A stretch of DNA of 64,000 nt. Source: Nitrosopumilus sp. (GTDB lineage: Archaea; Thermoproteota; Nitrososphaeria; Nitrososphaerales; Nitrosopumilaceae). Location of the stretch: contig OZ243974.1 in the NCBI GenBank assembly GCA_965214775.1, forward strand, positions 1,376,001 through 1,440,000, in the 5' to 3' direction. Below, in pieces: positions 1 to 64,000 of this stretch. Each line of letters begins with the position of its first letter. Position 1 is the stretch's first letter. The position numbers were made by a program, and so were the translations under genes. Below the pieces are notes generated by a model that saw only the letters and a list, made by a program, of their open reading frames with translations, ran no database searches and was not told the DNA's origin.

Positions 1-53
1 ACATTGTTCGACATATTTTTCAGCATTATAAACAGGAATTACTACGGAGATCT

Positions 54-536
54 TCATAAACCGTCGAATCTTTTGGGTATGTCTAGGCTCTTTCCTTCCG
101 ACAAAAGAGCTAATTTGGACTCCAGATCTTCAAGACTGTCCAATTCTTCCTTGTCCAATTCTTCATCAGACAAGGACTTTCTGCCTAATTTTAGTAATTC
201 CAAATACAGTGGAGCTAAGCATTCAGTATGTATCCCCGGCTTTAATTTGTAATTGTAGGGATGAGATTCATGAGAGATACCAGCCTCGGATTTGTAGGCA
301 CTAGAACGCTTCATGTGAACAAATCCAAGAATGACAAGTAATGGAATTCCAACCATCGAACTAGTTATGACATAGGCAGAAAAGCTCGGAAAGAGATCCA
401 CAAAAGAGTCTGTATTTGCAATAAACAGATAGTATGTAATTGTAAACATGTTTGCTAGCGCTACGGCAAATCCGAAATATTGACTATACCCGGCACGAAA
501 ATAAAACCATGCACGGAAAGGCAATTCATTGTTCAT
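54..536 (-). CDS. Hypothetical membrane protein, tandem paralog of 533-1018
   Basis: Two hydrophobic helices; shares FYFRxGY...FP(S/T)F..Y...GIP...HxKR...PYNYKL motifs with its neighbour. Confidence 0.8.
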   Translation of the reverse strand: MNNELPFRAWFYFRAGYSQYFGFAVALANMFTITYYLFIANTDSFVDLFPSFSAYVITSSMVGIPLLVILGFVHMKRSSAYKSEAGISHESHPYNYKLKPGIHTECLAPLYLELLKLGRKSLSDEELDKEELDSLEDLESKLALLSEGKSLDIPKRFDGL

Positions 537-1018
537 GAGAACGCACCTTTGGGAGGGTTTCCTGCATGCCCGCCATTAATCAAATCCTCTAACTGTTTTT
601 CAATACTTTTGATCTTGTTAGTCTCATCATCTGAGAGCTTTTCTCCTAGGATCTTTTTCCGATTCAATCTGAGAATCTCGACATAGGCAGGGCCAAATAC
701 TTCTTTGTTATACCCTGGAAGTAACTTGTAGTTGTACGGAAATGCCTGCTCGTGAATTGCAGCTTCTGTAGAAAAAGTACCAATCCGCTTAAAATGAAGC
801 CAGCCAACCACAGTAACAATGGGAATGCCAACGGCAATTACAAAGATGATGTAAGATTGGAATGTGGGGAAGATTTCTAAAACAAACGGTACTTTTTGGA
901 TTGCTAGGAAATAACTGGTTGTCAATATGTTTATCACGCCTATGATCATGGCTAGATAGGTCGCATACCCAATGCGAAAATAAAAAAATCCTTTAAACGT
1001 ACTGCGTTTCTTGGTCAT
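533..1018 (-). CDS. Hypothetical membrane protein, tandem paralog of 54-536
   Basis: Same motif set as 54-536; 4-bp ATGA overlap indicates translational coupling. Confidence 0.8.
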   Translation of the reverse strand: MTKKRSTFKGFFYFRIGYATYLAMIIGVINILTTSYFLAIQKVPFVLEIFPTFQSYIIFVIAVGIPIVTVVGWLHFKRIGTFSTEAAIHEQAFPYNYKLLPGYNKEVFGPAYVEILRLNRKKILGEKLSDDETNKIKSIEKQLEDLINGGHAGNPPKGAFS

Positions 1019-1700
1019 ACTTTATCATTAATAGTTACAGTTTTTAGGTGTTGGCTGGGTAAAAATTCTTACTGTTGCATGAAAGATGTACAGTCGCTCT
1101 GGTGAAAACATAATTGGACTGTGCAATCGATCCGTATCTAGGATCATTACGAACAAGCTCATCTAAATCAGGCAAATTACGCATAGCCTGCTGCCATTAA
1201 AGACGGGAAAAAATAACGGGGGAGGGAGAGAGAGAGGCCGTCCAAATTTGTTCCTAGGTCGGTGGTCCATCCTGCCACAAATGTTGAAGAGACTGCAAAA
1301 ATCATTTCAAGCGGAATTCATACCATTTTTCCAATCCGGCTGACCCAGATGGATATGAACTGCATGTCGTGAACAGCCCTTCCAAAAGTTCCCCGTAAAA
1401 CGGCTCCCCATCTGACACGGCTCAAATTGTGGTGATGATTGAATGTCTTTGATCATCAAAAAGCTGATTCATACGTGATCCATGCACATACGCGCCCGAC
1501 TTTGTCGCCACGTGTACTTTTTGCAGATCCGCATGCCGCCGTCTGCACTGCCGTGAGGCGGACACTTGGAAAGACTGGTGCAATCGCTGTTACTGCTAAA
1601 CCAGTTCATCATCAAAAACGCAAAAAGAATTCCAAAACCCTGTTCGAGCAGCCTGGATTGGAATATGATCTCTCAAAAAATCAAAACAAACTGTCCGTGG

Positions 1701-3023
1701 CTATTTTCCCAACCCAATCGCTTTAAAGTCAATGCCTGAAAATTTTCCCGGATCAAAAATTCTTCGCGCATCTATGACCCTGGGTTTTTTCATGATCTTC
1801 CTTAGTTTGTCCTCGCTTAATCTTCTGTACGTGTCCCATTCCGTCAAAATTAGACAGCAGTCTGAATTCTTTAAACATGACGCAACAGATTTTGAATATT
1901 CGATCTTTCCACGAAAAATTTTTTCAAAATTTGCCATTGCCATGGGATCGTGAACTTTGATTTTTACTCCCCGTCTTAACAACAACTTGGCAATTTTTAC
2001 TGAAATGGCCTCTCTGATGTCATCTGTGTTTTTTTTAAACGCAAGCCCCAAGATTGAGACGGTTCTTCCCTTTTTGTAAACCCCCATCTCTTTCATTAAT
2101 TGAACAATCTTTTTTGGCCGGAGATCATTTACGTTTTTTACTGCTTCAAAAAACCTGTCTGATTCAGACTGCTTTTTTGAATAGTGAATCAATCCCTTCA
2201 AATCTTTGGGCAAACAACTACCGCCAAATCCCGGACCTGCTTTTAAAAATAACGGTCCTGCGCGTGGATCTTTACCAATCGCATACGCTATGGCATTCAC
2301 ATCCGAATTTGGAATATTTTGGCACATATTTGCAATTGAGTTGATAAAGCTGATTTTTGTTGCAAGAAATGCATTATTTGCATATTTGATTAGTTCGGCA
2401 CTTGAATAATCCGTATGAATGGTCTCGGGCATTTTTGAATAAAATTTTCTGTAATATTTTTCAAGCATCATGCCTTGGGATCTCTTATCTTCTCCTATTA
2501 TGATTAGATGGGGCTTTAACAAATCTTTTATGGCAAATCCTTCCTTCAAAAATTCTGGATTTACCACTAGAACTAGCTTGTTTTTCTCAATTAGTGTTTT
2601 GACTATCGGCCAAATGACTTTTTTTGTGGTTAATGGCGCCAGTGTACTTTTAACAACTAACATGTGTCTTTTTTTTTTGTCTTTTAAGGCTGAATTTATC
2701 TGAGAAACTGCCTTTTTTATAAACGAGAGATCTACTTCTCCAGACATTTTTGACGGGGTTCCGACTGTAAGAAATGTGATATCTGTCTCTCTTATTGATG
2801 AGATATCTGTTGTAAATTTTATTTTTTCATTTTTTATGGATTTTTTTAGAATATCTTTTAATTCTGGCTCATAAAAGTCTGGAATCCCTTTTTTCAACCT
2901 ATCTATCTTTTCATCGTTACTGTCTATTCCCACCGTGTAAAATCCTTTTTTAGAGTTAGCCGCCGCCAAGGATAGGCCGACAAACCCTAAACCTACTACG
3001 GAGATTTTATCCATACCTGCCAT
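1701..3023 (-). CDS. ugd: UDP-glucose/GDP-mannose dehydrogenase family
   Basis: GLGFVG Rossmann motif, NPEFLKEG, GFGGSCLPKD, GLAFKxNTDDxRE. Confidence 0.92.
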   Translation of the reverse strand: MAGMDKISVVGLGFVGLSLAAANSKKGFYTVGIDSNDEKIDRLKKGIPDFYEPELKDILKKSIKNEKIKFTTDISSIRETDITFLTVGTPSKMSGEVDLSFIKKAVSQINSALKDKKKRHMLVVKSTLAPLTTKKVIWPIVKTLIEKNKLVLVVNPEFLKEGFAIKDLLKPHLIIIGEDKRSQGMMLEKYYRKFYSKMPETIHTDYSSAELIKYANNAFLATKISFINSIANMCQNIPNSDVNAIAYAIGKDPRAGPLFLKAGPGFGGSCLPKDLKGLIHYSKKQSESDRFFEAVKNVNDLRPKKIVQLMKEMGVYKKGRTVSILGLAFKKNTDDIREAISVKIAKLLLRRGVKIKVHDPMAMANFEKIFRGKIEYSKSVASCLKNSDCCLILTEWDTYRRLSEDKLRKIMKKPRVIDARRIFDPGKFSGIDFKAIGLGK

Positions 3024-3213
3024 ATTGTATTTTGAACCATAACCTTGTACAATAAATAAATATCACCTGCGAAAAATTTACCCGTTTTTTGATCTTGTTG
3101 ATTTTTCAGGCATTTGCACAATTTTTACGATATCTGTTGCTTTCTGACCATCCATTACTGGGACTGTTTTTTCATAACGCATCTAAAAAATCGTGTACCG
3201 GGTCGGGTTCTGT

Positions 3214-3298
3214 AGTGCGCACAGTTGAAATCTGGACGTTTTTTATCAAAATAGGCACGATATGTCAAAATTACGGTCCGTTTTTTTGATGTGCGTAC
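3214..3298. mobile_element. MITE-like repeat (~85 bp, GTGCGCACA...TGTGCGTAC); copies ~6262-6352 and ~7753-7836
   Basis: Three dispersed copies with core cacagttgaaatctg...tttttatc...gcacg; short terminal inverted repeat. Confidence 0.65.
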
Positions 3299-3618
3299 TG
3301 GAAGTTCAGGCACGGGTTTTGCCACTCTGGAGGACTCACAAGCAGATTCGTTCCTGAAATCAGGAGCAGCTTCTAGGATCCGAACTGCTATGCCTGATGT
3401 GTACCGTCTGCGCCCAAATCCGGCAGGATTGCAGACAGATCAGCGAGGATCCGACTCTGTCTTCTGCTGGATCCAAACCCGCCTAACATTGGGTTTGTCG
3501 CACATTTTACTTGGCTGCTGAAAAGAAATGGAATGTGTGGGAGCAATCCTCTTCCGTCTTGGACAAAGCTTACATCCTCTCAATTGCCCAGATGATGGGC
3601 CCGCCTTGGTGATCTGGC

Positions 3619-4692
3619 TCAGAACCTGTCTTTCAGGATGCTGATGATTTTTTCAGATGCGCCACCGCGCCCGTATGGGGGGGTTCTCCGTGTCCTAAGA
3701 GACGGCAGATTCGCGACATTCGTTATGGATTTTTGTATTTGTGGAGGCGATGTTCCCGCCATCAACGCATAACCGGATGCGATCGACTCTGGACGATCGG
3801 TGGTTTTTCGGATCACGACTGCCTTTTTTCTGATCGACGGTGCGGTTACTTCCTCCTGAATCCCGCCCGAGTCGGTAACAACAAACGAGGATCTCTTCAT
3901 AAGTTCCAGCATGTCAAAGTATCCGGCAGGATCCAGCAAAGTGAAGTTTTTTGCTCTCTCCATCTTTTCTAGGAGGCCAAGCTGAACCAGCCGCTTTTTT
4001 GTTCGGGGGTGAACGGGAAAGACAAAACACTGCTTGCAGCCAAGCAGTGCGCCGATTATCGATGAGAGGGAGACGTCGTCATCTACGTTTTCTGATCGGT
4101 GCAGAGTCAGCAAGGCATAGTTGTCGATGCCAATGTCAAGAGTGGACTTTGCCCGGGAGATCCTTGCATACCTTTCAACAGAGTCGATTACCGTGTTTCC
4201 TGTCACGTGGATCCTTCCGTGGACGCATTCAGCAAGTAGGTTGTTTCGGGAGGTTTTTGTCGGTGCAAATAAAAGATCCGAGACGTGATCGACGCAGATC
4301 CTGTTGTGCTCTTCTGGCATTCTCCAATCGAAGCTCCTCAGCCCGGATTCGACATGGCTGACCGGAACCTTGGATTTTAGCGATGTGACGGCGGAGGCCA
4401 TAACCGTGTTTGTATCCCCCTGCACTATAACGGTGTCAGGCTTTGTCTCGTCAAGTATTTTAGAAAGCCGGATCATGATTTCACCCATCTGAACAGCCGG
4501 GACGGACTTTGAAATCAGCAGGGAATAGTCGGGTCTGCGCAGTTTGAGCTGCTCAATCAAATCCATGCCCATCAAGTGATCATAGTGCTGTCCGGAGAAT
4601 ATCAGTGTGGAGTCTTTCTTGCGCAACTGGTTTATGACCGGAGCGAGCTTGATTATCTCCGGCCTGGTTCCCATTACAACGGCAGTCTTCAT
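3619..4692 (-). CDS. wecB: UDP-N-acetylglucosamine 2-epimerase (non-hydrolysing)
   Basis: MKTAVVMGTRPEIIK start (ATG 4692), QGDTNT, HVESGLRS, PEEHNR, TDSGGIQEE; the longer ORF start runs into a MITE. Confidence 0.92.
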   Translation of the reverse strand: MKTAVVMGTRPEIIKLAPVINQLRKKDSTLIFSGQHYDHLMGMDLIEQLKLRRPDYSLLISKSVPAVQMGEIMIRLSKILDETKPDTVIVQGDTNTVMASAVTSLKSKVPVSHVESGLRSFDWRMPEEHNRICVDHVSDLLFAPTKTSRNNLLAECVHGRIHVTGNTVIDSVERYARISRAKSTLDIGIDNYALLTLHRSENVDDDVSLSSIIGALLGCKQCFVFPVHPRTKKRLVQLGLLEKMERAKNFTLLDPAGYFDMLELMKRSSFVVTDSGGIQEEVTAPSIRKKAVVIRKTTDRPESIASGYALMAGTSPPQIQKSITNVANLPSLRTRRTPPYGRGGASEKIISILKDRF

Positions 4693-4993
4693 GGAATTCA
4701 AGTACACAAACCCAGAACTTGTTATTAATTTATGCCAGTTCAGGCCGTTGTCCAGAACTGTGATTTTCAGGCGTGATTCTGAGATGATCCGTAACACGCC
4801 ATGCAGGTTGATCCAAAAAAGTGGAACTAGGCGACAATCCCGGTTGAATGACCGGCCATTTCTGGTGACAAAACCCGTGCCTGAACTTCCCAGAGCCCAA
4901 CCTGTTGCCAAACCATGCAGTCCTGATTTCTCTTTTTTTTGTAGTATGATATTGTGGGATCATTTGGAAAAGCATACGTGGTGTGATTTTAAC

Positions 4994-5842
4994 TCAGACA
5001 TATTTTAACAGTTTTTTGTAATCATGCAAAACTTTCACATATGATTCTGGAGTACCGACATCTAGTCTTTTTTCATCTTTTTGAATTTTTACGCCGATTG
5101 CCGGATGTTTTTCTAGACTCATGGTTATGGCTCTTGCAAGTTGAAGTTCTGGGTTTCCGCCTTTGGACTTTTTTAAATAATTAAAAATCGACGGTTTAAA
5201 CATATAGATTGCAATTACTGCAGAGTTGGATTTTGGTTTTTTTGGCTTTTCTGCAATACTGTCGATTTTTATCACATTCTTTTCTAATAACTTCCCCTCG
5301 ACGACCCCGTATTTCCTTGGATCTTCTATATCCTCAATCAGACATGCAATTTCAGCGTCGTATTTCAAAAAATTTCTCTTCAGGCTATGCAAGTGTGAAT
5401 TATTTCTTGATAATATTATATCGTCTCCTGCATGCAGCAAAAATGGCTCATCCCCTACAAAATTTCTACTGCGAAAAATTGCATCCCCGAACCCTATGGG
5501 TTTTGGCTGGTAGACAAAACTTATGTTGGATTTTTCGAGATTTCTAAAAAATTTGTTTAATTCTCCGGCGATCTCATTTTTCCTTGTTTTTCTGAGATCA
5601 CTTACTAGATCAAAGTTGGGCGTAAAATGATCCTGTACTGCCCTCTTTGAACTTCCTACTATGAAGCAATAGTCGGTAATTCCAAAATTGCACAGTCTTT
5701 CATAAACCATCTGTAAAAACGGTTTTAAAACTATCTTTTTGCTTGACGAAAAATCATAGATTGGCAGCATCTCTTTGGGGAGTTCTTTGGTAACTGGCAG
5801 CAGTCTGGTTCCGAGTCCGGCCACAGTAAAAACACACTTCAT
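4994..5842 (-). CDS. galU: UTP-glucose-1-phosphate uridylyltransferase-like sugar nucleotidyltransferase
   Basis: AGLGTRLLPxTKxxPKEMLP signature, EKP motif, DVGTP. Confidence 0.85.
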   Translation of the reverse strand: MKCVFTVAGLGTRLLPVTKELPKEMLPIYDFSSSKKIVLKPFLQMVYERLCNFGITDYCFIVGSSKRAVQDHFTPNFDLVSDLRKTRKNEIAGELNKFFRNLEKSNISFVYQPKPIGFGDAIFRSRNFVGDEPFLLHAGDDIILSRNNSHLHSLKRNFLKYDAEIACLIEDIEDPRKYGVVEGKLLEKNVIKIDSIAEKPKKPKSNSAVIAIYMFKPSIFNYLKKSKGGNPELQLARAITMSLEKHPAIGVKIQKDEKRLDVGTPESYVKVLHDYKKLLKYV

Positions 5843-5889
5843 CTGTATCTAACTGAGTTGGGATCTCGGTTTTAAACAGTTTCATTCCC

Positions 5890-6029
5890 TAGTTTGTTGC
5901 ATAACTTCCTTTTTCGTCAAAAAACTCCTGATTTCGATCACAAATAGAGCCGAAATCAACTGTGATTTTTATCTGGATTTATCATTTAGGACGAATTCAA
6001 GTAAAAAAATCGAGTTATGCAACAAACTA
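5890..6029. mobile_element. MITE (~140 bp), TIR TAGTTTGTTGCATAACT; second copy ~23152-23290
   Basis: Terminal inverted repeats; near-identical internal sequence at 23152-23290. Confidence 0.75.
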
Positions 6030-6732
6030 CATTCCCAACCCCTTTTCATTTTTCGAAGATGATCAATCCCAGTCAAGCCTTTGGCCTATCAAGTCAGGCG
6101 GCATTTCATTATGCAGGCTGAAGAATGATCTTCGAGAGCTGGTTTGAAATTGGCAAATTCGGATCATCTGGCAGGCCGGGCTCTGGAAGCGGTTTACGAT
6201 TTTGGGCACAAATTCTGTTTGATCGGCATTCATTGGTGGCAAAATTTACGCCTGAACTTCCTGTACACACAGTTGAAATCTGGACATTTTTTATCAAAAT
6301 AGACACGATATGATGGTCTCAAAATTACGGTCCATTCTTTTGATGTGTGCGATACAAGCTACTTGATAAATGTACAGAAAAATCCGGGCATTTGCTGTTT
6401 CTGATTTCGGATCATCCATGTTTCTCAAGCCCTGCTGCATCAATACCTGCAAATGCTCTGTCTTGACATGCGTGCTGGACAAACCTGCCAATTGCGGCGC
6501 GCAGCCACATGCCGCCTGGCCCCTGCCGTCTTTTGTAGCATGATAAAATACGCAATGCCTCTGGGTTTTGGCAGGACTGCAATCTCGGTTGCAACTTCAA
6601 GCCGTTCAACCCTGATGATCTGGCGTGATCTCCAACACGGCCAAGCCCTGATGATTCCTGGCCGGCCGATACCACTGGCTGTTTTCATACGTTAATCGCT
6701 TAGAATAATTACCAGACAAGTCAAATTTCGAC

Positions 6733-7656
6733 ATGCAAATTCTGATTACAGGCGGCTGTGGATTTGTTGGATCTCATCTGTCCAAATACCTGCTTGAGAA
6801 AGGACACAAGGTTGTTGCTTATGACAATTTTTCAAACTCTAAAAAAAATGAAAATTCCTTGCAACCACGTGTCATTAAGGGAGACATACTTGATTTGTCA
6901 CATATCTCAAAGTGCTTGGAAAAAATTGACTTGGTAATACATTTGGCCGCACAAATCAGCGTAATTGACTCGAACTCACATCCAGAAAAAACCCTGAAAA
7001 TCAACGTTCAGGGCACAGAAAACGTCTTAAACGCATGTGTTAAACAACAGGTAAAAAACTTCATTGGTATCTCTAGTGCGGCTGTGTTTGGAAATCAGAA
7101 TAACATTCTTTCAGAAAACTCCCCGACCCTTCCGATCTCCGTCTATGGCAAAAGCAAGCTTTTGATGGAAAAAATGATCGTTGATTTTTCAAAAAATCAC
7201 AATATCAACTCTGTAATTCTGAGATTTTTTAACCTATATGGTAAAAACCAATCGCCGCAATATGCCGGAGTGATAGCAAAATTTTTAGACAAAATTAAAA
7301 ATTGCCAGCCCGTTGTAATATGTGGGGACGGAAGCCAGACAAGGGACTTTGTTCACGTTGATGATGCAATAAGCTGTATTGACCTTGCAATACAAAAAAT
7401 GGACGGCAAGTCCGGAGAAATTTACAATGTTGGAAGCGGCCAAAGTACCAAAATTCTAGATCTGGCAAAACTACTCATCTGCCTTTCTAAAAAAAACATT
7501 CCGATAAGCTTTCTTGACCCAATAGAAAATGATATTATTCACAGCCGGACTTCGATAGAACTGGCATCCGATGATCTGGGATATGTCCCAAAGAGAACCC
7601 TGCAGGATGGACTGTCCGAACTTTTAGAACCTTCTGCTAAAAACTCACATATCTGA
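6733..7656 (+). CDS. NAD-dependent epimerase/dehydratase (UDP-glucose 4-epimerase-like)
   Basis: TGGCGFVGS, YGKSK catalytic YxxxK, RDFVHVDD. Confidence 0.9.
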   Translation: MQILITGGCGFVGSHLSKYLLEKGHKVVAYDNFSNSKKNENSLQPRVIKGDILDLSHISKCLEKIDLVIHLAAQISVIDSNSHPEKTLKINVQGTENVLNACVKQQVKNFIGISSAAVFGNQNNILSENSPTLPISVYGKSKLLMEKMIVDFSKNHNINSVILRFFNLYGKNQSPQYAGVIAKFLDKIKNCQPVVICGDGSQTRDFVHVDDAISCIDLAIQKMDGKSGEIYNVGSGQSTKILDLAKLLICLSKKNIPISFLDPIENDIIHSRTSIELASDDLGYVPKRTLQDGLSELLEPSAKNSHI

Positions 7657-7707
7657 CCTGATGACAGAACTGACAGATTTGACATGCAACGGATCAATTT
7701 TTCTATC

Positions 7708-8379
7708 AGACTTTATGGATTGAAGCGTTGATCAGTCTGCAAAAGTGCCATAATGCGCACAGTTGAAATCTGAAAGTTTTTTTATCGAAATAGGCACGGC
7801 ATGTCAAAATCATGGTTCATTTTTTTGATGTGCACTGCATAAAGCAGTCAAGTTTGAAGCAATTCTGATTGGGCCGCCTGCCGCAGATCCACATCATGCC
7901 GCCGCCTGCATTGCAATGAACGTGTACTGTGGTGACGATTGAAAGTCTTTGATCATCAAAAAGCGCATTTCTGCGTAATTCACATCCATATATGCTCAAG
8001 AATTTTTGATCGTCGCTATACATCTGCAGAATGGGAGTCCATGCCTAGGCAGCAATCAGGAACGAACATGCATGCACTTGTGATTTCCATGCCTGTCCGG
8101 CAAGGGACGTGGATCCGACTCTAGGCAGCGGTCATCTATTACAAAAGATACTGCTGCCATCTGCTTGACATATGACGTACGGCGGTACGGGCCGCGCCCT
8201 CTTTCTGACTCGTCGGCGGGGCACATTGCCGTGCTGCATGGCCGCACACGTCTTTTTGACATGAACCGGTTTTTGCGTGCATTATGACAGGATCCACAGC
8301 GGTATCTTGATCTGATCAATGCGTTTACGTCTGGAAAATCCTGCGGAATTTTTGATCACGGCCGATTACACATAAAGTC
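7708..8379. mobile_element. Decayed non-autonomous derivative of the ISL2-like element at 34142-35697, with other MITEs nested inside
   Basis: 8150-8379 is a diverged reverse complement of 34142-34370, ending GATTACACATAAAGTCT; AGACTTTATG at 7708. Confidence 0.6.
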
Positions 8380-8453
8380 TAATGGAGAGATAGTTGATCA
8401 TAACTCTGCTAGACGGTTATATGCCGTACCATGTCTGTCAAATAACAACCTTA

Positions 8454-8654
8454 TCATTTTCCGTTTTTCGTCCCAGTAAGTTTGGATGGATCTATCCTGC
8501 CCATCGTGTCTTCCATTTTATTGGGTTGGTCCATGATTGCATTATGAAGACGCACGTATTCCTCCTTAAAAGAAAGGCCCACTTTACAAGTGTCTATCTC
8601 ACTCCCATGTTCTCTGACGGATGAATCCTGCTCTAATTGTACATCTGATGCCAT
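8454..8654 (-). CDS. Small hypothetical protein
   Basis: 66-aa ATG ORF between MITEs; no recognisable motif. Confidence 0.35.
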   Translation of the reverse strand: MASDVQLEQDSSVREHGSEIDTCKVGLSFKEEYVRLHNAIMDQPNKMEDTMGRIDPSKLTGTKNGK

Positions 8655-8704
8655 ACTAGTATGATAAACAGAATTCTGCTAATAGCGGTTACTGGTGATG
8701 TCAG

Positions 8705-8822
8705 CAGTCTTCCCAAAAATACGTGATTCATGACTGTGCAGATGACGGCGGGCGAATCTGCAGGCATTATGACTTGATTTGTTTCAAATCCGGGGCCGTT
8801 TTACGGGGAACTTTTGGGAAAT
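8705..8822. mobile_element. MITE, TIR CAGTCTTCCCA (family of 52436-52557)
   Basis: cagtcttcccaaaa...ccgttttacggggaacttttgggaa; related copies at ~1290-1410, ~23288-23407 and 52436-52557. Confidence 0.65.
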
Positions 8823-8871
8823 GCCACCTTCAAGGATTCTTTTTAATATCCCTTTGACAACCCGTTTTTTG

Positions 8872-9915
8872 TTGACGGATTCCTCGCTCCGAACAGTCGA
8901 ATGGAGAAACAACAAGGTGGTAATGATTGATCAAACTAGACTGCCAAACGAACTTGTTTTTGTAGAATTTACTGACTATCTTCAAGTTGCAGACGCAATC
9001 AAAACCCTGGTTGTAAGAGGGGCCCCCGCAATTGGCGTTTCTGGGGCGTTTGGCATGGGCCTTGCAGCCTTACAGAGCCAGGCAGCTACAAAAGAAGAGC
9101 TTGTTTCTGACTTGGAAAAAGCAAAAAACATCCTATTTTCAACCAGGCCGACTGCAGTAAACCTTGGTTGGGGTCTAGACAAAGTCATGAATGCCGCAAA
9201 AACCGGAAGCAGCGTTGATGAAATAAGGAGTCTGGTTGTCTCCACTGCAAGAAACATGGCAGATGAGGACATTGAAATTAACAAGACAATGGGAAAAAAC
9301 GGTTCTGTATTGTTTGATGATAACGACACTGTAATGACTCATTGCAATGCCGGCGCCCTTGCAACTGTTGCGTACGGCACAGCCCTTGGAGTAATCCGGG
9401 CTGCCAAGGAGAGTGGAAAAAATGTAAAAGTGATTGCCACTGAAACCAGGCCTGTTCAGCAGGGTTCTAGACTAACGGCCTTTGAATTACAGCATGACGG
9501 GTTTGATGTCAGCCTGATTCCAGATACCGCAGTAGGGTACTCTATGGCAAATGGACTGGTTGACAAGGTCGTAGTTGGCGCAGACAGAATTGTAAAAACC
9601 GGACACGTATTTAACAAAATTGGAACATACCAAGTTGCAACCATGGCAAGACGACACGGGATTCCATTCTACGTTGCGGCCCCCCTGTCGACAATAGATC
9701 TGCAAAGCAGGGCAGAAGACGTTGTCATTGAAATGAGAAAGGGCACCGAAGTCACTGGAACAGGCGAGAAAAAAACAGCCCCAGACGACATCAGTGTCAT
9801 TAATCCCGCATTTGACATGACTCCTCCCGAACTGATTGCCGGAATTATTACCGAAAAAGGAGTTGTCCGGCCCCCATATAAGGAATCTATAGCAAAATTA
9901 TTTGAAGCTAATTAA
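8872..9915 (+). CDS. mtnA: Methylthioribose-1-phosphate isomerase (eIF2B-like family)
   Basis: VRGAPAIG, RPTAVNL, THCNAG, ETRP, GADR, NKIGTY, NPAFD; likely TTG start at 8872. Confidence 0.9.
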   Translation: MTDSSLRTVEWRNNKVVMIDQTRLPNELVFVEFTDYLQVADAIKTLVVRGAPAIGVSGAFGMGLAALQSQAATKEELVSDLEKAKNILFSTRPTAVNLGWGLDKVMNAAKTGSSVDEIRSLVVSTARNMADEDIEINKTMGKNGSVLFDDNDTVMTHCNAGALATVAYGTALGVIRAAKESGKNVKVIATETRPVQQGSRLTAFELQHDGFDVSLIPDTAVGYSMANGLVDKVVVGADRIVKTGHVFNKIGTYQVATMARRHGIPFYVAAPLSTIDLQSRAEDVVIEMRKGTEVTGTGEKKTAPDDISVINPAFDMTPPELIAGIITEKGVVRPPYKESIAKLFEAN

Positions 9916-9954
9916 TAGAAAGTTTTTATTGTTTTTCAAATTGCTTCAAACAAT

Positions 9955-10593
9955 ATGAGCACAGTCACCTCTCAGGCAGTCGAAGACTCCCTAAAACAGT
10001 GCATGGATCCCGAGGTTCCGCTAAACATCGTTGAGATGGGACTTGTCTATGGAATCGATGTGGCAGATAATAACGACGTTAACATCAAAATGACCATGAC
10101 CACCCAGGGATGCCCCTTGCATGAAACTCTGGTCTCTGATGCCACACGATTTGTCAAGAAAGTTCCCGGGGTAAACAATGTCAACGTTGAAATCGTTTGG
10201 GATCCCCCCTGGTCAATGGACAAAATGTCCGAAGAGGCCAAGACAAAAATCAAGAACATGGGCGCCGGCATGGATATTCCTGCTCCGATCAATTATGAGA
10301 CTGCCTTGCCTCAGGGCGCCGGCAAGCTAGTCCGGCAGGAGGACGGCTCACTGGTCTTGGCAAACGAGCACGAACAAGGATTTATGGTAAACCAGGCAAT
10401 CGTTGATTTCTGGAAGTCATGTAACGGGCAGAGAAAGGTAACAGATCTTGTGGAAATCTTTGCGCAGCAAACCGGACTCCAACGAAAGCAAGTTGAAAAG
10501 GAAGTGATGCAGCTATTGCAGCAGCTTAGAGACGGCGGATTAATTGTCATTGCCAGCAAGCCGGGTGCCCCGAATGTTGAATTTAAAAAATAA
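9955..10593 (+). CDS. DUF59/SufT-type Fe-S assembly protein with C-terminal PqqD-like domain
   Basis: DPE...NIVEMGLVY...TxxGCP...WDPPW motif; C-terminal WKSCNGQRKV PqqD-like segment. Confidence 0.82.
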   Translation: MSTVTSQAVEDSLKQCMDPEVPLNIVEMGLVYGIDVADNNDVNIKMTMTTQGCPLHETLVSDATRFVKKVPGVNNVNVEIVWDPPWSMDKMSEEAKTKIKNMGAGMDIPAPINYETALPQGAGKLVRQEDGSLVLANEHEQGFMVNQAIVDFWKSCNGQRKVTDLVEIFAQQTGLQRKQVEKEVMQLLQQLRDGGLIVIASKPGAPNVEFKK

Positions 10594-10895
10594 AAACAAT
10601 AGACATTATGCGTAATCGACCTGAACGAGATGAATTTGTTTGCAACAATCCTGGCTTTGAACCGATTACGCAGTCTAGTGCCCGTAGATGTAACTGATCC
10701 TCAAATGCTTCAAGAACTTTTGCCAGTCAGCACGGTTCATTGCGCGGGTCGGTATGGCCTTATCGGAACCGCAGGCGGAGGCAGGTCATATCTGCAGTTT
10801 TGATTTTATCTTGGTTATGTCGTTTTCTATCCTCTCAAACCGAGAGTCAAGCATCTCGTGGATGTTGGATGAAAGACTTTGGATCTCCGTTATGG

Positions 10896-10971
10896 TCTGA
10901 TCCTGCTTGTCCAGCATCTGATCCTGCTTGTCCAGCATCTGATCCTGCTTGTCCAGCATCTGATCCTGCTT
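10896..10971. repeat. 21-bp tandem repeat x3.6 encoding LDKQDQM heptads
   Basis: tctgatcctgcttgtccagca x3 plus a partial copy. Confidence 0.95.
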
Positions 10972-11013
10972 CGAATCTATGGATTTCAGATACATGGAGC
11001 CGGTGCTGAATCC

Positions 11014-11126
11014 CTTGGTGGTCTCGTCGACAAGGATGCGCATCATTTTGAGGCGTTATGCCAGGCAAGGAAGAGCTTACACCTAAACTTGGTGGTCTCG
11101 TCGACAAGGATGCGCATCGTTTTGAG
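11014..11126. repeat. Direct repeat (31 bp exact, 39 bp with 1 mismatch) flanking a 35-bp unique insert
   Basis: cttggtggtctcgtcgacaaggatgcgcatc(a/g)ttttgag at 11014 and 11088. Confidence 0.92.
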
Positions 11127-11718
11127 AAGCATCAGGTTCTCTGGCGACATGTTCTTTGGAGCCTCCTCGTCCAGTCCGTTATGTTCTATGCGAAAAGTCG
11201 GGTACAGGCCTGTGCCCTCTGAATACTCGGATCGGATGTTTTTGATCAGGACTGGCCTTGGAAGGTTTCTTATCGATTCAAGCATTGCGTCGATGTCCTC
11301 CCGCCTTCTCTCGCATACGATCTCGACTGTGCCGTCCTCTAGGTTCTTGACGTATCCGTGAATCTCGCGCCGTATCGCCTCTGCCTGTACGAGGCAGCGG
11401 AGCCCGACTTCCTAGACTGTCCTTTCAAGCAGGAACGATGCCCTCTGCATACGGACAGTTGCCCTCGTGTGTATATTACAATTATGGCGTACTCATTCTT
11501 GATTATAGTGACGGGTTATTCCATGCCGGGTGGCGTGTGGACTTTGTGCGTAATCTACATAGATGAGATGAATTGTACAATTCATTCCTACGTAAAATCA
11601 GATGTGAACAGGAAGTTTGGATGAATGTTTTACGCCTGGAAAGTTGGGGGCCTGACGTGTATGACGAATTTGTTTGCAACAATCCTGGTTTTGAACTGAT
11701 TACAGTACCTGTCTGCTT

Positions 11719-11806
11719 ATAGTGACGATTAAAAGTCTTTGATCATCAAAAAGCGCCTTCCTGGGTAGTTTATGCCCACACGTGCTCAAACTTTTAATCG
11801 CTACTA
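11719..11806. mobile_element. MITE (~88 bp), TIR TAGTGACGATTAAAAGT; copies ~7929-8020 and ~1428-1520
   Basis: Imperfect TIR; shared core gtctttgatcatcaaaaagc in three places. Confidence 0.7.
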
Positions 11807-12329
11807 TGACCACCTATCTTTTCGTTCCTTCCTAACTGACTTTGTTTTCTCTTTGAAATCCATTCCTTTTTCAAAAAATTCCGATATCAAAATTTTCATA
11901 GCAGATCGTGCTGTTTGTAAAGTGACTTGCGATCTTGTACGCAAACTCTGTTTGAACGGCCATTGCTGATGGCAGGATTCATGCCTGAACTTCCAGATCC
12001 CAAGACGCTGCGAATTTTTCCCTGATTTTGAGATCCTTTGTTATGGACTTGGCTGATGTTCCTGGCAGCCGGCATTTCCCACAAACTTTTCCCTGACTTT
12101 GATGATGTCTTTTTGCTCAAGTGCATCGGCAATCAGCTCTGCCTAGGGTTGGCCCGACACAAAATTTTACTCCAGAAAGAGAGAACTCTCTTATGCTTTG
12201 GTTCATGCTGCCCTTTGATCCCCTCAACCCCTTCAAGTTCGTTATCGGAGAGTCCTGCTCTTGGAGCATCATTCCCGTCTGTCACCATGCCGTCGAGTTT
12301 TATTGATTAATGGCCTGCCGGGACTATTC

Positions 12330-12977
12330 CTAAAACACATAATCTGAAGATGCGCCGTCAATGTTTATCGTAACTCCGGAAAGATACTTTATCTGATTCT
12401 CTACGATGGATTTGACAAAATTTCCTATCTCCTCTGGCTCTCCCAATCTTTTCATTGGCAATGTCTTCTTGAATTCCTCTACGTCGTCTATCAACTCCCT
12501 TGTCCTGTCCGTGTTGATTGGGCCCGGTGCTATGTTGATGCAACTGACTTGATTCTGGGCATACTCCTTGCTTAGCACCTTGAAAACCTCTGAAAACGCC
12601 GCTCTGTACGCTGATGAGATTATCAGCTTTGGATTTGGCTCCTTGATGACGCTTGAGCTTATCAGGAAGACATATCCCCCGTCATTGATCTTGATGTTCT
12701 GCAATATTGTGCAAAATCCCAAGAACAACTGATTGTGATATTTCATCCAGTCTTTCTCGGAAATTTCTGAAAATTGTTTTGGAACCGGGCCTCCGGTATT
12801 TAACACAAGAATGTCCGTCTGACAGTGCTCTCTTACAAAGTTTCTGACACTCTCCAAGTCCGAAGTATCGATCTCGTTTTTTGATGTTGCAACCACATCC
12901 ACCTGAATTGAGCCGAGTGCTTTGGATATGGCCTTTCCAATTCCCCTTGAACCCCCCAAAACAATGGCCTTTGGCAT
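12330..12977 (-). CDS. Short-chain dehydrogenase/reductase
   Basis: GGSRGIG, PGPINT, RLGEPEE, IDG motifs. Confidence 0.88.
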   Translation of the reverse strand: MPKAIVLGGSRGIGKAISKALGSIQVDVVATSKNEIDTSDLESVRNFVREHCQTDILVLNTGGPVPKQFSEISEKDWMKYHNQLFLGFCTILQNIKINDGGYVFLISSSVIKEPNPKLIISSAYRAAFSEVFKVLSKEYAQNQVSCINIAPGPINTDRTRELIDDVEEFKKTLPMKRLGEPEEIGNFVKSIVENQIKYLSGVTINIDGASSDYVF

Positions 12978-13001
12978 ACAACATCAATAATTTCTGGATG
13001 A

Positions 13002-13274
13002 TTAAATTTCTTTAATCTCGGTAATCGTTCCCTGGACGGAATCCATCTTTACAATTGCCCTTTTTTCTTCCTCTTCCTCTCTATCTTCCTTCTCCTCCTC
13101 CTCCCATCCCAATGCCACATACCAGTCTCCTGCATCATCGTCGTATTTCGTCTCCAAAACCTTTGCTTCTTGGGGCCTGATGCTGTATTTTTTGGCTATT
13201 GCTGATACGGCTAGTGCTATTGCGTCCTCTTCCTTCTCTAGCCTTCTCTTCATCAACCCAATTCCGGGACTCAT
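13002..13274 (-). CDS. Small hypothetical protein
   Basis: MSPGIGLMKRRL... 90 aa, directly upstream of and co-oriented with the SDR gene. Confidence 0.7.
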   Translation of the reverse strand: MSPGIGLMKRRLEKEEDAIALAVSAIAKKYSIRPQEAKVLETKYDDDAGDWYVALGWEEEEKEDREEEEEKRAIVKMDSVQGTITEIKEI

Positions 13275-13328
13275 GGTTTTCTCCTGCCCATCATGCAACA
13301 TATTAACTAATAAGATTGGCCTTGGGGC

Positions 13329-13436
13329 AAGTGGAATCATCATCATCGATCCATTTTTCCAGAATAGGGCGTTGACGGCGATGGTCTTCCCACTGCCGTG
13401 TAAGTGGAATCATCATCATCGATCCATTTTTCCAGA
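13329..13436. repeat. Exact 35-bp direct repeat flanking a 38-bp unique insert
   Basis: aagtggaatcatcatcatcgatccatttttccaga at 13329-13363 and 13402-13436. Confidence 0.95.
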
Positions 13437-13490
13437 CTGGCATCACCTTTGGCAACATTTCAAATATCCCTTTTCCAGAGTGCAATCAAA

Positions 13491-14084
13491 GTGAAACTGA
13501 CCAGAATAATTCCAAAATCGTCTTTTAGAGCACCTAGCACGCTTCTGCCATTTGTATCCGTATTGGCAGTTGCCGGCCCAGTCATTGTAGTTTTTGCAGG
13601 CTTTTGGGATGCCGTTTCCCATCTTCAAAAAGAACCCGAGTTCTTTTGGAGCGCCCCCCACATGGCCGTCTATGCGGGAGTTACAATGTCTTTGTCTGGC
13701 GCGGTCTTGGGAGGCATCCTGCTTTACAAAAAATCCGTCCACAAATCCCTGAAAACCGGAATTCAGCTTGTGGTTGCCGGCTCTGTCATGCAGGCCATCT
13801 CCGGATTTGGCGACTCTCTGTCTCATGACCTTTTTGGAATTGACGGGCTGATCTCCTGGTCCCATCAACCCCTTGAACTGGGACTTGTCTTGGCGTCTCT
13901 TGGCGCCGTCTTTATAATCAAAAACAGGGAACACACAAGACTCCGGCTTTTTCTTCCATTCTCAATTGTGACATTCCTGTTTTTTGCAACCTGGCTGGCA
14001 TTCAATCTGGTTTTGATCGTCGGCCATACCGTCCAATGCATTCCTGTCTATGAAATATTCTCATCTGGCTGCGCCATACTGTAG
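13491..14084 (+). CDS. Multi-pass membrane protein
   Basis: Five to six hydrophobic segments; WDxxxH, FWSxPH and DxxxH motifs; GTG start at 13491. Confidence 0.75.
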   Translation: MKLTRIIPKSSFRAPSTLLPFVSVLAVAGPVIVVFAGFWDAVSHLQKEPEFFWSAPHMAVYAGVTMSLSGAVLGGILLYKKSVHKSLKTGIQLVVAGSVMQAISGFGDSLSHDLFGIDGLISWSHQPLELGLVLASLGAVFIIKNREHTRLRLFLPFSIVTFLFFATWLAFNLVLIVGHTVQCIPVYEIFSSGCAIL

Positions 14085-14539
14085 TTTTTCAGCTTGAGGT
14101 ATGATATTATCATCAGTGTAACGGAGCCGGCAAGAATCAGACTGCCTGCGGGAACCATCTCCCTTGAGTTCGTATCCCCAAGTTCCACCTGGATGTAAAC
14201 TGGATTTTTTGAAATATTTGTAATTCTTATTGCATGCATCCCATCTGTCTCATAATCAAAATATCCCACGGACAGCCTTGTCTGGATCTTCTCTTCCTCA
14301 AGAACATTCTCATTGGGATCTAGTATCTGGACAAAGACCGCCTGCCCCCCAAATTCAGGCATGAACACTCTGTAAAACCCGATATCGCTGCCTGCAAAAC
14401 CCGACTCTACTTCAAACGAGGTACTTTGTTTTAGAACAGCCTCGTCCTGGGCCCTCTCATTACCTTCAAAAATTATTGCAACCCAGACACTTCCTGAAAC
14501 TGCCAAAATCAGCCCTATCTTGAACAATGAAAGCCTCAC
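14048..14539 (-). CDS. Hypothetical membrane-anchored protein
   Basis: N- and C-terminal TM helices around a soluble domain. Confidence 0.75.
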   Translation of the reverse strand: MRLSLFKIGLILAVSGSVWVAIIFEGNERAQDEAVLKQSTSFEVESGFAGSDIGFYRVFMPEFGGQAVFVQILDPNENVLEEEKIQTRLSVGYFDYETDGMHAIRITNISKNPVYIQVELGDTNSREMVPAGSLILAGSVTLMIISYLKLKNYSMAQPDENIS

Positions 14540-14581
14540 TTCATCAGGACTGAGAGATGCCTGATTAATAAGACAATCTAA

Positions 14582-14656
14582 AGGGCTCGGAGGGCTTCGA
14601 TCCCTCGACCTGGCGGTCCGAAGCCGCCCGCACTATCCAGACTGTGCTACGAGTCC
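14582..14656 (-). tRNA. tRNA-Arg(TCG)
   Basis: GGACTCG/CGAGCCC acceptor stem, anticodon arm GGCGG-CTTCGGA-CCGCC, T-arm GAGGG-ATCGAAG-CCCTC. Confidence 0.92.
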
Positions 14657-14700
14657 AAAAAAGTAAGACTTTAACGGGCCTAAATATCTGTCTAGATACT

Positions 14701-15876
14701 TTGAAAGTGTCAAAAAAAGTCGCAGGCGTAGAGTATGCCATCAGGGACATCGTTCTGACTGCACGTAAAGTCCAAGAAAAGGGAATGCGTGTGGACTATC
14801 TTAACATAGGCGATCCCGTACAGTTTGGCTTTCAGCCGCCAAACAACGTCAGGCAGGCATTAATTGATGCAATCAACAGGGGAGAGAACTACTACTCTTC
14901 CTCTGAAGGTCTGCCCGAACTACGTCATGAGATCGCCAAAAAGGAGAGCTCCAAGGGACTGTCAGTATCAGCTGATGAAATCCTGGTCACAAACGGCGTG
15001 TCTGAGGGATTAGACATGGTCATCTCTTCGATTGTTGAGGAGGGCGACGAGGTCCTGCTGCCCGGTCCGTACTATCCACCGTACGCCTCATATGTAAGGC
15101 TGCATGGGGGGATTCCAGTCGAATTTGCAGTTGATCTGAACAACTCAACACCTGACATTGAGGATATCAGATCCAAAATTACGCCAAAGACTGTTGCCAT
15201 CTGCCTAATCAGTCCCAACAACCCCACAGGCGTCGTCTTTAATGAAAAGTCTCTAAAAGAGCTGGTAGACACTGCAAATCAGCACAACCTCTACATCATC
15301 TGCGATGAAATATATGATCAAATCGTCTTTGATGAAAAATTTGTCGGAATTGGCAGGCTTGCAGGCGATTCGCCGGTCATAATTCTAAATGGCTTTTCCA
15401 AGTCACACCTGATGTCTGGCTGGAGAATCGGATATATTGCATTTAACCAGTCGCCAAAATTGCAGCCAATCCAAGAGAACCTTCCCAAACTGGCCAGGGT
15501 CAGAATTGCCACCAGCCTCCCGATCCAACATGCCGCATTGGAATCCCTTCGGGGCCCGCAAGACTATGTCAGGGATTTTGTCTCTGAGATCAAAAAGAGG
15601 AGGAACCTTGTAGTCAAACGGCTTGATAAGATGCCGGGAATCTCGTGCCCAAACCCAAAGGGAGCATTTTACGCATTTCCAAAAATTGAAGACAACAGAC
15701 ATGGCAGTGACAAAGAGTTTGTCACAAAGCTCCTGGAATCAAAGGGCGTTCTGACCGTTCACGGTTCCGGGTTTGGCAGACAATACGGAAGCGGGCATTT
15801 CAGGCTGGTCTATCTTCCCAGCTTGGAAGTTCTAGATTCTGCAATGAACAAGATTGAAGATTTTGTCAGTCAATAG
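14701..15876 (+). CDS. PLP-dependent aminotransferase class I/II
   Basis: LNIGDP, PNNPTG, DEIY, GFSK...GWRIG; TTG start at 14701. Confidence 0.92.
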   Translation: MKVSKKVAGVEYAIRDIVLTARKVQEKGMRVDYLNIGDPVQFGFQPPNNVRQALIDAINRGENYYSSSEGLPELRHEIAKKESSKGLSVSADEILVTNGVSEGLDMVISSIVEEGDEVLLPGPYYPPYASYVRLHGGIPVEFAVDLNNSTPDIEDIRSKITPKTVAICLISPNNPTGVVFNEKSLKELVDTANQHNLYIICDEIYDQIVFDEKFVGIGRLAGDSPVIILNGFSKSHLMSGWRIGYIAFNQSPKLQPIQENLPKLARVRIATSLPIQHAALESLRGPQDYVRDFVSEIKKRRNLVVKRLDKMPGISCPNPKGAFYAFPKIEDNRHGSDKEFVTKLLESKGVLTVHGSGFGRQYGSGHFRLVYLPSLEVLDSAMNKIEDFVSQ

Positions 15877-16274
15877 CTCCACACTGTCAGCTTTTCGGGA
15901 ACAATCTCAATAATACAATTAGTATCCTCCAGCAGTTCTCTTGCAGATTTTTTGTCTAACGCAGAAAAATACCTCAAAAGAATTTTTTTTGCAATTCCTT
16001 TTACCCTGGACTTCTCTAAAATCAGATTGGCCGTGCCCTTGCCCATTACGCCGTATATTTTCGGCGCATTGACTCCCACATCCACACAAAACGAGATTTT
16101 TTTGTTTCTTTTGATGTTCTTTGCCTTTTGCGTTCTGGTGTTCGTTCCGACATAGAATTTTCTTGCATTGTACAGATACCAGACGGGAACAACGTGCGGG
16201 GCCCTGTCTCCTCTTCCCAGCGTGGCCAAACGCAGGATTTTCTGTGATCTTAAGAATTCATCCTTTTTGCCCAT
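15870..16274 (-). CDS. Pyridoxamine 5'-phosphate oxidase-like (flavin/F420-binding) protein
   Basis: RLAT...PHVVPVWY...KAKNIxRN motif. Confidence 0.85.
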   Translation of the reverse strand: MGKKDEFLRSQKILRLATLGRGDRAPHVVPVWYLYNARKFYVGTNTRTQKAKNIKRNKKISFCVDVGVNAPKIYGVMGKGTANLILEKSRVKGIAKKILLRYFSALDKKSARELLEDTNCIIEIVPEKLTVWSY

Positions 16275-16494
16275 GTTCTCTGAACCCTAGTGCCACCATA
16301 AAAACCCCAAACGCTATCATTGCAGCCGAAACCTTCTCGTTTGTGATTTCCCCATTTGTCAAAAAGTCTACAACAAAATCCGTGCCCCAGATCAACAGCT
16401 GTTGGATGAGAACGATTCCCCCCATCACGCAAAACATTATGCCTATGGCTGTAAACCAGTTCTTGCCTCGTCTGTAATAATATTCGTGGCCCAT
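16258..16494 (-). CDS. Small membrane protein
   Basis: Two TM helices; operonic position. Confidence 0.7.
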   Translation of the reverse strand: MGHEYYYRRGKNWFTAIGIMFCVMGGIVLIQQLLIWGTDFVVDFLTNGEITNEKVSAAMIAFGVFMVALGFREHGQKG

Positions 16495-16513
16495 GACAGT
16501 CAGAATTTCCGAC

Positions 16514-17185
16514 TCAGATGATCTTTATTCCTGGATTCTTGATCCTGTTTTGAATCATCGCATTTAGAAGCAATGGCGTGGCCATCTCTGCAAGATATGA
16601 AAGCTCAATTGGACCAAGATAGATTGAACGGAGCCCCTTGATCTCGTCAATTAGCGTATTGACTGAGCTTACTGCCTCCTTGTCGTCCCCACACACAAAA
16701 ATATCATAGTCTAACTCGAGCGTTGGATCTGCAAGCTTTTTCTCCGAAATTACATGAAATGCCGAGACCAACCTTGATTTGTCCCTCATGTGGTTTGAGA
16801 CAAGCTTGTATGAAAACGGCTTGTTGTCCTTGATTGGCACACACTCAAAACCAACACCTGTTTTTGTCATTGGAACGATTGGCGATACAACTACACACCT
16901 CTCCTTTGTCTCTGAAAGAACTCCAGAACACACTGCGTCAATGTTCTCATACGGGATTGACAAAATCAAGACGTCGCTCTGTCTTGCAACTGAGACATTG
17001 TCGTCTCCAGAAATCGTACCCTTGATCTGCCCAAACGCTTCTTTTGCGATATTTGCATATTGGGCCGCAGATTCAGCTGCCCTTGCAGCATCCCTGGAGC
17101 CAACCATCACCTCGTGATTCTGCGACCATCTCAGGGCAAAGCCCTTGCCCATGCCGCCTGTTCCGCCAATAATCCCAATCTTCAT
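16514..17185 (-). CDS. npdG: NADPH-dependent F420 reductase
   Basis: IIGGTGxxGxGxA, VGSR, SAFH, VCGDD. Confidence 0.88.
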   Translation of the reverse strand: MKIGIIGGTGGMGKGFALRWSQNHEVMVGSRDAARAAESAAQYANIAKEAFGQIKGTISGDDNVSVARQSDVLILSIPYENIDAVCSGVLSETKERCVVVSPIVPMTKTGVGFECVPIKDNKPFSYKLVSNHMRDKSRLVSAFHVISEKKLADPTLELDYDIFVCGDDKEAVSSVNTLIDEIKGLRSIYLGPIELSYLAEMATPLLLNAMIQNRIKNPGIKII

Positions 17186-17238
17186 GATGACATACCTCTG
17201 ACAATGTTATTATTATCTCTATTTGAAATCTGGGCAAG

Positions 17239-17865
17239 ATGGGACAGATTATCTTCCTCAGACATGGTCAGGCAAGAAACAACACCGAAAGGATTCTTGC
17301 GGGAAGAACCGACGGCGTCCCGTTGACAGATACGGGAGTAAGGCAATCAGAACATACTGCTGAACTACTTGAACACATGGGCATCTCTGCAATCTACTCG
17401 AGTCCCATTCAGAGAGCAAGACACACCGCAGAAATTGTCGGAGAGCACAATTCCGTTGATGTTGCCGTTGATGACAGGCTGATCGAACTTGACATGGGAA
17501 AGTTCACCGGAATGGCATATGATGAAATCCTTAACAGCCATGGAAACGTCTTTATGAAATTCTATAACGGGGAGTTGGAAATTGCCCATAATGGTGTGGA
17601 GACCTTTTCCCAAGTAAGATCCCGCGTTCTGGAAATCGTTGATCACGTCCTTGAAAGTCATCCCGATGAAAACGTGCTCTTGGTGACTCATATGGATCCC
17701 ATCAAGGCCATGCTGTCTACGGTTGTGGATCTCTCCCCGACAAATCTCTTTGAACTAGTCATTGCAAACGCATCCCTGAATATCTTTAGGGAAAAAGATC
17801 GCAAATTTTCCATTTCCGGACTCAATGTAATGCATCCCTCGAGATTCGATCAGGGCTGTTGGTAG
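17239..17865 (+). CDS. Histidine phosphatase / phosphoglycerate mutase family
   Basis: RHG motif, SSPxxRA, ExxxG, VTH. Confidence 0.9.
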   Translation: MGQIIFLRHGQARNNTERILAGRTDGVPLTDTGVRQSEHTAELLEHMGISAIYSSPIQRARHTAEIVGEHNSVDVAVDDRLIELDMGKFTGMAYDEILNSHGNVFMKFYNGELEIAHNGVETFSQVRSRVLEIVDHVLESHPDENVLLVTHMDPIKAMLSTVVDLSPTNLFELVIANASLNIFREKDRKFSISGLNVMHPSRFDQGCW

Positions 17866-17923
17866 ATCAGAAAAATCTTGAAAACCCTTAAATAGAAATC
17901 AAAGGCCACGACAGTCAATCGCT

Positions 17924-18184
17924 ATGAAGTGGATTGTCGGATTGTTCTTTGTAATGTCGGTTTTAGTGATAATTCCTGCCTTGGAATCGGCCTTTGCTGC
18001 AGGAGATGAGCCAGGGGAATACCTTGACCGCAGGGTGGTCATTTGGAACCTGTTTTTTAGAATGATGACTGTTGCATTTACGGTGGGCGCAGTGGTGTCT
18101 GGAACGATTATCTGGCTGGTTTGGAGATTTAGGGAGTCCCATCCAAAGGCAAAGCCAACCCCGTATGAGGGTACGGACTGGTAG
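17924..18184 (+). CDS. Small membrane subunit of the cox operon (resembles the subunit II TM part)
   Basis: Signal/TM helices ending WRFR; first gene of the cluster. Confidence 0.75.
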   Translation: MKWIVGLFFVMSVLVIIPALESAFAAGDEPGEYLDRRVVIWNLFFRMMTVAFTVGAVVSGTIIWLVWRFRESHPKAKPTPYEGTDW

Positions 18185-18197
18185 GCAGGTAGTAGAG

Positions 18198-18629
18198 ATG
18201 GGCGGACATTCAAACTGGCCTGAGTGGATTTACGTAGGCATCGTAATTGCATTAATGACCTGGGTGGGTGCAGAGGCATGGGAGGCAGAAAGACTGGTTG
18301 AGCATGTTCCTGAGGATGCCAAAGTAATCAAGGTCTATGGACAACAATGGTTCTGGACCTTTGAACATGAGGACGGCACAAAAGAGATTGGCGAACTGCA
18401 TGTTGAAAAAGGAAAGGCCTACAAATTTGAAGTGATGGCCAAGGATGTCAATCACTCTTTTAACATTCATGATTACGTGGTCCTGATAGACGCCATTCCT
18501 GGCAGGGTCAACACGGTCTGGTTTGCACCAGACAAAGTGGGAGAGCATGACATTCAGTGCAGGGAATACTGTGGATTGATCCATTACAACATGAGGGGAA
18601 AACTGATTGTGGAGGAACCGTCATCTTGA
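18198..18629 (+). CDS. coxB: Cytochrome c oxidase subunit II (CuA domain)
   Basis: QWFW, DVNHSF, CREYCGxxHxxM. Confidence 0.92.
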   Translation: MGGHSNWPEWIYVGIVIALMTWVGAEAWEAERLVEHVPEDAKVIKVYGQQWFWTFEHEDGTKEIGELHVEKGKAYKFEVMAKDVNHSFNIHDYVVLIDAIPGRVNTVWFAPDKVGEHDIQCREYCGLIHYNMRGKLIVEEPSS

Positions 18630-18678
18630 AAACGCTTTTATCACAAATTCCATGTGCAGTAGGTGGAGAGATCAGCTG

Positions 18679-20205
18679 ATGGTTCTGGAACTGCAAAAAC
18701 CGCGCCCAATTTGGCAGATAATGTTCTCGACACACCATACTGATGTCGGGCTGCTTTATCTCATCACATCGCTGGGCTTTTTGTTTTTGGGCGGCACCTT
18801 GGCACTTGCAATCAGGGCCGAGCTCTTCTTGCCTGGAGCTCAAATCATTGCAGATGCAATGACGTTCAATAGGATCTTTACCGTTCACGGGACGACGCTG
18901 ATCTTCTTGTTTATCATACCATTTGCATCTGCAGTCGGCAACTACTATGTCCCGATCATGGTCAGATACAAGGACATGGCCTATCCAAAACTCAATGCAA
19001 TTGCATTCTGGATGATTCCCCCGTCCGGCGCGCTTATCTGGCTGGGCTTTGCCGACTTTACCTGGTATGCGACCCCGCCGTACTCTATTATCAGCGCGCC
19101 TGGTCCGGCAGCCGACATGTGGATATTCGGACTAAAGATTCTGGGCATCTCGTCGGTTCTTGGCGCAATTAACTTTGTAGTCACGATTCTAAAATGCAAG
19201 CATCCGGACATGTCCATTGGCCAGGTCCCGTTGCTTGCATGGTCGTTCCTGTCCTCGTCGCTGATTATTCTTGTCGCAATTCCGACGTTTGCAGCAGCCC
19301 TTCTGATGCTGCTTACTGACAGGCTTGGCGTCAGCGGATTCTTCAATCCCGCAATGGGCGGGGATCCGATCGCGTATGCGCACCTGTTCTGGTTTACCTT
19401 CCATCCCGAAGTCTATGTGCTGGTAATCCCCGCAATCGGCATGATGTATGAAATCATCCCAAGATTCTCCAGAAAGCCGATCTTCAGCTATAATTCTGGC
19501 GTCTTTGCATTTGTTTTGCTGTCCATAGTCGGTTTCTCATCATGGGCCCACCACATGTATGCAACCGGAATGTCGTTTACAGAAAAGACCGTCTTCATGG
19601 TAGGCACGCTTGCCGCCGTCCCGGCATCTGCAATGCACGTGTTTAACTTTATTGCAACGATGTGGAACGGCAGAATCAGATTCTCAACTCCGATGATGTG
19701 GGCTGTTGGAGGAATCGCACTGTTCTTCTCTGCAGGCGCAGGAGGCGTGGTAAACAGCGCAATGCCGTTGGACTTTACGACACACGACACCTACTGGGTA
19801 GTCGGGCACTTTCACCTGTTTGTGATGGGAACGATTGCCTTTGGCTCGATCGGCTACTTTTACTACATGTTCCCATACGTGACTGGCAGAATGTACAACG
19901 AGGCAATGGGAAAGATTCACTTTATCCTGTCGTTTGTCGGAACCATACTTGTGTTCTTTACGCAGCACGTGCTTGGCCTGTACGGAATGCCGAGAAGAAT
20001 CTTTGACTATCCCCCGATCCCAGAATGGATTGCAATGAACCAAATTGCGTCAGTAGGCGCAATGATTATCGGCGTCAGCATGGCCATCTTCCTGTATAAC
20101 ATGATTTACAGTTCCGGCAGGGGAAAACCTGCAGACACGGACGATCCGTTTGCACTTGGAGGCAAGTACTATTATCCGTTTGAGGCAAAGAACCCGTCAC
20201 ACTAG
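18679..20205 (+). CDS. coxA: Cytochrome c oxidase subunit I
   Basis: HG, FHPEVY, WAHH, HDTYWVVGHFH, GMPRR. Confidence 0.96.
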   Translation: MVLELQKPRPIWQIMFSTHHTDVGLLYLITSLGFLFLGGTLALAIRAELFLPGAQIIADAMTFNRIFTVHGTTLIFLFIIPFASAVGNYYVPIMVRYKDMAYPKLNAIAFWMIPPSGALIWLGFADFTWYATPPYSIISAPGPAADMWIFGLKILGISSVLGAINFVVTILKCKHPDMSIGQVPLLAWSFLSSSLIILVAIPTFAAALLMLLTDRLGVSGFFNPAMGGDPIAYAHLFWFTFHPEVYVLVIPAIGMMYEIIPRFSRKPIFSYNSGVFAFVLLSIVGFSSWAHHMYATGMSFTEKTVFMVGTLAAVPASAMHVFNFIATMWNGRIRFSTPMMWAVGGIALFFSAGAGGVVNSAMPLDFTTHDTYWVVGHFHLFVMGTIAFGSIGYFYYMFPYVTGRMYNEAMGKIHFILSFVGTILVFFTQHVLGLYGMPRRIFDYPPIPEWIAMNQIASVGAMIIGVSMAIFLYNMIYSSGRGKPADTDDPFALGGKYYYPFEAKNPSH

Positions 20206-20222
20206 GAGAAGATGATGAAAAG

Positions 20223-21215
20223 ATGAGTCACAGCCACAATCAAGAATTTTACAGGACCACCACGGCAAGAACCGGAAAGATGATGGCAATCATGCTGGGC
20301 ATCTGCATTGTTGGAGGAGCAATCTTCTTTGGATTGTGGGACTATTGGATTTCAGAACCGGCCCCGGTCGTTGCAATGATGGCCGGCGATACTGTCGGAA
20401 CAACCGAGGCTGCAGTTCACACCGGCGCAACAATAACATCTGATCTCTCGTTTGTCGAATCTTCGGACTTTATCACTCTGGCATTCAACGCGTTGCCAGG
20501 CGAGCCTAGCAGCAACCCGACGATCAACATGGAGGTTGGCGACAAGGTAGTCTTTAACGTAGTAAATGACGGAGTGTCGTTTCATGCATTTGGCGTAACC
20601 GGGGACACCGAGGGCTTTGGCGGAATCATCCCGGGCTCTGAGATCGCATCGCCGACAAAGCCGCTAAAAGCCGGCGAGAGCGGAACTTCGGAGTTTGTCG
20701 CAGGCGAGGAAGGAGTCTTTTATTACATATGTACGGTTCCCGGCCACAGGGAACAGGGAATGGTGGGCAAGATCATCGTAGGCGACGCAGCTATGCAAGA
20801 AGAAGAAGAAGCAGCAGCAATGAAGGAAGCAGCAGCAGCCGAGCCTGAACCAATGACGGAAAAAGCCGTAGAGCCAATGCAAGAAAAAGAGCCGGCACCT
20901 GCCCAACCGGTTGCATATGAGGGCCCAATATCGATCCCAGAGGGCTCCGGGGTTCCCGGATGCCAGGAAACTGACGAGTGCTATATCCCGTTTCATGTGG
21001 CTGCCCCTGCAGGAACCGAGATAGTCTGGTCAAATGACGACACTGCAGCCCACACGGTTACAAGCGGAAGTCCGCAAGACGGTCCTGATGGAATGTTTGA
21101 CAGCGGTCTGCTTGCAGGCGGGCTTGAATTCTCAACAGTCTTAGAGGAGCCAGGAGAGTACCCCTATTATTGTATAGTTCATCCATGGATGCTTGGCAAC
21201 ATCACAGTAGAATAG
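20223..21215 (+). CDS. Membrane-anchored blue copper protein with two cupredoxin domains
   Basis: H...CTVPGHREQGM and HTVTS...CIVHPWM type-1 Cu sites separated by an A/E/P linker. Confidence 0.88.
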   Translation: MSHSHNQEFYRTTTARTGKMMAIMLGICIVGGAIFFGLWDYWISEPAPVVAMMAGDTVGTTEAAVHTGATITSDLSFVESSDFITLAFNALPGEPSSNPTINMEVGDKVVFNVVNDGVSFHAFGVTGDTEGFGGIIPGSEIASPTKPLKAGESGTSEFVAGEEGVFYYICTVPGHREQGMVGKIIVGDAAMQEEEEAAAMKEAAAAEPEPMTEKAVEPMQEKEPAPAQPVAYEGPISIPEGSGVPGCQETDECYIPFHVAAPAGTEIVWSNDDTAAHTVTSGSPQDGPDGMFDSGLLAGGLEFSTVLEEPGEYPYYCIVHPWMLGNITVE

Positions 21216-21222
21216 AAGAGTC

Positions 21223-21666
21223 TTGGCCATTCAATATCTTGCCCTAGCAACCATGATAGTCCTGTATTCGCTAATGTTCTTGGGCGGATACATCTCGGCG
21301 GCCGGACTTGGCCTGACATGCCCCGAGTGGCCTCTGTGCCCAAACGGGATCATGCCTTCTGAAGAGTACCTCATCGAGTGGATTCATAGGCTGGCAGCAG
21401 CCACCACCGGTGCCTTGGTTGTTGCCACGATGGTGGCAGCCCTGATCAACAAAAACTCCGAGACAAAAATCAAGGTTACAAGCTCTCTTGCAACCGTCTT
21501 TGTAATTACGCAAATTACGCTTGGCGCGTTGGTGATCGACACCAAACTTCACGCGGTTCTGGTTGCAATCCACCTGGGAATCGGAATTCTGCTGTTCTCC
21601 ATGGTGTTGCTGACAACGCTGTTTGCATTCAGACTGGCAAAAAGCTCGCTTGCCGCTAGGGTCTAG
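21223..21666 (+). CDS. ctaA: Heme A synthase (CtaA/COX15, half-size)
   Basis: GLxCPEWPLC, EWxHR, QxxLG...H. Confidence 0.88.
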   Translation: MAIQYLALATMIVLYSLMFLGGYISAAGLGLTCPEWPLCPNGIMPSEEYLIEWIHRLAAATTGALVVATMVAALINKNSETKIKVTSSLATVFVITQITLGALVIDTKLHAVLVAIHLGIGILLFSMVLLTTLFAFRLAKSSLAARV

Positions 21667-22174
21667 ATTTTTTTAGCATCTTTGGGACGTAGATGTATCC
21701 CATCACTCCTGCAAAAACCAGCGCTCCGACAGTGATTGCACTTATGAAGATGTATCCAAACGGACTCTGAGTTCCCATGTTAAACTTGTATGAAATTACA
21801 TCTCCGGGACGGTCCATGTCATACAGGTAAATCTCCACAATGTGGTTCCCCTGCGTTCTCCAGACATAGTCAAAGTCCCAGTGGCCACCCTTGATGGGGG
21901 TTGGGGGGACTGCATCTACCTGTTTTCCGTTAAAGAAAAATTTTATTGCCATCGTGAATCTGTCTACCTCTTCAAAGTTGGCATCAGTGACCTTGACTAA
22001 AAACTGTGAGGGTTCGTCTATTTGAGGAAATTCCGGCGCAGTGGCTACCTGGACCCTGTATCCTGAGTGGAACTTTTCAGCGGAATTAAACATAGAGTGG
22101 GCATAAGAGTCATCGAGGATCGGCAAAATTACCAGCAAGGCAAAGATCAGAAAGACAGATCGACACTTGGACAT
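21656..22174 (-). CDS. Exported protein with C-terminal membrane anchor
   Basis: Signal peptide ending YAH; C-terminal TM helix. Confidence 0.75.
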   Translation of the reverse strand: MSKCRSVFLIFALLVILPILDDSYAHSMFNSAEKFHSGYRVQVATAPEFPQIDEPSQFLVKVTDANFEEVDRFTMAIKFFFNGKQVDAVPPTPIKGGHWDFDYVWRTQGNHIVEIYLYDMDRPGDVISYKFNMGTQSPFGYIFISAITVGALVFAGVMGYIYVPKMLKKSRP

Positions 22175-22248
22175 TATGATTATCGTGGATATACGAAGAA
22201 TATATTGTAAGCCAATTCCTCAGAAATCTTTTGTCTCATACTAAAATC

Positions 22249-22456
22249 GGGGCTGTTTCCTAATTTCATTTATAGCAACGAGCAGAAATAATTGAGGTTT
22301 TTTACGTGTAGTTATAACCTGCTTTGACTCAACGACTTCTGTCCGTTGCTATACCTGACTCTGCACGTTTTTCTGAATTTCCGCCCCTTTGCACGCCTGA
22401 TCCATGTGGCATCCCAGCGGTTTTCAGGAATTCTGATGAATTAGGAAACAACCACG
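22249..22456. mobile_element. MITE of the GGGGTTGTTTCCTAATTC family with a nested 83-bp MITE (22271-22353, TIR TATAGCAACGRRCAGAA)
   Basis: Outer TIRs match IS 40280-41418; the inner element has an inverted copy at 56639-56723. Confidence 0.75.
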
Positions 22457-22473
22457 TGCATATGACATCATTT

Positions 22474-23103
22474 CTATTCAATCACCGGCAGGTCTTTTAT
22501 GGATTTTTTATATGTTTTAGCCAGTGCGGAGTTTCTGTCATAAATTGACTGTAGCGTTGAGATGAGATGAGCCAGACTATGCTGAGAAAATTCAGACGAT
22601 ATTGTTTTTGTATCATCATCATCAAGACCAAACGTGATTCTAGTAACAGGAATATAACAGATGGTTCTGTAGGAATGATCTTCTACCTCTAGTAGCGTGC
22701 TGTTGTCGCTTATAATATCCAATGCTTGGAATTCAAACAGGTTTCCACAAACATGATACTGAACTTCCAAGCCACGCAGTCCTTTGTCATTTAATTTGGA
22801 AAAAAAATACCTGATAGATTTCTTGGCTTTTGATGTGAGGTTTGACTTTGTTAGGAGGGCATGAGCAATGTCTTTGCTTTGAAAATATTCGTGAGAAACA
22901 CAACAAAGGGGAAATACATGCACCTCAGCAAGGCCACAATCGCTTTCATATCCAAGCATCTCGGCAAGTTTTTTGAGCGGTGTGTTATAGCCGGTTTTAT
23001 TGTAGGTGCTGATCAATGCGTTTAGTTGTTTTTGATTGACTCCAAAAACCTTCTCCAACTCAGATCTAAAATAATTAAACGGGTTATTCAGATCTTTTGT
23101 CAT
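22474..23103 (-). CDS. Hypothetical protein
   Basis: 209-aa ORF flanked by MITEs. Confidence 0.6.
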   Translation of the reverse strand: MTKDLNNPFNYFRSELEKVFGVNQKQLNALISTYNKTGYNTPLKKLAEMLGYESDCGLAEVHVFPLCCVSHEYFQSKDIAHALLTKSNLTSKAKKSIRYFFSKLNDKGLRGLEVQYHVCGNLFEFQALDIISDNSTLLEVEDHSYRTICYIPVTRITFGLDDDDTKTISSEFSQHSLAHLISTLQSIYDRNSALAKTYKKSIKDLPVIE

Positions 23104-23407
23104 TGTCCCATATACAAGAGGTCATTTATGAATATAAGGGGTGCATGTGGTGTAGTCTTGCAAAACTTCCTTTTTCGTCAAAAACTTCCTGATTTCGATC
23201 ATAAATAGATCCAAAATCAACTGTGATTTTTATCCGGATTTGTCATTTAGGACGAATTCAAGTAAAAAATCGAGTTATGCAACAAATAGTCTTTCCAGAT
23301 GTACACGACTCGTGTAAGTGGAGACGGCGACATGCGGATCTGCAGGAAGCTTAATTTGGGCTGTTTCAAGATTGGAGCCGTTTTCCGGGTTACTTTTGGG
23401 AAGACTG

Positions 23408-23661
23408 ACGGGGAGATCCAGCGCAAGCTGCACGAGTTCGAGGAGATCATGATGAGAAAGAGCGACTCGATAGACCTGTTCATGCAGTGGTACAATCACG
23501 ACAGGCCCCACAGGTCGCTGGACTGGGACAATCAGGAGACGCCCGCCCAGGCATTTCTCAGAAAGATGCCCAAGGAGGAGGAAACCGTTATTGACGGGCA
23601 GACAGGAGAGGAGTATGATGTCAGATAAAAGGGGGGGGCGAACTACTTTCTGGATCCCACA
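23408..23661 (+). pseudogene. 3' remnant and right end of the IS481-family element (copy of ~33523-33773)
   Basis: GEIQRKLHEFEE...EEYDVR and the terminal ctactttctggatcccaca are nearly identical to the intact copy. Confidence 0.9.
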
Positions 23662-23715
23662 ACCAGCTCCAATTCTTCAAAACCTTTAAATCCTTATTGG
23701 CAAGAAACCCAATCG

Positions 23716-24321
23716 TTGACCCTCGTTACAAAATCAATTGACATCAAAACACCCGTAGAGAGTGTCTTTACCTACTTTGCAAGGCCAGAACACGTTTCTG
23801 ACCAGATCAAGTCTGATGCTGTAGTAGGCATGACAGTCGTTCCTATGGACATCAAGGAAGGCATGGGTGTGGGTACGACCTTTAGAATTATCGGCGACTT
23901 TGGCGGCAAGCGTCTAGAGTGGGATTGTGAGACAACCGAGTTTGTCAGAAATGAGAGAATCTCTGCCAAACAAATCAAAGGCCCATTCAAGAAATGGCAA
24001 ATTACCAACGAGTTCAAAGCCCTAGGTAACGCCGTCACAAGAGTAACCATGTCCGTAGACTATGAAATGCCGTTTGGCCCGTTAGGGGCAATTATTAACA
24101 AGGCAAAATTTGCCAAGTCTGCCGAAAGAGGAATGGAAACCGCGCTTTACAACGTTAGAGGCTTACTTGAAGGAAACGGCTCAATTCCGGTATACATCAC
24201 CTTGGATGCATACCAAAAACTTTTGGCCGAAAAGAAAAAGATGAATGATGTTCCGGTTTCAACTGCACTTACGGCAATCCTGGAAAAATACAACGAAATT
24301 GAAGCAAAAACCCAAAACTAA
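23716..24321 (+). CDS. SRPBCC/polyketide cyclase-like protein
   Basis: SIDIKTPVESVF...GPFKKW...VDYEMPFG START-fold pattern. Confidence 0.8.
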   Translation: MTLVTKSIDIKTPVESVFTYFARPEHVSDQIKSDAVVGMTVVPMDIKEGMGVGTTFRIIGDFGGKRLEWDCETTEFVRNERISAKQIKGPFKKWQITNEFKALGNAVTRVTMSVDYEMPFGPLGAIINKAKFAKSAERGMETALYNVRGLLEGNGSIPVYITLDAYQKLLAEKKKMNDVPVSTALTAILEKYNEIEAKTQN

Positions 24322-24379
24322 ACTTTCATTTGTTTCCAAATCTCAAGATTAATAACAACTTGTACATGACTATTTTGGT

Positions 24380-24453
24380 GGGTCTGTGGCGCAGCCAGGT
24401 AGCGCACAGGACTCTTAATCCTGCTGTCGTGGGTTCGAATCCCATCAGACCCG
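24380..24453 (+). tRNA. tRNA-Lys(CTT), integration target
   Basis: GGGTCTG/CAGACCC acceptor stem, CAGGA-CTCTTAA-TCCTG anticodon arm, GGTTCGAATCC. Confidence 0.95.
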
Positions 24454-24497
24454 CCTACCTTCCACTGATTAAAATAGACCCAAAACCATATTGATAT

Positions 24498-25703
24498 ATG
24501 AAGGTAGATCTGGAGTCCATCACGGATGGAGGCGATCCCTATGAGATGTTCGTCAGCAGCATACGCGATGCCGAAACGAGGAGAAAGTACAAGTCGTATC
24601 TGAGGCAGTTTCTTGCAGAGGTACCGGACAATGTGTACGGGACGGTCTCTGGCACTGCTGACAAGTCCGTGGAAGGGCAGGCAAGGCTGTTCGTCCGGAT
24701 TGCCGAGAGGAATCCCAAGCTTGCATCGGGGGTGATTGTCGAGTACATCAAGCTGCACAAGGGCAGGGTTGAGAGTGGCGACATGAACCCGAACACGCTC
24801 CCAAACCTGATCAAACCGATTCGGGCACTGCTTGACTCCAACGGAGTCGCGCTTCACTGGAAGAGTATACGCAAGATGTATCCGAGACCGACCAGAACGG
24901 AGGACAGGGGATACACAAAAAACGAGATACAGAGAATGATGGAGAACGGCCACGACCTGACAGACAAGGTTATCCTTACCGTGTTCTCATCGGCAGGGTT
25001 CCGCGTGGAGGCATGGGAATACCTGTGCTGGAAGGATGTCAAGTTCTTCAAAAACGACGACGGCACGTTCAGGGGCGCAGCACTGCTGATATACCGCGGG
25101 GATCCGGAGAGATACTACACGTTCATCACGCCGGAGGCATGCCAGTATCTTGACATGTACCGGGAAAGATGGAAAAACGACATAGGCAGGTATCCTGCAC
25201 CAGACGATCCGCTGTTGCGGGTCACGACCCAGATAACCGTAAAACAGCTGAACTCAAAGGGAGTCAAATCCAGGATCACGAACCTTGCGCGGGAGGCCGG
25301 ACTGCGGCCAAAGCTTCCAGACGGTAAAAGAAGACATACGGTGCCGCTTGACCACGGCTTTAGAAAGTACTTTAACACGATGATGAGACGCGCAAAGGTA
25401 AATTACCTAGACAAAGAGGATATGATGGGTCACACCACGGGACTGGAAAAGCACTACGAGCGGTACAACGAGGAGGACTTTGAAAGATTCCCAGAGTACC
25501 AAAAGGCCATCCCATTTCTCACCATATCCGACGAGGAGAGAATCAGGGCCGAAAATCAGAGGCTTGAGATGGAAAAGTCATCTGCAGATCACAGGACAAG
25601 CCTGGAAAATCAGGCACTCTTGAAGGAAATCCGGGAGATGAAGGAGGATCTGGCCAAGGTAAAGAAAAGACAGGAGGTAGCAGAAAGGTATGAAAAAAAG
25701 TAA
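24498..25703 (+). CDS. Tyrosine recombinase/integrase
   Basis: Catalytic R (GFRVEA), HGFRK, MGH, Y (KHY); starts 44 bp after the tRNA. Confidence 0.92.
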   Translation: MKVDLESITDGGDPYEMFVSSIRDAETRRKYKSYLRQFLAEVPDNVYGTVSGTADKSVEGQARLFVRIAERNPKLASGVIVEYIKLHKGRVESGDMNPNTLPNLIKPIRALLDSNGVALHWKSIRKMYPRPTRTEDRGYTKNEIQRMMENGHDLTDKVILTVFSSAGFRVEAWEYLCWKDVKFFKNDDGTFRGAALLIYRGDPERYYTFITPEACQYLDMYRERWKNDIGRYPAPDDPLLRVTTQITVKQLNSKGVKSRITNLAREAGLRPKLPDGKRRHTVPLDHGFRKYFNTMMRRAKVNYLDKEDMMGHTTGLEKHYERYNEEDFERFPEYQKAIPFLTISDEERIRAENQRLEMEKSSADHRTSLENQALLKEIREMKEDLAKVKKRQEVAERYEKK

Positions 25704-25710
25704 TGCAGGC

Positions 25711-26337
25711 CTATATCACATGAGGCAAGCCTGATGCGTAGTAAATGTCTGCAAGAAAGCCATGCCCGCAAAGATAGTCAATCATGTTTACTATTAGAAA
25801 AAGGGACATGCCAACCCTATTGTAGTAAACTATCTCAAGATCCAATTTATAATTTGCATCCCTACGCCCGTAAGCACCGCCAACCTCACGGACAAATATC
25901 TGTTCAGGATGTGTTAATATCATGCTTGTATAGCGATTATCCCAGATCCACCTGAAGATCTTCTTTCTTATGGAGTAATAACCGAGCAATCCCAACATTC
26001 CTTTATGCTGACACAAGAGCAGGCGAATCATGTACGGATCCCTCATGTTTGGCAGATACACGGTTGCATGCACCTCTCTGCTGTGAGAATAGTCGTTCTT
26101 GTCATCAAACGTTTGGATTATTGAATCCGTGACAGAAAACACCCTTCCCTCGTGGACAAGCTTGTCTAGGATGGGCCTCACGTTGTTTTTGTATATGCGA
26201 GTTCTTCTCCATACTTCCCTCATTCCGGATAGCTCAAAACCCATCAGCAACACCATCAATACATTGTCTTCACTCTGTCTTCTCTTCTTCCTTTGATATC
26301 TAGCCAAACCGTCTGAAATCTTTCTATCCAATACCAT
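25711..26337 (-). CDS. Hypothetical protein with possible winged-HTH
   Basis: MREVWRRTRIYKNNVRPILDKLVHEGRV resembles a wHTH. Confidence 0.55.
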   Translation of the reverse strand: MVLDRKISDGLARYQRKKRRQSEDNVLMVLLMGFELSGMREVWRRTRIYKNNVRPILDKLVHEGRVFSVTDSIIQTFDDKNDYSHSREVHATVYLPNMRDPYMIRLLLCQHKGMLGLLGYYSIRKKIFRWIWDNRYTSMILTHPEQIFVREVGGAYGRRDANYKLDLEIVYYNRVGMSLFLIVNMIDYLCGHGFLADIYYASGLPHVI

Positions 26338-26529
26338 ACCACATTATGACAATAGTTCTGTTATGCTAATATGTGTTGAAATAAACATGGCATTCCTCGT
26401 ACAATTTTCCGCCCGGCAAATGCCGGAAATCCGACATTTGGGATACTATTTTGCCATATGGACTCTATTCAAACTATTTCACATGTGTTATCAGAGATCA
26501 AAGTCTGTACTTCTGGAGGCGTCGCTACA

Positions 26530-26769
26530 ATGAGCAACGGATCTGTTCCTACCTTTGCATGCGGATGCAAGCAGCCAAAAGAACAACGCCGTTTGAGGCT
26601 TGACGGGGGTTCTGCAGGTTTATACGATCTTGAGCTGTGCATGGAATGCTACAGGAAAGAAGACAGGCAGTTTGTCGTATCTGATGTGCCGATGTCCTCC
26701 ACTGCAGGAGGGTTCCGTCCCAAGACAAAGCAGGTACATGAAACCGACGGCGGGGAGAAAAAAGGTTGA
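26530..26769 (+). CDS. Small Zn-finger-like protein
   Basis: CGC...LCMECY pattern; start uncertain. Confidence 0.45.
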   Translation: MSNGSVPTFACGCKQPKEQRRLRLDGGSAGLYDLELCMECYRKEDRQFVVSDVPMSSTAGGFRPKTKQVHETDGGEKKG

Positions 26770-26824
26770 GTCGGAAAAATACGGTATCATCTGCACAACA
26801 GGCAACAGGGGCTGAGACAGAAAA

Positions 26825-27571
26825 ATGACCGGCAGGCATCATCACCAACATCACCATCCTCCAATCAACAGGCCAAAATCAAAAAAGGTATGGGATCTCT
26901 TCAAGATGCGTGACAAAAACCAGAATGGTGTCATCATATGCACACTGTGCGGCCAGCCAGAGGAATACAATGATGATGACGGTAACAACGACTACAAACT
27001 GACGATAGGACACATAAACTATCCAAGCCCGGAATACGAGCATCTATACAACTCAAATGACGAGGTAAACCTAACGCCTCAGCACTCTAGGTGCAACAGG
27101 CTGCTGCAGGGAAGAGACTTCTACGCCGACAAGAAGGCAAATCTCCTTGAAACCCTCAAAAAGAACATTGAGTTCTCAAAGTCCAAAAAAATGTACAACC
27201 TGGAATTTGCGCGCCAAAACTCTGTGACTGACGATCCCTCATCGGTACAGAACAGAAAGTCAAAGAAATACGATTCTGTCTGCGGCCAGTACCTCACAGA
27301 ATACCTCGATGCAGACACTGACAAAATTCCCTGGGATACTGCTGTACATGACATAGAAGGAATCTGCATGTCAAACTTTGGATTTGGAAACTCTGTAAGC
27401 GTAGCCCGCCACCTCAAAAAGATCTGCAATCGATTCTATATGCGGTACGTAACAGAGGAGGACGAGAATGGCACAGACTATATACGCAAAATGAGGCCTG
27501 ACGAAAGGCAAAAGATGGGGAAAAACCTGGATAAGTTCAGGACCGACAAAAACCTTCATCCTGACACCTGA
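26825..27571 (+). CDS. HNH-like Zn-binding endonuclease with C-terminal helical domain
   Basis: RD...CTLCG...TIGHI...N...NL...HSRCN. Confidence 0.7.
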   Translation: MTGRHHHQHHHPPINRPKSKKVWDLFKMRDKNQNGVIICTLCGQPEEYNDDDGNNDYKLTIGHINYPSPEYEHLYNSNDEVNLTPQHSRCNRLLQGRDFYADKKANLLETLKKNIEFSKSKKMYNLEFARQNSVTDDPSSVQNRKSKKYDSVCGQYLTEYLDADTDKIPWDTAVHDIEGICMSNFGFGNSVSVARHLKKICNRFYMRYVTEEDENGTDYIRKMRPDERQKMGKNLDKFRTDKNLHPDT

Positions 27572-27993
27572 TAGCCTGATTTTTTCACACACACAGAATT
27601 TTTTTTGTTTTTTGGTTCTGTCACACTTCTGTGCATTACTTTGTTATGGATTTTGCAGCATTTTGACCGTTTTCTTGAAATTTCTTAGACGTGTATGCAT
27701 GAGTGTGTGTGAGTGTGTGTGAAAAGGCTGTTTGGGTGATGGCACCAGCATCAACAACCACGGCATGTCTTCCCAAAACCTGCAGTCCACACCTGTACAT
27801 CATCATACAGTAACTGTAGAGGCGTAAAGAAGACAGACAGCAACAGGATGGCCAGGTGGGCGAGGTAGTCAAGTCGCAACATGCTTGCAGACGGGATCTC
27901 GCCGCTTGCCCTGCTTGGCACCGCTGCCGGTGAGGATCACCAGAGCGTGCCAGGCAAGATCCGGGCAAAAATACCCGAATTATGGCCGAAACT

Positions 27994-28238
27994 GGGGTTG
28001 TCGCCTAATTCCAGTAACTGATCGGGTTCTGGAAGCCGTTTCTGATTTCAGGCACAAGTTCTCTGATCGACATCCATTAGTGACAAAATTCATGCCTGAA
28101 CTTCCAGAGCCCGACCTGTTACTAATTCCACTTGTTTGGCTCAATCTGCACATTTTTCTGAATTTCCGCCTTTTGTACGCCTGATCCACTGACATCTCAG
28201 CGGTTTTCAGGAATTCTGATGAATTAGGCGACAACCCC
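27994..28238. mobile_element. MITE (TIR GGGGTTGTCGCCTAATTC, 9-bp TSD GCCGAAACT) containing a nested IS66-type MITE at 28014-28122 (8-bp TSD TAATTCCA)
   Basis: TIRs and both TSDs read directly. Confidence 0.9.
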
Positions 28239-28531
28239 GCCGAAACTATATAAAAAATAGTCAAGAAGGGGGGGGGGGTTCTAATTAGCTACTTGAATGC
28301 TGCCTAATTAGCTACTTGGCTGATTCTGCGTCCGTAGGAGTGTTCTAATTAGCTACTTGAATGCTGTCTAATTGATTAGATACTTCAATTATGATTAAAT
28401 TTCCACTCTCATTTGACTGAAACATGGGCGAATACGTGCGTAAAATACCCGTTAACCCCTCCCCCTTCAACTACCTGCAAAAACAAATCGTGGATATCAG
28501 CGATATGAACTAACAAAGTATCCAGATTACA

Positions 28532-28641
28532 GTAACAACTCGGGCTCTGGAAGCTGTTCCTGATTTCAGGCACGAATCTTTCTGGGAGGGCCACCTAATG
28601 TGGCAAAACTCACGCTGAACTTCCAGAGACTGAACTGTTAC
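28532..28641. mobile_element. IS66-type MITE (TIR GTAACAxxTCGGGCTCTGGAAG); family copies ~3296-3390, 4720-4908, 6170-6262, 11900-12000, 56365-56435, 56902-57012, 57150-57232
   Basis: Terminal inverted repeats; shared core tgcctgaacttccagag. Confidence 0.8.
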
Positions 28642-29183
28642 CAAGAAGGGAGGATGTTCTAATTAGCTACTTGAATGCTACCCAACTGATTAGCTACTTC
28701 AATTATTCTGCAAAGTCTCAAAAAATAGGAGAATCACACCCCGAATCCCCTCGTAAAAAAGGACTGCAGACCCCCCCTCTCACGCCTAATCCAAGGCCGC
28801 CCAGAATAAAGGCAGGTACGCGAAAGGAACTGGTTGCAAGATACGTGGCACACAGGATCTTATTTCACTCCACCGTTTGCGCAGACTGGCAAGATCGTCG
28901 CCGCATCTGTTTGCGTTCCTAGAGCATGATAACGTGTATCCCACAAACAACGGCGCAGAGTGTGCCCTCCATTACACCGTCGTCTTCCGCAAGATAAGCT
29001 GACAGATCAAGGAAGTGGAACTCTGGATGAGAAGCTAGTCGTGGTTTATGACGTGCATACTAACGTGGAGTACAAGGGGCAAATCCATGGCAGACGATGT
29101 CATGAAGCTAGTTTAGGGATGTGATCCCATATGACTAACGGAAACTGAAAATATTTTAGGCAGGAGTAAAAATCAATAGTATC

Positions 29184-29609
29184 ATGGCTCCTCCAACTCT
29201 CAATCTTCTTCCTGCATCGCCTCCAGCCGTCAATCCCAATGACAAAGGATACTGGTGCTGTACATGTCTGCGATGCGGCTATGTGTGGCTGTCGCGCCTC
29301 CAGCCGCGCCTCCAGCCACGCCCTCGATCATGTGCCTTGTGCAAAAGTCGTTACTGGTTCGTATCGCGAGGACAGCTCCACCGCGGACACCCTCTGGAAC
29401 CAGAGACACTCCGCAGAATTGAGGAAGAGAGGGCATTGGAGCGCGCCACAACCACAGATGAGGACCTCCGCCACCTGATGGATCTTGAGGATCAGGCCAA
29501 AGAGAGACTGGAGGCAAAAGAATCATCACAATTTCCCGCAACATGGCACCGACGTCTCTCTTCACGATTCCGCCGCCACCAAAAACCACAATCTAAAAAC
29601 ACTCCCTGA
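29184..29609 (+). CDS. Small Zn-finger protein typical of archaeal mobile elements
   Basis: CLRCGYVWLSR...PRSCALCKSRYW. Confidence 0.75.
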   Translation: MAPPTLNLLPASPPAVNPNDKGYWCCTCLRCGYVWLSRLQPRLQPRPRSCALCKSRYWFVSRGQLHRGHPLEPETLRRIEEERALERATTTDEDLRHLMDLEDQAKERLEAKESSQFPATWHRRLSSRFRRHQKPQSKNTP

Positions 29610-29883
29610 TTGGAACGTCTCACGAAGGACAACCTGCCAAATGTGGGTGGGGTCTAATTAGCTACTTGGCTGACTGCTAGAATGATTCCAATAAAGAATG
29701 AAATCTTTAGGATGTGATGGGGGTCTAATTAGCTACTTGGCTGACTGCCAGCCTGAAAAAAATTAGGCAAAAACGGAAACTAGGCAAGAAACACGATGCC
29801 TCGAACATATCCAATCGCAAAACATCTATACTAAAAACAAAAATGATCCTTCTGATTCACATTTTGCTTGGCTGTTTTTTCAA

Positions 29884-30414
29884 ATGAACTTTTTAACTTT
29901 GGCCGACTTGCCATATGCAATGGATAATCAAAATAGCGACCCCCCACCGCCGTATGACCCACGTAGCAATCATTACGCCAAGCAAAGAGCTGCAGAAGAC
30001 AAGCTAAAGTATCCCAAGAATCACCGCCTGCCGCTGGTATGCACGGCAGAGGAGGTAGACAGGAATTACGCCGAGGCAATGAATGATCTGGCGTTATGGA
30101 GGAAGACGAAACCCTCGTTCCCTGCAAATGACAATCATTATGATTATTGCAGCTATCTGCAGGCCATATGGAGAATATGGCTGCTGCACGAGATACAGCA
30201 CTCGCCAAAAAAAGAGGTATCTCTGGATCATGTAATAGATGCCGGCTCTGAGCTGTGCGATGTGAATCGTGGATCCGTGAATATCTGGACAAGAAAGGTT
30301 ATCAGCTCCGTGGGCTTTCTTGACTGGAATCCTGACACGAACATGCTTACATTGAGGACTCCTTACTGTATAGGGCCTCCAAGAACCGATCCCAATGATG
30401 TTGGTTCTCCATAA
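29884..30414 (+). CDS. Hypothetical protein with possible C-terminal wHTH
   Basis: VIDAGSELCDVNRGSVNIWTRKVISSVG helical segment; start could be 29920. Confidence 0.6.
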   Translation: MNFLTLADLPYAMDNQNSDPPPPYDPRSNHYAKQRAAEDKLKYPKNHRLPLVCTAEEVDRNYAEAMNDLALWRKTKPSFPANDNHYDYCSYLQAIWRIWLLHEIQHSPKKEVSLDHVIDAGSELCDVNRGSVNIWTRKVISSVGFLDWNPDTNMLTLRTPYCIGPPRTDPNDVGSP

Positions 30415-30809
30415 TGCCGGCGATCTGCAGAAAACGGCAGCAACGACTCCGGACCATCTTTCCTTACGTCTGTTGCCGGTACAGGCAACAGCAGCAAAAG
30501 AGGAAAAGCCTGAAGTTGGGCAAGGGCAAATCCGAATGAGGCCTTGCCGGTTCAGTCCGAAGAAGACCCGCGTTCTCACCACTCAGAAAATTCTACATAA
30601 TCCAAAATAGCAGAATCTGATTTGGAGAAGATCCTGCTTTCATTCCGTTATCCACGATTTTACAGAGCCCTGCAGGCCATATGGAGAATGTGACTGATGC
30701 ATTAGATGCTGCGCTCGCCAAAAAAGTGCATTCAACACTACGTATGTGTTTACAAGTCAGAAGAGAGAAAATTTAATTATATTCTGTTCCAACTTAAAGT
30801 GACAAAAAA

Positions 30810-31403
30810 ATGGCCATACTGCCTGTTAAATCACCCTCTACAACTGTGTCATCAAATCCCAAACCCCGCATAAAGCGCAACGTGCGCAAGGAACTGGTGG
30901 CCCGTTATATCGGTTTGACCGGCTTGTCAGACACCCAGAAAATTGTCAAGTTCATCAAAGATAAAACCGGCAAGTCCGTCGAGCCCCGCACCATAAAACA
31001 GGACGTGGAAAATATCCTGCTGGATGCCAAGTTGTTCCAGAGGGATCTGGCCCTCTCAACCTGGATGGCAAAGGTCCTGCAGATGTACCAAGAGATAAAC
31101 CAGGAAATAGACGAAATCCAATCCCTCAAGCAAAAGATACTGGATGCCGATCCCAATATCCCTGACGCACTAGTCAAACTGATGGAGCAGATAGAGGATC
31201 CCAAGGAGCGGCAGGCCTTAATGAAATCACTGCACCGTGCATATGGATCTGCCGAGACCCAGAAAGTCTTGGGCAAAGTAAATTATGCCTCCAAGATCCT
31301 TGACGAAAAGAGATCCTTCCTGATCAACTTGGTGACATCCGTGCCACTCTATAACCAGGCCGCATCCCTTGCAAAATACTACGAACAGCACCACAAGGAA
31401 TAA
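30810..31403 (+). CDS. HTH plus coiled-coil protein (terminase-small-subunit-like layout, tentative)
   Basis: SDTQKIVKFI...VEPRTIKQDVENI HTH followed by helical coiled coil. Confidence 0.6.
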   Translation: MAILPVKSPSTTVSSNPKPRIKRNVRKELVARYIGLTGLSDTQKIVKFIKDKTGKSVEPRTIKQDVENILLDAKLFQRDLALSTWMAKVLQMYQEINQEIDEIQSLKQKILDADPNIPDALVKLMEQIEDPKERQALMKSLHRAYGSAETQKVLGKVNYASKILDEKRSFLINLVTSVPLYNQAASLAKYYEQHHKE

Positions 31404-31498
31404 CCGTGACCAACACTGCAACTGCACCTGCAACAATCCAGACCATACTCTTCTGCGCGTTAAATTAATTAATCCCTCAAAGGACACAACCACCAGAT

Positions 31499-31837
31499 AT
31501 GTCTGAAGATATTCCAGAAGATATTCCAGATTTAGTGAAGAAATATGACAATGTTGAGGAAATCAACGAAGTTGTAGGAATCTGGGAAGTTTCGATAAAG
31601 GACTGCCCTGTAAGGCTTAAGATCAAAGTAATTAAAATACCGACTGTTCCTAATGCTCCATTTGTGGGCATGGCTAACTATGAAATTCAAAATCCTGATC
31701 AGTTTGATTCGTATTTGAGCCTACGCAATTGCAGCAGTGTTAAAGAGGCATTTGAGGATGCATTAAAGGGATTTCTGGCGTATTACAAGCCCGAATTGAG
31801 AGAGAAAACCAAGTTTGTTCCGGTCGAATATTGGTAG
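31499..31837 (+). CDS. Hypothetical protein
   Basis: 112-aa ATG ORF. Confidence 0.65.
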   Translation: MSEDIPEDIPDLVKKYDNVEEINEVVGIWEVSIKDCPVRLKIKVIKIPTVPNAPFVGMANYEIQNPDQFDSYLSLRNCSSVKEAFEDALKGFLAYYKPELREKTKFVPVEYW

Positions 31838-32621
31838 ATTCCTCGAAGGACAATATGTCAAAAGTGGGAGCGAATCTGCCAACTTGCAGACAAATAATGT
31901 TTGTTCTCCTGCATTCACATAAGATTTCTGTCTGATCCTGTTCATTCATAGGAGTACAGATTCTGTAAAAAGTGTAATAACGATCATGAACTATTGATGT
32001 TCTGGTATTTTCTTGCCCGTTTTGCAAGACATATTATGCTAAATAATCTACAAAATGCAAGCAACATGCCGTCTAAAACTTTAGGATGGAACTTCTCTTA
32101 CATACTGGATGAGAAAATTGACTGTGATGACAACCTTCAAAAAAATAGACCAGACGTTGAATTTGTCACTAAGATCGATGAAAAGAGTTCCCAACTGGCA
32201 ATAACTGGATTTGAGATAAAATCTACAGAGTCAATTCAAGACAATGCTCAACATGACGCTGACCAAAAAGCAAATGCTCTGATGTGGTTGCTGATATCTT
32301 CCTCTGGGACATATTCAACACACTCATTACGTGGATACAATGAAATTACAGAATCTGGATCTGGAAAAGTTGTAGCCTGTCTTACATCCAAATACTCTAT
32401 TAGAAATAATGCAGTACTGGGCATGTCTGATGACAAATTCCGAGCAATTCTTAATAGATCGGATCAAGACTTGGTTGAAAAAATGCAATTCGTGTCACTG
32501 GCCAGACAAGCAGAAAAAACCAGCGATTATGGATCCATAATTAAATATCTTTATCTAGCTTGTGACGAAAAGCCGCCTGAAAATCTTAAAAAATTTAAAT
32601 TTTTACGTAACGCAATTTCAC

Positions 32622-33773
32622 TGTATAGTCCAAAAAGTAGTTCACCCCTTCTCCGAGTGTGTAAAGTCGGTCAGGAGCAGATGTGCAAGCCTGACCCACA
32701 CTGGAAGTACAGGTGTGTGGGTCTGGCGACGAAAGCTCCGTAAATACGTGAGTCTTGAGCACCCAAACGGCATGAAGCTAGAGAAAAGCCAAGTACAATG
32801 GATAGTGAAAGAAAAGAAAAAGGGCGAGCTTACCAACGCCCAGATAGCCGGAACCATGGACGTGACAGTACGGTGGGTCCAGAAGCTGTGGGCCAGGCAC
32901 AAAGGCTGCCCTGCGGCAAGCGAAATATCGCATCCTGCGCCAATGGGAAGGCCCCAGAACGGTCTGCCCGGACGCAGGGAGCACTCTGCAGTCATGTCTG
33001 CCAGACATGCAGAGCACATGGGGGCTGCCGGATTGCAGCAGCGCATAGCGAATCAGACCGGAATCCATATCCCGCACGGCATCATACACAAGATACTGAG
33101 GGACGAGGAGATGGCAGAGGCGCAGCCCAGCAAGGGTACAAGGTACAGGTGGGTCCGATACGAGCGCGATCACTCAAACTCACTGTGGCATACGGACTGG
33201 AAGCAGATCCACGGCGGAATGCACGACGGCAGATGGTTCCTGTGCTACGAGGACGATGCCTCCAGGTTTGTGACCGGATATGGCATCTTTGATAATGCCA
33301 CGACCAAAAACGCCCTGGCAGTGCTTGAGACGGCAATAGAAAAGCACGGCAAGCCGGCCTCGATCATGACAGACCACGGCAGCCAGTTCTATGCCAACGA
33401 GAAAGAGACGGCAGAAAAGAGGGGCGAAGGCGAGTTTGAAAAGAAACTGACAGAACTGGGAATACGGCAGATCCTGGCAGGCGTGGGACGACCCCAGACC
33501 AACGGAAAGGTCGAGCGCCTCCACGGGGAGATCCAGCGCAAGCTGCACGAGTTCGAGGAGATCATGATGAGAAAAAGCGACCCGATAGACCTGTTCATGC
33601 AGTGGTACAATCATGACAGGCCCCACAGGTCGCTGGACTGGGACAATCAGGAGACGCCCGCACAGGCATTTCTCAGAAAGATGCCCAAGGAGGGGGAAAC
33701 CGTTATTGACGGGCAGACAGGAGAGGAGTATGATGTCAGATAAGGGGGGGCGAACTACTTTCTGGATCCCACA
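32622..33773 (+). mobile_element. IS481-family element with 15-bp TSD GTAACGCAATTTCAC
   Basis: TGT...ACA ends with imperfect TIR; TSD at 32607-32621 and 33774-33788. Confidence 0.92.
32772..33743 (+). CDS. IS481-family transposase (rve integrase core)
   Basis: WHTDW, DDASR, TDHGSQF, PQTNGKVER, YNxxRPHRSL. Confidence 0.92.
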   Translation: MKLEKSQVQWIVKEKKKGELTNAQIAGTMDVTVRWVQKLWARHKGCPAASEISHPAPMGRPQNGLPGRREHSAVMSARHAEHMGAAGLQQRIANQTGIHIPHGIIHKILRDEEMAEAQPSKGTRYRWVRYERDHSNSLWHTDWKQIHGGMHDGRWFLCYEDDASRFVTGYGIFDNATTKNALAVLETAIEKHGKPASIMTDHGSQFYANEKETAEKRGEGEFEKKLTELGIRQILAGVGRPQTNGKVERLHGEIQRKLHEFEEIMMRKSDPIDLFMQWYNHDRPHRSLDWDNQETPAQAFLRKMPKEGETVIDGQTGEEYDVR

Positions 33774-34141
33774 GTAACGCAATTTCACATAGTGGTCCAT
33801 TACATCCTCGGACAATTGAGGGCTTGAAGGAGGAATTTGGAGAAGATTATTTTAAATTGACTTCTGAAAACATATTCGATTTGAAGTCTAAACGCAATCA
33901 CGTGCATCTAAAATGTCAGACATCTGAATTCTTAAAAGCCATGCATGTGCAATTGAGGAAGGAATTGCAAGATGGTAAATAAACGCATTTTCCTAAAACG
34001 TAACGCACTAAGCTGTACATTCTGCCTGTTCTTACATCATCTAGTGCCTGAGTCTACCTAATGCGTTTGCCCCCATGTCGGCGCTCTGAAATCAACGAAA
34101 AAGCCAAAATTCAATCCAGTCTCCGACATCATAAAACTAAT

Positions 34142-35697
34142 AGACTTTATGCGTAATCGACCGTGATTAAAAATTCCGTAGGCTTTTCCAAACGCAAATG
34201 CGCTGATCGGATCAAATTACCGCATGCATCTCGTGTCATGACGCACGTAAAAGCCAGTTGCGCCAAAAGAACGTGCGCAACCATGCAGCACGGCAATGTG
34301 CCCCGCTGACAAGTCAGAAAGAATGGCGGTCCGTACCGCCGTATGTCATGTGTCTGGCAGCAGATGCAGCTGCTGCAGCAGCTGGCCGTAGTATTTTTTC
34401 CTTTTCAACATCGTCTTGAGGTTCTCAAGACCCGTGATTATCTGCATGAAATAGTTTAGATCCCCGGCAGTCCCGCCAAACGGCATGGTAAGAATGCCAT
34501 ATCTTTTGAGCCGCCCTATGTGGTGCTCCACTCTGACGCGGACCCTGCTTATCTGCTTGCGGCGCCTCTTTTGCGTTGCAGTAAGATCCCCGTCCCTGGG
34601 CTTCTTTGGGGGCTGCCTGTGTATGGCGCCCGGAAGCATCTTTTGAATGCCCTCAAATCCCAGGTCGCTGTAAATCACAAACGCCTCTTCCGGATCGTCT
34701 GCGTTTTTTGCATTCCTCATTGATCCGGTGTGCCTTCCAAAGTCCGGGCCGCCCCCTGCGTTCATCACGCCCTTGTCGTTGACGCTTCCGTCCACAGTCT
34801 TGCCGCAGTGCAGTATGAGGCCGTCCAGGTTCGAGGTAATTATCGTGTTGAACATGTGCCGCTTTTTTCTTCCCGAATATCTGGTCTTTCTTGCGGTCCT
34901 GTCCCCGGGCCTGTCTACCGGAGTCAGGGTGCCGTCAATCAGGAGCGTCTTTTTTGGGATCAGCACCTCCTCCAGCTTGCCTGCCGGGGTCTTGCAGATG
35001 ATGCTTGTTAGCTTTTCGGAGGCAGGCAGGAGCCGGCGCAGTAACACGGCACCGTACCGGAGGTACCTGGACATTGTGGACTGGTCGACGTCAAATGTCG
35101 CAGCCAGATGATGCTGCGTTGCCTTGGTCCTTATGCTCATGAGTACTGCAAGCAGCGCGTGCCTGATGTACAGCTTGCACCGGTTTCCGGCATCGCCGCC
35201 TCTTACGTCGTCCTCCCAGAACAGGGGCCTGTCCTCGTCGTCCATGACTTCTTCCGTAAAGCGCTCCAGTATGATCGTAAATGACTCCTTTGTGCATCCC
35301 GTGACGTTGCGAAGGCGCACCGGATCGCCGATTATGCCGTCTGCAACCTCGATTGCGTGCATCCGCAGAGGCGTCCCGCCGCGCACGACTCTTTTTGTCT
35401 TGTTTTCTTCGGACTGCCACAACGAGTCCTCAAACGCAAGCTGCTTCCTCATACGCTCGTTTTGCTTGGACATCTGTTTGTTTTGCTTGGATACCTGCTC
35501 GTGTTGCTCGACTAGCATCTCGTGTTGCTCGACTAGCATCTCGTGTTGCGCTTGTAACGCTTGAAATGCTTGGAGAGTCTTGTCATTTGAGCCCATACAG
35601 TTAGGGAATCATACAGATCTTTAGGGTTGTTGGTGTGCAAATAATGATCTATTGTGTCGTATTTTTAGATCAGATGGGCCGATTACGCATAAAGTCT
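34142..35697 (-). mobile_element. IS5-family (ISL2/PIF-like) element, TIR AGACTTTATGCGTAATCG, 3-bp TSD AAT
   Basis: Perfect 18-bp TIR; AAT flanks both ends. Confidence 0.9.
34346..35596 (-). CDS. DDE_Tnp_4-type transposase with N-terminal heptad repeats
   Basis: IDGT...YSGRKKRH...SDLGF...RVRVEHHIGRLK. Confidence 0.9.
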   Translation of the reverse strand: MGSNDKTLQAFQALQAQHEMLVEQHEMLVEQHEQVSKQNKQMSKQNERMRKQLAFEDSLWQSEENKTKRVVRGGTPLRMHAIEVADGIIGDPVRLRNVTGCTKESFTIILERFTEEVMDDEDRPLFWEDDVRGGDAGNRCKLYIRHALLAVLMSIRTKATQHHLAATFDVDQSTMSRYLRYGAVLLRRLLPASEKLTSIICKTPAGKLEEVLIPKKTLLIDGTLTPVDRPGDRTARKTRYSGRKKRHMFNTIITSNLDGLILHCGKTVDGSVNDKGVMNAGGGPDFGRHTGSMRNAKNADDPEEAFVIYSDLGFEGIQKMLPGAIHRQPPKKPRDGDLTATQKRRRKQISRVRVRVEHHIGRLKRYGILTMPFGGTAGDLNYFMQIITGLENLKTMLKRKKYYGQLLQQLHLLPDT

Positions 35698-36377
35698 AAT
35701 GCAAGAGTGTCGTCTCACCGCATACAAATCACAGATGACATCTCTGCACCATCCCTGTCACGTAAAATGCTTGAAGCATTTCGAGCATTGCAGCACCGCC
35801 CCCTTCGGCTTCCTCGTGGCAAACTCGTGGCCGCACTGGCATTTGACTATTCGCAATCCCATTGATCTCTCACCGCCCCTTTCTTCTTATCGCATACGTA
35901 TATAATAACCACAGGATCAGCTGCCATTTCATCACTCGTCACAATTGCACCAGAATGACAGTCCTTCATAATCCCTCACACCATATTACAGCATATTGTA
36001 TTATATACTTATAGCATAAGTATCCCATAACCTATTTATTATACCATACTTATGGCATAACATGAATCAGACAAACGCAATAACTGATGCACTGGACAAG
36101 ATGGTGCAGCAGATGAGACGGGACTGTGATCATTATTTTCAGGACAGAGTCACGGTTCCCGGCGTGGGCGTATGGTGCGGCAGATGCGGGGAGAGGTTTG
36201 AGAATTGAACCCCATGCAACAGCAGCTGGCAATCAAGGTCACCAAAACCCAAATCAGAAGAATAGAGGCTCAGATCAAAAAGCTGAGAAGATGCGAGCAC
36301 TACTATGCCGCAGACACACTGCAGGTGTCCCTAGCATGCCAGAAGAGCCACCTGGCAAAACTGGAGGCCGGACAGCA

Positions 36378-36851
36378 ATGAACGTAGGGCACGTCCCAAA
36401 GTCTAGGATCGGCCCATACTGGCGTGCGGACTTTGATCATTCCGGCGCGTCGGGATATGTGGCAGTTGCCCAGACCCAAAGGGGCGTGCGCCAGATGGCA
36501 ATACGAAAGATGCACAAGCTGCTAAAGGCAGGCCATAAAGTCTTCTGGGGCCCGTGCCGTGAATACAGCATCATGCAGCAGACCGACGACTATGACGGCA
36601 ACTGCGCAAAGTACATAGAGGAATGGTACGAGGTTCGCACACCTGACGGCAGGATGATAGTATCAAACCGGAGGCGCAGAAAAAATCCGGGATGCCAAGA
36701 CAACTTTGGCGAGTGCGAGATCTGCCACAAAAAGGCAATGAACACGGCAAAGGCATACAACCGATTCCACAAGCGGGATCTGACGCTCTGCAGACGCTGC
36801 ATGACTGCAAACAGGCTGGCAAACAAGATGTGCGGAGGCGTTCGACAGTAA
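36378..36851 (+). CDS. Hypothetical protein with C-terminal Zn finger
   Basis: CEICH...LCRRC; start uncertain. Confidence 0.5.
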   Translation: MNVGHVPKSRIGPYWRADFDHSGASGYVAVAQTQRGVRQMAIRKMHKLLKAGHKVFWGPCREYSIMQQTDDYDGNCAKYIEEWYEVRTPDGRMIVSNRRRRKNPGCQDNFGECEICHKKAMNTAKAYNRFHKRDLTLCRRCMTANRLANKMCGGVRQ

Positions 36852-36853
36852 TC

Positions 36854-37246
36854 ATGTCCCTGCCAGCTCAATTCAATCAGACCTGTAAGGTCTGCGGCAC
36901 TCAAATAAAGAAGGGTGACGGCATATACAAGGTAAACGGGCACTGGTGTTCCGATCCCGCATGCGGGTCTGCGGCGCAGGAAGGACCGGGGGCACGGACA
37001 GCAGAGAGGACAGATGCGCCGCAGGCAAAAACCGGCAATGACGCTGCGGTGGCAACGGCAACAACGGCAACAACAGCTGCAGGATACGCCAAGGTGCACG
37101 ACGAGGCATGGGCCTTTGCGCTGGGGCGGGCCAAAGGGGTCTGGCCCGGAAGCGATTCTGACAGTGCAAGACAGCGCAGCATCCTGGCGCAGGTCTTCTA
37201 CAAGAAATGCATGGACTGGGAGATCCACCATCATGTCCCTTTCTGA
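36854..37246 (+). CDS. Small Zn-binding mobile-element protein
   Basis: AQFNQTCKVCGTQIKKGDGI...WCSDPAC. Confidence 0.65.
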   Translation: MSLPAQFNQTCKVCGTQIKKGDGIYKVNGHWCSDPACGSAAQEGPGARTAERTDAPQAKTGNDAAVATATTATTAAGYAKVHDEAWAFALGRAKGVWPGSDSDSARQRSILAQVFYKKCMDWEIHHHVPF

Positions 37247-37348
37247 CTAGACGATACATCTTGAGGACTGCCGGCAGAACGTCACCCGTGATCTGTCATC
37301 ATCTTCGTTAATAATTCTTTTTTATGTGACTGGCACCTCATCATAATA

Positions 37349-37873
37349 TTGACTGATCTGACATACAAACAAAAAGAAAAAATCTGTAGGAAATGGTGCA
37401 GTAGGGAAAACTCCATTGAACTGATCAGTGATGATGTGATGCTGCAAAGGCTAGATGGGGAATATTTCAGCCGTTTTCAGTTTGATATTGCGTCCCGTCG
37501 CAACAGGCGTGAATATGAAAAAGACCAATTGGAAGCTAGGAAGTTGAAAAACAGCTCTACACGGCCCATTGAACTGCAAGCTATGTTGGCATCAGCCAAA
37601 CATATGGGCTTGGATCCAAGCAAGCCAGACAAAAGGGAAATTCTAGGAATGGTAAAATCCGGCACGCATCATACGAATCTTGTCACATTTCACAAAATTC
37701 TAAGCGATTGCTATCTGCTAAGCAAGGCAGAGGCCGACAAAAAATACATGATACTGACTGACAAGGTGACGTATGATCATTTTCATAAAAGATGCAAGGC
37801 AATCATGGGCGAAATTGAGCTGGTCTATCTCGATACAGATGAGCACAGACATCTGCTGGACGGCCCGGACTGA
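37349..37873 (+). CDS. Putative PD-(D/E)XK-fold nuclease-like protein
   Basis: FDIAS...GMVKS...KILSDCYLL...MILTD resembles restriction-endonuclease-like folds. Confidence 0.5.
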   Translation: MTDLTYKQKEKICRKWCSRENSIELISDDVMLQRLDGEYFSRFQFDIASRRNRREYEKDQLEARKLKNSSTRPIELQAMLASAKHMGLDPSKPDKREILGMVKSGTHHTNLVTFHKILSDCYLLSKAEADKKYMILTDKVTYDHFHKRCKAIMGEIELVYLDTDEHRHLLDGPD

Positions 37874-37901
37874 GCCTGCGATACCCGTCATAGCGTTGCC
37901 G

Positions 37902-38058
37902 GAGAGGTGATTCGAAATTAGCATATTCGGATCATGCATAAACCAACTTACATTAAATCAATCAAAATGTCTGCAAATGAAAGTTATCTGTGAAATTACT
38001 TGAGAAATGCACGGAAAAATCCTATCATTTGCAGTTTCTAATTTCGGATCACTTCTCA
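37902..38058. mobile_element. MITE, TIR GAGRTGATYCGAAATTAG; copies 43924-44066 and ~61998-62138
   Basis: Inverted termini and shared internal ttatctgtgaaattacttg. Confidence 0.75.
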
Positions 38059-40279
38059 GGAAAAATTGGACAATCCCGAACCGCCCATAAACAGTAAAAT
38101 ACATCTGAATCATTCATAGCACACATGAGACTTCTTCTGTGGGCTGTTCCGGCAGTAGCCATAACAATACTCGGACTAGCTGCAGTAACCACCACCGGGG
38201 GTGGTGGTGGTACCATTGAACAGTATGAGGCAACACCGCACAAAGTCGTAGAAGGAAAAGGCACAGCCACTACTTCCACAATGGTCGTAGTTCCCGAGAC
38301 CTACGAGGTGCGGTCGTTTACTGCTCCAGTCAAATCAGATGCTGTGCATGCCGGGCCAGGTGACGCCTTTGCACCACCACTGGACCTTCCATCTTGGGAG
38401 GCAGATGCGCAGATTCTAGACGAGATCGAGGTAAAGGAATGGAGGTTTAGTAATCACGGTGGCGTCAATTTCTGGGCCGTAGTGCCAAAATCTCCTGACG
38501 ACGACCTGTTTGGACTCGGTGAATACAAGATAGCGCGCATTGACCGGGACGACGGGACGCAGACCGTCTGGACGGCGCCGGAGGGGTGGCGATTATCTGC
38601 TGGACCTTCTCATGTAACCGGCTTTGTAGACGGATCCAAGGTCTTCTTCAGTCAGGACAACCGTATGGCATCCTTTGATCCTGCAACCGGAACCTTCACC
38701 AGCTGGCCTGATGTGGACTATCGTGTGAATCATCAACGGTATATGCCGTATGATGACGCAGTTTATGGATCTATGCCAAGTGGGTATAATCATCCACGTG
38801 TGGCGAACCCGCTTGGCAATCTTACCATCGAGAGTATCCATTATCACAACTCACAGTATTCGATCAATGTAGACGGTGCCTCCGGATATGTAACCGCCGA
38901 ACTTACGACTCCGTCAGGCCATACACTGGTAACCGATACAGGAATTGCCAGTCCTGATGGATTCTCTCAAATTTACGCTAATTTTGCTAAAGACACTTCA
39001 GATCTCGACGTGGGAACTTATGAGGTGCGGGTGACGGACTGGGCTCAGGATGTCGTGCTGCAGTTCGAGGTTGAATTGCAAGGACAAACAACCTACACAA
39101 TAGCAGATTATGACTCGCCAAACAGATCATACGTGGTCTTTATGCAGAAATTTGATCCAGATGGCAACACTGTAACGTATTACTATACGGACGAATTGCT
39201 TCACCACCCTTCACTCCAACAGGTAGGTCCTTCCGGTGCGTTTTTTGCCTCGCACTCAAACATTCTAAGATTTGTTCCTAATGACGACGGGGGCGGTGTA
39301 CTCACTCACTGGGATCTAGGTGGCGGAATCCGGGTTGGTTCGATTGCCATTCACGAAGAAAAAATTTATTTCGGCAATCATATCGGGCGCCACACGGCCA
39401 ACATTGTCGAACTTGACACCTCCACGGGCCAGGTAACCGAGATTACAGTGCCATACGCTTGTGAGATTGACATACATCCCAGAATAGCTGATAGCGCGGG
39501 AAACGTGTTTTCTAGCGGGTGTGATCGTCAGTCTCTTCACAAGTTCGTGCCGTCCACTACCACGTTTACCAAATTTAACGGAGCTCCGTCTCCTTCTCGG
39601 ATTGATTCAGACGATACGATGTACTATGCAGATCGTAGTCTGGTAGGCACGATAAAACTACTGCCAGTCGTCCCGATAAAGGCATCCATAACGACAAATT
39701 TCTATCACTACCCGGGCCACGGCACGTTTGCACGGACAGACAAATCAAACGAATTAGAATATCACGTCGTATATGACCGTAATGTTCGAGGTTTTGACTC
39801 TAACGACATTCTGGTATCGGGGCTGGGCGGTTATGTCAATTCATGGGGCAGGTCTCACGGTACTCTCTATGGATTTACTGTGCCAGTCACAAGCAACGGC
39901 ACGATAACGGTAGGGGTCGGGGAGGGCGCCGCAGCGGATCGGCGTGGCATTCCTACAGAGTCTGCAACACATGCAGCAGACATAATAACTGACCGGATCC
40001 CCCCGCGCGTACTTGACGTGACGCTGTCCAGCGACACGAGCACCGTAGTTACAGTCAGGATGTCAGAGCAGGTGGTGAATGAAGACTTGTTAGAGTATGA
40101 CGATGAAAAAGGATGGTATGCGTGGCCCGGTGGTGTAAACCTCTTCAATCACACATCCGCTGGCTGGTATATGGATCCGAGAGATGAGCTTGACCCACAA
40201 CGTGCCGAAGTCCAGTTCGGACTCGGCTCGTCGGCTCAGGGTTGTGAGGAGACCAATGAGTGCTACATCCCGTACGAGG

Positions 40280-41418
40280 GGGGTTGTTTCCTAATTCACT
40301 TCATGCTGCCTCCACCGGTATCCCGAGATTTGCGGCACACTTGAGTCTGTTTAGCACCTCAAGGTTCCACCCTATTGCCTTGCACAAACCGAACCTTCGG
40401 CGGGTAGATGCCTTTCTGAACCTGCACATCAGCCTGTGGTTCTCTGCCTCCTCTGCACCAAAGATTCCCTCTATTGTTGCGCGCATCTTGTAGGATTCCG
40501 GATCAAACATCTTGGAAGCTTCCTTTCTGTGTTTCTTTTTGGTGTGGACTGCATTGGCCCTTAGTTTGATGTTTGGTTTCATTCCAGATTCCTTGAGGAG
40601 CCTTACGTTCTCATCTGAATCGTATCCCCTGTCGGCGTTGAAGATGCCGGAGAATCCTAGTCCGATCCTCTTGATCTTCTGCAACAGTGATCTTAGGACG
40701 GTGGTGTCTGCCATTTTGTCCGAGGTAATCTGGCATGCCAGGATTACCTGCAGGCCCAGTACGGATGCCACATGCCACTTTAGGTACTGTTTGTAGGGCT
40801 TGGCCTTTCTCTTTCTTTCGGCCTTTTTTGCACCCGATTCGTGCGTAATATCGGCCTTTTTGTCCGTCTTTTTTGGCTTGAGATCCTTTCTCTTTTTGTT
40901 CTTGTCGTACCTGTCAGTAACGACGCCGGTGCTGTCGGCTGCAAGCTTGAGTGCAGACATGTCAAATCCTGCAAGGCATCTGCGTGCAGTCTCTGATATC
41001 ATCCCCTCAAGCCACTTGCCAGGAATCTTTGGCAGGAACTTGCACAGGGTGACGTGGTCTGGCACCGGTTCGTCGTTCCAGCGAGGCAGTTTTAGAAAGT
41101 GCGCAAGACACTGCGTGTCACGGTACGTCAGATCTAGGCAGACCATCAAAATGCACAGGCAGGCCAGCTTGTCACGGCTGTGGACTGTCGGCCGTCCCGG
41201 TCCGGAACTGACCTTCTTTACGGGACATGGGTTCTCCACTATCAAAGAAACTATATTGGATAGGAGAAACACCATTTCTTGGGTGTGGGCAGCATGGTAA
41301 TACTTCCAGTACCCATCGCGTCTCTTATGTTCCGTCATTAGAGAACCACGCCCGTTCTGATCAATATAGTGTAGACTCTAGAAAATTAGACTAAATTGCC
41401 GAATTAGGAAACAACCCC
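40280..41418 (-). mobile_element. IS element (IS5/IS4-like DDE), TIR GGGGTTGTTTCCTAATTC, 9-bp TSD CGTACGAGG
   Basis: Perfect 18-bp TIR; TSD at 40271-40279 and 41419-41427. Confidence 0.92.
40301..41338 (-). CDS. DDE_Tnp_1-type transposase
   Basis: PDHVTL, ADSTG, ADRGYD, YKMRATIEGIFG. Confidence 0.9.
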   Translation of the reverse strand: MTEHKRRDGYWKYYHAAHTQEMVFLLSNIVSLIVENPCPVKKVSSGPGRPTVHSRDKLACLCILMVCLDLTYRDTQCLAHFLKLPRWNDEPVPDHVTLCKFLPKIPGKWLEGMISETARRCLAGFDMSALKLAADSTGVVTDRYDKNKKRKDLKPKKTDKKADITHESGAKKAERKRKAKPYKQYLKWHVASVLGLQVILACQITSDKMADTTVLRSLLQKIKRIGLGFSGIFNADRGYDSDENVRLLKESGMKPNIKLRANAVHTKKKHRKEASKMFDPESYKMRATIEGIFGAEEAENHRLMCRFRKASTRRRFGLCKAIGWNLEVLNRLKCAANLGIPVEAA

Positions 41419-41860
41419 CGTACGAGGTGACGGTCCGTGTCACCGCCCTCCCATCAGACGGAACCGGACATGTAATCTGGGTCAACGGTGATAATACGGG
41501 CCATACCGTGACGGCAGGCGACCCGGACGTTGACGCAAGTGCAATCGGCGAGAGCTACCCGAACGGCTTTGACAGCGGTACCATATCCCCCGGAGGACAA
41601 TACGATGTTTACTTCCATCATGCCGGAACGTACCCGTACTTTTGCTCGATTCATCCGTGGATGAAAGGCATTGTGAACGCGTATCCTGAATACCTAGAGG
41701 CCAGCAAAGCGTCGATAAGCAATGACGCCATAACCATTACGTTTAACGAACAGATATCTGAATGGGCACAGTCGCCGACGATGTGGGGAGGTAGTGACCT
41801 TCAGGATCTGGCCGGACACGGTATGGGTCATCTCGAGTTTGATCTCCCGATAAACTGACG

Positions 41861-43867
41861 GTGATGCAAGTTTTGCGCATGTGGAGTCTTACGATGTCTG
41901 CCGTCCTGATTGGGGTGCTTGTCACTGTTTCCCTTGCAGCTGCGCAAACCGGGGAGCCTGCAGATTCCATAGACGTTCGTGTCAAGCACCACGACTCACA
42001 GGCAGCACCCAAGCCGGTCATATCAGTCTCGGAGGCGAACAGCACGTCACACGACCCGCCGTCGTCCCTTGTGGTGCGAGTAGTACACATCAACGACACG
42101 GCCCAGATCCAAGACGTTCGATCACATTCAGAGGCGGCAGCCAGCACGGGTACCACGTCTTCCATGAGCGTCTCTATCGAGTCAGAACAGGTAACGCCGG
42201 AGCTGCATGTAAAGTTCATGCACGCGTCCTCCAACACCAAGCGTTACCTGGGCGTCGACTCGGAACTGCGGCCCGTACCCATAGTCGACACCGCCCACGC
42301 GTCCTCCAACACCAAGCGTTACCTGGGCGTCGACTCGGAACTGCGGCCCGTACCCATAGTCGACACCGCCCACGCGTCCTCCAGCACCAGAAACATCCTC
42401 AGCTACGAGCCCGTAATACTGGAGCAAAACAGGATCCCCGACAACACGCTGGAGATCGTCTATGACTATACGCTGGAACACAGCGAGCTGGTGATCAACA
42501 GTAACCGGACCCTGCTGGAGAAGATCATAGTAACAGAGCAGACCGACGAGCCGAGACTCAGCCTTGAGAACCTGCTGGATGCAGGCCAGGCCGGCGGCAA
42601 CAACACGGCCACATTTCCCAACGACCTTGAGATGGACGTCGTCTTTGAGGGCATAAGCGCCGACCTTCTCCTCAGAAACGACACCGAGATAACCGGACCG
42701 CCGGACTGGGACGGAACGGTAAACCTGCCGGTATTCACAGAGGTTCACGTGCCGGTGATATCGGGCTCTGACGGAGGCACGGGAGACGTAAGATCCACGC
42801 TGCACATGGGCCTGTACGACGACATGTTGACATTTGACAAACCCGTAAGCATAACGTTTGAGGAAAAGGCAGGACAGAACGTCTTATACCACCGGGGCGG
42901 AGGGGATGACGAGCCGGTACCAATAGACGAGACCTGCAGCCGCAACGATCACGAGTCCGTATCAGTCCAGCTTGACGGCGCCGGCGAATGCAAGATAGAC
43001 GCGGATGCGGATCTGGTTGTATGGACGTTCCACTTTACGGACTTCATCACGGTCGGCCCGCCGCCTCGGGATCTGATACTTTCGGATCCGCCTGCGGATC
43101 CTATTGGCGGCCCGCCAGGACCTCCGGGCATTCCGCCGGTTCCGATTGACCCGCGTGAGACCCTGCCGCCTGCGCCCGAGCTGCCGCGCGACCGCCAGAC
43201 GCCAAGGTTGTCCTCCGGCGGTGGCGGTGGTGGCGGCGGAGGTGGTGGCGGTCACCCGGCCTCCGGATCACTTGACGACATAAGCGTCGACCTGTACTCC
43301 GTATCATGGGACTGCAACGCCGGCACGGTCCGAATCATCGCAGGACCCGACGAGCCGGAGCTGGTCTCCGCACAGGTCAGAACAACAGCATACGGCATGC
43401 AGCAGGCGGCCATATTATCCGGCGAGATGCTGGAGGGACGTATCGTGTTCACATCCGGCATTGCAGCTGACGAGTCGTATATCGGCGTGCAGGTACACGC
43501 GATGTCGGGCCGGAGCATCCTCAGCGTATCGGAGGGAATAACCGTACAGGAATGCGTGGGCGAGGAAACGTTTTCCACATATCGCCAACCTGCTGATCCG
43601 ATCCCGCAGCATGACAGTATTCTTCATGTTCCCTCAGACAGCGGTGCAAGGGATGCGGATCCTGCCATGCCGCCGGCGTTCGTACCGGAACCAGTGGAGC
43701 CGGAACCCGTAGAGCCCGCAATGCCCGCAGATCCGGCAAAACCCGTGATATCAGCAGAGCCGGCATGGCCTACAAAAACCGCAATGCCGGCAGAGTCCGC
43801 AGAGCCAGAGGATCGTGGGCTCTTTGAGATGCTTGTGGACTTTGTCAGAAAGTTGCTTGGCTGGTGA
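41861..43867 (+). CDS. Exported acidic surface protein with Pro-rich and poly-Gly linkers
   Basis: Signal peptide, WTFHFTDF, G12 linker, C-terminal amphipathic FEMLVDFVRKLLGW tail. Confidence 0.78.
   Translation: MMQVLRMWSLTMSAVLIGVLVTVSLAAAQTGEPADSIDVRVKHHDSQAAPKPVISVSEANSTSHDPPSSLVVRVVHINDTAQIQDVRSHSEAAASTGTTSSMSVSIESEQVTPELHVKFMHASSNTKRYLGVDSELRPVPIVDTAHASSNTKRYLGVDSELRPVPIVDTAHASSSTRNILSYEPVILEQNRIPDNTLEIVYDYTLEHSELVINSNRTLLEKIIVTEQTDEPRLSLENLLDAGQAGGNNTATFPNDLEMDVVFEGISADLLLRNDTEITGPPDWDGTVNLPVFTEVHVPVISGSDGGTGDVRSTLHMGLYDDMLTFDKPVSITFEEKAGQNVLYHRGGGDDEPVPIDETCSRNDHESVSVQLDGAGECKIDADADLVVWTFHFTDFITVGPPPRDLILSDPPADPIGGPPGPPGIPPVPIDPRETLPPAPELPRDRQTPRLSSGGGGGGGGGGGGHPASGSLDDISVDLYSVSWDCNAGTVRIIAGPDEPELVSAQVRTTAYGMQQAAILSGEMLEGRIVFTSGIAADESYIGVQVHAMSGRSILSVSEGITVQECVGEETFSTYRQPADPIPQHDSILHVPSDSGARDADPAMPPAFVPEPVEPEPVEPAMPADPAKPVISAEPAWPTKTAMPAESAEPEDRGLFEMLVDFVRKLLGW
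42221..42389. repeat. 75-bp in-frame tandem repeat (HASSNTKRYLGVDSELRPVPIVDTA) x2.2
   Basis: Exact duplication read directly. Confidence 0.92.
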
Positions 43868-44251
43868 CTGCAAGACGGGTAACGCAGCCGTGGATTTCAT
43901 TGCATTGCAAAAATACTTTCGATCAGAGTTGACCCAAAATTAGCGAATTCTGAACCATCTGTGAACGAATCTGCGTAAAATATCTCAGAATATCGGCAAA
44001 ATACGTAAAAATTGTCCGTGAAATCGCTTGAAAAACTCGCATAGCTTCTAATTTCGGATCATCTCTATGGGCAGCATTTGGCATCCTCATATCCTGCAAA
44101 TGCCAGTGCGAATGTAATCTGATGCCCCCGCCAAGAATAACTATGAACAAAGTTCATACACCGACATTCCTACTTGACGGGGGCCGGAATGCCGATGATA
44201 CAAGCAGGCAGATATGGCATAATAAGAAAATGGACAAATGATCCATATAGC

Positions 44252-44258
44252 TTATAAA
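44252..44258 (+). promoter_or_regulatory. Probable archaeal TATA box of the S-layer gene
   Basis: TTATAAA about 30 bp upstream of ATG 44287. Confidence 0.5.
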
Positions 44259-44286
44259 CACAAATTTTGATTGGAAATTAATAACA

Positions 44287-47200
44287 ATGTTTAAAGAAAT
44301 AAGACGCAAAACAACTAGTTTAATATTGATGGCAATCATGGTTGCCGGCGGTATGACATTTGCAGTCCCTGGCATGATGCCGGCTGCATATGCTGCCAAC
44401 GATAACCTGATTGTCTCCGCAGAAAACTCACAGTTTGAGAACTATATGGCAGGTCCTCAGGTAATCGAGGTAGTCGTTAATGACCCTGGCTTACGTGATA
44501 CTGATGAAGGCAAGGGTGAGCCCACCGTTACCGTTAACGGCCAGGATCTGAGAATGGTTCAGGCCACTGACGGCCAATGGTATGGCTACTTTGCCGAGAA
44601 AACAATGGCAGATCGCGCAGATGATACCACAACAAATCCTGGCAAAGGACTTGACTTTGGCAGTATCTGTCCTGCAGGTGAATACGGCACCGTCTCATTT
44701 TCCGATGCTGACGGTGTTGCAATTAATACTGATAATGACTGTAATGCAACCCCCGATCCTAACACAAAAATCATGAACGTACTAAGAGAAACAACAGACA
44801 TCAATGAACATGTTGATGCTAATCCTGCTGGCCAAATTGGCCTTGATGCAAATTACTGGCCCATAATCCAGCTTTATGACTTCACAACAGGCGGCAACGT
44901 TGTTATACAGTACGAGAACCAGGCGACTACACTCACCTTTGACGCAGCCGACGACTATGCCGGCATCGAGCTGGACAGAACCATGTACCCACAGAGCTCA
45001 CAAGTCCACGCAACCGTTACTGACACTTGGCTGAACATCGATCCTACTGACGAGGACTCTTGGAGTTGGGATGCCAGCGCCGACTACGGAACTGTCGCAC
45101 ACTACCAGGTCTTTGACGAAAGTGGTAATGAGCCAGGCATCGAAAATGATACTATTGTTACTGGCAACGCTTTCGGCATGGAGGATCTGATGCAGGAGGA
45201 TGCAGTCTTTACACTGGATGTTAATACACAGGATCGTAAGATTGTTGTGGAGCTTCAAAAAAATACGAACGCTAATCGCACATCCATTGGTAGTATCGGT
45301 CAACTTCTAACGCTCACAGAACAGGGACCAAACAGTGGCGTATTTGGCACGTACGACGAATCCGACGAATCGATTCTCAAGATAACCGATGATGCCGCAA
45401 GACGCACATCGGCGACAATCGGCTATAACGATTCGCCAGTATCTGTCCTAGTAGAATTTGACTTTGCTACCATTGAAATCCAACCAGTCGATGACACATG
45501 GAACTCTGGTGAGAGCATTCCAATAGTCATTGAGGATGCAGATCAAAACAAGAACAGCAGAGTCGATGAGGCTATTGAAGTTAGCAATCCTGATTCGGTG
45601 ATTCCAACATTGACGATCGGTGATCCGTTCACAATAGGTAATTTCCCAGTGGAATATGACCCAGTGGATGATGTCGACAAAGGTACAATTACAACCAATA
45701 CTGTTGAGAACGACACTTGGAGTTATACTGTCGAACCATTCTCACAAAGAGCCATAATTGAGGCTAGCAGTCTATCAATCTCTGCGATTACTCTCAATGG
45801 TGGTGATGGAGTGACTATGGCTGATCTACAGAGTAGGCTGGTTCCTGTCTTTCAGGATCCAACCGACCCCGATGCAAAAGGCTATGGTTTCAACTTTGTC
45901 AACTATGATCTAAGGTCACTTGAAGTAGAAAACGTTCGAGTGACATTGATTGAGAATGATACTCCTACCAACATTCATACCGGTGGCGGTTCACAGGGCT
46001 ATGCGCTAATCGACGAAGAAGACGTGGACACCATCCTTGCAATGTCTGACGATTCGCCGATTGAACTTGAAATCGGCTTTGATCCTATTAGTACAACTGA
46101 TGGCACAGAATACCCAATCGTGGTTGACTTCTTCTCGTTCGGTTTCGAAGGTGACGGCGAACAAGCCTCTGAAAGGTTTGCAAACCAGATCATCAGAATC
46201 GAGGCCGAAGAGTCGGGTGACAATACCAGCACCTTTGAAGGTGAATTGGAATATGTCATGGTCAACCAGATCAACATACAAGAGCTTGATACATTTGCAG
46301 ACATCACTACGATCTCAGACGAACCAACATTTATCGTAATGGAGGATTATACTGACGAGGACGATGTACGAGTTACCTATAGCGACTTGGGTTCTGACGG
46401 CGTTGTCACTCCGGTATCAGACCAGGAGGCAGCTCCGAGCCACTCTGGCGTCGTATCACTGAATCAGGATTCCTACAAGATTGCTGATACTGTGGTAATT
46501 ACGCTTGAAGACGCGGATCTCAACGTGGACTCTGATCTCATTGACATCTTTACCGTTGTCAACAATGACACCTTTGATACATTTGACACAGTCGGTTCTG
46601 CCAACACTCAGGATTTGAGCTTTGGTGAACTAGGCAGGATGTTGGATGTCACGTTTGATGACGTACCCTGGATAGATACTGGTGACGAGTGTGATGCCTC
46701 ATACGATGACGGTCTTGGAGCTACCGGCTTCTCATTGATAGAGACCGGTACGGCAACAGGAGTGTTTGTTGGCGATTTCCAAATCCCAATGGACTGGTGC
46801 CGAGCTGATGACGTTGATCCAGAGACTACAACCGGACTTGATATCGAGGTCAACTATGTTGACTTTCGTGACGCATCCGGTGAAATCATCGAGGTAGGCG
46901 ATTCGGCAGGCGTAAGAGCCAACACTGGTTCGGTCAGCCTGGACAGAACAGTCTATCCGGTACCATTTGGTGCACCTGATGACTTTACAGAAGAACAAAA
47001 CCATCAGGGACCTGAAGGTAGATCGGTATTTCCGGTTCACTTTTCAGCCGATGGCTTTGGTGCCACTGAGAGTGTAGCTGAAAGAGCTCCCTACTTCCTG
47101 CAAAATGGCGACCTGACGATCCACGTCAGAATCAACGACCCGGACTTTGACATAAATCCGGCCGGTGAGGACGAAATCGCACAAAATGTAGAAGATAAAG

Positions 47201-49149
47201 AACTCGGTCCAGTCAAAATCTCTGTATCGAGAGGCTCCAGCAGCGTCATCCTCGGCTATGCCGGTGGTGAAGTAGATAACCCTGATGGTCTCATCCATGT
47301 GGGAGAAGAAAGTGAAGTCGATGAGGCTACTGTCAGACAATTTGGTGCAATTTCTGAAATTGCACCAGACGCAGGTATTTACGAGTTAGACTTGCCTCTA
47401 AGATACACTGACGGTCCTGCAGATAGTCAATGTCCAAACCACTCTGTTTACGGCGACGATCCTACAGTTAGCAATCCAGCACACAGATTCGCTGTCCCTG
47501 ATGGCTACAATGGCGAGGACTTTTGTATCCTGCAAGGAGATATTCTCCAGGTAGAATACACAGACCCGACTGATGCATCAGGCGATCAAAACACTGTGAC
47601 TGATTCTGCAACCTTTGACCTGAGAAATGGCGTATTGCAATCCGACAAATCCGTCTACATTATCGGTTCAGACATGATCTTGACACTCATTGAACCAGAC
47701 TTGGATCTGGACAATGATGCTGCTGAGACCTATGACCTGGATCTGATTGAATGGGACTCTGATGCGTCAACAACCACCATGGGCGACCTTGGCGGTGAGA
47801 TAAATGCAGCAGCGTTTGACCCAGAACCAACAGCCTTTAGAGAAACAGGTGACAGCACTGGTATCTTCCAGGTTGTCATCGAGGTTCCTCAAGAGCTTGA
47901 TGGTGACAGCCTAGAAAGAGGAGAAGAGATTGCTCTCGAGTATACTGACTGGGGCCCATCCGGATCTGATTATGTAGGTGACGAAGACGAAGACGTCCAG
48001 TTGACTGTCTATACTTCAAACTTCGGTGCAACAATAGAGCTTGATCAAAAAATCTACACGTGGACTGACAAGGTATACATTACAATCGTAGCCCCAGACC
48101 ACAACTTTGACGGCGACTTGGTTGACGAAATCGGTGACACTGACGTAGACGCGATAAGGATCTCAACCAGAGACAATGAACTCGAACCATACAAGCTAGT
48201 CGAGACCGGAACTGACACAGGCATCTTTACTGGTGAGGTTATCCTTACTGGTTTCACATACAATGCTGATGGCGATTCCGATACCGGCGATGAGGACGGC
48301 ATTGATGTAGATCCAATTGAATCCTCTGGCAACGGTCCAACTGATGGAAAGTTGTCAGCCAAGGACGATGACGGACTTTCTGTCTCCTTTGAATTCTCAG
48401 AGGACGAGACTGTAGTTGCGTCAGCACTCATCAGATGGAACATCGGTGAAGTCCAATGGTTAGAGGCAAGCTATCCGGCTAGCGGAACAGGTGTTGTAAG
48501 AATAATTGATCCAGACATGAACCTAGATCCAGAAGCAGTCGACAACTTCAATGTCGATGTGTGGTCTGACTCCGATTCAGGAGGTATTGGTCTTACCGTA
48601 ACTGAGACAAACGAGGCAACCGGAATCTTCGAAGGCACCGTATTCTTTACGGTTACCGACGTATCATCCGGCCACAGACTCAGAGTCGCAGAAGGTGACA
48701 CAGTCACCGCAAGTTACGATGATTATACACTGCCTGAACCATACGACACTGGAGACAGTATTGATGTCAAGGCCACTTCGCTAATCGGCACTGTCGTACC
48801 ACCCCTCGAGAGAGCACCAGTTGCTAACTTGAAGACAGTTGACTCATTTGGAAACACGTTAGACTCTGTTTCCGTTGATCAACAGGTACAGATCAGCGCC
48901 GACTTGGCAAATGGCCAGGACAAGGAGCAGCTATTTGCATACCTGGTACAGATTCAGGATGCAAACGGCGTCACAGTCTCACTGTCATGGATTGATGGTG
49001 AACTGACTCCAGGTCAGTCATTCAGCCCGGCCGTGTCATGGATTCCAGCTGATTCAGGAGCATACACTGCTACTGCATTTGTCTGGGAGTCCGTTAACAA
49101 TCCTACGGCACTATCACCACCGCTAAGTACGACCATCAACGTAAGCTAA
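44287..49149 (+). CDS. slaA: Thaumarchaeal S-layer protein (SlaA-type)
   Basis: N-terminus RKTTSLILMAIMVAGG...VSAENSQFENYMAGPQVIEVVV, repeated ETGxxTGIF Ig-like domains, very acidic, C-terminal FVWESVNNPTALS; matches my recollection of Nitrosopumilus S-layer proteins. Confidence 0.9.
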   Translation: MFKEIRRKTTSLILMAIMVAGGMTFAVPGMMPAAYAANDNLIVSAENSQFENYMAGPQVIEVVVNDPGLRDTDEGKGEPTVTVNGQDLRMVQATDGQWYGYFAEKTMADRADDTTTNPGKGLDFGSICPAGEYGTVSFSDADGVAINTDNDCNATPDPNTKIMNVLRETTDINEHVDANPAGQIGLDANYWPIIQLYDFTTGGNVVIQYENQATTLTFDAADDYAGIELDRTMYPQSSQVHATVTDTWLNIDPTDEDSWSWDASADYGTVAHYQVFDESGNEPGIENDTIVTGNAFGMEDLMQEDAVFTLDVNTQDRKIVVELQKNTNANRTSIGSIGQLLTLTEQGPNSGVFGTYDESDESILKITDDAARRTSATIGYNDSPVSVLVEFDFATIEIQPVDDTWNSGESIPIVIEDADQNKNSRVDEAIEVSNPDSVIPTLTIGDPFTIGNFPVEYDPVDDVDKGTITTNTVENDTWSYTVEPFSQRAIIEASSLSISAITLNGGDGVTMADLQSRLVPVFQDPTDPDAKGYGFNFVNYDLRSLEVENVRVTLIENDTPTNIHTGGGSQGYALIDEEDVDTILAMSDDSPIELEIGFDPISTTDGTEYPIVVDFFSFGFEGDGEQASERFANQIIRIEAEESGDNTSTFEGELEYVMVNQINIQELDTFADITTISDEPTFIVMEDYTDEDDVRVTYSDLGSDGVVTPVSDQEAAPSHSGVVSLNQDSYKIADTVVITLEDADLNVDSDLIDIFTVVNNDTFDTFDTVGSANTQDLSFGELGRMLDVTFDDVPWIDTGDECDASYDDGLGATGFSLIETGTATGVFVGDFQIPMDWCRADDVDPETTTGLDIEVNYVDFRDASGEIIEVGDSAGVRANTGSVSLDRTVYPVPFGAPDDFTEEQNHQGPEGRSVFPVHFSADGFGATESVAERAPYFLQNGDLTIHVRINDPDFDINPAGEDEIAQNVEDKELGPVKISVSRGSSSVILGYAGGEVDNPDGLIHVGEESEVDEATVRQFGAISEIAPDAGIYELDLPLRYTDGPADSQCPNHSVYGDDPTVSNPAHRFAVPDGYNGEDFCILQGDILQVEYTDPTDASGDQNTVTDSATFDLRNGVLQSDKSVYIIGSDMILTLIEPDLDLDNDAAETYDLDLIEWDSDASTTTMGDLGGEINAAAFDPEPTAFRETGDSTGIFQVVIEVPQELDGDSLERGEEIALEYTDWGPSGSDYVGDEDEDVQLTVYTSNFGATIELDQKIYTWTDKVYITIVAPDHNFDGDLVDEIGDTDVDAIRISTRDNELEPYKLVETGTDTGIFTGEVILTGFTYNADGDSDTGDEDGIDVDPIESSGNGPTDGKLSAKDDDGLSVSFEFSEDETVVASALIRWNIGEVQWLEASYPASGTGVVRIIDPDMNLDPEAVDNFNVDVWSDSDSGGIGLTVTETNEATGIFEGTVFFTVTDVSSGHRLRVAEGDTVTASYDDYTLPEPYDTGDSIDVKATSLIGTVVPPLERAPVANLKTVDSFGNTLDSVSVDQQVQISADLANGQDKEQLFAYLVQIQDANGVTVSLSWIDGELTPGQSFSPAVSWIPADSGAYTATAFVWESVNNPTALSPPLSTTINVS

Positions 49150-49172
49150 AACAAACAAACTAGTTCAAACTA

Positions 49173-49189
49173 CCCCTTTTCTTTTTTTT
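49173..49189 (+). terminator. Oligo-T archaeal terminator after the S-layer gene
   Basis: cccctttttctttttttt pyrimidine/T tract ~25 bp after the stop codon. Confidence 0.6.
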
Positions 49190-49225
49190 GACTGAAAAAA
49201 TACAAGACCTTCCTGTAGACGAAAT

Positions 49226-50269
49226 TCTATCATATGAAAATTCGATCCGCCTAAGACAAGGCGTATGATATCTGAATGTTTCAGGCCGTATCAATCAGAT
49301 AAAGACGTGACAAAAAAGATGTCGGACAAAGATCAAGTATGTCATCCGTGTATATGGCCGGAAAGAGCGCCACGGCACTGGTGTAACATGAAGGTAACGC
49401 CACGGCACGTGAGGATTTACGCCAGATACCACCGAATCAAAATGACGTATGTGCCTCAAAAGGCGGGAAGAAAAACAGCATCGCAGTAGCCCGCAGCAGG
49501 CCAGGTACATGCAGTCCTCTACATGCGCTCTGCAGAACACGTAGGCATGATGCGCACGACCATACACCTGCAGGATGCAGGTCACATTATAAGCTACAAC
49601 AGCGCATATCAGATAATGAAGGAGCAGAAACTCGTTACTCCATCAGATGCAAAGTCGGACCAAAAAAAGTGGCTGCGCTATGAGCGCAAGTACTCCAACA
49701 CAATATGGCACGTGGACTGGCACACCGTGAAGGATCCACGCCTGAGAGGGCTCAATCCAGTCACGTTTTTGGGCGATTCCTCCCGGTGTATCATGGCCGC
49801 ACAAACGTTTGCCTGGACCACATCAGAAAACGTGGTGATAACACCCTGCAATATCATAGACAGGTTTGGCACGCCTGCCCACATACTGTCTGAGAACGGC
49901 AGGTGTTTTAATGGCGGCCGCAGCAAGAAGAACATGCCACGCAGAACGTGGAGGCCGACTCCATTTGAGGCCGAGCTACTCGACTGTAAAATCAGGCCGA
50001 TAAACTCCGGGCCGTATCATCTGGAGACCAACGGTAATCTGGAACAATTGCACGGCAGCATGGAGGCTGAAATCGGCCACTATGAGAGCATGAATGCACA
50101 CATAAAGTATTATGATAAACGCAGACCGGCACTTTGGACTGGATATACCCTGCTGCCAGACGCCCATCATGGCATTCTCAGACAAGACGGCCACAGAAAC
50201 AACAGGAAAAAGACCAAAAATGAACGGAGGAACACCAATGAATAGCGAACCTGATTTCCATGCAACACA
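49226..50269 (+). pseudogene. Degraded IS481-family element
   Basis: WLRYERKYSN...WHVDWH...DSSR...ETNGNLE with substitutions and frameshifts; homologous to 63240-63992. Confidence 0.85.
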
Positions 50270-50909
50270 ACAAGAAATAAAAACAAAAAAAGATACAAAG
50301 TCAAGCAGTGAAAAACAGAACGAATCCTCCAAAAAATACTATTACGATCATGCAGATGAAATAAACGAGAAGAAAAGAAAAAAATACTGGGAGAACGTCG
50401 ACGAGGCGCGGGAATATCTCCGAAAAAACTACCAAAAAAACAAGGAAAAATTAAAGGCGCGCTCCAGAAAGCACTATCACGATCACGCAGATGAAATAAA
50501 AGAGAAGAAAAGAAAAAAATACTGGGAGAACGTCGACGAGGAGCGGGCAGCCGCGCGAGAAAGGCACTCAAAAAACTACCAAAAAAACAAGGAAAAATTA
50601 AAGGCGCGCTCCAAAAAGCACTATCACGATCACGCAGATGAAATAAAAGAGAAGAAAAGAACGCTGAAACTAAAAGAGTTCCGGATAAGGTGCCACTTTT
50701 GCAAGAAGGAATTCTTCTCAAAAAGAAACCAGTTTGACAAAATAGTAAAAAAGAGGCCGTTCTGCCAGAGCTGCAAGAAAAACACGCCTCCCAACGTTCC
50801 AAGATTATACTGCAAACGGTGCAAGAGAAACATCTTCTCAAAGTATGAGAATCCCAGATGCTACAAGTGTGGGAGACATTCCCAACTGGTTCCATTCGCA
50901 TCAGACTAG
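50238..50909 (+). CDS. Lys-rich repeat protein with four C-terminal CxxC pairs
   Basis: HYHDHADEIKEKKRKKYWENVDE repeats x3; CHFC/CQSC/CKRC/CYKC; N-terminus overlaps the IS end. Confidence 0.65.
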   Translation: MNSEPDFHATQQEIKTKKDTKSSSEKQNESSKKYYYDHADEINEKKRKKYWENVDEAREYLRKNYQKNKEKLKARSRKHYHDHADEIKEKKRKKYWENVDEERAAARERHSKNYQKNKEKLKARSKKHYHDHADEIKEKKRTLKLKEFRIRCHFCKKEFFSKRNQFDKIVKKRPFCQSCKKNTPPNVPRLYCKRCKRNIFSKYENPRCYKCGRHSQLVPFASD

Positions 50910-51022
50910 CTCAGGTACGGTATGATGATGGTAGAATAGAACTTGGATTTGTCTCAGACCACAGCAGAAAGGGTGAACCTTGTATAGCAAACAACTTAAG
51001 GCGCAAAGATGCCCAAAGTGCC

Positions 51023-51787
51023 ATGGAGCACATCAACGGTGGCACCGACACCGGCGGGGGAGGGAGGCCTGTCAGCAGGGTCTGGGCGTGTGTGTTCTCA
51101 GTCACCATATTTGCGGTGTTGTGGACCGGCAAGATGAAAAAGACGAGAAGATGGGCGGCACTCTTTGTGGTGCTTGTACTGGCCTTCTCGGCAGACGAGA
51201 TGCTCTACCCGCTTGACGGTTCCACGACCTGGTGGGATCTGGTGGGGTATGATGTCCCAAACCCACAAATCGAGGATCTCGTAGGTACGGCAATGCAGAG
51301 CGGCGCTCCAGATACTACTGATGCCATCGCAGACGGCACGGTACGCGCCGCATCCGTGGTGCTGACGCTGCTGTGGGACTGGGTTGTGCCCGTCGGCCCC
51401 GTGTTTGCCATGATATACTGCGTGTTCAGGTGGACTACCAAGTACAACCTTGAGAACTTTGGATGCAGGTCAAAGAGGGAATGGAAGCGCAGGGATCCGG
51501 CGCAGAGAAACGTTGAGGAAGAGGTGGCCGATGCAGGCCGGAGGGTGGCGGCGGGCTTTGGGAATCTCGGCAAAAGGGCTGCAGGGAGGGTGCCGTCCGG
51601 GAAGATAAGGGGCTACGGCGCGTCTGCAGCAGACAAGGCGACATGGCTCTCAGAGAAGATGCGAGAACCAAACCACGACAGGGCAATAAGGGAGATCGAG
51701 AAATACCACGACCTGATGTTGCGTGGAATAATCTCAAGATCCGACTTTGAAATGAAAAAGGACGCGCTGCTGGGCCTCGAAAAGTAG
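51023..51787 (+). CDS. Membrane protein with C-terminal SHOCT domain
   Basis: TM helices; IEKYHDLMLRGIISRSDFEMKKDALL. Confidence 0.75.
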   Translation: MEHINGGTDTGGGGRPVSRVWACVFSVTIFAVLWTGKMKKTRRWAALFVVLVLAFSADEMLYPLDGSTTWWDLVGYDVPNPQIEDLVGTAMQSGAPDTTDAIADGTVRAASVVLTLLWDWVVPVGPVFAMIYCVFRWTTKYNLENFGCRSKREWKRRDPAQRNVEEEVADAGRRVAAGFGNLGKRAAGRVPSGKIRGYGASAADKATWLSEKMREPNHDRAIREIEKYHDLMLRGIISRSDFEMKKDALLGLEK

Positions 51788-52008
51788 CCGGCCACGATCC
51801 TAAAAACTGTCATTTGACAAGCATCATCCTTATTGACACTGCATCCTGTTTCAGGATGCCTGCATTTGGGACAATAATTGGATATTTATCTAACCATTAC
51901 CAAGTTATGGGATGATGGTAAGAAATCACGTCAAAAGATCACATGAGGCAGTGTGCCCAAGGTGCAAGTATGTCCAGAACACAATGATGGAATCCGGGCG
52001 TGTCATAC

Positions 52009-52453
52009 AATGAGGAATTTCGTATTTAATCGTGATGAAACTAGGCTGTTGATTTTATCTAGATTGTATCAAAAATACTACTCTGGATGTACATTCACAT
52101 ATCTACAAACGGCAGCAATTTTTTCTGATCTCCTAGAACAACAACCTGATGCATTGACTGGAGATTTAGTATATCTTGAACAAAAAAAGATGATTGAGGT
52201 TTTGCGAGGACTTAACGAGCGATTGCCAAACTCAGTAATGATTACCGCTCATGGGATTGACAGATATGAGACGTCTATGCAAAAGGCATATGAAAAGATT
52301 CTTAATTCTAAATCTAGCATTCCAGAAGACATCGAATCTGATCTTAAGGCTAGAGTATGGGATAAAGCAGTTGAATGGTTTGAAAATCCTCCTGACTTTG
52401 TAAGACCTTTCGCTAAGTTCTTTGTAGATGCATTACAGTCTTCCCAGATGTAA
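52009..52453 (+). CDS. Hypothetical wHTH-like protein; 3' end altered by a MITE
   Basis: LVYLEQKKMI...ITAHGID; MITE inserted at 52436. Confidence 0.6.
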
Positions 52454-52557
52454 TCCGGCCCATGGCTGTGCAGATGTTGATGTACAGATCTGCAGGCAGC
52501 CTAATCTGAATTGTGTCAAATTTGGAACCGTTTTACGAGGATCTTCTGGGAAGACTG
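52436..52557. mobile_element. MITE, TIR CAGTCTTCCCAGA, 5-bp TSD CATTA
   Basis: TIR and TSD read directly; same terminus as the ISH3-like element end at 62797-62810. Confidence 0.88.
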
Positions 52558-52904
52558 CATTAGGATGCGACTTTGAGTAGGACTAAACCACGAATAAGTT
52601 TCTTAGATACATCATCTAAGTGAAAGTATCCCAGCTAGGCAGAAAATCAAGTATTTCAGACCATCTTGACAACATTGGTAGATGCAAACAGAACAATTGC
52701 GATGCGGCCCATGAGTCATTCATAAACAACGAATCCTATGCTAGATTCAGACTGGCCGGTTAGCAAAGAAGAGCTGTCAAAACCATTTGGTTTGGGTCCA
52801 AAATAGGCGGTGAATGCTAGATTAGTCCCATCAGACCCGCCTCGTTTTTGGCATTTATTTAGGACACTACAACACCTAGTATGACGGGGGTTGTCGCCTA
52901 ATTC

Positions 52905-55041
52905 GTACAACTTCAGGTCCTTTTTATACTGACTAGGGAACTTTTTGCCCGGAACTTTTTGATCCTTCCGCATCTGCTGTGACAGACCCGCTACATCATC
53001 ACCACACGTCCCTTGTATATGCAAGACCGGCAGCGCGCAGACAACAGATTATTGGCAGACAACAGATTATTGGCAGACGGCACCTGCAGGAAACCAGCAT
53101 TGTCAGATTTGTCAGGCGTTGTTGACTGGCAGACTTGCCTACACGGTCAGATCTTTGGATATGAAGCTACGGGTTACGCCGTCCCGTAGGCGCCAGACGG
53201 ATCATGTTGTTACTATCGGAGCTGCTACTACTGGTACGACGGCCGTCCGGTCCCGGCGTACCGCTCCTCCTCTGCTGCCTGCGTCATCATCGACTACAGG
53301 CCGCCACACCGGCGGCGGCCCGGGACACTCAAAGACGCTGTATCTTGTACCGTCCGTATTGACAAGCGAGGACAGCAGGCGCGCATTATCATCATCTCCT
53401 GCTTCTGCAAAGATATCCCAGCCCGGATTCCGCAGGTATTTCAAGAGTCCGCCGGCAGGATGTATGTTTTGCTTGCGACATGTCATCGAGAACGTCAGTA
53501 GCGCAGAAGCCGTCTTTCTTCCACCGTCAGTTACGATCTTGTGGCGCGCATTGCGTTGTGGTATGATCCCGTCGCGTATGCACCGCTCCGTATCGTTGTT
53601 GTGCGGCGGCATTCCCCGACGCGCTAGACACGTAAACATGTTGGGTATGGCGTTTTGCATGTGTGTGCGCACGTGATCATCCTCATACGGGCTGATTATT
53701 TTGTATGCCTCCCTTGAAAGCTCCATGTATGTAAGCGGCGCAAGCGTCTTGATCTTTTTTACCTTCCTGTAAAATTCCAGCAGCAAGTCGTACCTTTTCT
53801 CGTTATCGCCTTCGGGCATCTTTACTGCAAGCTTTTCTGCATATGCCAGAAGGTGCCTCCAGCACCTCTGGATTATCTCAAAGAACATCTTGTACTGGGC
53901 CAGCCCGTCTACAACTATGGGAGTCCTGGGATCCAGCCATCCAAAATGCGTGTGCAGGACATCCGAGGACCGGGAATCTGCAAAGACCACAAAGCACGCC
54001 CCCTCACAGTTGAGCACCCAGACGTATCCCATGTGTCCGTCGCCGCGCTTAAAGCCGGCCTCGTCCATCTGTATCCACGGCCTGCCCGCAATGAATGTCT
54101 GTATGCGTTGTATCATGTTTTGTTGAATCGCCTCTGCCACTGCGTGCCGGGCGGCAGTCACGGTATTTGGGGCCATCTTGAATCCAAACATATACTGAAA
54201 GTACTCTGCAATGTCCTCGTCTGTGTTTCCCTTCTCAAAGAACATCATGATTAGAGAGAGTGAGACGGGCCCAAGTGACGTGCCGCTTAGAAACGGGGTA
54301 GCTGCGATATGCACGGTATTGCACTGTGGACACACCGCGTTTTGGATGATGGCATTGGCAGTGAGCATGCGCATGGAGTCATCCAGGTCGTTTACAAGCT
54401 TGTGGATCGGCTTGAGCATCCGTAGCTGGATGCCGCAATACACGCACACCTTGGAGCCAAACTCGTATCTTAATGTCATTGATGGCCGGTTGCCGTGCGA
54501 TGTACCATGGTGTCCGCACAGAGGGCCGCGTTTCTTGCCCCGAGCAGCATCACCGGGACTGCCTCCGGGATCCTCGCCCCTTTTCTCCATGAACTTTCTT
54601 CTGGCATCATTGTATAATGACGGTGTGGACGTGGGCATGTTGGACTCTCATACAGGACAAGCTTTGCCTGAATCTTGGAGATCTCCTTTTTCAGCATGGA
54701 GATCTCCCTGTCCTTCTCCTTTTTCAGCATGGAGATCTCCTTTTTCAGCATGGAGATCTCCCCATCTCTCTCTTTAATCATGACAAGGGCTTTTGCAAGA
54801 TCCATATTGTGTACAGACATGGTTTTGGAGTCCATGTGTTACATCAAACAGGCAAGATCAAAAAAAATTTCCATCGAAATTCTTTGACCAGATGCCGATA
54901 ATGGATCACCCCAGCAAATTCCAATCCTGCAATGACTGGTCACAAATGTCTGATGCTCAGCCATGTCTGCAAGGGCATCTGATCATAAGATGCACCCCAG
55001 AAAAGTTTCCTAGTCAGTATAAAAAGGACCTGATGTTGTAC
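52905..55041 (-). mobile_element. IS66-family element
   Basis: ~41-bp TIR GTACAAC(T/A)TCAGGTCCTTTTTATACTGACTAGG; no clean TSD. Confidence 0.85.
53202..54835 (-). pseudogene. IS66 transposase, frameshifted near 54640
   Basis: Coiled-coil ORF 54476-54835 plus ORF 53202-54638 (MDEAG, VDG, QRCWRHL, NNDTERCIR); one extra base would give YESPNMPTSTPS. Confidence 0.8.
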
Positions 55042-55060
55042 GTTATTTCTATCACAGAAC

Positions 55061-55092
55061 ATGTCTTAAATATAGGACATATGTCTTAAATA
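55061..55092 (+). promoter_or_regulatory. Putative autoregulatory operator of the MNT-HEPN pair
   Basis: ATGTCTTAAATA direct repeat (55061, 55081) plus imperfect palindrome ATGTCT...GGACAT overlapping a TATA-like box. Confidence 0.5.
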
Positions 55093-55102
55093 GAATACAA
55101 TA

Positions 55103-55711
55103 ATGCAATTTCACGACTATCTTGAACATGTTCTGGGCAGTAAGGCATCCATACGTGTACTTAGAACAATGGTCAGGTATCAAGCAAAGATCTTTACCAA
55201 AAGAGGTCTTGCCAAAACAGCAAATGTTTCTGTCAATGAGGCAGCCCTTACAATTCGTGATCTTGAAGATCTTGGCATCATCCTAGTTCAGCCTGTTGGC
55301 AGGTCGCACCAACTATCCTTGAACAAGAAAAACTACATTCTCAACAAGATAATTGAACCTGTCTTCAAGACCGAGGAAAACACTTTAGAAGAGCTGCTTA
55401 AAATTCTAAAAAAAAATCTTGATAAAAGAAGAGTCGTTATCTCTGCTGCGCTGTTTGGAAGCGTTGCAAAGGGCAAAGAGAAACCAGATAGTGATGTTGA
55501 CATACTTGTTATATCAAATGATTTTGATGCCGCAAGCCAAACAGTTTCAGACGCACTAGTACAAGTAGCAGAGGCGTTTCATGCTCAGCTTGCGCCAATA
55601 ATACTCTCGCAAAAAGAGCTTGAATCCAAAAAGAAAGATGACTTGATCCGTTCGATCATTACAAATCACATCCTGGTTTGTGGTAAGGACTTGGAGAGCA
55701 TGATACAATGA
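55103..55711 (+). CDS. HTH plus minimal nucleotidyltransferase (MNT antitoxin)
   Basis: N-terminal wHTH; FGSVAKG...DSDVD. Confidence 0.88.
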   Translation: MQFHDYLEHVLGSKASIRVLRTMVRYQAKIFTKRGLAKTANVSVNEAALTIRDLEDLGIILVQPVGRSHQLSLNKKNYILNKIIEPVFKTEENTLEELLKILKKNLDKRRVVISAALFGSVAKGKEKPDSDVDILVISNDFDAASQTVSDALVQVAEAFHAQLAPIILSQKELESKKKDDLIRSIITNHILVCGKDLESMIQ

Positions 55712-56097
55712 CTAGAGACGTAGATTTTCAAAAATATGCAAATTACATCACAAAAGCGGAAAACTCGATGCAATTGGCAAAAATTGCACTAGAACGACAA
55801 GCATATGACAGCACTGTGATGAACTGTGTACACAGTGCAATCAATGCGTTAGATGCGCTTACAACCTTTTATCTGAACAAACGCGCCTCGGGATCACACA
55901 CTGGTGTATTGTTGCTGGTAAAAGGCATCCTTTCTGGTCCGGAATTCAAAGACATAGAAAGACAGTTTGGTTCTCTACTTAGTCTGAAAAACGCATCAGA
56001 GTATCAGCCAGATTTGATGAGTCGGAGCCAAGCAGAAAATACCATAAAGTGGGCAGAAAGAATTCTTTACAAAGTAAAAACAAATCTGAAACGCTAA
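55708..56097 (+). CDS. HEPN-domain protein (MNT-HEPN toxin-antitoxin)
   Basis: KAE...AY...HSAINALDA...H...KNASEY; 4-bp overlap with the MNT gene. Confidence 0.85.
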   Translation: MTRDVDFQKYANYITKAENSMQLAKIALERQAYDSTVMNCVHSAINALDALTTFYLNKRASGSHTGVLLLVKGILSGPEFKDIERQFGSLLSLKNASEYQPDLMSRSQAENTIKWAERILYKVKTNLKR

Positions 56098-56638
56098 CGT
56101 AGTATCTAGCTTATAGTGAAGAGCACAAGTCCAAACAGTAACGCCTGACAGTGCATGTCTTTGGTGTACCGGAACGCTTGACGGCAAGAAGATCCTGCAA
56201 GAGTCTCTTTCTGAGAAGGAAAAACAAGAACTGGTAAGAGAAGGATATCATGATAAAATAGAGGTACAGCCAAACATAATATCAATGACAACAATGTCTG
56301 CCAGTTTGGCTGTAAACAAGCTCCTGTGCATTCTGGGAACGTTCGGAGACACATACGATTCACGGTAACAGGTCGGGCTCTGGAAGCTGTTCCTGATTCC
56401 AGGCACGAATATGTCTGATCGGGCTCTGGAAGCTGGATTTTAGCACAATCTGCCATGTTTTTTGGGAATCAGGACTGCAGCTGCGCGCCGGATCGGAACG
56501 AATCCTCGTATCGCACACCGCTTGCTGCCATCATCATCATCATGTCACTTCCATGGTAGCAGCAGTCCTGCGTATCCGAATTGATTTCATGGTGCGCCTG
56601 CAGGAGTGCCTGCCATGCTTTTGCTGGTTATGCTGCTA

Positions 56639-56723
56639 CTATAGCAACGGGCAGAAGTCTTTGAGTCAAAGTAGGTCATAACTACACGTAAAAAACCTCA
56701 ATTATTTCTGCTCGTTGCTATAG
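56639..56723. mobile_element. 85-bp MITE, TIR CTATAGCAACGRGCAGAA
   Basis: Inverted copy of 22271-22353. Confidence 0.8.
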
Positions 56724-56901
56724 GAACGTAAACAGGTCGTTGATCTCCCTTTTGAGGCGCTTTGCGTACCGGATGCAGTCCCTGTCCGTGTACGCGGCAG
56801 ACACAAGCCTGTGTATGCGGTGCTTGAGGCACTCCACCTCCTCGGGCGTGGCCCTGCCCATCTCTATTGCGTCCTTTAGGATGTCGCGGAGCCTGCAAAA
56901 C
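56724..56901 (-). pseudogene. IS66 transposase fragment
   Basis: Translates ...DCIRYAKRLKREINDLFTF. Confidence 0.6.
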
Positions 56902-57363
56902 GTAACAGCTCGGGCTCTGGAAGTTCAGGCGTGAATTTTGCCATCCCGGGGAGGCCTCCCACGTAGATTCGTGCCTAAAATCAGGAGCATCTTCCAGAGC
57001 CCGACCTGTTACCTCCATCTTGGACTTTATGTATTCAAACAGGCGGATCACGTCGGGATTGCTTCAATCCACGTCCGTAATGCTAGGATCCCCGATCAAT
57101 ACAGGAAAGACAGATCCAACGATCTTTATGTGTTATGATTCTTCCAAATTCAACCTGCTGGTTGGAGGTGCTGCCCTAGTGACCTCCGGGGTTGCAAGAT
57201 TCACGCCTGAGCTTCCAGAGCCCGACCTGTTACAAAAATTTCTAGACATTGAAAATGCATTTTCTGATGTGGATTTCCAGCAAGTTCTGCTACATAGAAA
57301 CGAAGTTCAACCAGATCATCTAATGGGAACAAAATCAATTTTTCAGACTTTGTTGAACGAAAA

Positions 57364-57732
57364 ATGAGTTGGCACATGAGACAAAGCAGTCATAATTTTG
57401 ATACTAAAAAATATCTCGCACAAGCAAACCCCCTGCACAAAGATTGGGAAGTAACCACATTATTCTATTCAGCAGTGCACGTTGTAGATAGTTATTTAGT
57501 CTTGGTAAAAAACACAAAACCACGAACGCATACTCAAAGAAAGAAGTTGGTCAAGCAAGAATTATCCCCAATTTTTGATGATTATGATTCACTTGAATTA
57601 CTTGGTAGAAAATCCAGATACGATTCGTCCCCCCAAGGATTAACTCTGGATGAGGAAAGAGCTGCACTTCAATGGCATAGATCGGTTGATGATTATGTTA
57701 GATCACAACTAAAGTTGTCTGGATTTGTTTAG
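57364..57732 (+). CDS. HEPN-like protein; upstream partner gene broken by a MITE
   Basis: DWxVTxxFYSAVH...H..R...RKSRY. Confidence 0.75.
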   Translation: MSWHMRQSSHNFDTKKYLAQANPLHKDWEVTTLFYSAVHVVDSYLVLVKNTKPRTHTQRKKLVKQELSPIFDDYDSLELLGRKSRYDSSPQGLTLDEERAALQWHRSVDDYVRSQLKLSGFV

Positions 57733-57943
57733 TGAGACTGAAAGAAAATATCTATCGGGAGAAATTACATTAGACTTTATGCGTAATTGACCCTTCGCAA
57801 GAGTTTACCCCTCAGGCGGCATTGCTGGCAGGAGTCTTCATGGTCACGCCTGCCACGCCGTATCTCAGGTGAGGGGTAAATTCGTACGACCCTTTTGATC
57901 TAAAGATATTACACAGCAGATCATGGTTTGCGCACCTGCAACC

Positions 57944-58074
57944 GGGGTTGTTGCCTAATTCCGTTTATTTGACTCGATCAGTATGTTTTTCTGAATTTCC
58001 GCCCTTTTTGCACCCCCAGTCCGTATAACATCATATGGCTTTCAGAAATTTCGATGAATTCGGCAAATACAACC
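57944..58074. mobile_element. MITE of the GGGGTTG family (uninterrupted copy)
   Basis: ggggttgttgcctaattc...gaattcggcaaatacaacc; internal ctgaatttccgcc shared with copies at 22249 and 27994. Confidence 0.7.
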
Positions 58075-58153
58075 ACGCTACTACGAGCATGTCTTATTTC
58101 AGCCCTCCATGAAAGGACGAAAGGATGAAAAGATGAGAAAGAGGATGATGACA

Positions 58154-58228
58154 TGGGCCCACAGGGATTTGAACCCTGGATCTTCGCCGTGTAAGGGCGA
58201 CGTCATAACCGACCTGGACTATGGGCCC
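58154..58228 (-). tRNA. tRNA-Val(TAC)
   Basis: GGGCCCA/TGGGCCC acceptor stem, TCGCC-CTTACAC-GGCGA anticodon arm, GGTTCAAATCC. Confidence 0.95.
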
Positions 58229-58306
58229 AGAAACCCTCGTTGCTGAAAACCATTTAAACTTTGAGACAATGAGAATCTAAAAATTTGATTAGACACTTGC
58301 AAAAAC

Positions 58307-59329
58307 ATGGCCGGGTTTGAATTTTTTTGCAGTCCAATTGGATTGGGTCATGCAACAAGAGACATTGCAATAACTGACAATTTACAAAATCTCTCGGCAA
58401 ACTTCGTAACAGGCAGCGTAGCTGCAAAAATTCTCAAAAAAACCGGCTTACCAGTGGATGACGTTTACAATCCGCCATCATTTGTCGTAGAAAACGGTTC
58501 ACTGAAAAGTCCTGCTAGGTGGATATGGAACTATTACAAATATTACAAAGACTGCAAGAATATTTCTGAGGCAATTCTGGAAAAATCAAACTCAAATCTT
58601 ATAGTCAGCGATGAGGATTTTGCGTCATTGACTGTTGCACAAGAAAAAAAAGTTCGTACGGTCCTAATCACCGACATTTTAGAGACCCGTTTTACCAAGG
58701 GACTGTTTGCATCACTTGTTGAAAAAAGGATGAACAAATCCATGAATGAGATCATCAAAAAATGCGACGTTGTAATTTTGCCTGAAACCGGAGATGATTA
58801 CGAAAACGTCAAAAGAGTCGGGCCAATCGTTAGGGAAACAAAACATACAAGAGGGGAATTACGTGCAAAATTTGGATTTGAGAAAAAGACCGTTGTCATT
58901 TCAATTGGCGGAACCGATGCGGGATTATTTCTAATCCAAAAGGCGATAGACGCAATATCGAAAACCAGCCAGGATTTGGATACCGTCCTTGTTTCAGGCC
59001 CTTCTGTCAGTAAAAAATTTGGAAATGTCAGGAATTTTGGATTTGTAGAAAACCTGCACGAACTGATTTTTGCCGCAGACTTGATAATTTCGCTTGCAGG
59101 AAAATCGACGATCGATGAGGCCAAAGCGTATGGCACACCGGGTATATTCATTCCAATCAAGGGACATTTTGAGCAGGAAGACAATGCCAGAGACGAGGGA
59201 TATGAATTTCAGGATATTTTCAGACTGGGGAAAATAATCCCGTCAAAGCTAGAGGAAAAAAGGAATACGGTCAGTGCCGGCAGGGGAGCAAAAAAGGCCG
59301 CAGAAATTATTCGGGAAATCATCAAATAA
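58307..59329 (+). CDS. Glycosyltransferase, GT28/MurG-like
   Basis: GLGHATR, SIGG, AGKST, HFEQEDNA. Confidence 0.85.
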   Translation: MAGFEFFCSPIGLGHATRDIAITDNLQNLSANFVTGSVAAKILKKTGLPVDDVYNPPSFVVENGSLKSPARWIWNYYKYYKDCKNISEAILEKSNSNLIVSDEDFASLTVAQEKKVRTVLITDILETRFTKGLFASLVEKRMNKSMNEIIKKCDVVILPETGDDYENVKRVGPIVRETKHTRGELRAKFGFEKKTVVISIGGTDAGLFLIQKAIDAISKTSQDLDTVLVSGPSVSKKFGNVRNFGFVENLHELIFAADLIISLAGKSTIDEAKAYGTPGIFIPIKGHFEQEDNARDEGYEFQDIFRLGKIIPSKLEEKRNTVSAGRGAKKAAEIIREIIK

Positions 59330-59489
59330 TCAGCCAAGCGAAAAACAAGTGAGACTTGCTGTTTTGCCCTGGTATTGAGGCGCCGTGCCTCCTGCCCAGT
59401 TTCTGTTTTTGCTCGATTTCAGGCTGCTTTTCGCTTGGCTGATAATGTTCAAAGCTTAATAGATGGCCATCCATCTTTGAAAAAGTGCC

Positions 59490-60905
59490 ATGACTAGTCT
59501 TGTAGTTGCAAAATTTGGAGGAAGTGCAATCGGCCCAGATGGGGCATCCATACCTCAAATCATTCAAAGGATTGCCCAGATGGGGAAGAATTCCAAGGTA
59601 CTTGCCGTCTTTTCAGCTCCATTGACTGTGGTTGATGGAACGAAGCACTCGCTGACTGACGTCATACTTGAGCAAGGAAGAAATTTAGAAAACGGGATTC
59701 TGCCAACCCTAGACGATGTCAGAACGGCTTATGACAAAATTTTAGAACTAGTCAGTGACGAAAACAAGGAGAACTGTAAAAATTCAATCGACTCGAACCT
59801 GAAAAAAGCCCAAAAGGCCCTTGATGAGGCATACTCGAGAAAAGAATTTGCCGATGAGGTAAGGTCTAGGGCACTGGCATTCTCCGGCGAGATCCTGATG
59901 TCCCATGTAATGAACTATATTTTGCGCAGCAATGGAATCCGGTCTGATTCCGTAGAATATGAAGACTGGCCCATAATCACTGACAACAACATAGAATCCA
60001 CAAATTTTCTTACCTCCGAATCCAGGGAAAAAATGGAAAAAACTGCACAACTAGTAGAAGAAAACGAGGTTGTGACAATTGGCGGATTTATTGGAAAAAC
60101 ACCAGATAACGTGACTACCACCTATGAGCGAGGCGGTTCTGACAGGACAGCAGCAGACCTTGGGATACTGTTTCATAAAAGATACGATACAAGCATAGAT
60201 TTTGAAAAAGACAGTGCAGTAGTCTCAGCAGATCCCAAGATTGTCAAGGAGGGATTGGGAGAGGTACGTCAGCTGTCATACAATGAGGCAAGACTTGCAG
60301 GAATGTTCGGGATGAAAATCTTGGATCCCATTGCAATCAAGGAAATTCTGGAAAACGGGGTCGACATGCCAATCACTGTTACAAACATGAAAAATCCAGC
60401 AAAGACTACCATGATTAAAAGAGTCCTGGAAGAACAAAAAGGACACCCGATCAAAATAGTGACTGGAAAAGAGAACTGCGCAATTCTGAGAATTGAGACG
60501 GTTCTGGTACAGAAATTACTGACATCACTTGAAAAAGACAAGAGATACAGCGAGTTTGTCATACTGTCGCCATTTGCCAAGGACGGAATAGAATTTTCAA
60601 GGATATTGTTCCTTGACGGGGACTATGTAAAAAGAAATGAAAAGTATTTCCTGGGATTTGATGCACTTGCCACCATTACTTACAACAGGGGGGTGATTAC
60701 CCTGATTGGTGATGAAATGTGGAGGGTACAGCAGGTTGCTTCAAGAACAAGTGCCAAGATTGGCGAATCCGGATTGAACATTCTAAACATGGATGCCCAG
60801 GAGGAAACTTCGCGAATAATTATTGTTGTGGAGGATGCCGGGGACAACATTAGAAAGGCAATAGTTGCCATACATCAGGAGATATCTGAAATTAATTTTA
60901 TTTAG
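59490..60905 (+). CDS. lysC: Aspartate kinase
   Basis: VAKFGGS, GGFIG, RGGSDRTA, SADP, C-terminal ACT domain. Confidence 0.92.
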   Translation: MTSLVVAKFGGSAIGPDGASIPQIIQRIAQMGKNSKVLAVFSAPLTVVDGTKHSLTDVILEQGRNLENGILPTLDDVRTAYDKILELVSDENKENCKNSIDSNLKKAQKALDEAYSRKEFADEVRSRALAFSGEILMSHVMNYILRSNGIRSDSVEYEDWPIITDNNIESTNFLTSESREKMEKTAQLVEENEVVTIGGFIGKTPDNVTTTYERGGSDRTAADLGILFHKRYDTSIDFEKDSAVVSADPKIVKEGLGEVRQLSYNEARLAGMFGMKILDPIAIKEILENGVDMPITVTNMKNPAKTTMIKRVLEEQKGHPIKIVTGKENCAILRIETVLVQKLLTSLEKDKRYSEFVILSPFAKDGIEFSRILFLDGDYVKRNEKYFLGFDALATITYNRGVITLIGDEMWRVQQVASRTSAKIGESGLNILNMDAQEETSRIIIVVEDAGDNIRKAIVAIHQEISEINFI

Positions 60906-61456
60906 TGTAAGAGTGGCGTTACGGGCTTCTTAACACCAGTAGCGCCATCGTGGGTTTGTTCTTGGACCGTTATCTAGATTTAGTCCGGCGTTACCCAAAA
61001 CACGCGATAATATGATTAACACTTTCTACTATTTAGGGCTGATCTATATAGATCAGGGCCGGATGCGGGTTCACATCCTTTGCCGAACCGCAGAAATGAT
61101 GGCAGAAAGCGATTGGAACGCTTACAATATTCCTTCCCTTCTTTTTTATACATAAAATACGATTATACCAAGTTCGGTCTTTCCAGTACTCTGCTCACGG
61201 CAACAGCGCGGGCTGTTCTGAATGCTCCAGACGGATTCGTTTCGGATTTGAGAGCTGTTTTCTGGGTTACTTCTGAACACGGGTTAAAAACGCCCGGGCC
61301 CGTAGCGGTGGTGGTGTGGATCAACCGCTGTCTTCCCATGCGCCCCGCGCGCCGACTTCTGAATGCGGTAATTCCGAGCTGCAGTGTTCGCGCGCCACGG
61401 CGTGTCGATGGACGTGTGCAGCCTCTGATCCACCAAAAAGAGGAAAACGAGAAAAG

Positions 61457-61700
61457 ATGCAATACAGCATAGGAACAGGCATCGGAAAGAGAAAATGCGT
61501 AGCGTGCATTATGGACGGCAAAAAGAGGATCCTGGAAGAGACGTCATACGAGAACGCATCGGGGAGGCATGCATGTTTGCCAGGAAGGCAAAGCTCAGCT
61601 ACGGCGGAAAGAGCCACCAGGCCGTCTGCGAGTCCACGGGCAGCACGTGGCCCAAGACCTACGAGGCATCCGGGTCCGCAGGAATATACTGGCGAGCAAA
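61457..61700 (+). pseudogene. IS110-family transposase 5' remnant
   Basis: MQYSIGTGIGKRKCVACIMD...EN, then AVCESTG in another frame (decayed DEDD N-terminus). Confidence 0.7.
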
Positions 61701-61739
61701 AGTTCTTGCTGAGTCAAATTTGTCAGAACAAAACAGATT

Positions 61740-62810
61740 TTGATCACGGTGCGCCACACAGCACATGGCAGACGCAGGACCAGAAGATCCGAGGCAGGCA
61801 TGCAGGAAGGAAAAGGATCCAAGGGCGAAGATCAGGATGGCTGCAGTCAACATGGCGTGCATCAACGGCCAGAGCCTGCAGCTCACTGCAGACTCGCTCA
61901 TGTAGTGCCCGAGGTGGGTCTCCTTCTGGATCAACTGCTTCAGGGAGGGCGGCATAGGCGCCCTCCGCGATCTTCCACGCACAGGCAGGCCCCCCAAGAG
62001 AGATGATCCGAAATTAGAAACCGTACGAATTTTTCAAGTAATTTCACAGATAACTTGTATTTTGTAGGTGTTTTGAGCCGTTTTATGCAAATTCGTTCAC
62101 AAATAATCAGAGTTTGCTAATTTCGAATCAACTCTCTGGGGATACGGCCGATTTCGTGCGCAAGATCATCGATTCTGCACGCCGCACAGGCGCCGATCTC
62201 GGAGTCGTTATGCTGGATCGCGAGTTCTTCTCGGCAGCAGTCATCTCCGGGCTGGATGCGGCAGGAGTGAGATACGTTATACCGTGCAAGAACACGGACA
62301 CCGTCGTTGCCACCATCAACGAGCACGATGACGGAAAGGGAAAAAGAAAGGAGGTTGAGTCGGTCATATCCGGAGCTGCCCTGTCCGCACAATACACGAT
62401 GGTCATCACAAAGAGAAGGAAGAAGGGGTCAGGCAGGACCAAAGCAGAGAATCTGCCGGCGCACGAGCGGCTCATCGGATTTGCAACCAACGTGCCCGGA
62501 ATAGATCCTGACGAGTACAGCCGCAGGTGGGAGATCGAGACAGGATACCGGATGATAGAGAACGCAAGGGTCAGGACACACAGCAAGAGCCCGGCCGCAA
62601 GGATGCCGTGCCTTGCGTACTCGGCCGCGGTCTTCAACGCGTGGGTCATGGCAAACGCGATGATGAGGGACATGACGGGGATCGTTACCGAGGATCCGCT
62701 GATCACCCAGCAGTGCCTCAATGACGTGATCAAGCGCCGTATCTCCGACCATAGGATGATGCCAGAACCCCCTCCGCCCGTGCCTCCCTGAGTTACTTCT
62801 GGGAAGACTG
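61740..62810 (+). pseudogene. ISH3-like (IS4 group) transposase remnant interrupted by a MITE
   Basis: MLDREFF...YSRRWEIETGYR...FNAW; right TIR TTCTGGGAAGACTG at 62797-62810. Confidence 0.8.
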
Positions 62811-62958
62811 GTATTCGTGCTGTCTCTGTATGCTGGATGCCGACAGGATCGGGGTTGGGCGGCGACGGCATGATCCCGGCTAGACGGATTTGCGGAGTAC
62901 ATTTTCAACTACTGATGATGTGGATCTTTTATAAGCGTGCCAACTATAACTCAATCAT

Positions 62959-63243
62959 ATGGTTTTTAAAAAAAATTCTGGCACGCCAATCATGCTTGCA
63001 GCCTTTGTTGCGGCACTGGTCTGCATGGCTAACTTGTCATACTCGGAATCTCCCAAAAGCCCAGCCCAGCAGATAAGAGACGGAGTTGAGACACATGACA
63101 TTCAGTGTAGGGGTGACCGCGTGCTTGTACTTCGCACCAGCGGCGAGCCTGCGTGTGTGACCGAACAAACTGCAGAAAAGACAGGCTGGAGCATTATTCA
63201 AAATGAAAGGAGTCCAGACAGAGCTGTTTCATATGAAAATTAG
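62959..63243 (+). CDS. N-terminal fragment of a secreted thaumarchaeal protein, truncated by IS481
   Basis: Signal peptide; SP..QI..GV....IQC......V....GEPACV...TAEK.GW motif; IS end at 63225. Confidence 0.6.
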   Translation: MVFKKNSGTPIMLAAFVAALVCMANLSYSESPKSPAQQIRDGVETHDIQCRGDRVLVLRTSGEPACVTEQTAEKTGWSIIQNERSPDRAVSYEN

Positions 63244-64000
63244 TTCCGCCCCTCATTAGTATCCTTCTCCATCCATTTGGGGTCGCTTTTCCTGATCGCT
63301 TCTGTGGCCTCCCGGCTCCGGAACGCCATTCTGGGAGTCTCTGCACGCTTGATGTCAAGCGACCAGTGCGTCCTGTGCTCGTTGTAGAACTCGATGAACT
63401 CGTCTACCTTCTCAAAGTGCGTCAGCTCCTTCTCAAGCGTTCTGAACCACCTCTCCAACTTGCCGTTGGTCTGGGGGTGATGCGGACGCGAGTTGAGCAG
63501 GACGATGCTGTGCTCTAGCAGCTCGTTCTCAAACAGCGTGGGCGTCCAGCTGCCCCTTGGGGTACCGCGCCTGGCTGACGTAAAGCAGCTGCCGTTGTCC
63601 GAGAGTACCTGGGCCGGCGTCCCGAACTCTTTGATGGCCTTGCGCAGCACCAGGACTGCGTTCTCCGAGGTCGCGCGCTCAAAGACGCCAAATCCGGTTA
63701 TGCACCGCGAGGAATCGTCAAGATATGCCACCAGATTGAGTTTTTCTAGGCGTGAATCCTTCATTTCGTGCCAGTCCACGTGCCACATTGCATTGGAGTA
63801 CTTGCGCTCATAGCGCAGCCACTTGAGCTGTCTGGGTCTGGCAGGCGAGCCGTCCGTTATTCCCTCGACCTTCATGATCCTGTATACTGCATGGTAGCTT
63901 ATCTGCCTGCCTGCGGCCCTCATGCGCAATGCCAGCCTCTCCACACCCGACGGCATCCGCGCATATGCGTCAAGGACCGCCTCCACATCCACGGGATCCG
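63225..64000 (-). mobile_element. IS481-family element (runs off the window); transposase 63240->64000
   Basis: WHVDWH, DDSSR, SDNGSCF, PQTNGKLER; TGT terminus at 63225. Confidence 0.9.

What the first reader, a model, noticed from the sequence alone, without database searches (positions are those of the whole stretch)
11014..13436. Two unrelated loci carry repeat-spacer-repeat scars with CRISPR geometry: candidate ectopic spacer integrations
Seen: within 2.4 kb, two host sequences are each duplicated (39 bp with 1 mismatch; 35 bp exact) around a unique insert (35 bp; 38 bp), giving periods of 74 and 73 bp. The two duplicated sequences are unrelated to each other. The inserts have no TIRs, and the TSDs of every IS/MITE read in this window are only 3-15 bp. 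Established: Cas1-Cas2 inserts a ~30-40 bp fragment and duplicates a repeat-length target, and it can do so off-target. Inference: these are fixed scars of a Cas1-Cas2-like short-fragment integrase acting outside any array, i.e. a natural insertion mutagen or DNA-recording process. No cas gene is visible in this window.
Basis: partly seen in the sequence, partly recalled or inferred. Interest (0 to 1): 0.82.

Follow-up and report, generated by a model that had tools for sequence, protein, structure and literature searches.

The report
Stray CRISPR spacer insertions genome-wide
The two repeat-insert-repeat units are real, and they belong to about fifty such scars across this archaeal genome that have the size of its CRISPR units, so its spacer-inserting enzymes seem often to hit ordinary DNA.

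Summary
Observation confirmed. Window 11014-11126 is a 39-nt duplication (1 mismatch) around a 35-nt insert. Window 13329-13436 is a 35-nt exact duplication around a 38-nt insert.

They are not isolated. A whole-genome scan (2.83 Mb) gives 56 isolated direct-repeat pairs in the eight periods 69-76, against 18 in the 58 other periods from 45 to 110. After hand curation, 52 loci remain. Their duplication length peaks at 36-37 nt and their insert length at 36-38 nt.

The genome's two CRISPR arrays have 36- and 37-nt repeats with 33-39-nt spacers. It has a single cas1, in an intact-looking type I-B operon with cas2 and cas4.

- Source of inserts: 17 of 52 copy own-genome sequence, against 0 of 78 native spacers.
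- Empty sites: 17 of 52 scars lie in multi-copy DNA whose other copies are gap-free empty sites.
- Target ends resemble the repeat ends (G at +1; z = 6).
- Scars are depleted from long ORFs.
- One site already holds two spacers.
- A congener with Cas1 shows 15 such scars in 1.86 Mb. 800 kb of a congener without a Cas1 match shows one candidate.
- Contigs from four independent studies contain the window scars.

Verdict: fixed off-target Cas1-Cas2 integrations, a mechanism known from E. coli experiments, here at an unreported natural scale. No clear PAM was found, and catalysis is inferred.

The parts
11014..11052 (.). Scar 1, first copy of the duplicated target (39 nt)
   Evidence: D3; sequence read
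11053..11087 (.). Scar 1, spacer-sized insert (35 nt). Source not found.
   Evidence: No own-genome match at E<=0.01. No match in phages and no exact 26-mer in viral contigs.
11088..11126 (.). Scar 1, second copy of the duplicated target (39 nt, 1 mismatch)
   Evidence: D3. Contigs of runs X1 and X5 span 11015-11118 with 0 differences.
10786..11450 (-). Gene broken by scar 1. It belongs to a paralogous family: an N-terminal part that I read from recall as acylphosphatase-like, plus a C-terminal part with KQDQMLD repeats. The 74-nt scar shifts the frame, and there is also one in-frame TAG near the N-terminus. The 5' end coordinate is approximate.
   Evidence: Three-frame translations. Removing 74 nt in silico gives one frame of about 190 codons. 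Five paralogues in the genome (152880-152296, 2519124-2519750, 834145-834624, 380587-380150, 2366068-2366568) align across the junction without the insert.
13329..13363 (.). Scar 2, first copy of the duplicated target (35 nt)
   Evidence: D4
13364..13401 (.). Scar 2, spacer-sized insert (38 nt). Source not found. On the minus strand it reads HGSGKTIAVNAL, which looks like a Walker-A/ParA-type motif; that is my reading from recall and was not tested.
   Evidence: No own-genome match, no match in phages, no exact 26-mer in viral contigs.
13402..13436 (.). Scar 2, second copy of the duplicated target (35 nt, exact). The whole scar lies between two divergent genes. The minus-strand gene starts at about 13274 (MSPGIGLMKRR). 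The plus-strand gene starts at about 13491 (GTG, VKL...).
   Evidence: tblastn against five relatives' loci places both conserved starts outside the scar. Contigs of X5, X6 and X8 cover it.
29649..29748 (.). Third scar in the window. Exact 29-nt copies lie at 29649-29677 and 29720-29748, period 71. Similarity extends to 45 nt at 87%. The insert is about 36-42 nt and matches genome 775779-775814 at 33/36.
17039..17076 (-). Protospacer. This 38-nt stretch is identical (38/38) to the insert of the scar at genome 345230, so window DNA was itself sampled as a spacer.
   Evidence: genome 1393076-1393039

Best explanation
The two units are fixed products of off-target spacer integration by the genome's own CRISPR adaptation module, the Cas1-Cas2(-Cas4) part of a type I-B system.

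Inferred mechanism (established Cas1-Cas2 chemistry):
1. The complex carries a prespacer of about 36 bp.
2. It normally attacks the two ends of the leader-proximal repeat, on opposite strands 36-37 bp apart. Gap repair then duplicates the repeat.
3. Here it attacked ordinary chromosomal sites whose ends loosely resemble the repeat ends (G at +1, G-T-n-G-n-A-A).
4. Repair therefore duplicated about 36 bp of host sequence around a spacer-sized insert.

Because the duplicated host sequence is not a CRISPR repeat, such units are probably not made into crRNA (inferred). Self-derived inserts would then be tolerated, whereas they are absent from the true arrays.

Selection seems to remove hits in important genes. 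The survivors sit in intergenic DNA, short or broken ORFs and mobile elements, or they are in-frame 24-codon insertions in large genes.

Shown here: the geometry, the genome-wide peak, the cas genes, the self-derived inserts, the empty sites, the end motif, recurrence in a second species and near-absence in a sample of a genome without a Cas1 match. Inferred: that Cas1-Cas2 catalysed the events, when they happened, and that the units are immunologically silent.
For: Geometry.
- 52 curated loci have periods 69-76, and 40 of 52 fall at 72-74. The exact-match duplication is 36-37 nt in 24 of 52 and 34-39 nt in 37 of 52. Inserts peak at 36-38 nt.
- Native arrays: a 37-nt repeat in 68 copies with spacers mostly 34-36 nt, and a 36-nt repeat in 12 copies with spacers 36-39 nt.

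Enrichment. 56 pairs fall in the 8 periods 69-76 and 18 in the 58 other periods, under the same filter.

Machinery. The genome has a single Cas1 match. cas4, cas2, cas1, cas3, cas5b and cas7 are all open frames next to the large array.

Insertion shown directly.
- 17 of 52 scars have paralogous gap-free empty sites at 95-99% identity, for example 99.4% over 157 nt.
- At locus 1, removing 74 nt restores the frame, and five paralogues lack the insert.

Source of inserts. 17 of 52 match own-genome DNA (12 unique loci, 5 multi-copy elements), and the match often ends exactly at the insert boundary. Native spacers give 0 of 78. Fisher p = 2.7e-8.

Target choice. G at +1 occurs in 45 of 104 ends (p = 8e-6). 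Target termini resemble the 37-nt repeat's termini, z = 6.0 against 20,000 random sites. This agrees with the guanine preference of off-target sites in vitro (passages of PMC6895254; PMC6698737).

Second hit at one site. Three repeats and two spacers lie at genome 1266843-1267015.

Selection. The empty-site ORF is >=200 codons at 20 of 52 scars against 69% of 3000 random sites. In-frame periods make up 7 of 12 scars in ORFs >=300 codons against 7 of 40 elsewhere, p = 0.0095.

Replication.
- Relative G022 has Cas1 and arrays with 36- and 37-38-nt repeats. It holds 15 isolated units at periods 72-74 in 1.86 Mb, against 0-1 at every other period. 5 of 15 inserts are self-derived and 7 of 15 have empty-site paralogues.
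- Relative G002 has no Cas1 match. Its first 800 kb hold 1 candidate.

Independent contigs carry the window scars.
Against: - No consistent PAM flanks the protospacers. The best motif, TTN on one flank, occurs in 8 of 17, only just above the 95th percentile (7) of random draws.
- The split between duplication and insert varies more than the period does. 9 of 52 have exact cores of 26-32 nt and 6 of 52 have cores of 40-46 nt. Some short cores extend once mismatches or a 1-nt indel are allowed, and some long ones include 3-5 nt that also match the protospacer flank. Duplications of 40-41 nt still remain. A strict ruler would not give this.
- Neither of the two focal scars has G at either end of its duplication.
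- At least one of the 52 (genome 2288313) looks like part of a repeated element rather than a scar. About 2.5 background pairs are expected in the eight periods.
- The Cas1-less control is a single genome, of which only 800 kb could be fetched, and it still shows one candidate.
- No exact empty-site allele of the two window scars was found in relatives, which are only about 70% identical, or in contigs.
- No call tests catalysis.
Confidence: 0.9

Rival explanations
1. Another, unknown process makes the units. One option is a staggered double-strand break about 36 nt wide that is repaired with captured filler DNA. Another is a non-Cas short-fragment integrase. Under either, the match to CRISPR geometry would be coincidental.
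For: No PAM was found. The duplication length is variable, 26-46 nt by exact match. Neither focal scar starts with G. One scar-like pair exists in the sampled 800 kb of the genome without a Cas1 match.
Against: The period peak coincides with the native repeat-plus-spacer length in two species whose genomes differ in GC content by 10 points. Target ends resemble the native repeat ends. Only one Cas1-family gene was found in the genome, so no casposase is present. From recall, I know of no repair pathway that gives 36-nt staggered duplications.
Confidence: 0.05
2. The units are decayed tandem duplications, internal repeats of genes, or remnants of MITE/IS elements.
For: A few pairs with similar periods are of this kind: the 75-nt repeat inside a multi-copy element, the 82-nt family, and genome 2288313. 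Background pairs do exist at other periods.
Against: Each of the 52 has its own duplicated sequence and its own insert. The inserts are unrelated to the duplications and have no terminal inverted repeats in the two focal cases. 17 inserts copy unrelated loci elsewhere, with the match ending at the insert boundary. Empty-site paralogues show one copy of the target and no insert. A tandem duplication would give two full units, not about 1.5.
Confidence: 0.03
3. The units are assembly or sequencing artefacts.
For: None was found. Only contigs could be laid, not raw reads.
Against: Contigs from runs of four studies reproduce both window scars with 0 differences, at the depth of the neighbouring contigs. 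Artefacts would not copy unrelated genome loci, show a repeat-like end motif, or recur in a second species.
Confidence: 0.01

Closest known systems
Non-canonical (off-target) spacer integration giving 'neo-CRISPR' units in E. coli: Nivala, Shipman & Church 2018, Nat Microbiol 3:310. The paper is not held. I know it from its reference entry in PMC6698737, from citing passages in 10.1101/148544 and PMC7054753, and from recall.
   Same: A non-repeat chromosomal target is duplicated over one repeat length around a spacer-length insert. The event depends on Cas1-Cas2. Repeated integration at one site can seed a new array; here there is one site with two spacers.
   Different: There the events were rare and were seen with over-produced Cas1-Cas2 and supplied oligonucleotides (passage of PMC7054753). 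Natural evidence was called circumstantial, in two other species (passage of 10.1101/148544). Here there are about 50 fixed events in a wild-type archaeal genome with a type I-B system, and 15 in a congener. One third are self-derived, and there are signs of selection on where they survive.
In vitro off-target integration by archaeal and bacterial Cas1-Cas2: Pyrococcus furiosus (PMC6698737) and Streptococcus thermophilus type II-A (PMC6895254). I read passages only.
   Same: Off-target sites share features with the repeat borders and show a strong guanine preference at the attacked position. Here G at +1 occurs in 45 of 104 ends and the termini are repeat-like.
   Different: Those are plasmid assays, and many of the products are half-sites. 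Here the products are full-site, repaired and inherited chromosomal events.
Casposon integration by a Cas1-family casposase (named in PMC6563490; the 14-15-bp target-site duplication is from recall).
   Same: A Cas1-family integrase produces target-site duplication.
   Different: Casposons are multi-kb elements with terminal inverted repeats and a polymerase gene. Here the inserts are 35-38 nt and unique, the duplication is about 36 nt, and the only Cas1 homologue found is the CRISPR one.
'Ectopic' spacer acquisition inside arrays in S. thermophilus and S. mutans (PMC7999890, PMC8265633; search listing only).
   Same: Integration happens away from the leader-proximal repeat.
   Different: Those events still use a genuine CRISPR repeat inside the array. 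Here the target is ordinary DNA outside any array.

Membership tests
Off-target Cas1-Cas2 spacer integration (neo-CRISPR unit) | The duplicated target has the length of the native CRISPR repeat. | tested here: met
   Native repeats are 36 and 37 nt. The scar duplication is 36-37 nt in 24 of 52 and 34-39 nt in 37 of 52. The focal scars are 39 and 35 nt. There are outliers: 26-32 nt in 9 loci and 40-46 nt in 6.
Off-target Cas1-Cas2 spacer integration (neo-CRISPR unit) | The insert has the length of native spacers and is unique at each site. | tested here: met
   Native spacers are 33-39 nt, with modes at 35 nt in one array and 36-39 nt in the other. Scar inserts peak at 36-38 nt, and the period is 72-74 in 40 of 52.
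Off-target Cas1-Cas2 spacer integration (neo-CRISPR unit) | The genome encodes cas1 and cas2. | tested here: met
   One PF01867 match at 232 bits. NCBIfam gives cas1 218.6 bits, cas2 44.1 bits and cas4 85.6 bits, all open frames, next to the 68-repeat array.
Off-target Cas1-Cas2 spacer integration (neo-CRISPR unit) | The target-site ends resemble the repeat borders. | tested here: met
   G at +1 in 45 of 104 ends (p = 8e-6), G at +4 in 44 of 104, A at +7 in 45 of 104. Similarity to the repeat termini gives z = 6.0 for the 37-nt repeat and 4.1 for the 36-nt repeat. The two focal scars themselves lack G at +1.
Off-target Cas1-Cas2 spacer integration (neo-CRISPR unit) | The insert is copied from pre-existing DNA (a protospacer) and the site was previously empty. 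| tested here: met
   17 of 52 inserts match elsewhere in the genome. 17 of 52 scars have gap-free empty-site paralogues. Locus 1 is confirmed by paralogues. For the two focal inserts themselves no source was found.
Off-target Cas1-Cas2 spacer integration (neo-CRISPR unit) | A PAM lies next to the protospacers, as expected for Cas4-assisted type I adaptation. | tested here: inconclusive
   TTN on one flank in 8 of 17. The random best-motif 95th percentile is 7 and the maximum 9 in 500 draws. The native PAM is unknown because no protospacer of a native spacer was found.
Off-target Cas1-Cas2 spacer integration (neo-CRISPR unit) | The units occur with Cas1 and not without it. | tested here: met
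   G022, which has Cas1, holds 15 units in 1.86 Mb. G002 has no Cas1 match, and its first 800 kb hold 1 candidate against 6.4-14.7 expected. This is one genome of each kind only.
Off-target Cas1-Cas2 spacer integration (neo-CRISPR unit) | Cas1-Cas2 catalyses the integration. | not testable with these tools
   This needs an in vitro integration assay or a cas1 mutant.
Canonical CRISPR array | One repeat sequence is shared by all units, a leader is present, and cas genes or array-type repeats are present. | tested here: not met
   Each of the 52 loci has its own duplicated sequence, and none equals either native repeat. All have two copies, except one site with three.
IS / MITE / casposon insertion | The inserted element has terminal inverted repeats, recurs in several copies, and is flanked by a short target-site duplication. 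| tested here: not met
   No inverted repeat was found inside the focal inserts. The central 18-mer of the insert is single-copy in 43 of 52 loci (counts). The duplication is about 36 nt. No second Cas1-family gene was found.

The most novel reading that the evidence does not exclude
In this archaeal lineage the CRISPR adaptation module acts as a frequent, ongoing and probably reversible insertional mutagen. It leaves dozens of inherited repeat-spacer-repeat units per genome. These units knock out genes, add in-frame 24-codon insertions to large envelope genes, and seed new arrays; one site already holds two spacers. Because the units are not read as crRNA, they would keep an uncensored record of what Cas1-Cas2 samples. 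About one third of that record is self DNA, none of which survives in the true arrays. That would give a direct natural measure of the autoimmune and mutational cost of adaptation.
Probability: 0.55. Interest if true: 0.85.

Novelty: new member of a known kind. Interest (0 to 1): 0.8.

Why it matters
Off-target spacer integration has been shown with over-produced Cas1-Cas2 in E. coli and in plasmid assays. Its weight in nature is an open question: a citing passage calls the natural evidence circumstantial, in two species (10.1101/148544).

This is a wild-type genome with about 50 inherited events, and a congener has 15. Several things become countable from sequence alone:
- the mutational cost of carrying an adaptation module;
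- the share of self DNA sampled before selection (17 of 52, against 0 of 78 in arrays);
- the sequence rules of target choice in vivo;
- the first steps of array birth.

The scan is also simple enough to run on any genome: look for a peak of isolated direct repeats at the native repeat-plus-spacer period.

Six full-text searches found no report of such scattered units in this group of archaea or at this scale. Subscription journals, and the 2018 paper itself, could not be read.

Tried and rejected
PAM. I oriented loci by likeness to the repeat and read the protospacer flanks, and no pattern appeared. An orientation-free count gave TTN in 8 of 17, which is marginal.

Source of the two window inserts. 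There is no own-genome match. There is no match in the phage collection. There is no exact 26-mer in viral contigs.

Empty-site alleles in relatives. Relatives are only about 70% identical in this region, and the locus-1 gene has no orthologue there. Only gene starts and intergenic length could be compared.

RNA. No RNA holder was listed among the runs, so nothing can be said about expression.

Contigs. No contig skipped the 73 or 74 nt. This does not show that empty alleles are absent.

Protospacers near arrays. The trend was not significant: p = 0.10 in G000 and 0.09 in G022.

Old, decayed scars.
- My first window-scan filter was wrong: it removed the exact pairs too.
- The corrected scan found 24 degenerate pairs in periods 69-76. 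Of these, 9 are candidates beyond the known loci and one multi-copy family. The other 58 periods gave 23 degenerate pairs.

Correction. The Fisher table miscounted the in-frame loci (8 of 40). The corrected count, 7 of 40, is.

Rows dropped. Of the 56 automatically filtered pairs I removed four by hand before all statistics on the '52': two copies of a repeat inside a multi-copy element (794568, 1590841), one collagen-like repeat with 5 mismatches (2133530) and one pair with 4 mismatches (1690978).

Array 1. No cas family was found in nine neighbouring ORFs.

Organism name. From memory I guessed that the genome is a Nitrososphaera-type ammonia oxidiser and used that name in literature searches. 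No call verified the name.

Supplements of papers were not opened.
Full report
**Observation**

At window 11014-11052 and 11088-11126 a 39-nt stretch is repeated with one mismatch, 74 nt apart, around a 35-nt insert. At 13329-13363 and 13402-13436 a 35-nt stretch is repeated exactly, 73 nt apart, around a 38-nt insert. The two duplicated sequences are unrelated, and no inverted repeat lies inside the inserts.

Logan contigs of runs from four different studies cover the units with no differences: 11015-11118 in X1 and X5, 13334-13431 in X5, 13335-13585 in X6, and 13260-13410 and 11073-11223 in X8. They are therefore not assembly artefacts. No contig skipped the 73 or 74 nt, but contigs cannot exclude rare empty alleles.

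**What the two units interrupt**

Scar 1 sits in a minus-strand gene. With the scar in place the reading frame jumps. Removing 74 nt in silico gives one frame of about 190 codons. Five paralogues elsewhere in the genome run through the junction with a single copy of the duplicated segment and no insert. That gene also carries an in-frame TAG near its start, so it may already have been dead or dying.

Scar 2 lies between two divergent genes. tblastn against the orthologous loci of five relatives places the conserved start of the minus-strand gene at about 13274 and that of the plus-strand gene at about 13491, on either side of the scar.

**The genome-wide picture**

The window is part of a single 2,833,656-bp contig. 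I listed all direct repeats found from 11-nt seeds and extended without gaps. I kept pairs of 26 nt or more with at least 15 nt between them. I then removed the two CRISPR arrays, short-period tandem repeats and multi-copy elements.

Under this filter, 56 pairs fall in the eight periods 69-76 and 18 fall in the other 58 periods between 45 and 110. That is about 7 per period against 0.3. I removed four pairs by hand: two copies of a repeat inside a multi-copy element, one collagen-like repeat, and one pair with four mismatches. This leaves 52.
- Periods: 73 (16 loci), 72 (12), 74 (12), 71 (5), 70 (3), 76 (2), 75 (1), 69 (1).
- Exact-match duplication: 36-37 nt in 24 loci and 34-39 nt in 37 loci.
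- Inserts peak at 36-38 nt.
- 44 of 52 pairs are identical.

The 52 loci, given as genome start (period/duplication), are: 10462(74/37), 90701(70/44), 106658(73/38), 186589(74/35), 200048(69/28), 275957(73/34), 301682(73/37), 305641(73/43), 333824(71/26), 345230(74/36), 503759(73/36), 577149(72/40), 617292(72/35), 723029(74/38), 801292(75/29), 849741(74/46), 867453(71/39), 894783(72/36), 934396(76/37), 974020(72/32), 1018023(73/35), 1266242(74/36), 1266843(72/27), 1266906(73/36), 1267835(72/39), 1275414(72/31), 1281865(72/44), 1297137(74/36), 1310726(74/38), 1372070(72/36), 1387014(74/39), 1389329(73/35), 1405649(71/29), 1501172(74/38), 1624310(73/36), 1703413(72/37), 1776014(73/37), 1815445(71/37), 1900928(73/36), 1929695(72/36), 2249808(71/37), 2288313(73/30), 2297249(72/37), 2367252(73/36), 2378877(70/28), 2680484(73/37), 2701975(76/44), 2725140(74/36), 2744112(73/36), 2762528(74/36), 2776475(73/35), 2805851(70/37).

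Three of these lie in the window: 1387014, 1389329 and 1405649, which is window 29649.

**The native CRISPR system**

A six-frame search finds one Cas1 (PF01867, 232 bits) at genome 2426073-2426972. It sits in an operon of open frames that NCBIfam names cas4, cas2, cas1, cas3 (HD plus helicase), cas5b and cas7/Csh2. Two further ORFs in the operon have no family match. This is a type I-B layout.

Directly beside it lies an array of 68 copies of a 37-nt repeat at 2420114-2425007. Its spacers are mostly 34-36 nt, and its periods are 72 (24 times), 71 (15) and 73 (12).

A second array of 12 copies of a 36-nt repeat lies at 1977219-1978062, with spacers of 36-39 nt. No cas family was found in nine neighbouring ORFs.

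The scars therefore have the geometry of this genome's own CRISPR units.

**Evidence that the units are insertions of captured DNA**

- *Empty sites.* For 17 of 52 scars the target lies in multi-copy DNA. Other copies in the same genome match the in-silico empty site (flank, one copy of the target, flank) across both junctions. For most of them the best such match has no gap and is 95-99% identical, for example 157 of 157 positions at 99.4% for the scar at 2249808.
- *Source of inserts.* 17 of 52 inserts match another place in the same genome at 90% identity or more over at least 85% of their length. Twelve match a single locus and five match multi-copy elements. In most cases the match stops exactly at the insert boundary. 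One such source, identical over 38 of 38 nt, lies in the window at 17039-17076.
- *Contrast with native spacers.* None of the 78 native spacers matches the genome beyond 17-nt chance hits. Fisher p = 2.7e-8. This is what one expects if self-targeting spacers are lethal in a working array but harmless in a unit that is not processed. That last step is inferred.

**Target choice**

Taking both ends of each duplication, read inward:
- G occupies position +1 in 45 of 104 ends (genome G frequency 0.235, p = 8e-6).
- G occupies +4 in 44 of 104.
- A occupies +7 in 45 of 104.

The 37-nt repeat begins GTCGTAAT in its transcribed orientation, and its other end read inward is GTTTCAAT. The first and last ten positions of the duplications match those of the 37-nt repeat more often than 20,000 random genomic sites scored the same way: z = 6.0, and z = 4.1 for the 36-nt repeat. 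In vitro studies report the same kind of guanine and repeat-border preference at off-target sites (passages of PMC6895254; PMC6698737). Neither focal scar has G at +1.

**Selection and age**

Scars are depleted from long open frames. The reconstructed empty site lies in a stop-to-stop frame of 200 codons or more at 20 of 52 scars, against 69% of 3000 random positions. For 300 codons or more the figures are 12 of 52 against 53% (binomial p about 1e-5).

In frames of 300 codons or more, 7 of 12 scars have a period divisible by three, against 7 of 40 elsewhere (p = 0.0095). Three of those 12 lie in one gene, so the test overstates independence.

The in-frame cases show up as duplicated peptide segments around a short new peptide in large genes of a region at 1.266-1.282 Mb. 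From the translations I read these as envelope or glycosylation genes; I did not test that reading.

Decayed scars are few. 43 pairs have 33 or more identities in 36. Only 9 degenerate candidates remain in periods 69-76 beyond the known loci and one multi-copy family. The events are therefore either recent or short-lived. Recombination between the two copies would remove a scar precisely (inference).

**A nascent array**

At genome 1266843-1267015 the same target occurs three times with two different inserts. The second insert is identical to copies of a multi-copy element. The first copy differs at its 5' end by a 1-nt indel.

**Other genomes**

13 of 40 sampled congeners have a Cas1 match. 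The Cas1 closest to this one, at 46% identity, is in G022.

*G022.* I fetched the whole 1,861,824-bp contig and ran the same pipeline.
- It has arrays with 36- and 37-38-nt repeats.
- It has 15 isolated units at periods 72-74 with duplications of 36-41 nt, and 0-1 pairs at every other period.
- Five of the 15 inserts have full-length or nearly full-length matches on the same contig, four of them at 100%.
- Seven of the 15 have empty-site paralogues.

*G002.* This genome has no Cas1 match. Its first 800 kb hold no array and one scar-like pair, against 6.4-14.7 expected at the densities of G022 and G000 (Poisson p = 0.012 and 6.6e-6).

This control is one genome against one.

**Weak points**

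- No convincing PAM was found. TTN occurs on one flank of 8 of 17 protospacers, against a random best-motif 95th percentile of 7.
- The period is tighter than either of its parts. Nine loci have exact cores of 26-32 nt with long inserts, and six have cores of 40-46 nt with short inserts.
- Gapped alignment shows that several short cores continue with mismatches or an indel. In three long cores, 3-5 nt also match the protospacer flank. Duplications of 40-41 nt remain unexplained.
- One locus (2288313) is probably part of a repeated element.
- About 2.5 background pairs are expected among the eight periods.

**Comparison with what is known**

The mechanism is that of non-canonical spacer integration described for E. 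coli by Nivala, Shipman and Church (2018). I could not read that paper. Citing passages describe rare off-target events under Cas1-Cas2 over-production and call the natural evidence circumstantial, in two other species.

Six full-text searches found no report of scattered units of this kind in this group of archaea or at this scale. Passages on CRISPR in two genome and mobilome papers of related archaea do not mention them (PMC6563490; PMC4084955). Subscription journals and supplements were not searched.

**Verdict**

I file it as a new, natural, large-scale instance of a known kind of event, with confidence 0.9 that Cas1-Cas2 made these units, and with high interest.

Noticed in passing
window 12013-12031 and 12084-12102: A 19-nt pair at 89% identity spaced 71 nt apart lies between the two focal scars (D7). 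It could be an older, decayed scar of the same kind.
   Followed up: no
window 28268-28376 and 29641-29756: The motif TCTAATTAGCTACTTG recurs three times at 28268-28376. It is also the core of the duplicated target of the third window scar. The nature of this small repeat is unknown.
   Followed up: partly
window 10896-10971: A perfect 21-nt tandem repeat of 3.6 copies encodes the KQDQMLD repeats of the gene family hit by scar 1. Copy number differs among the genome's paralogues.
   Followed up: partly
genome 1266242-1281865 (outside the window): Seven scars lie within 16 kb. Several are in-frame 72-nt insertions in large genes that I read, untested, as envelope or glycosylation genes. Twelve of the 52 scars lie in 1.266-1.406 Mb, while none lies between 2.379 and 2.680 Mb, the region that holds the cas operon.
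   Followed up: partly
genome 2405741, 2445016, 2358344, 2516412, 2615428; G022:C1 1769046 and 1779888: Several single-copy sources of ectopic inserts lie within 7-200 kb of a CRISPR array in both genomes. A threshold-free test is not significant: p = 0.10 and 0.09. From recall, E. coli shows an acquisition hot spot next to its array.
   Followed up: yes
genome 2776475 (insert) and 2615428-2615464 (its source): This insert and its source contain an 11-nt stretch identical to the 3' end of the plus-strand 37-nt repeat, although the source is not in an array.
   Followed up: no
genome 398325, 1404277 (window 28277), 2343002; G022:C1 648736, 1310110: A few isolated pairs have periods of 64-67 and duplications of 31-33 nt. 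They may be integrations with shorter inserts. G022's second array has many 65-66-nt periods.
   Followed up: no
G022:C1 87391-88200, G009:C1 1993273-1994118, G047:C1 1643722-1644564: Relatives carry Cas1 in open frames of 557-577 aa, longer than a plain Cas1. In G022 this frame lies next to the array with the 36-nt repeat, which resembles G000's orphan second array. G000 has no such long Cas1.
   Followed up: no
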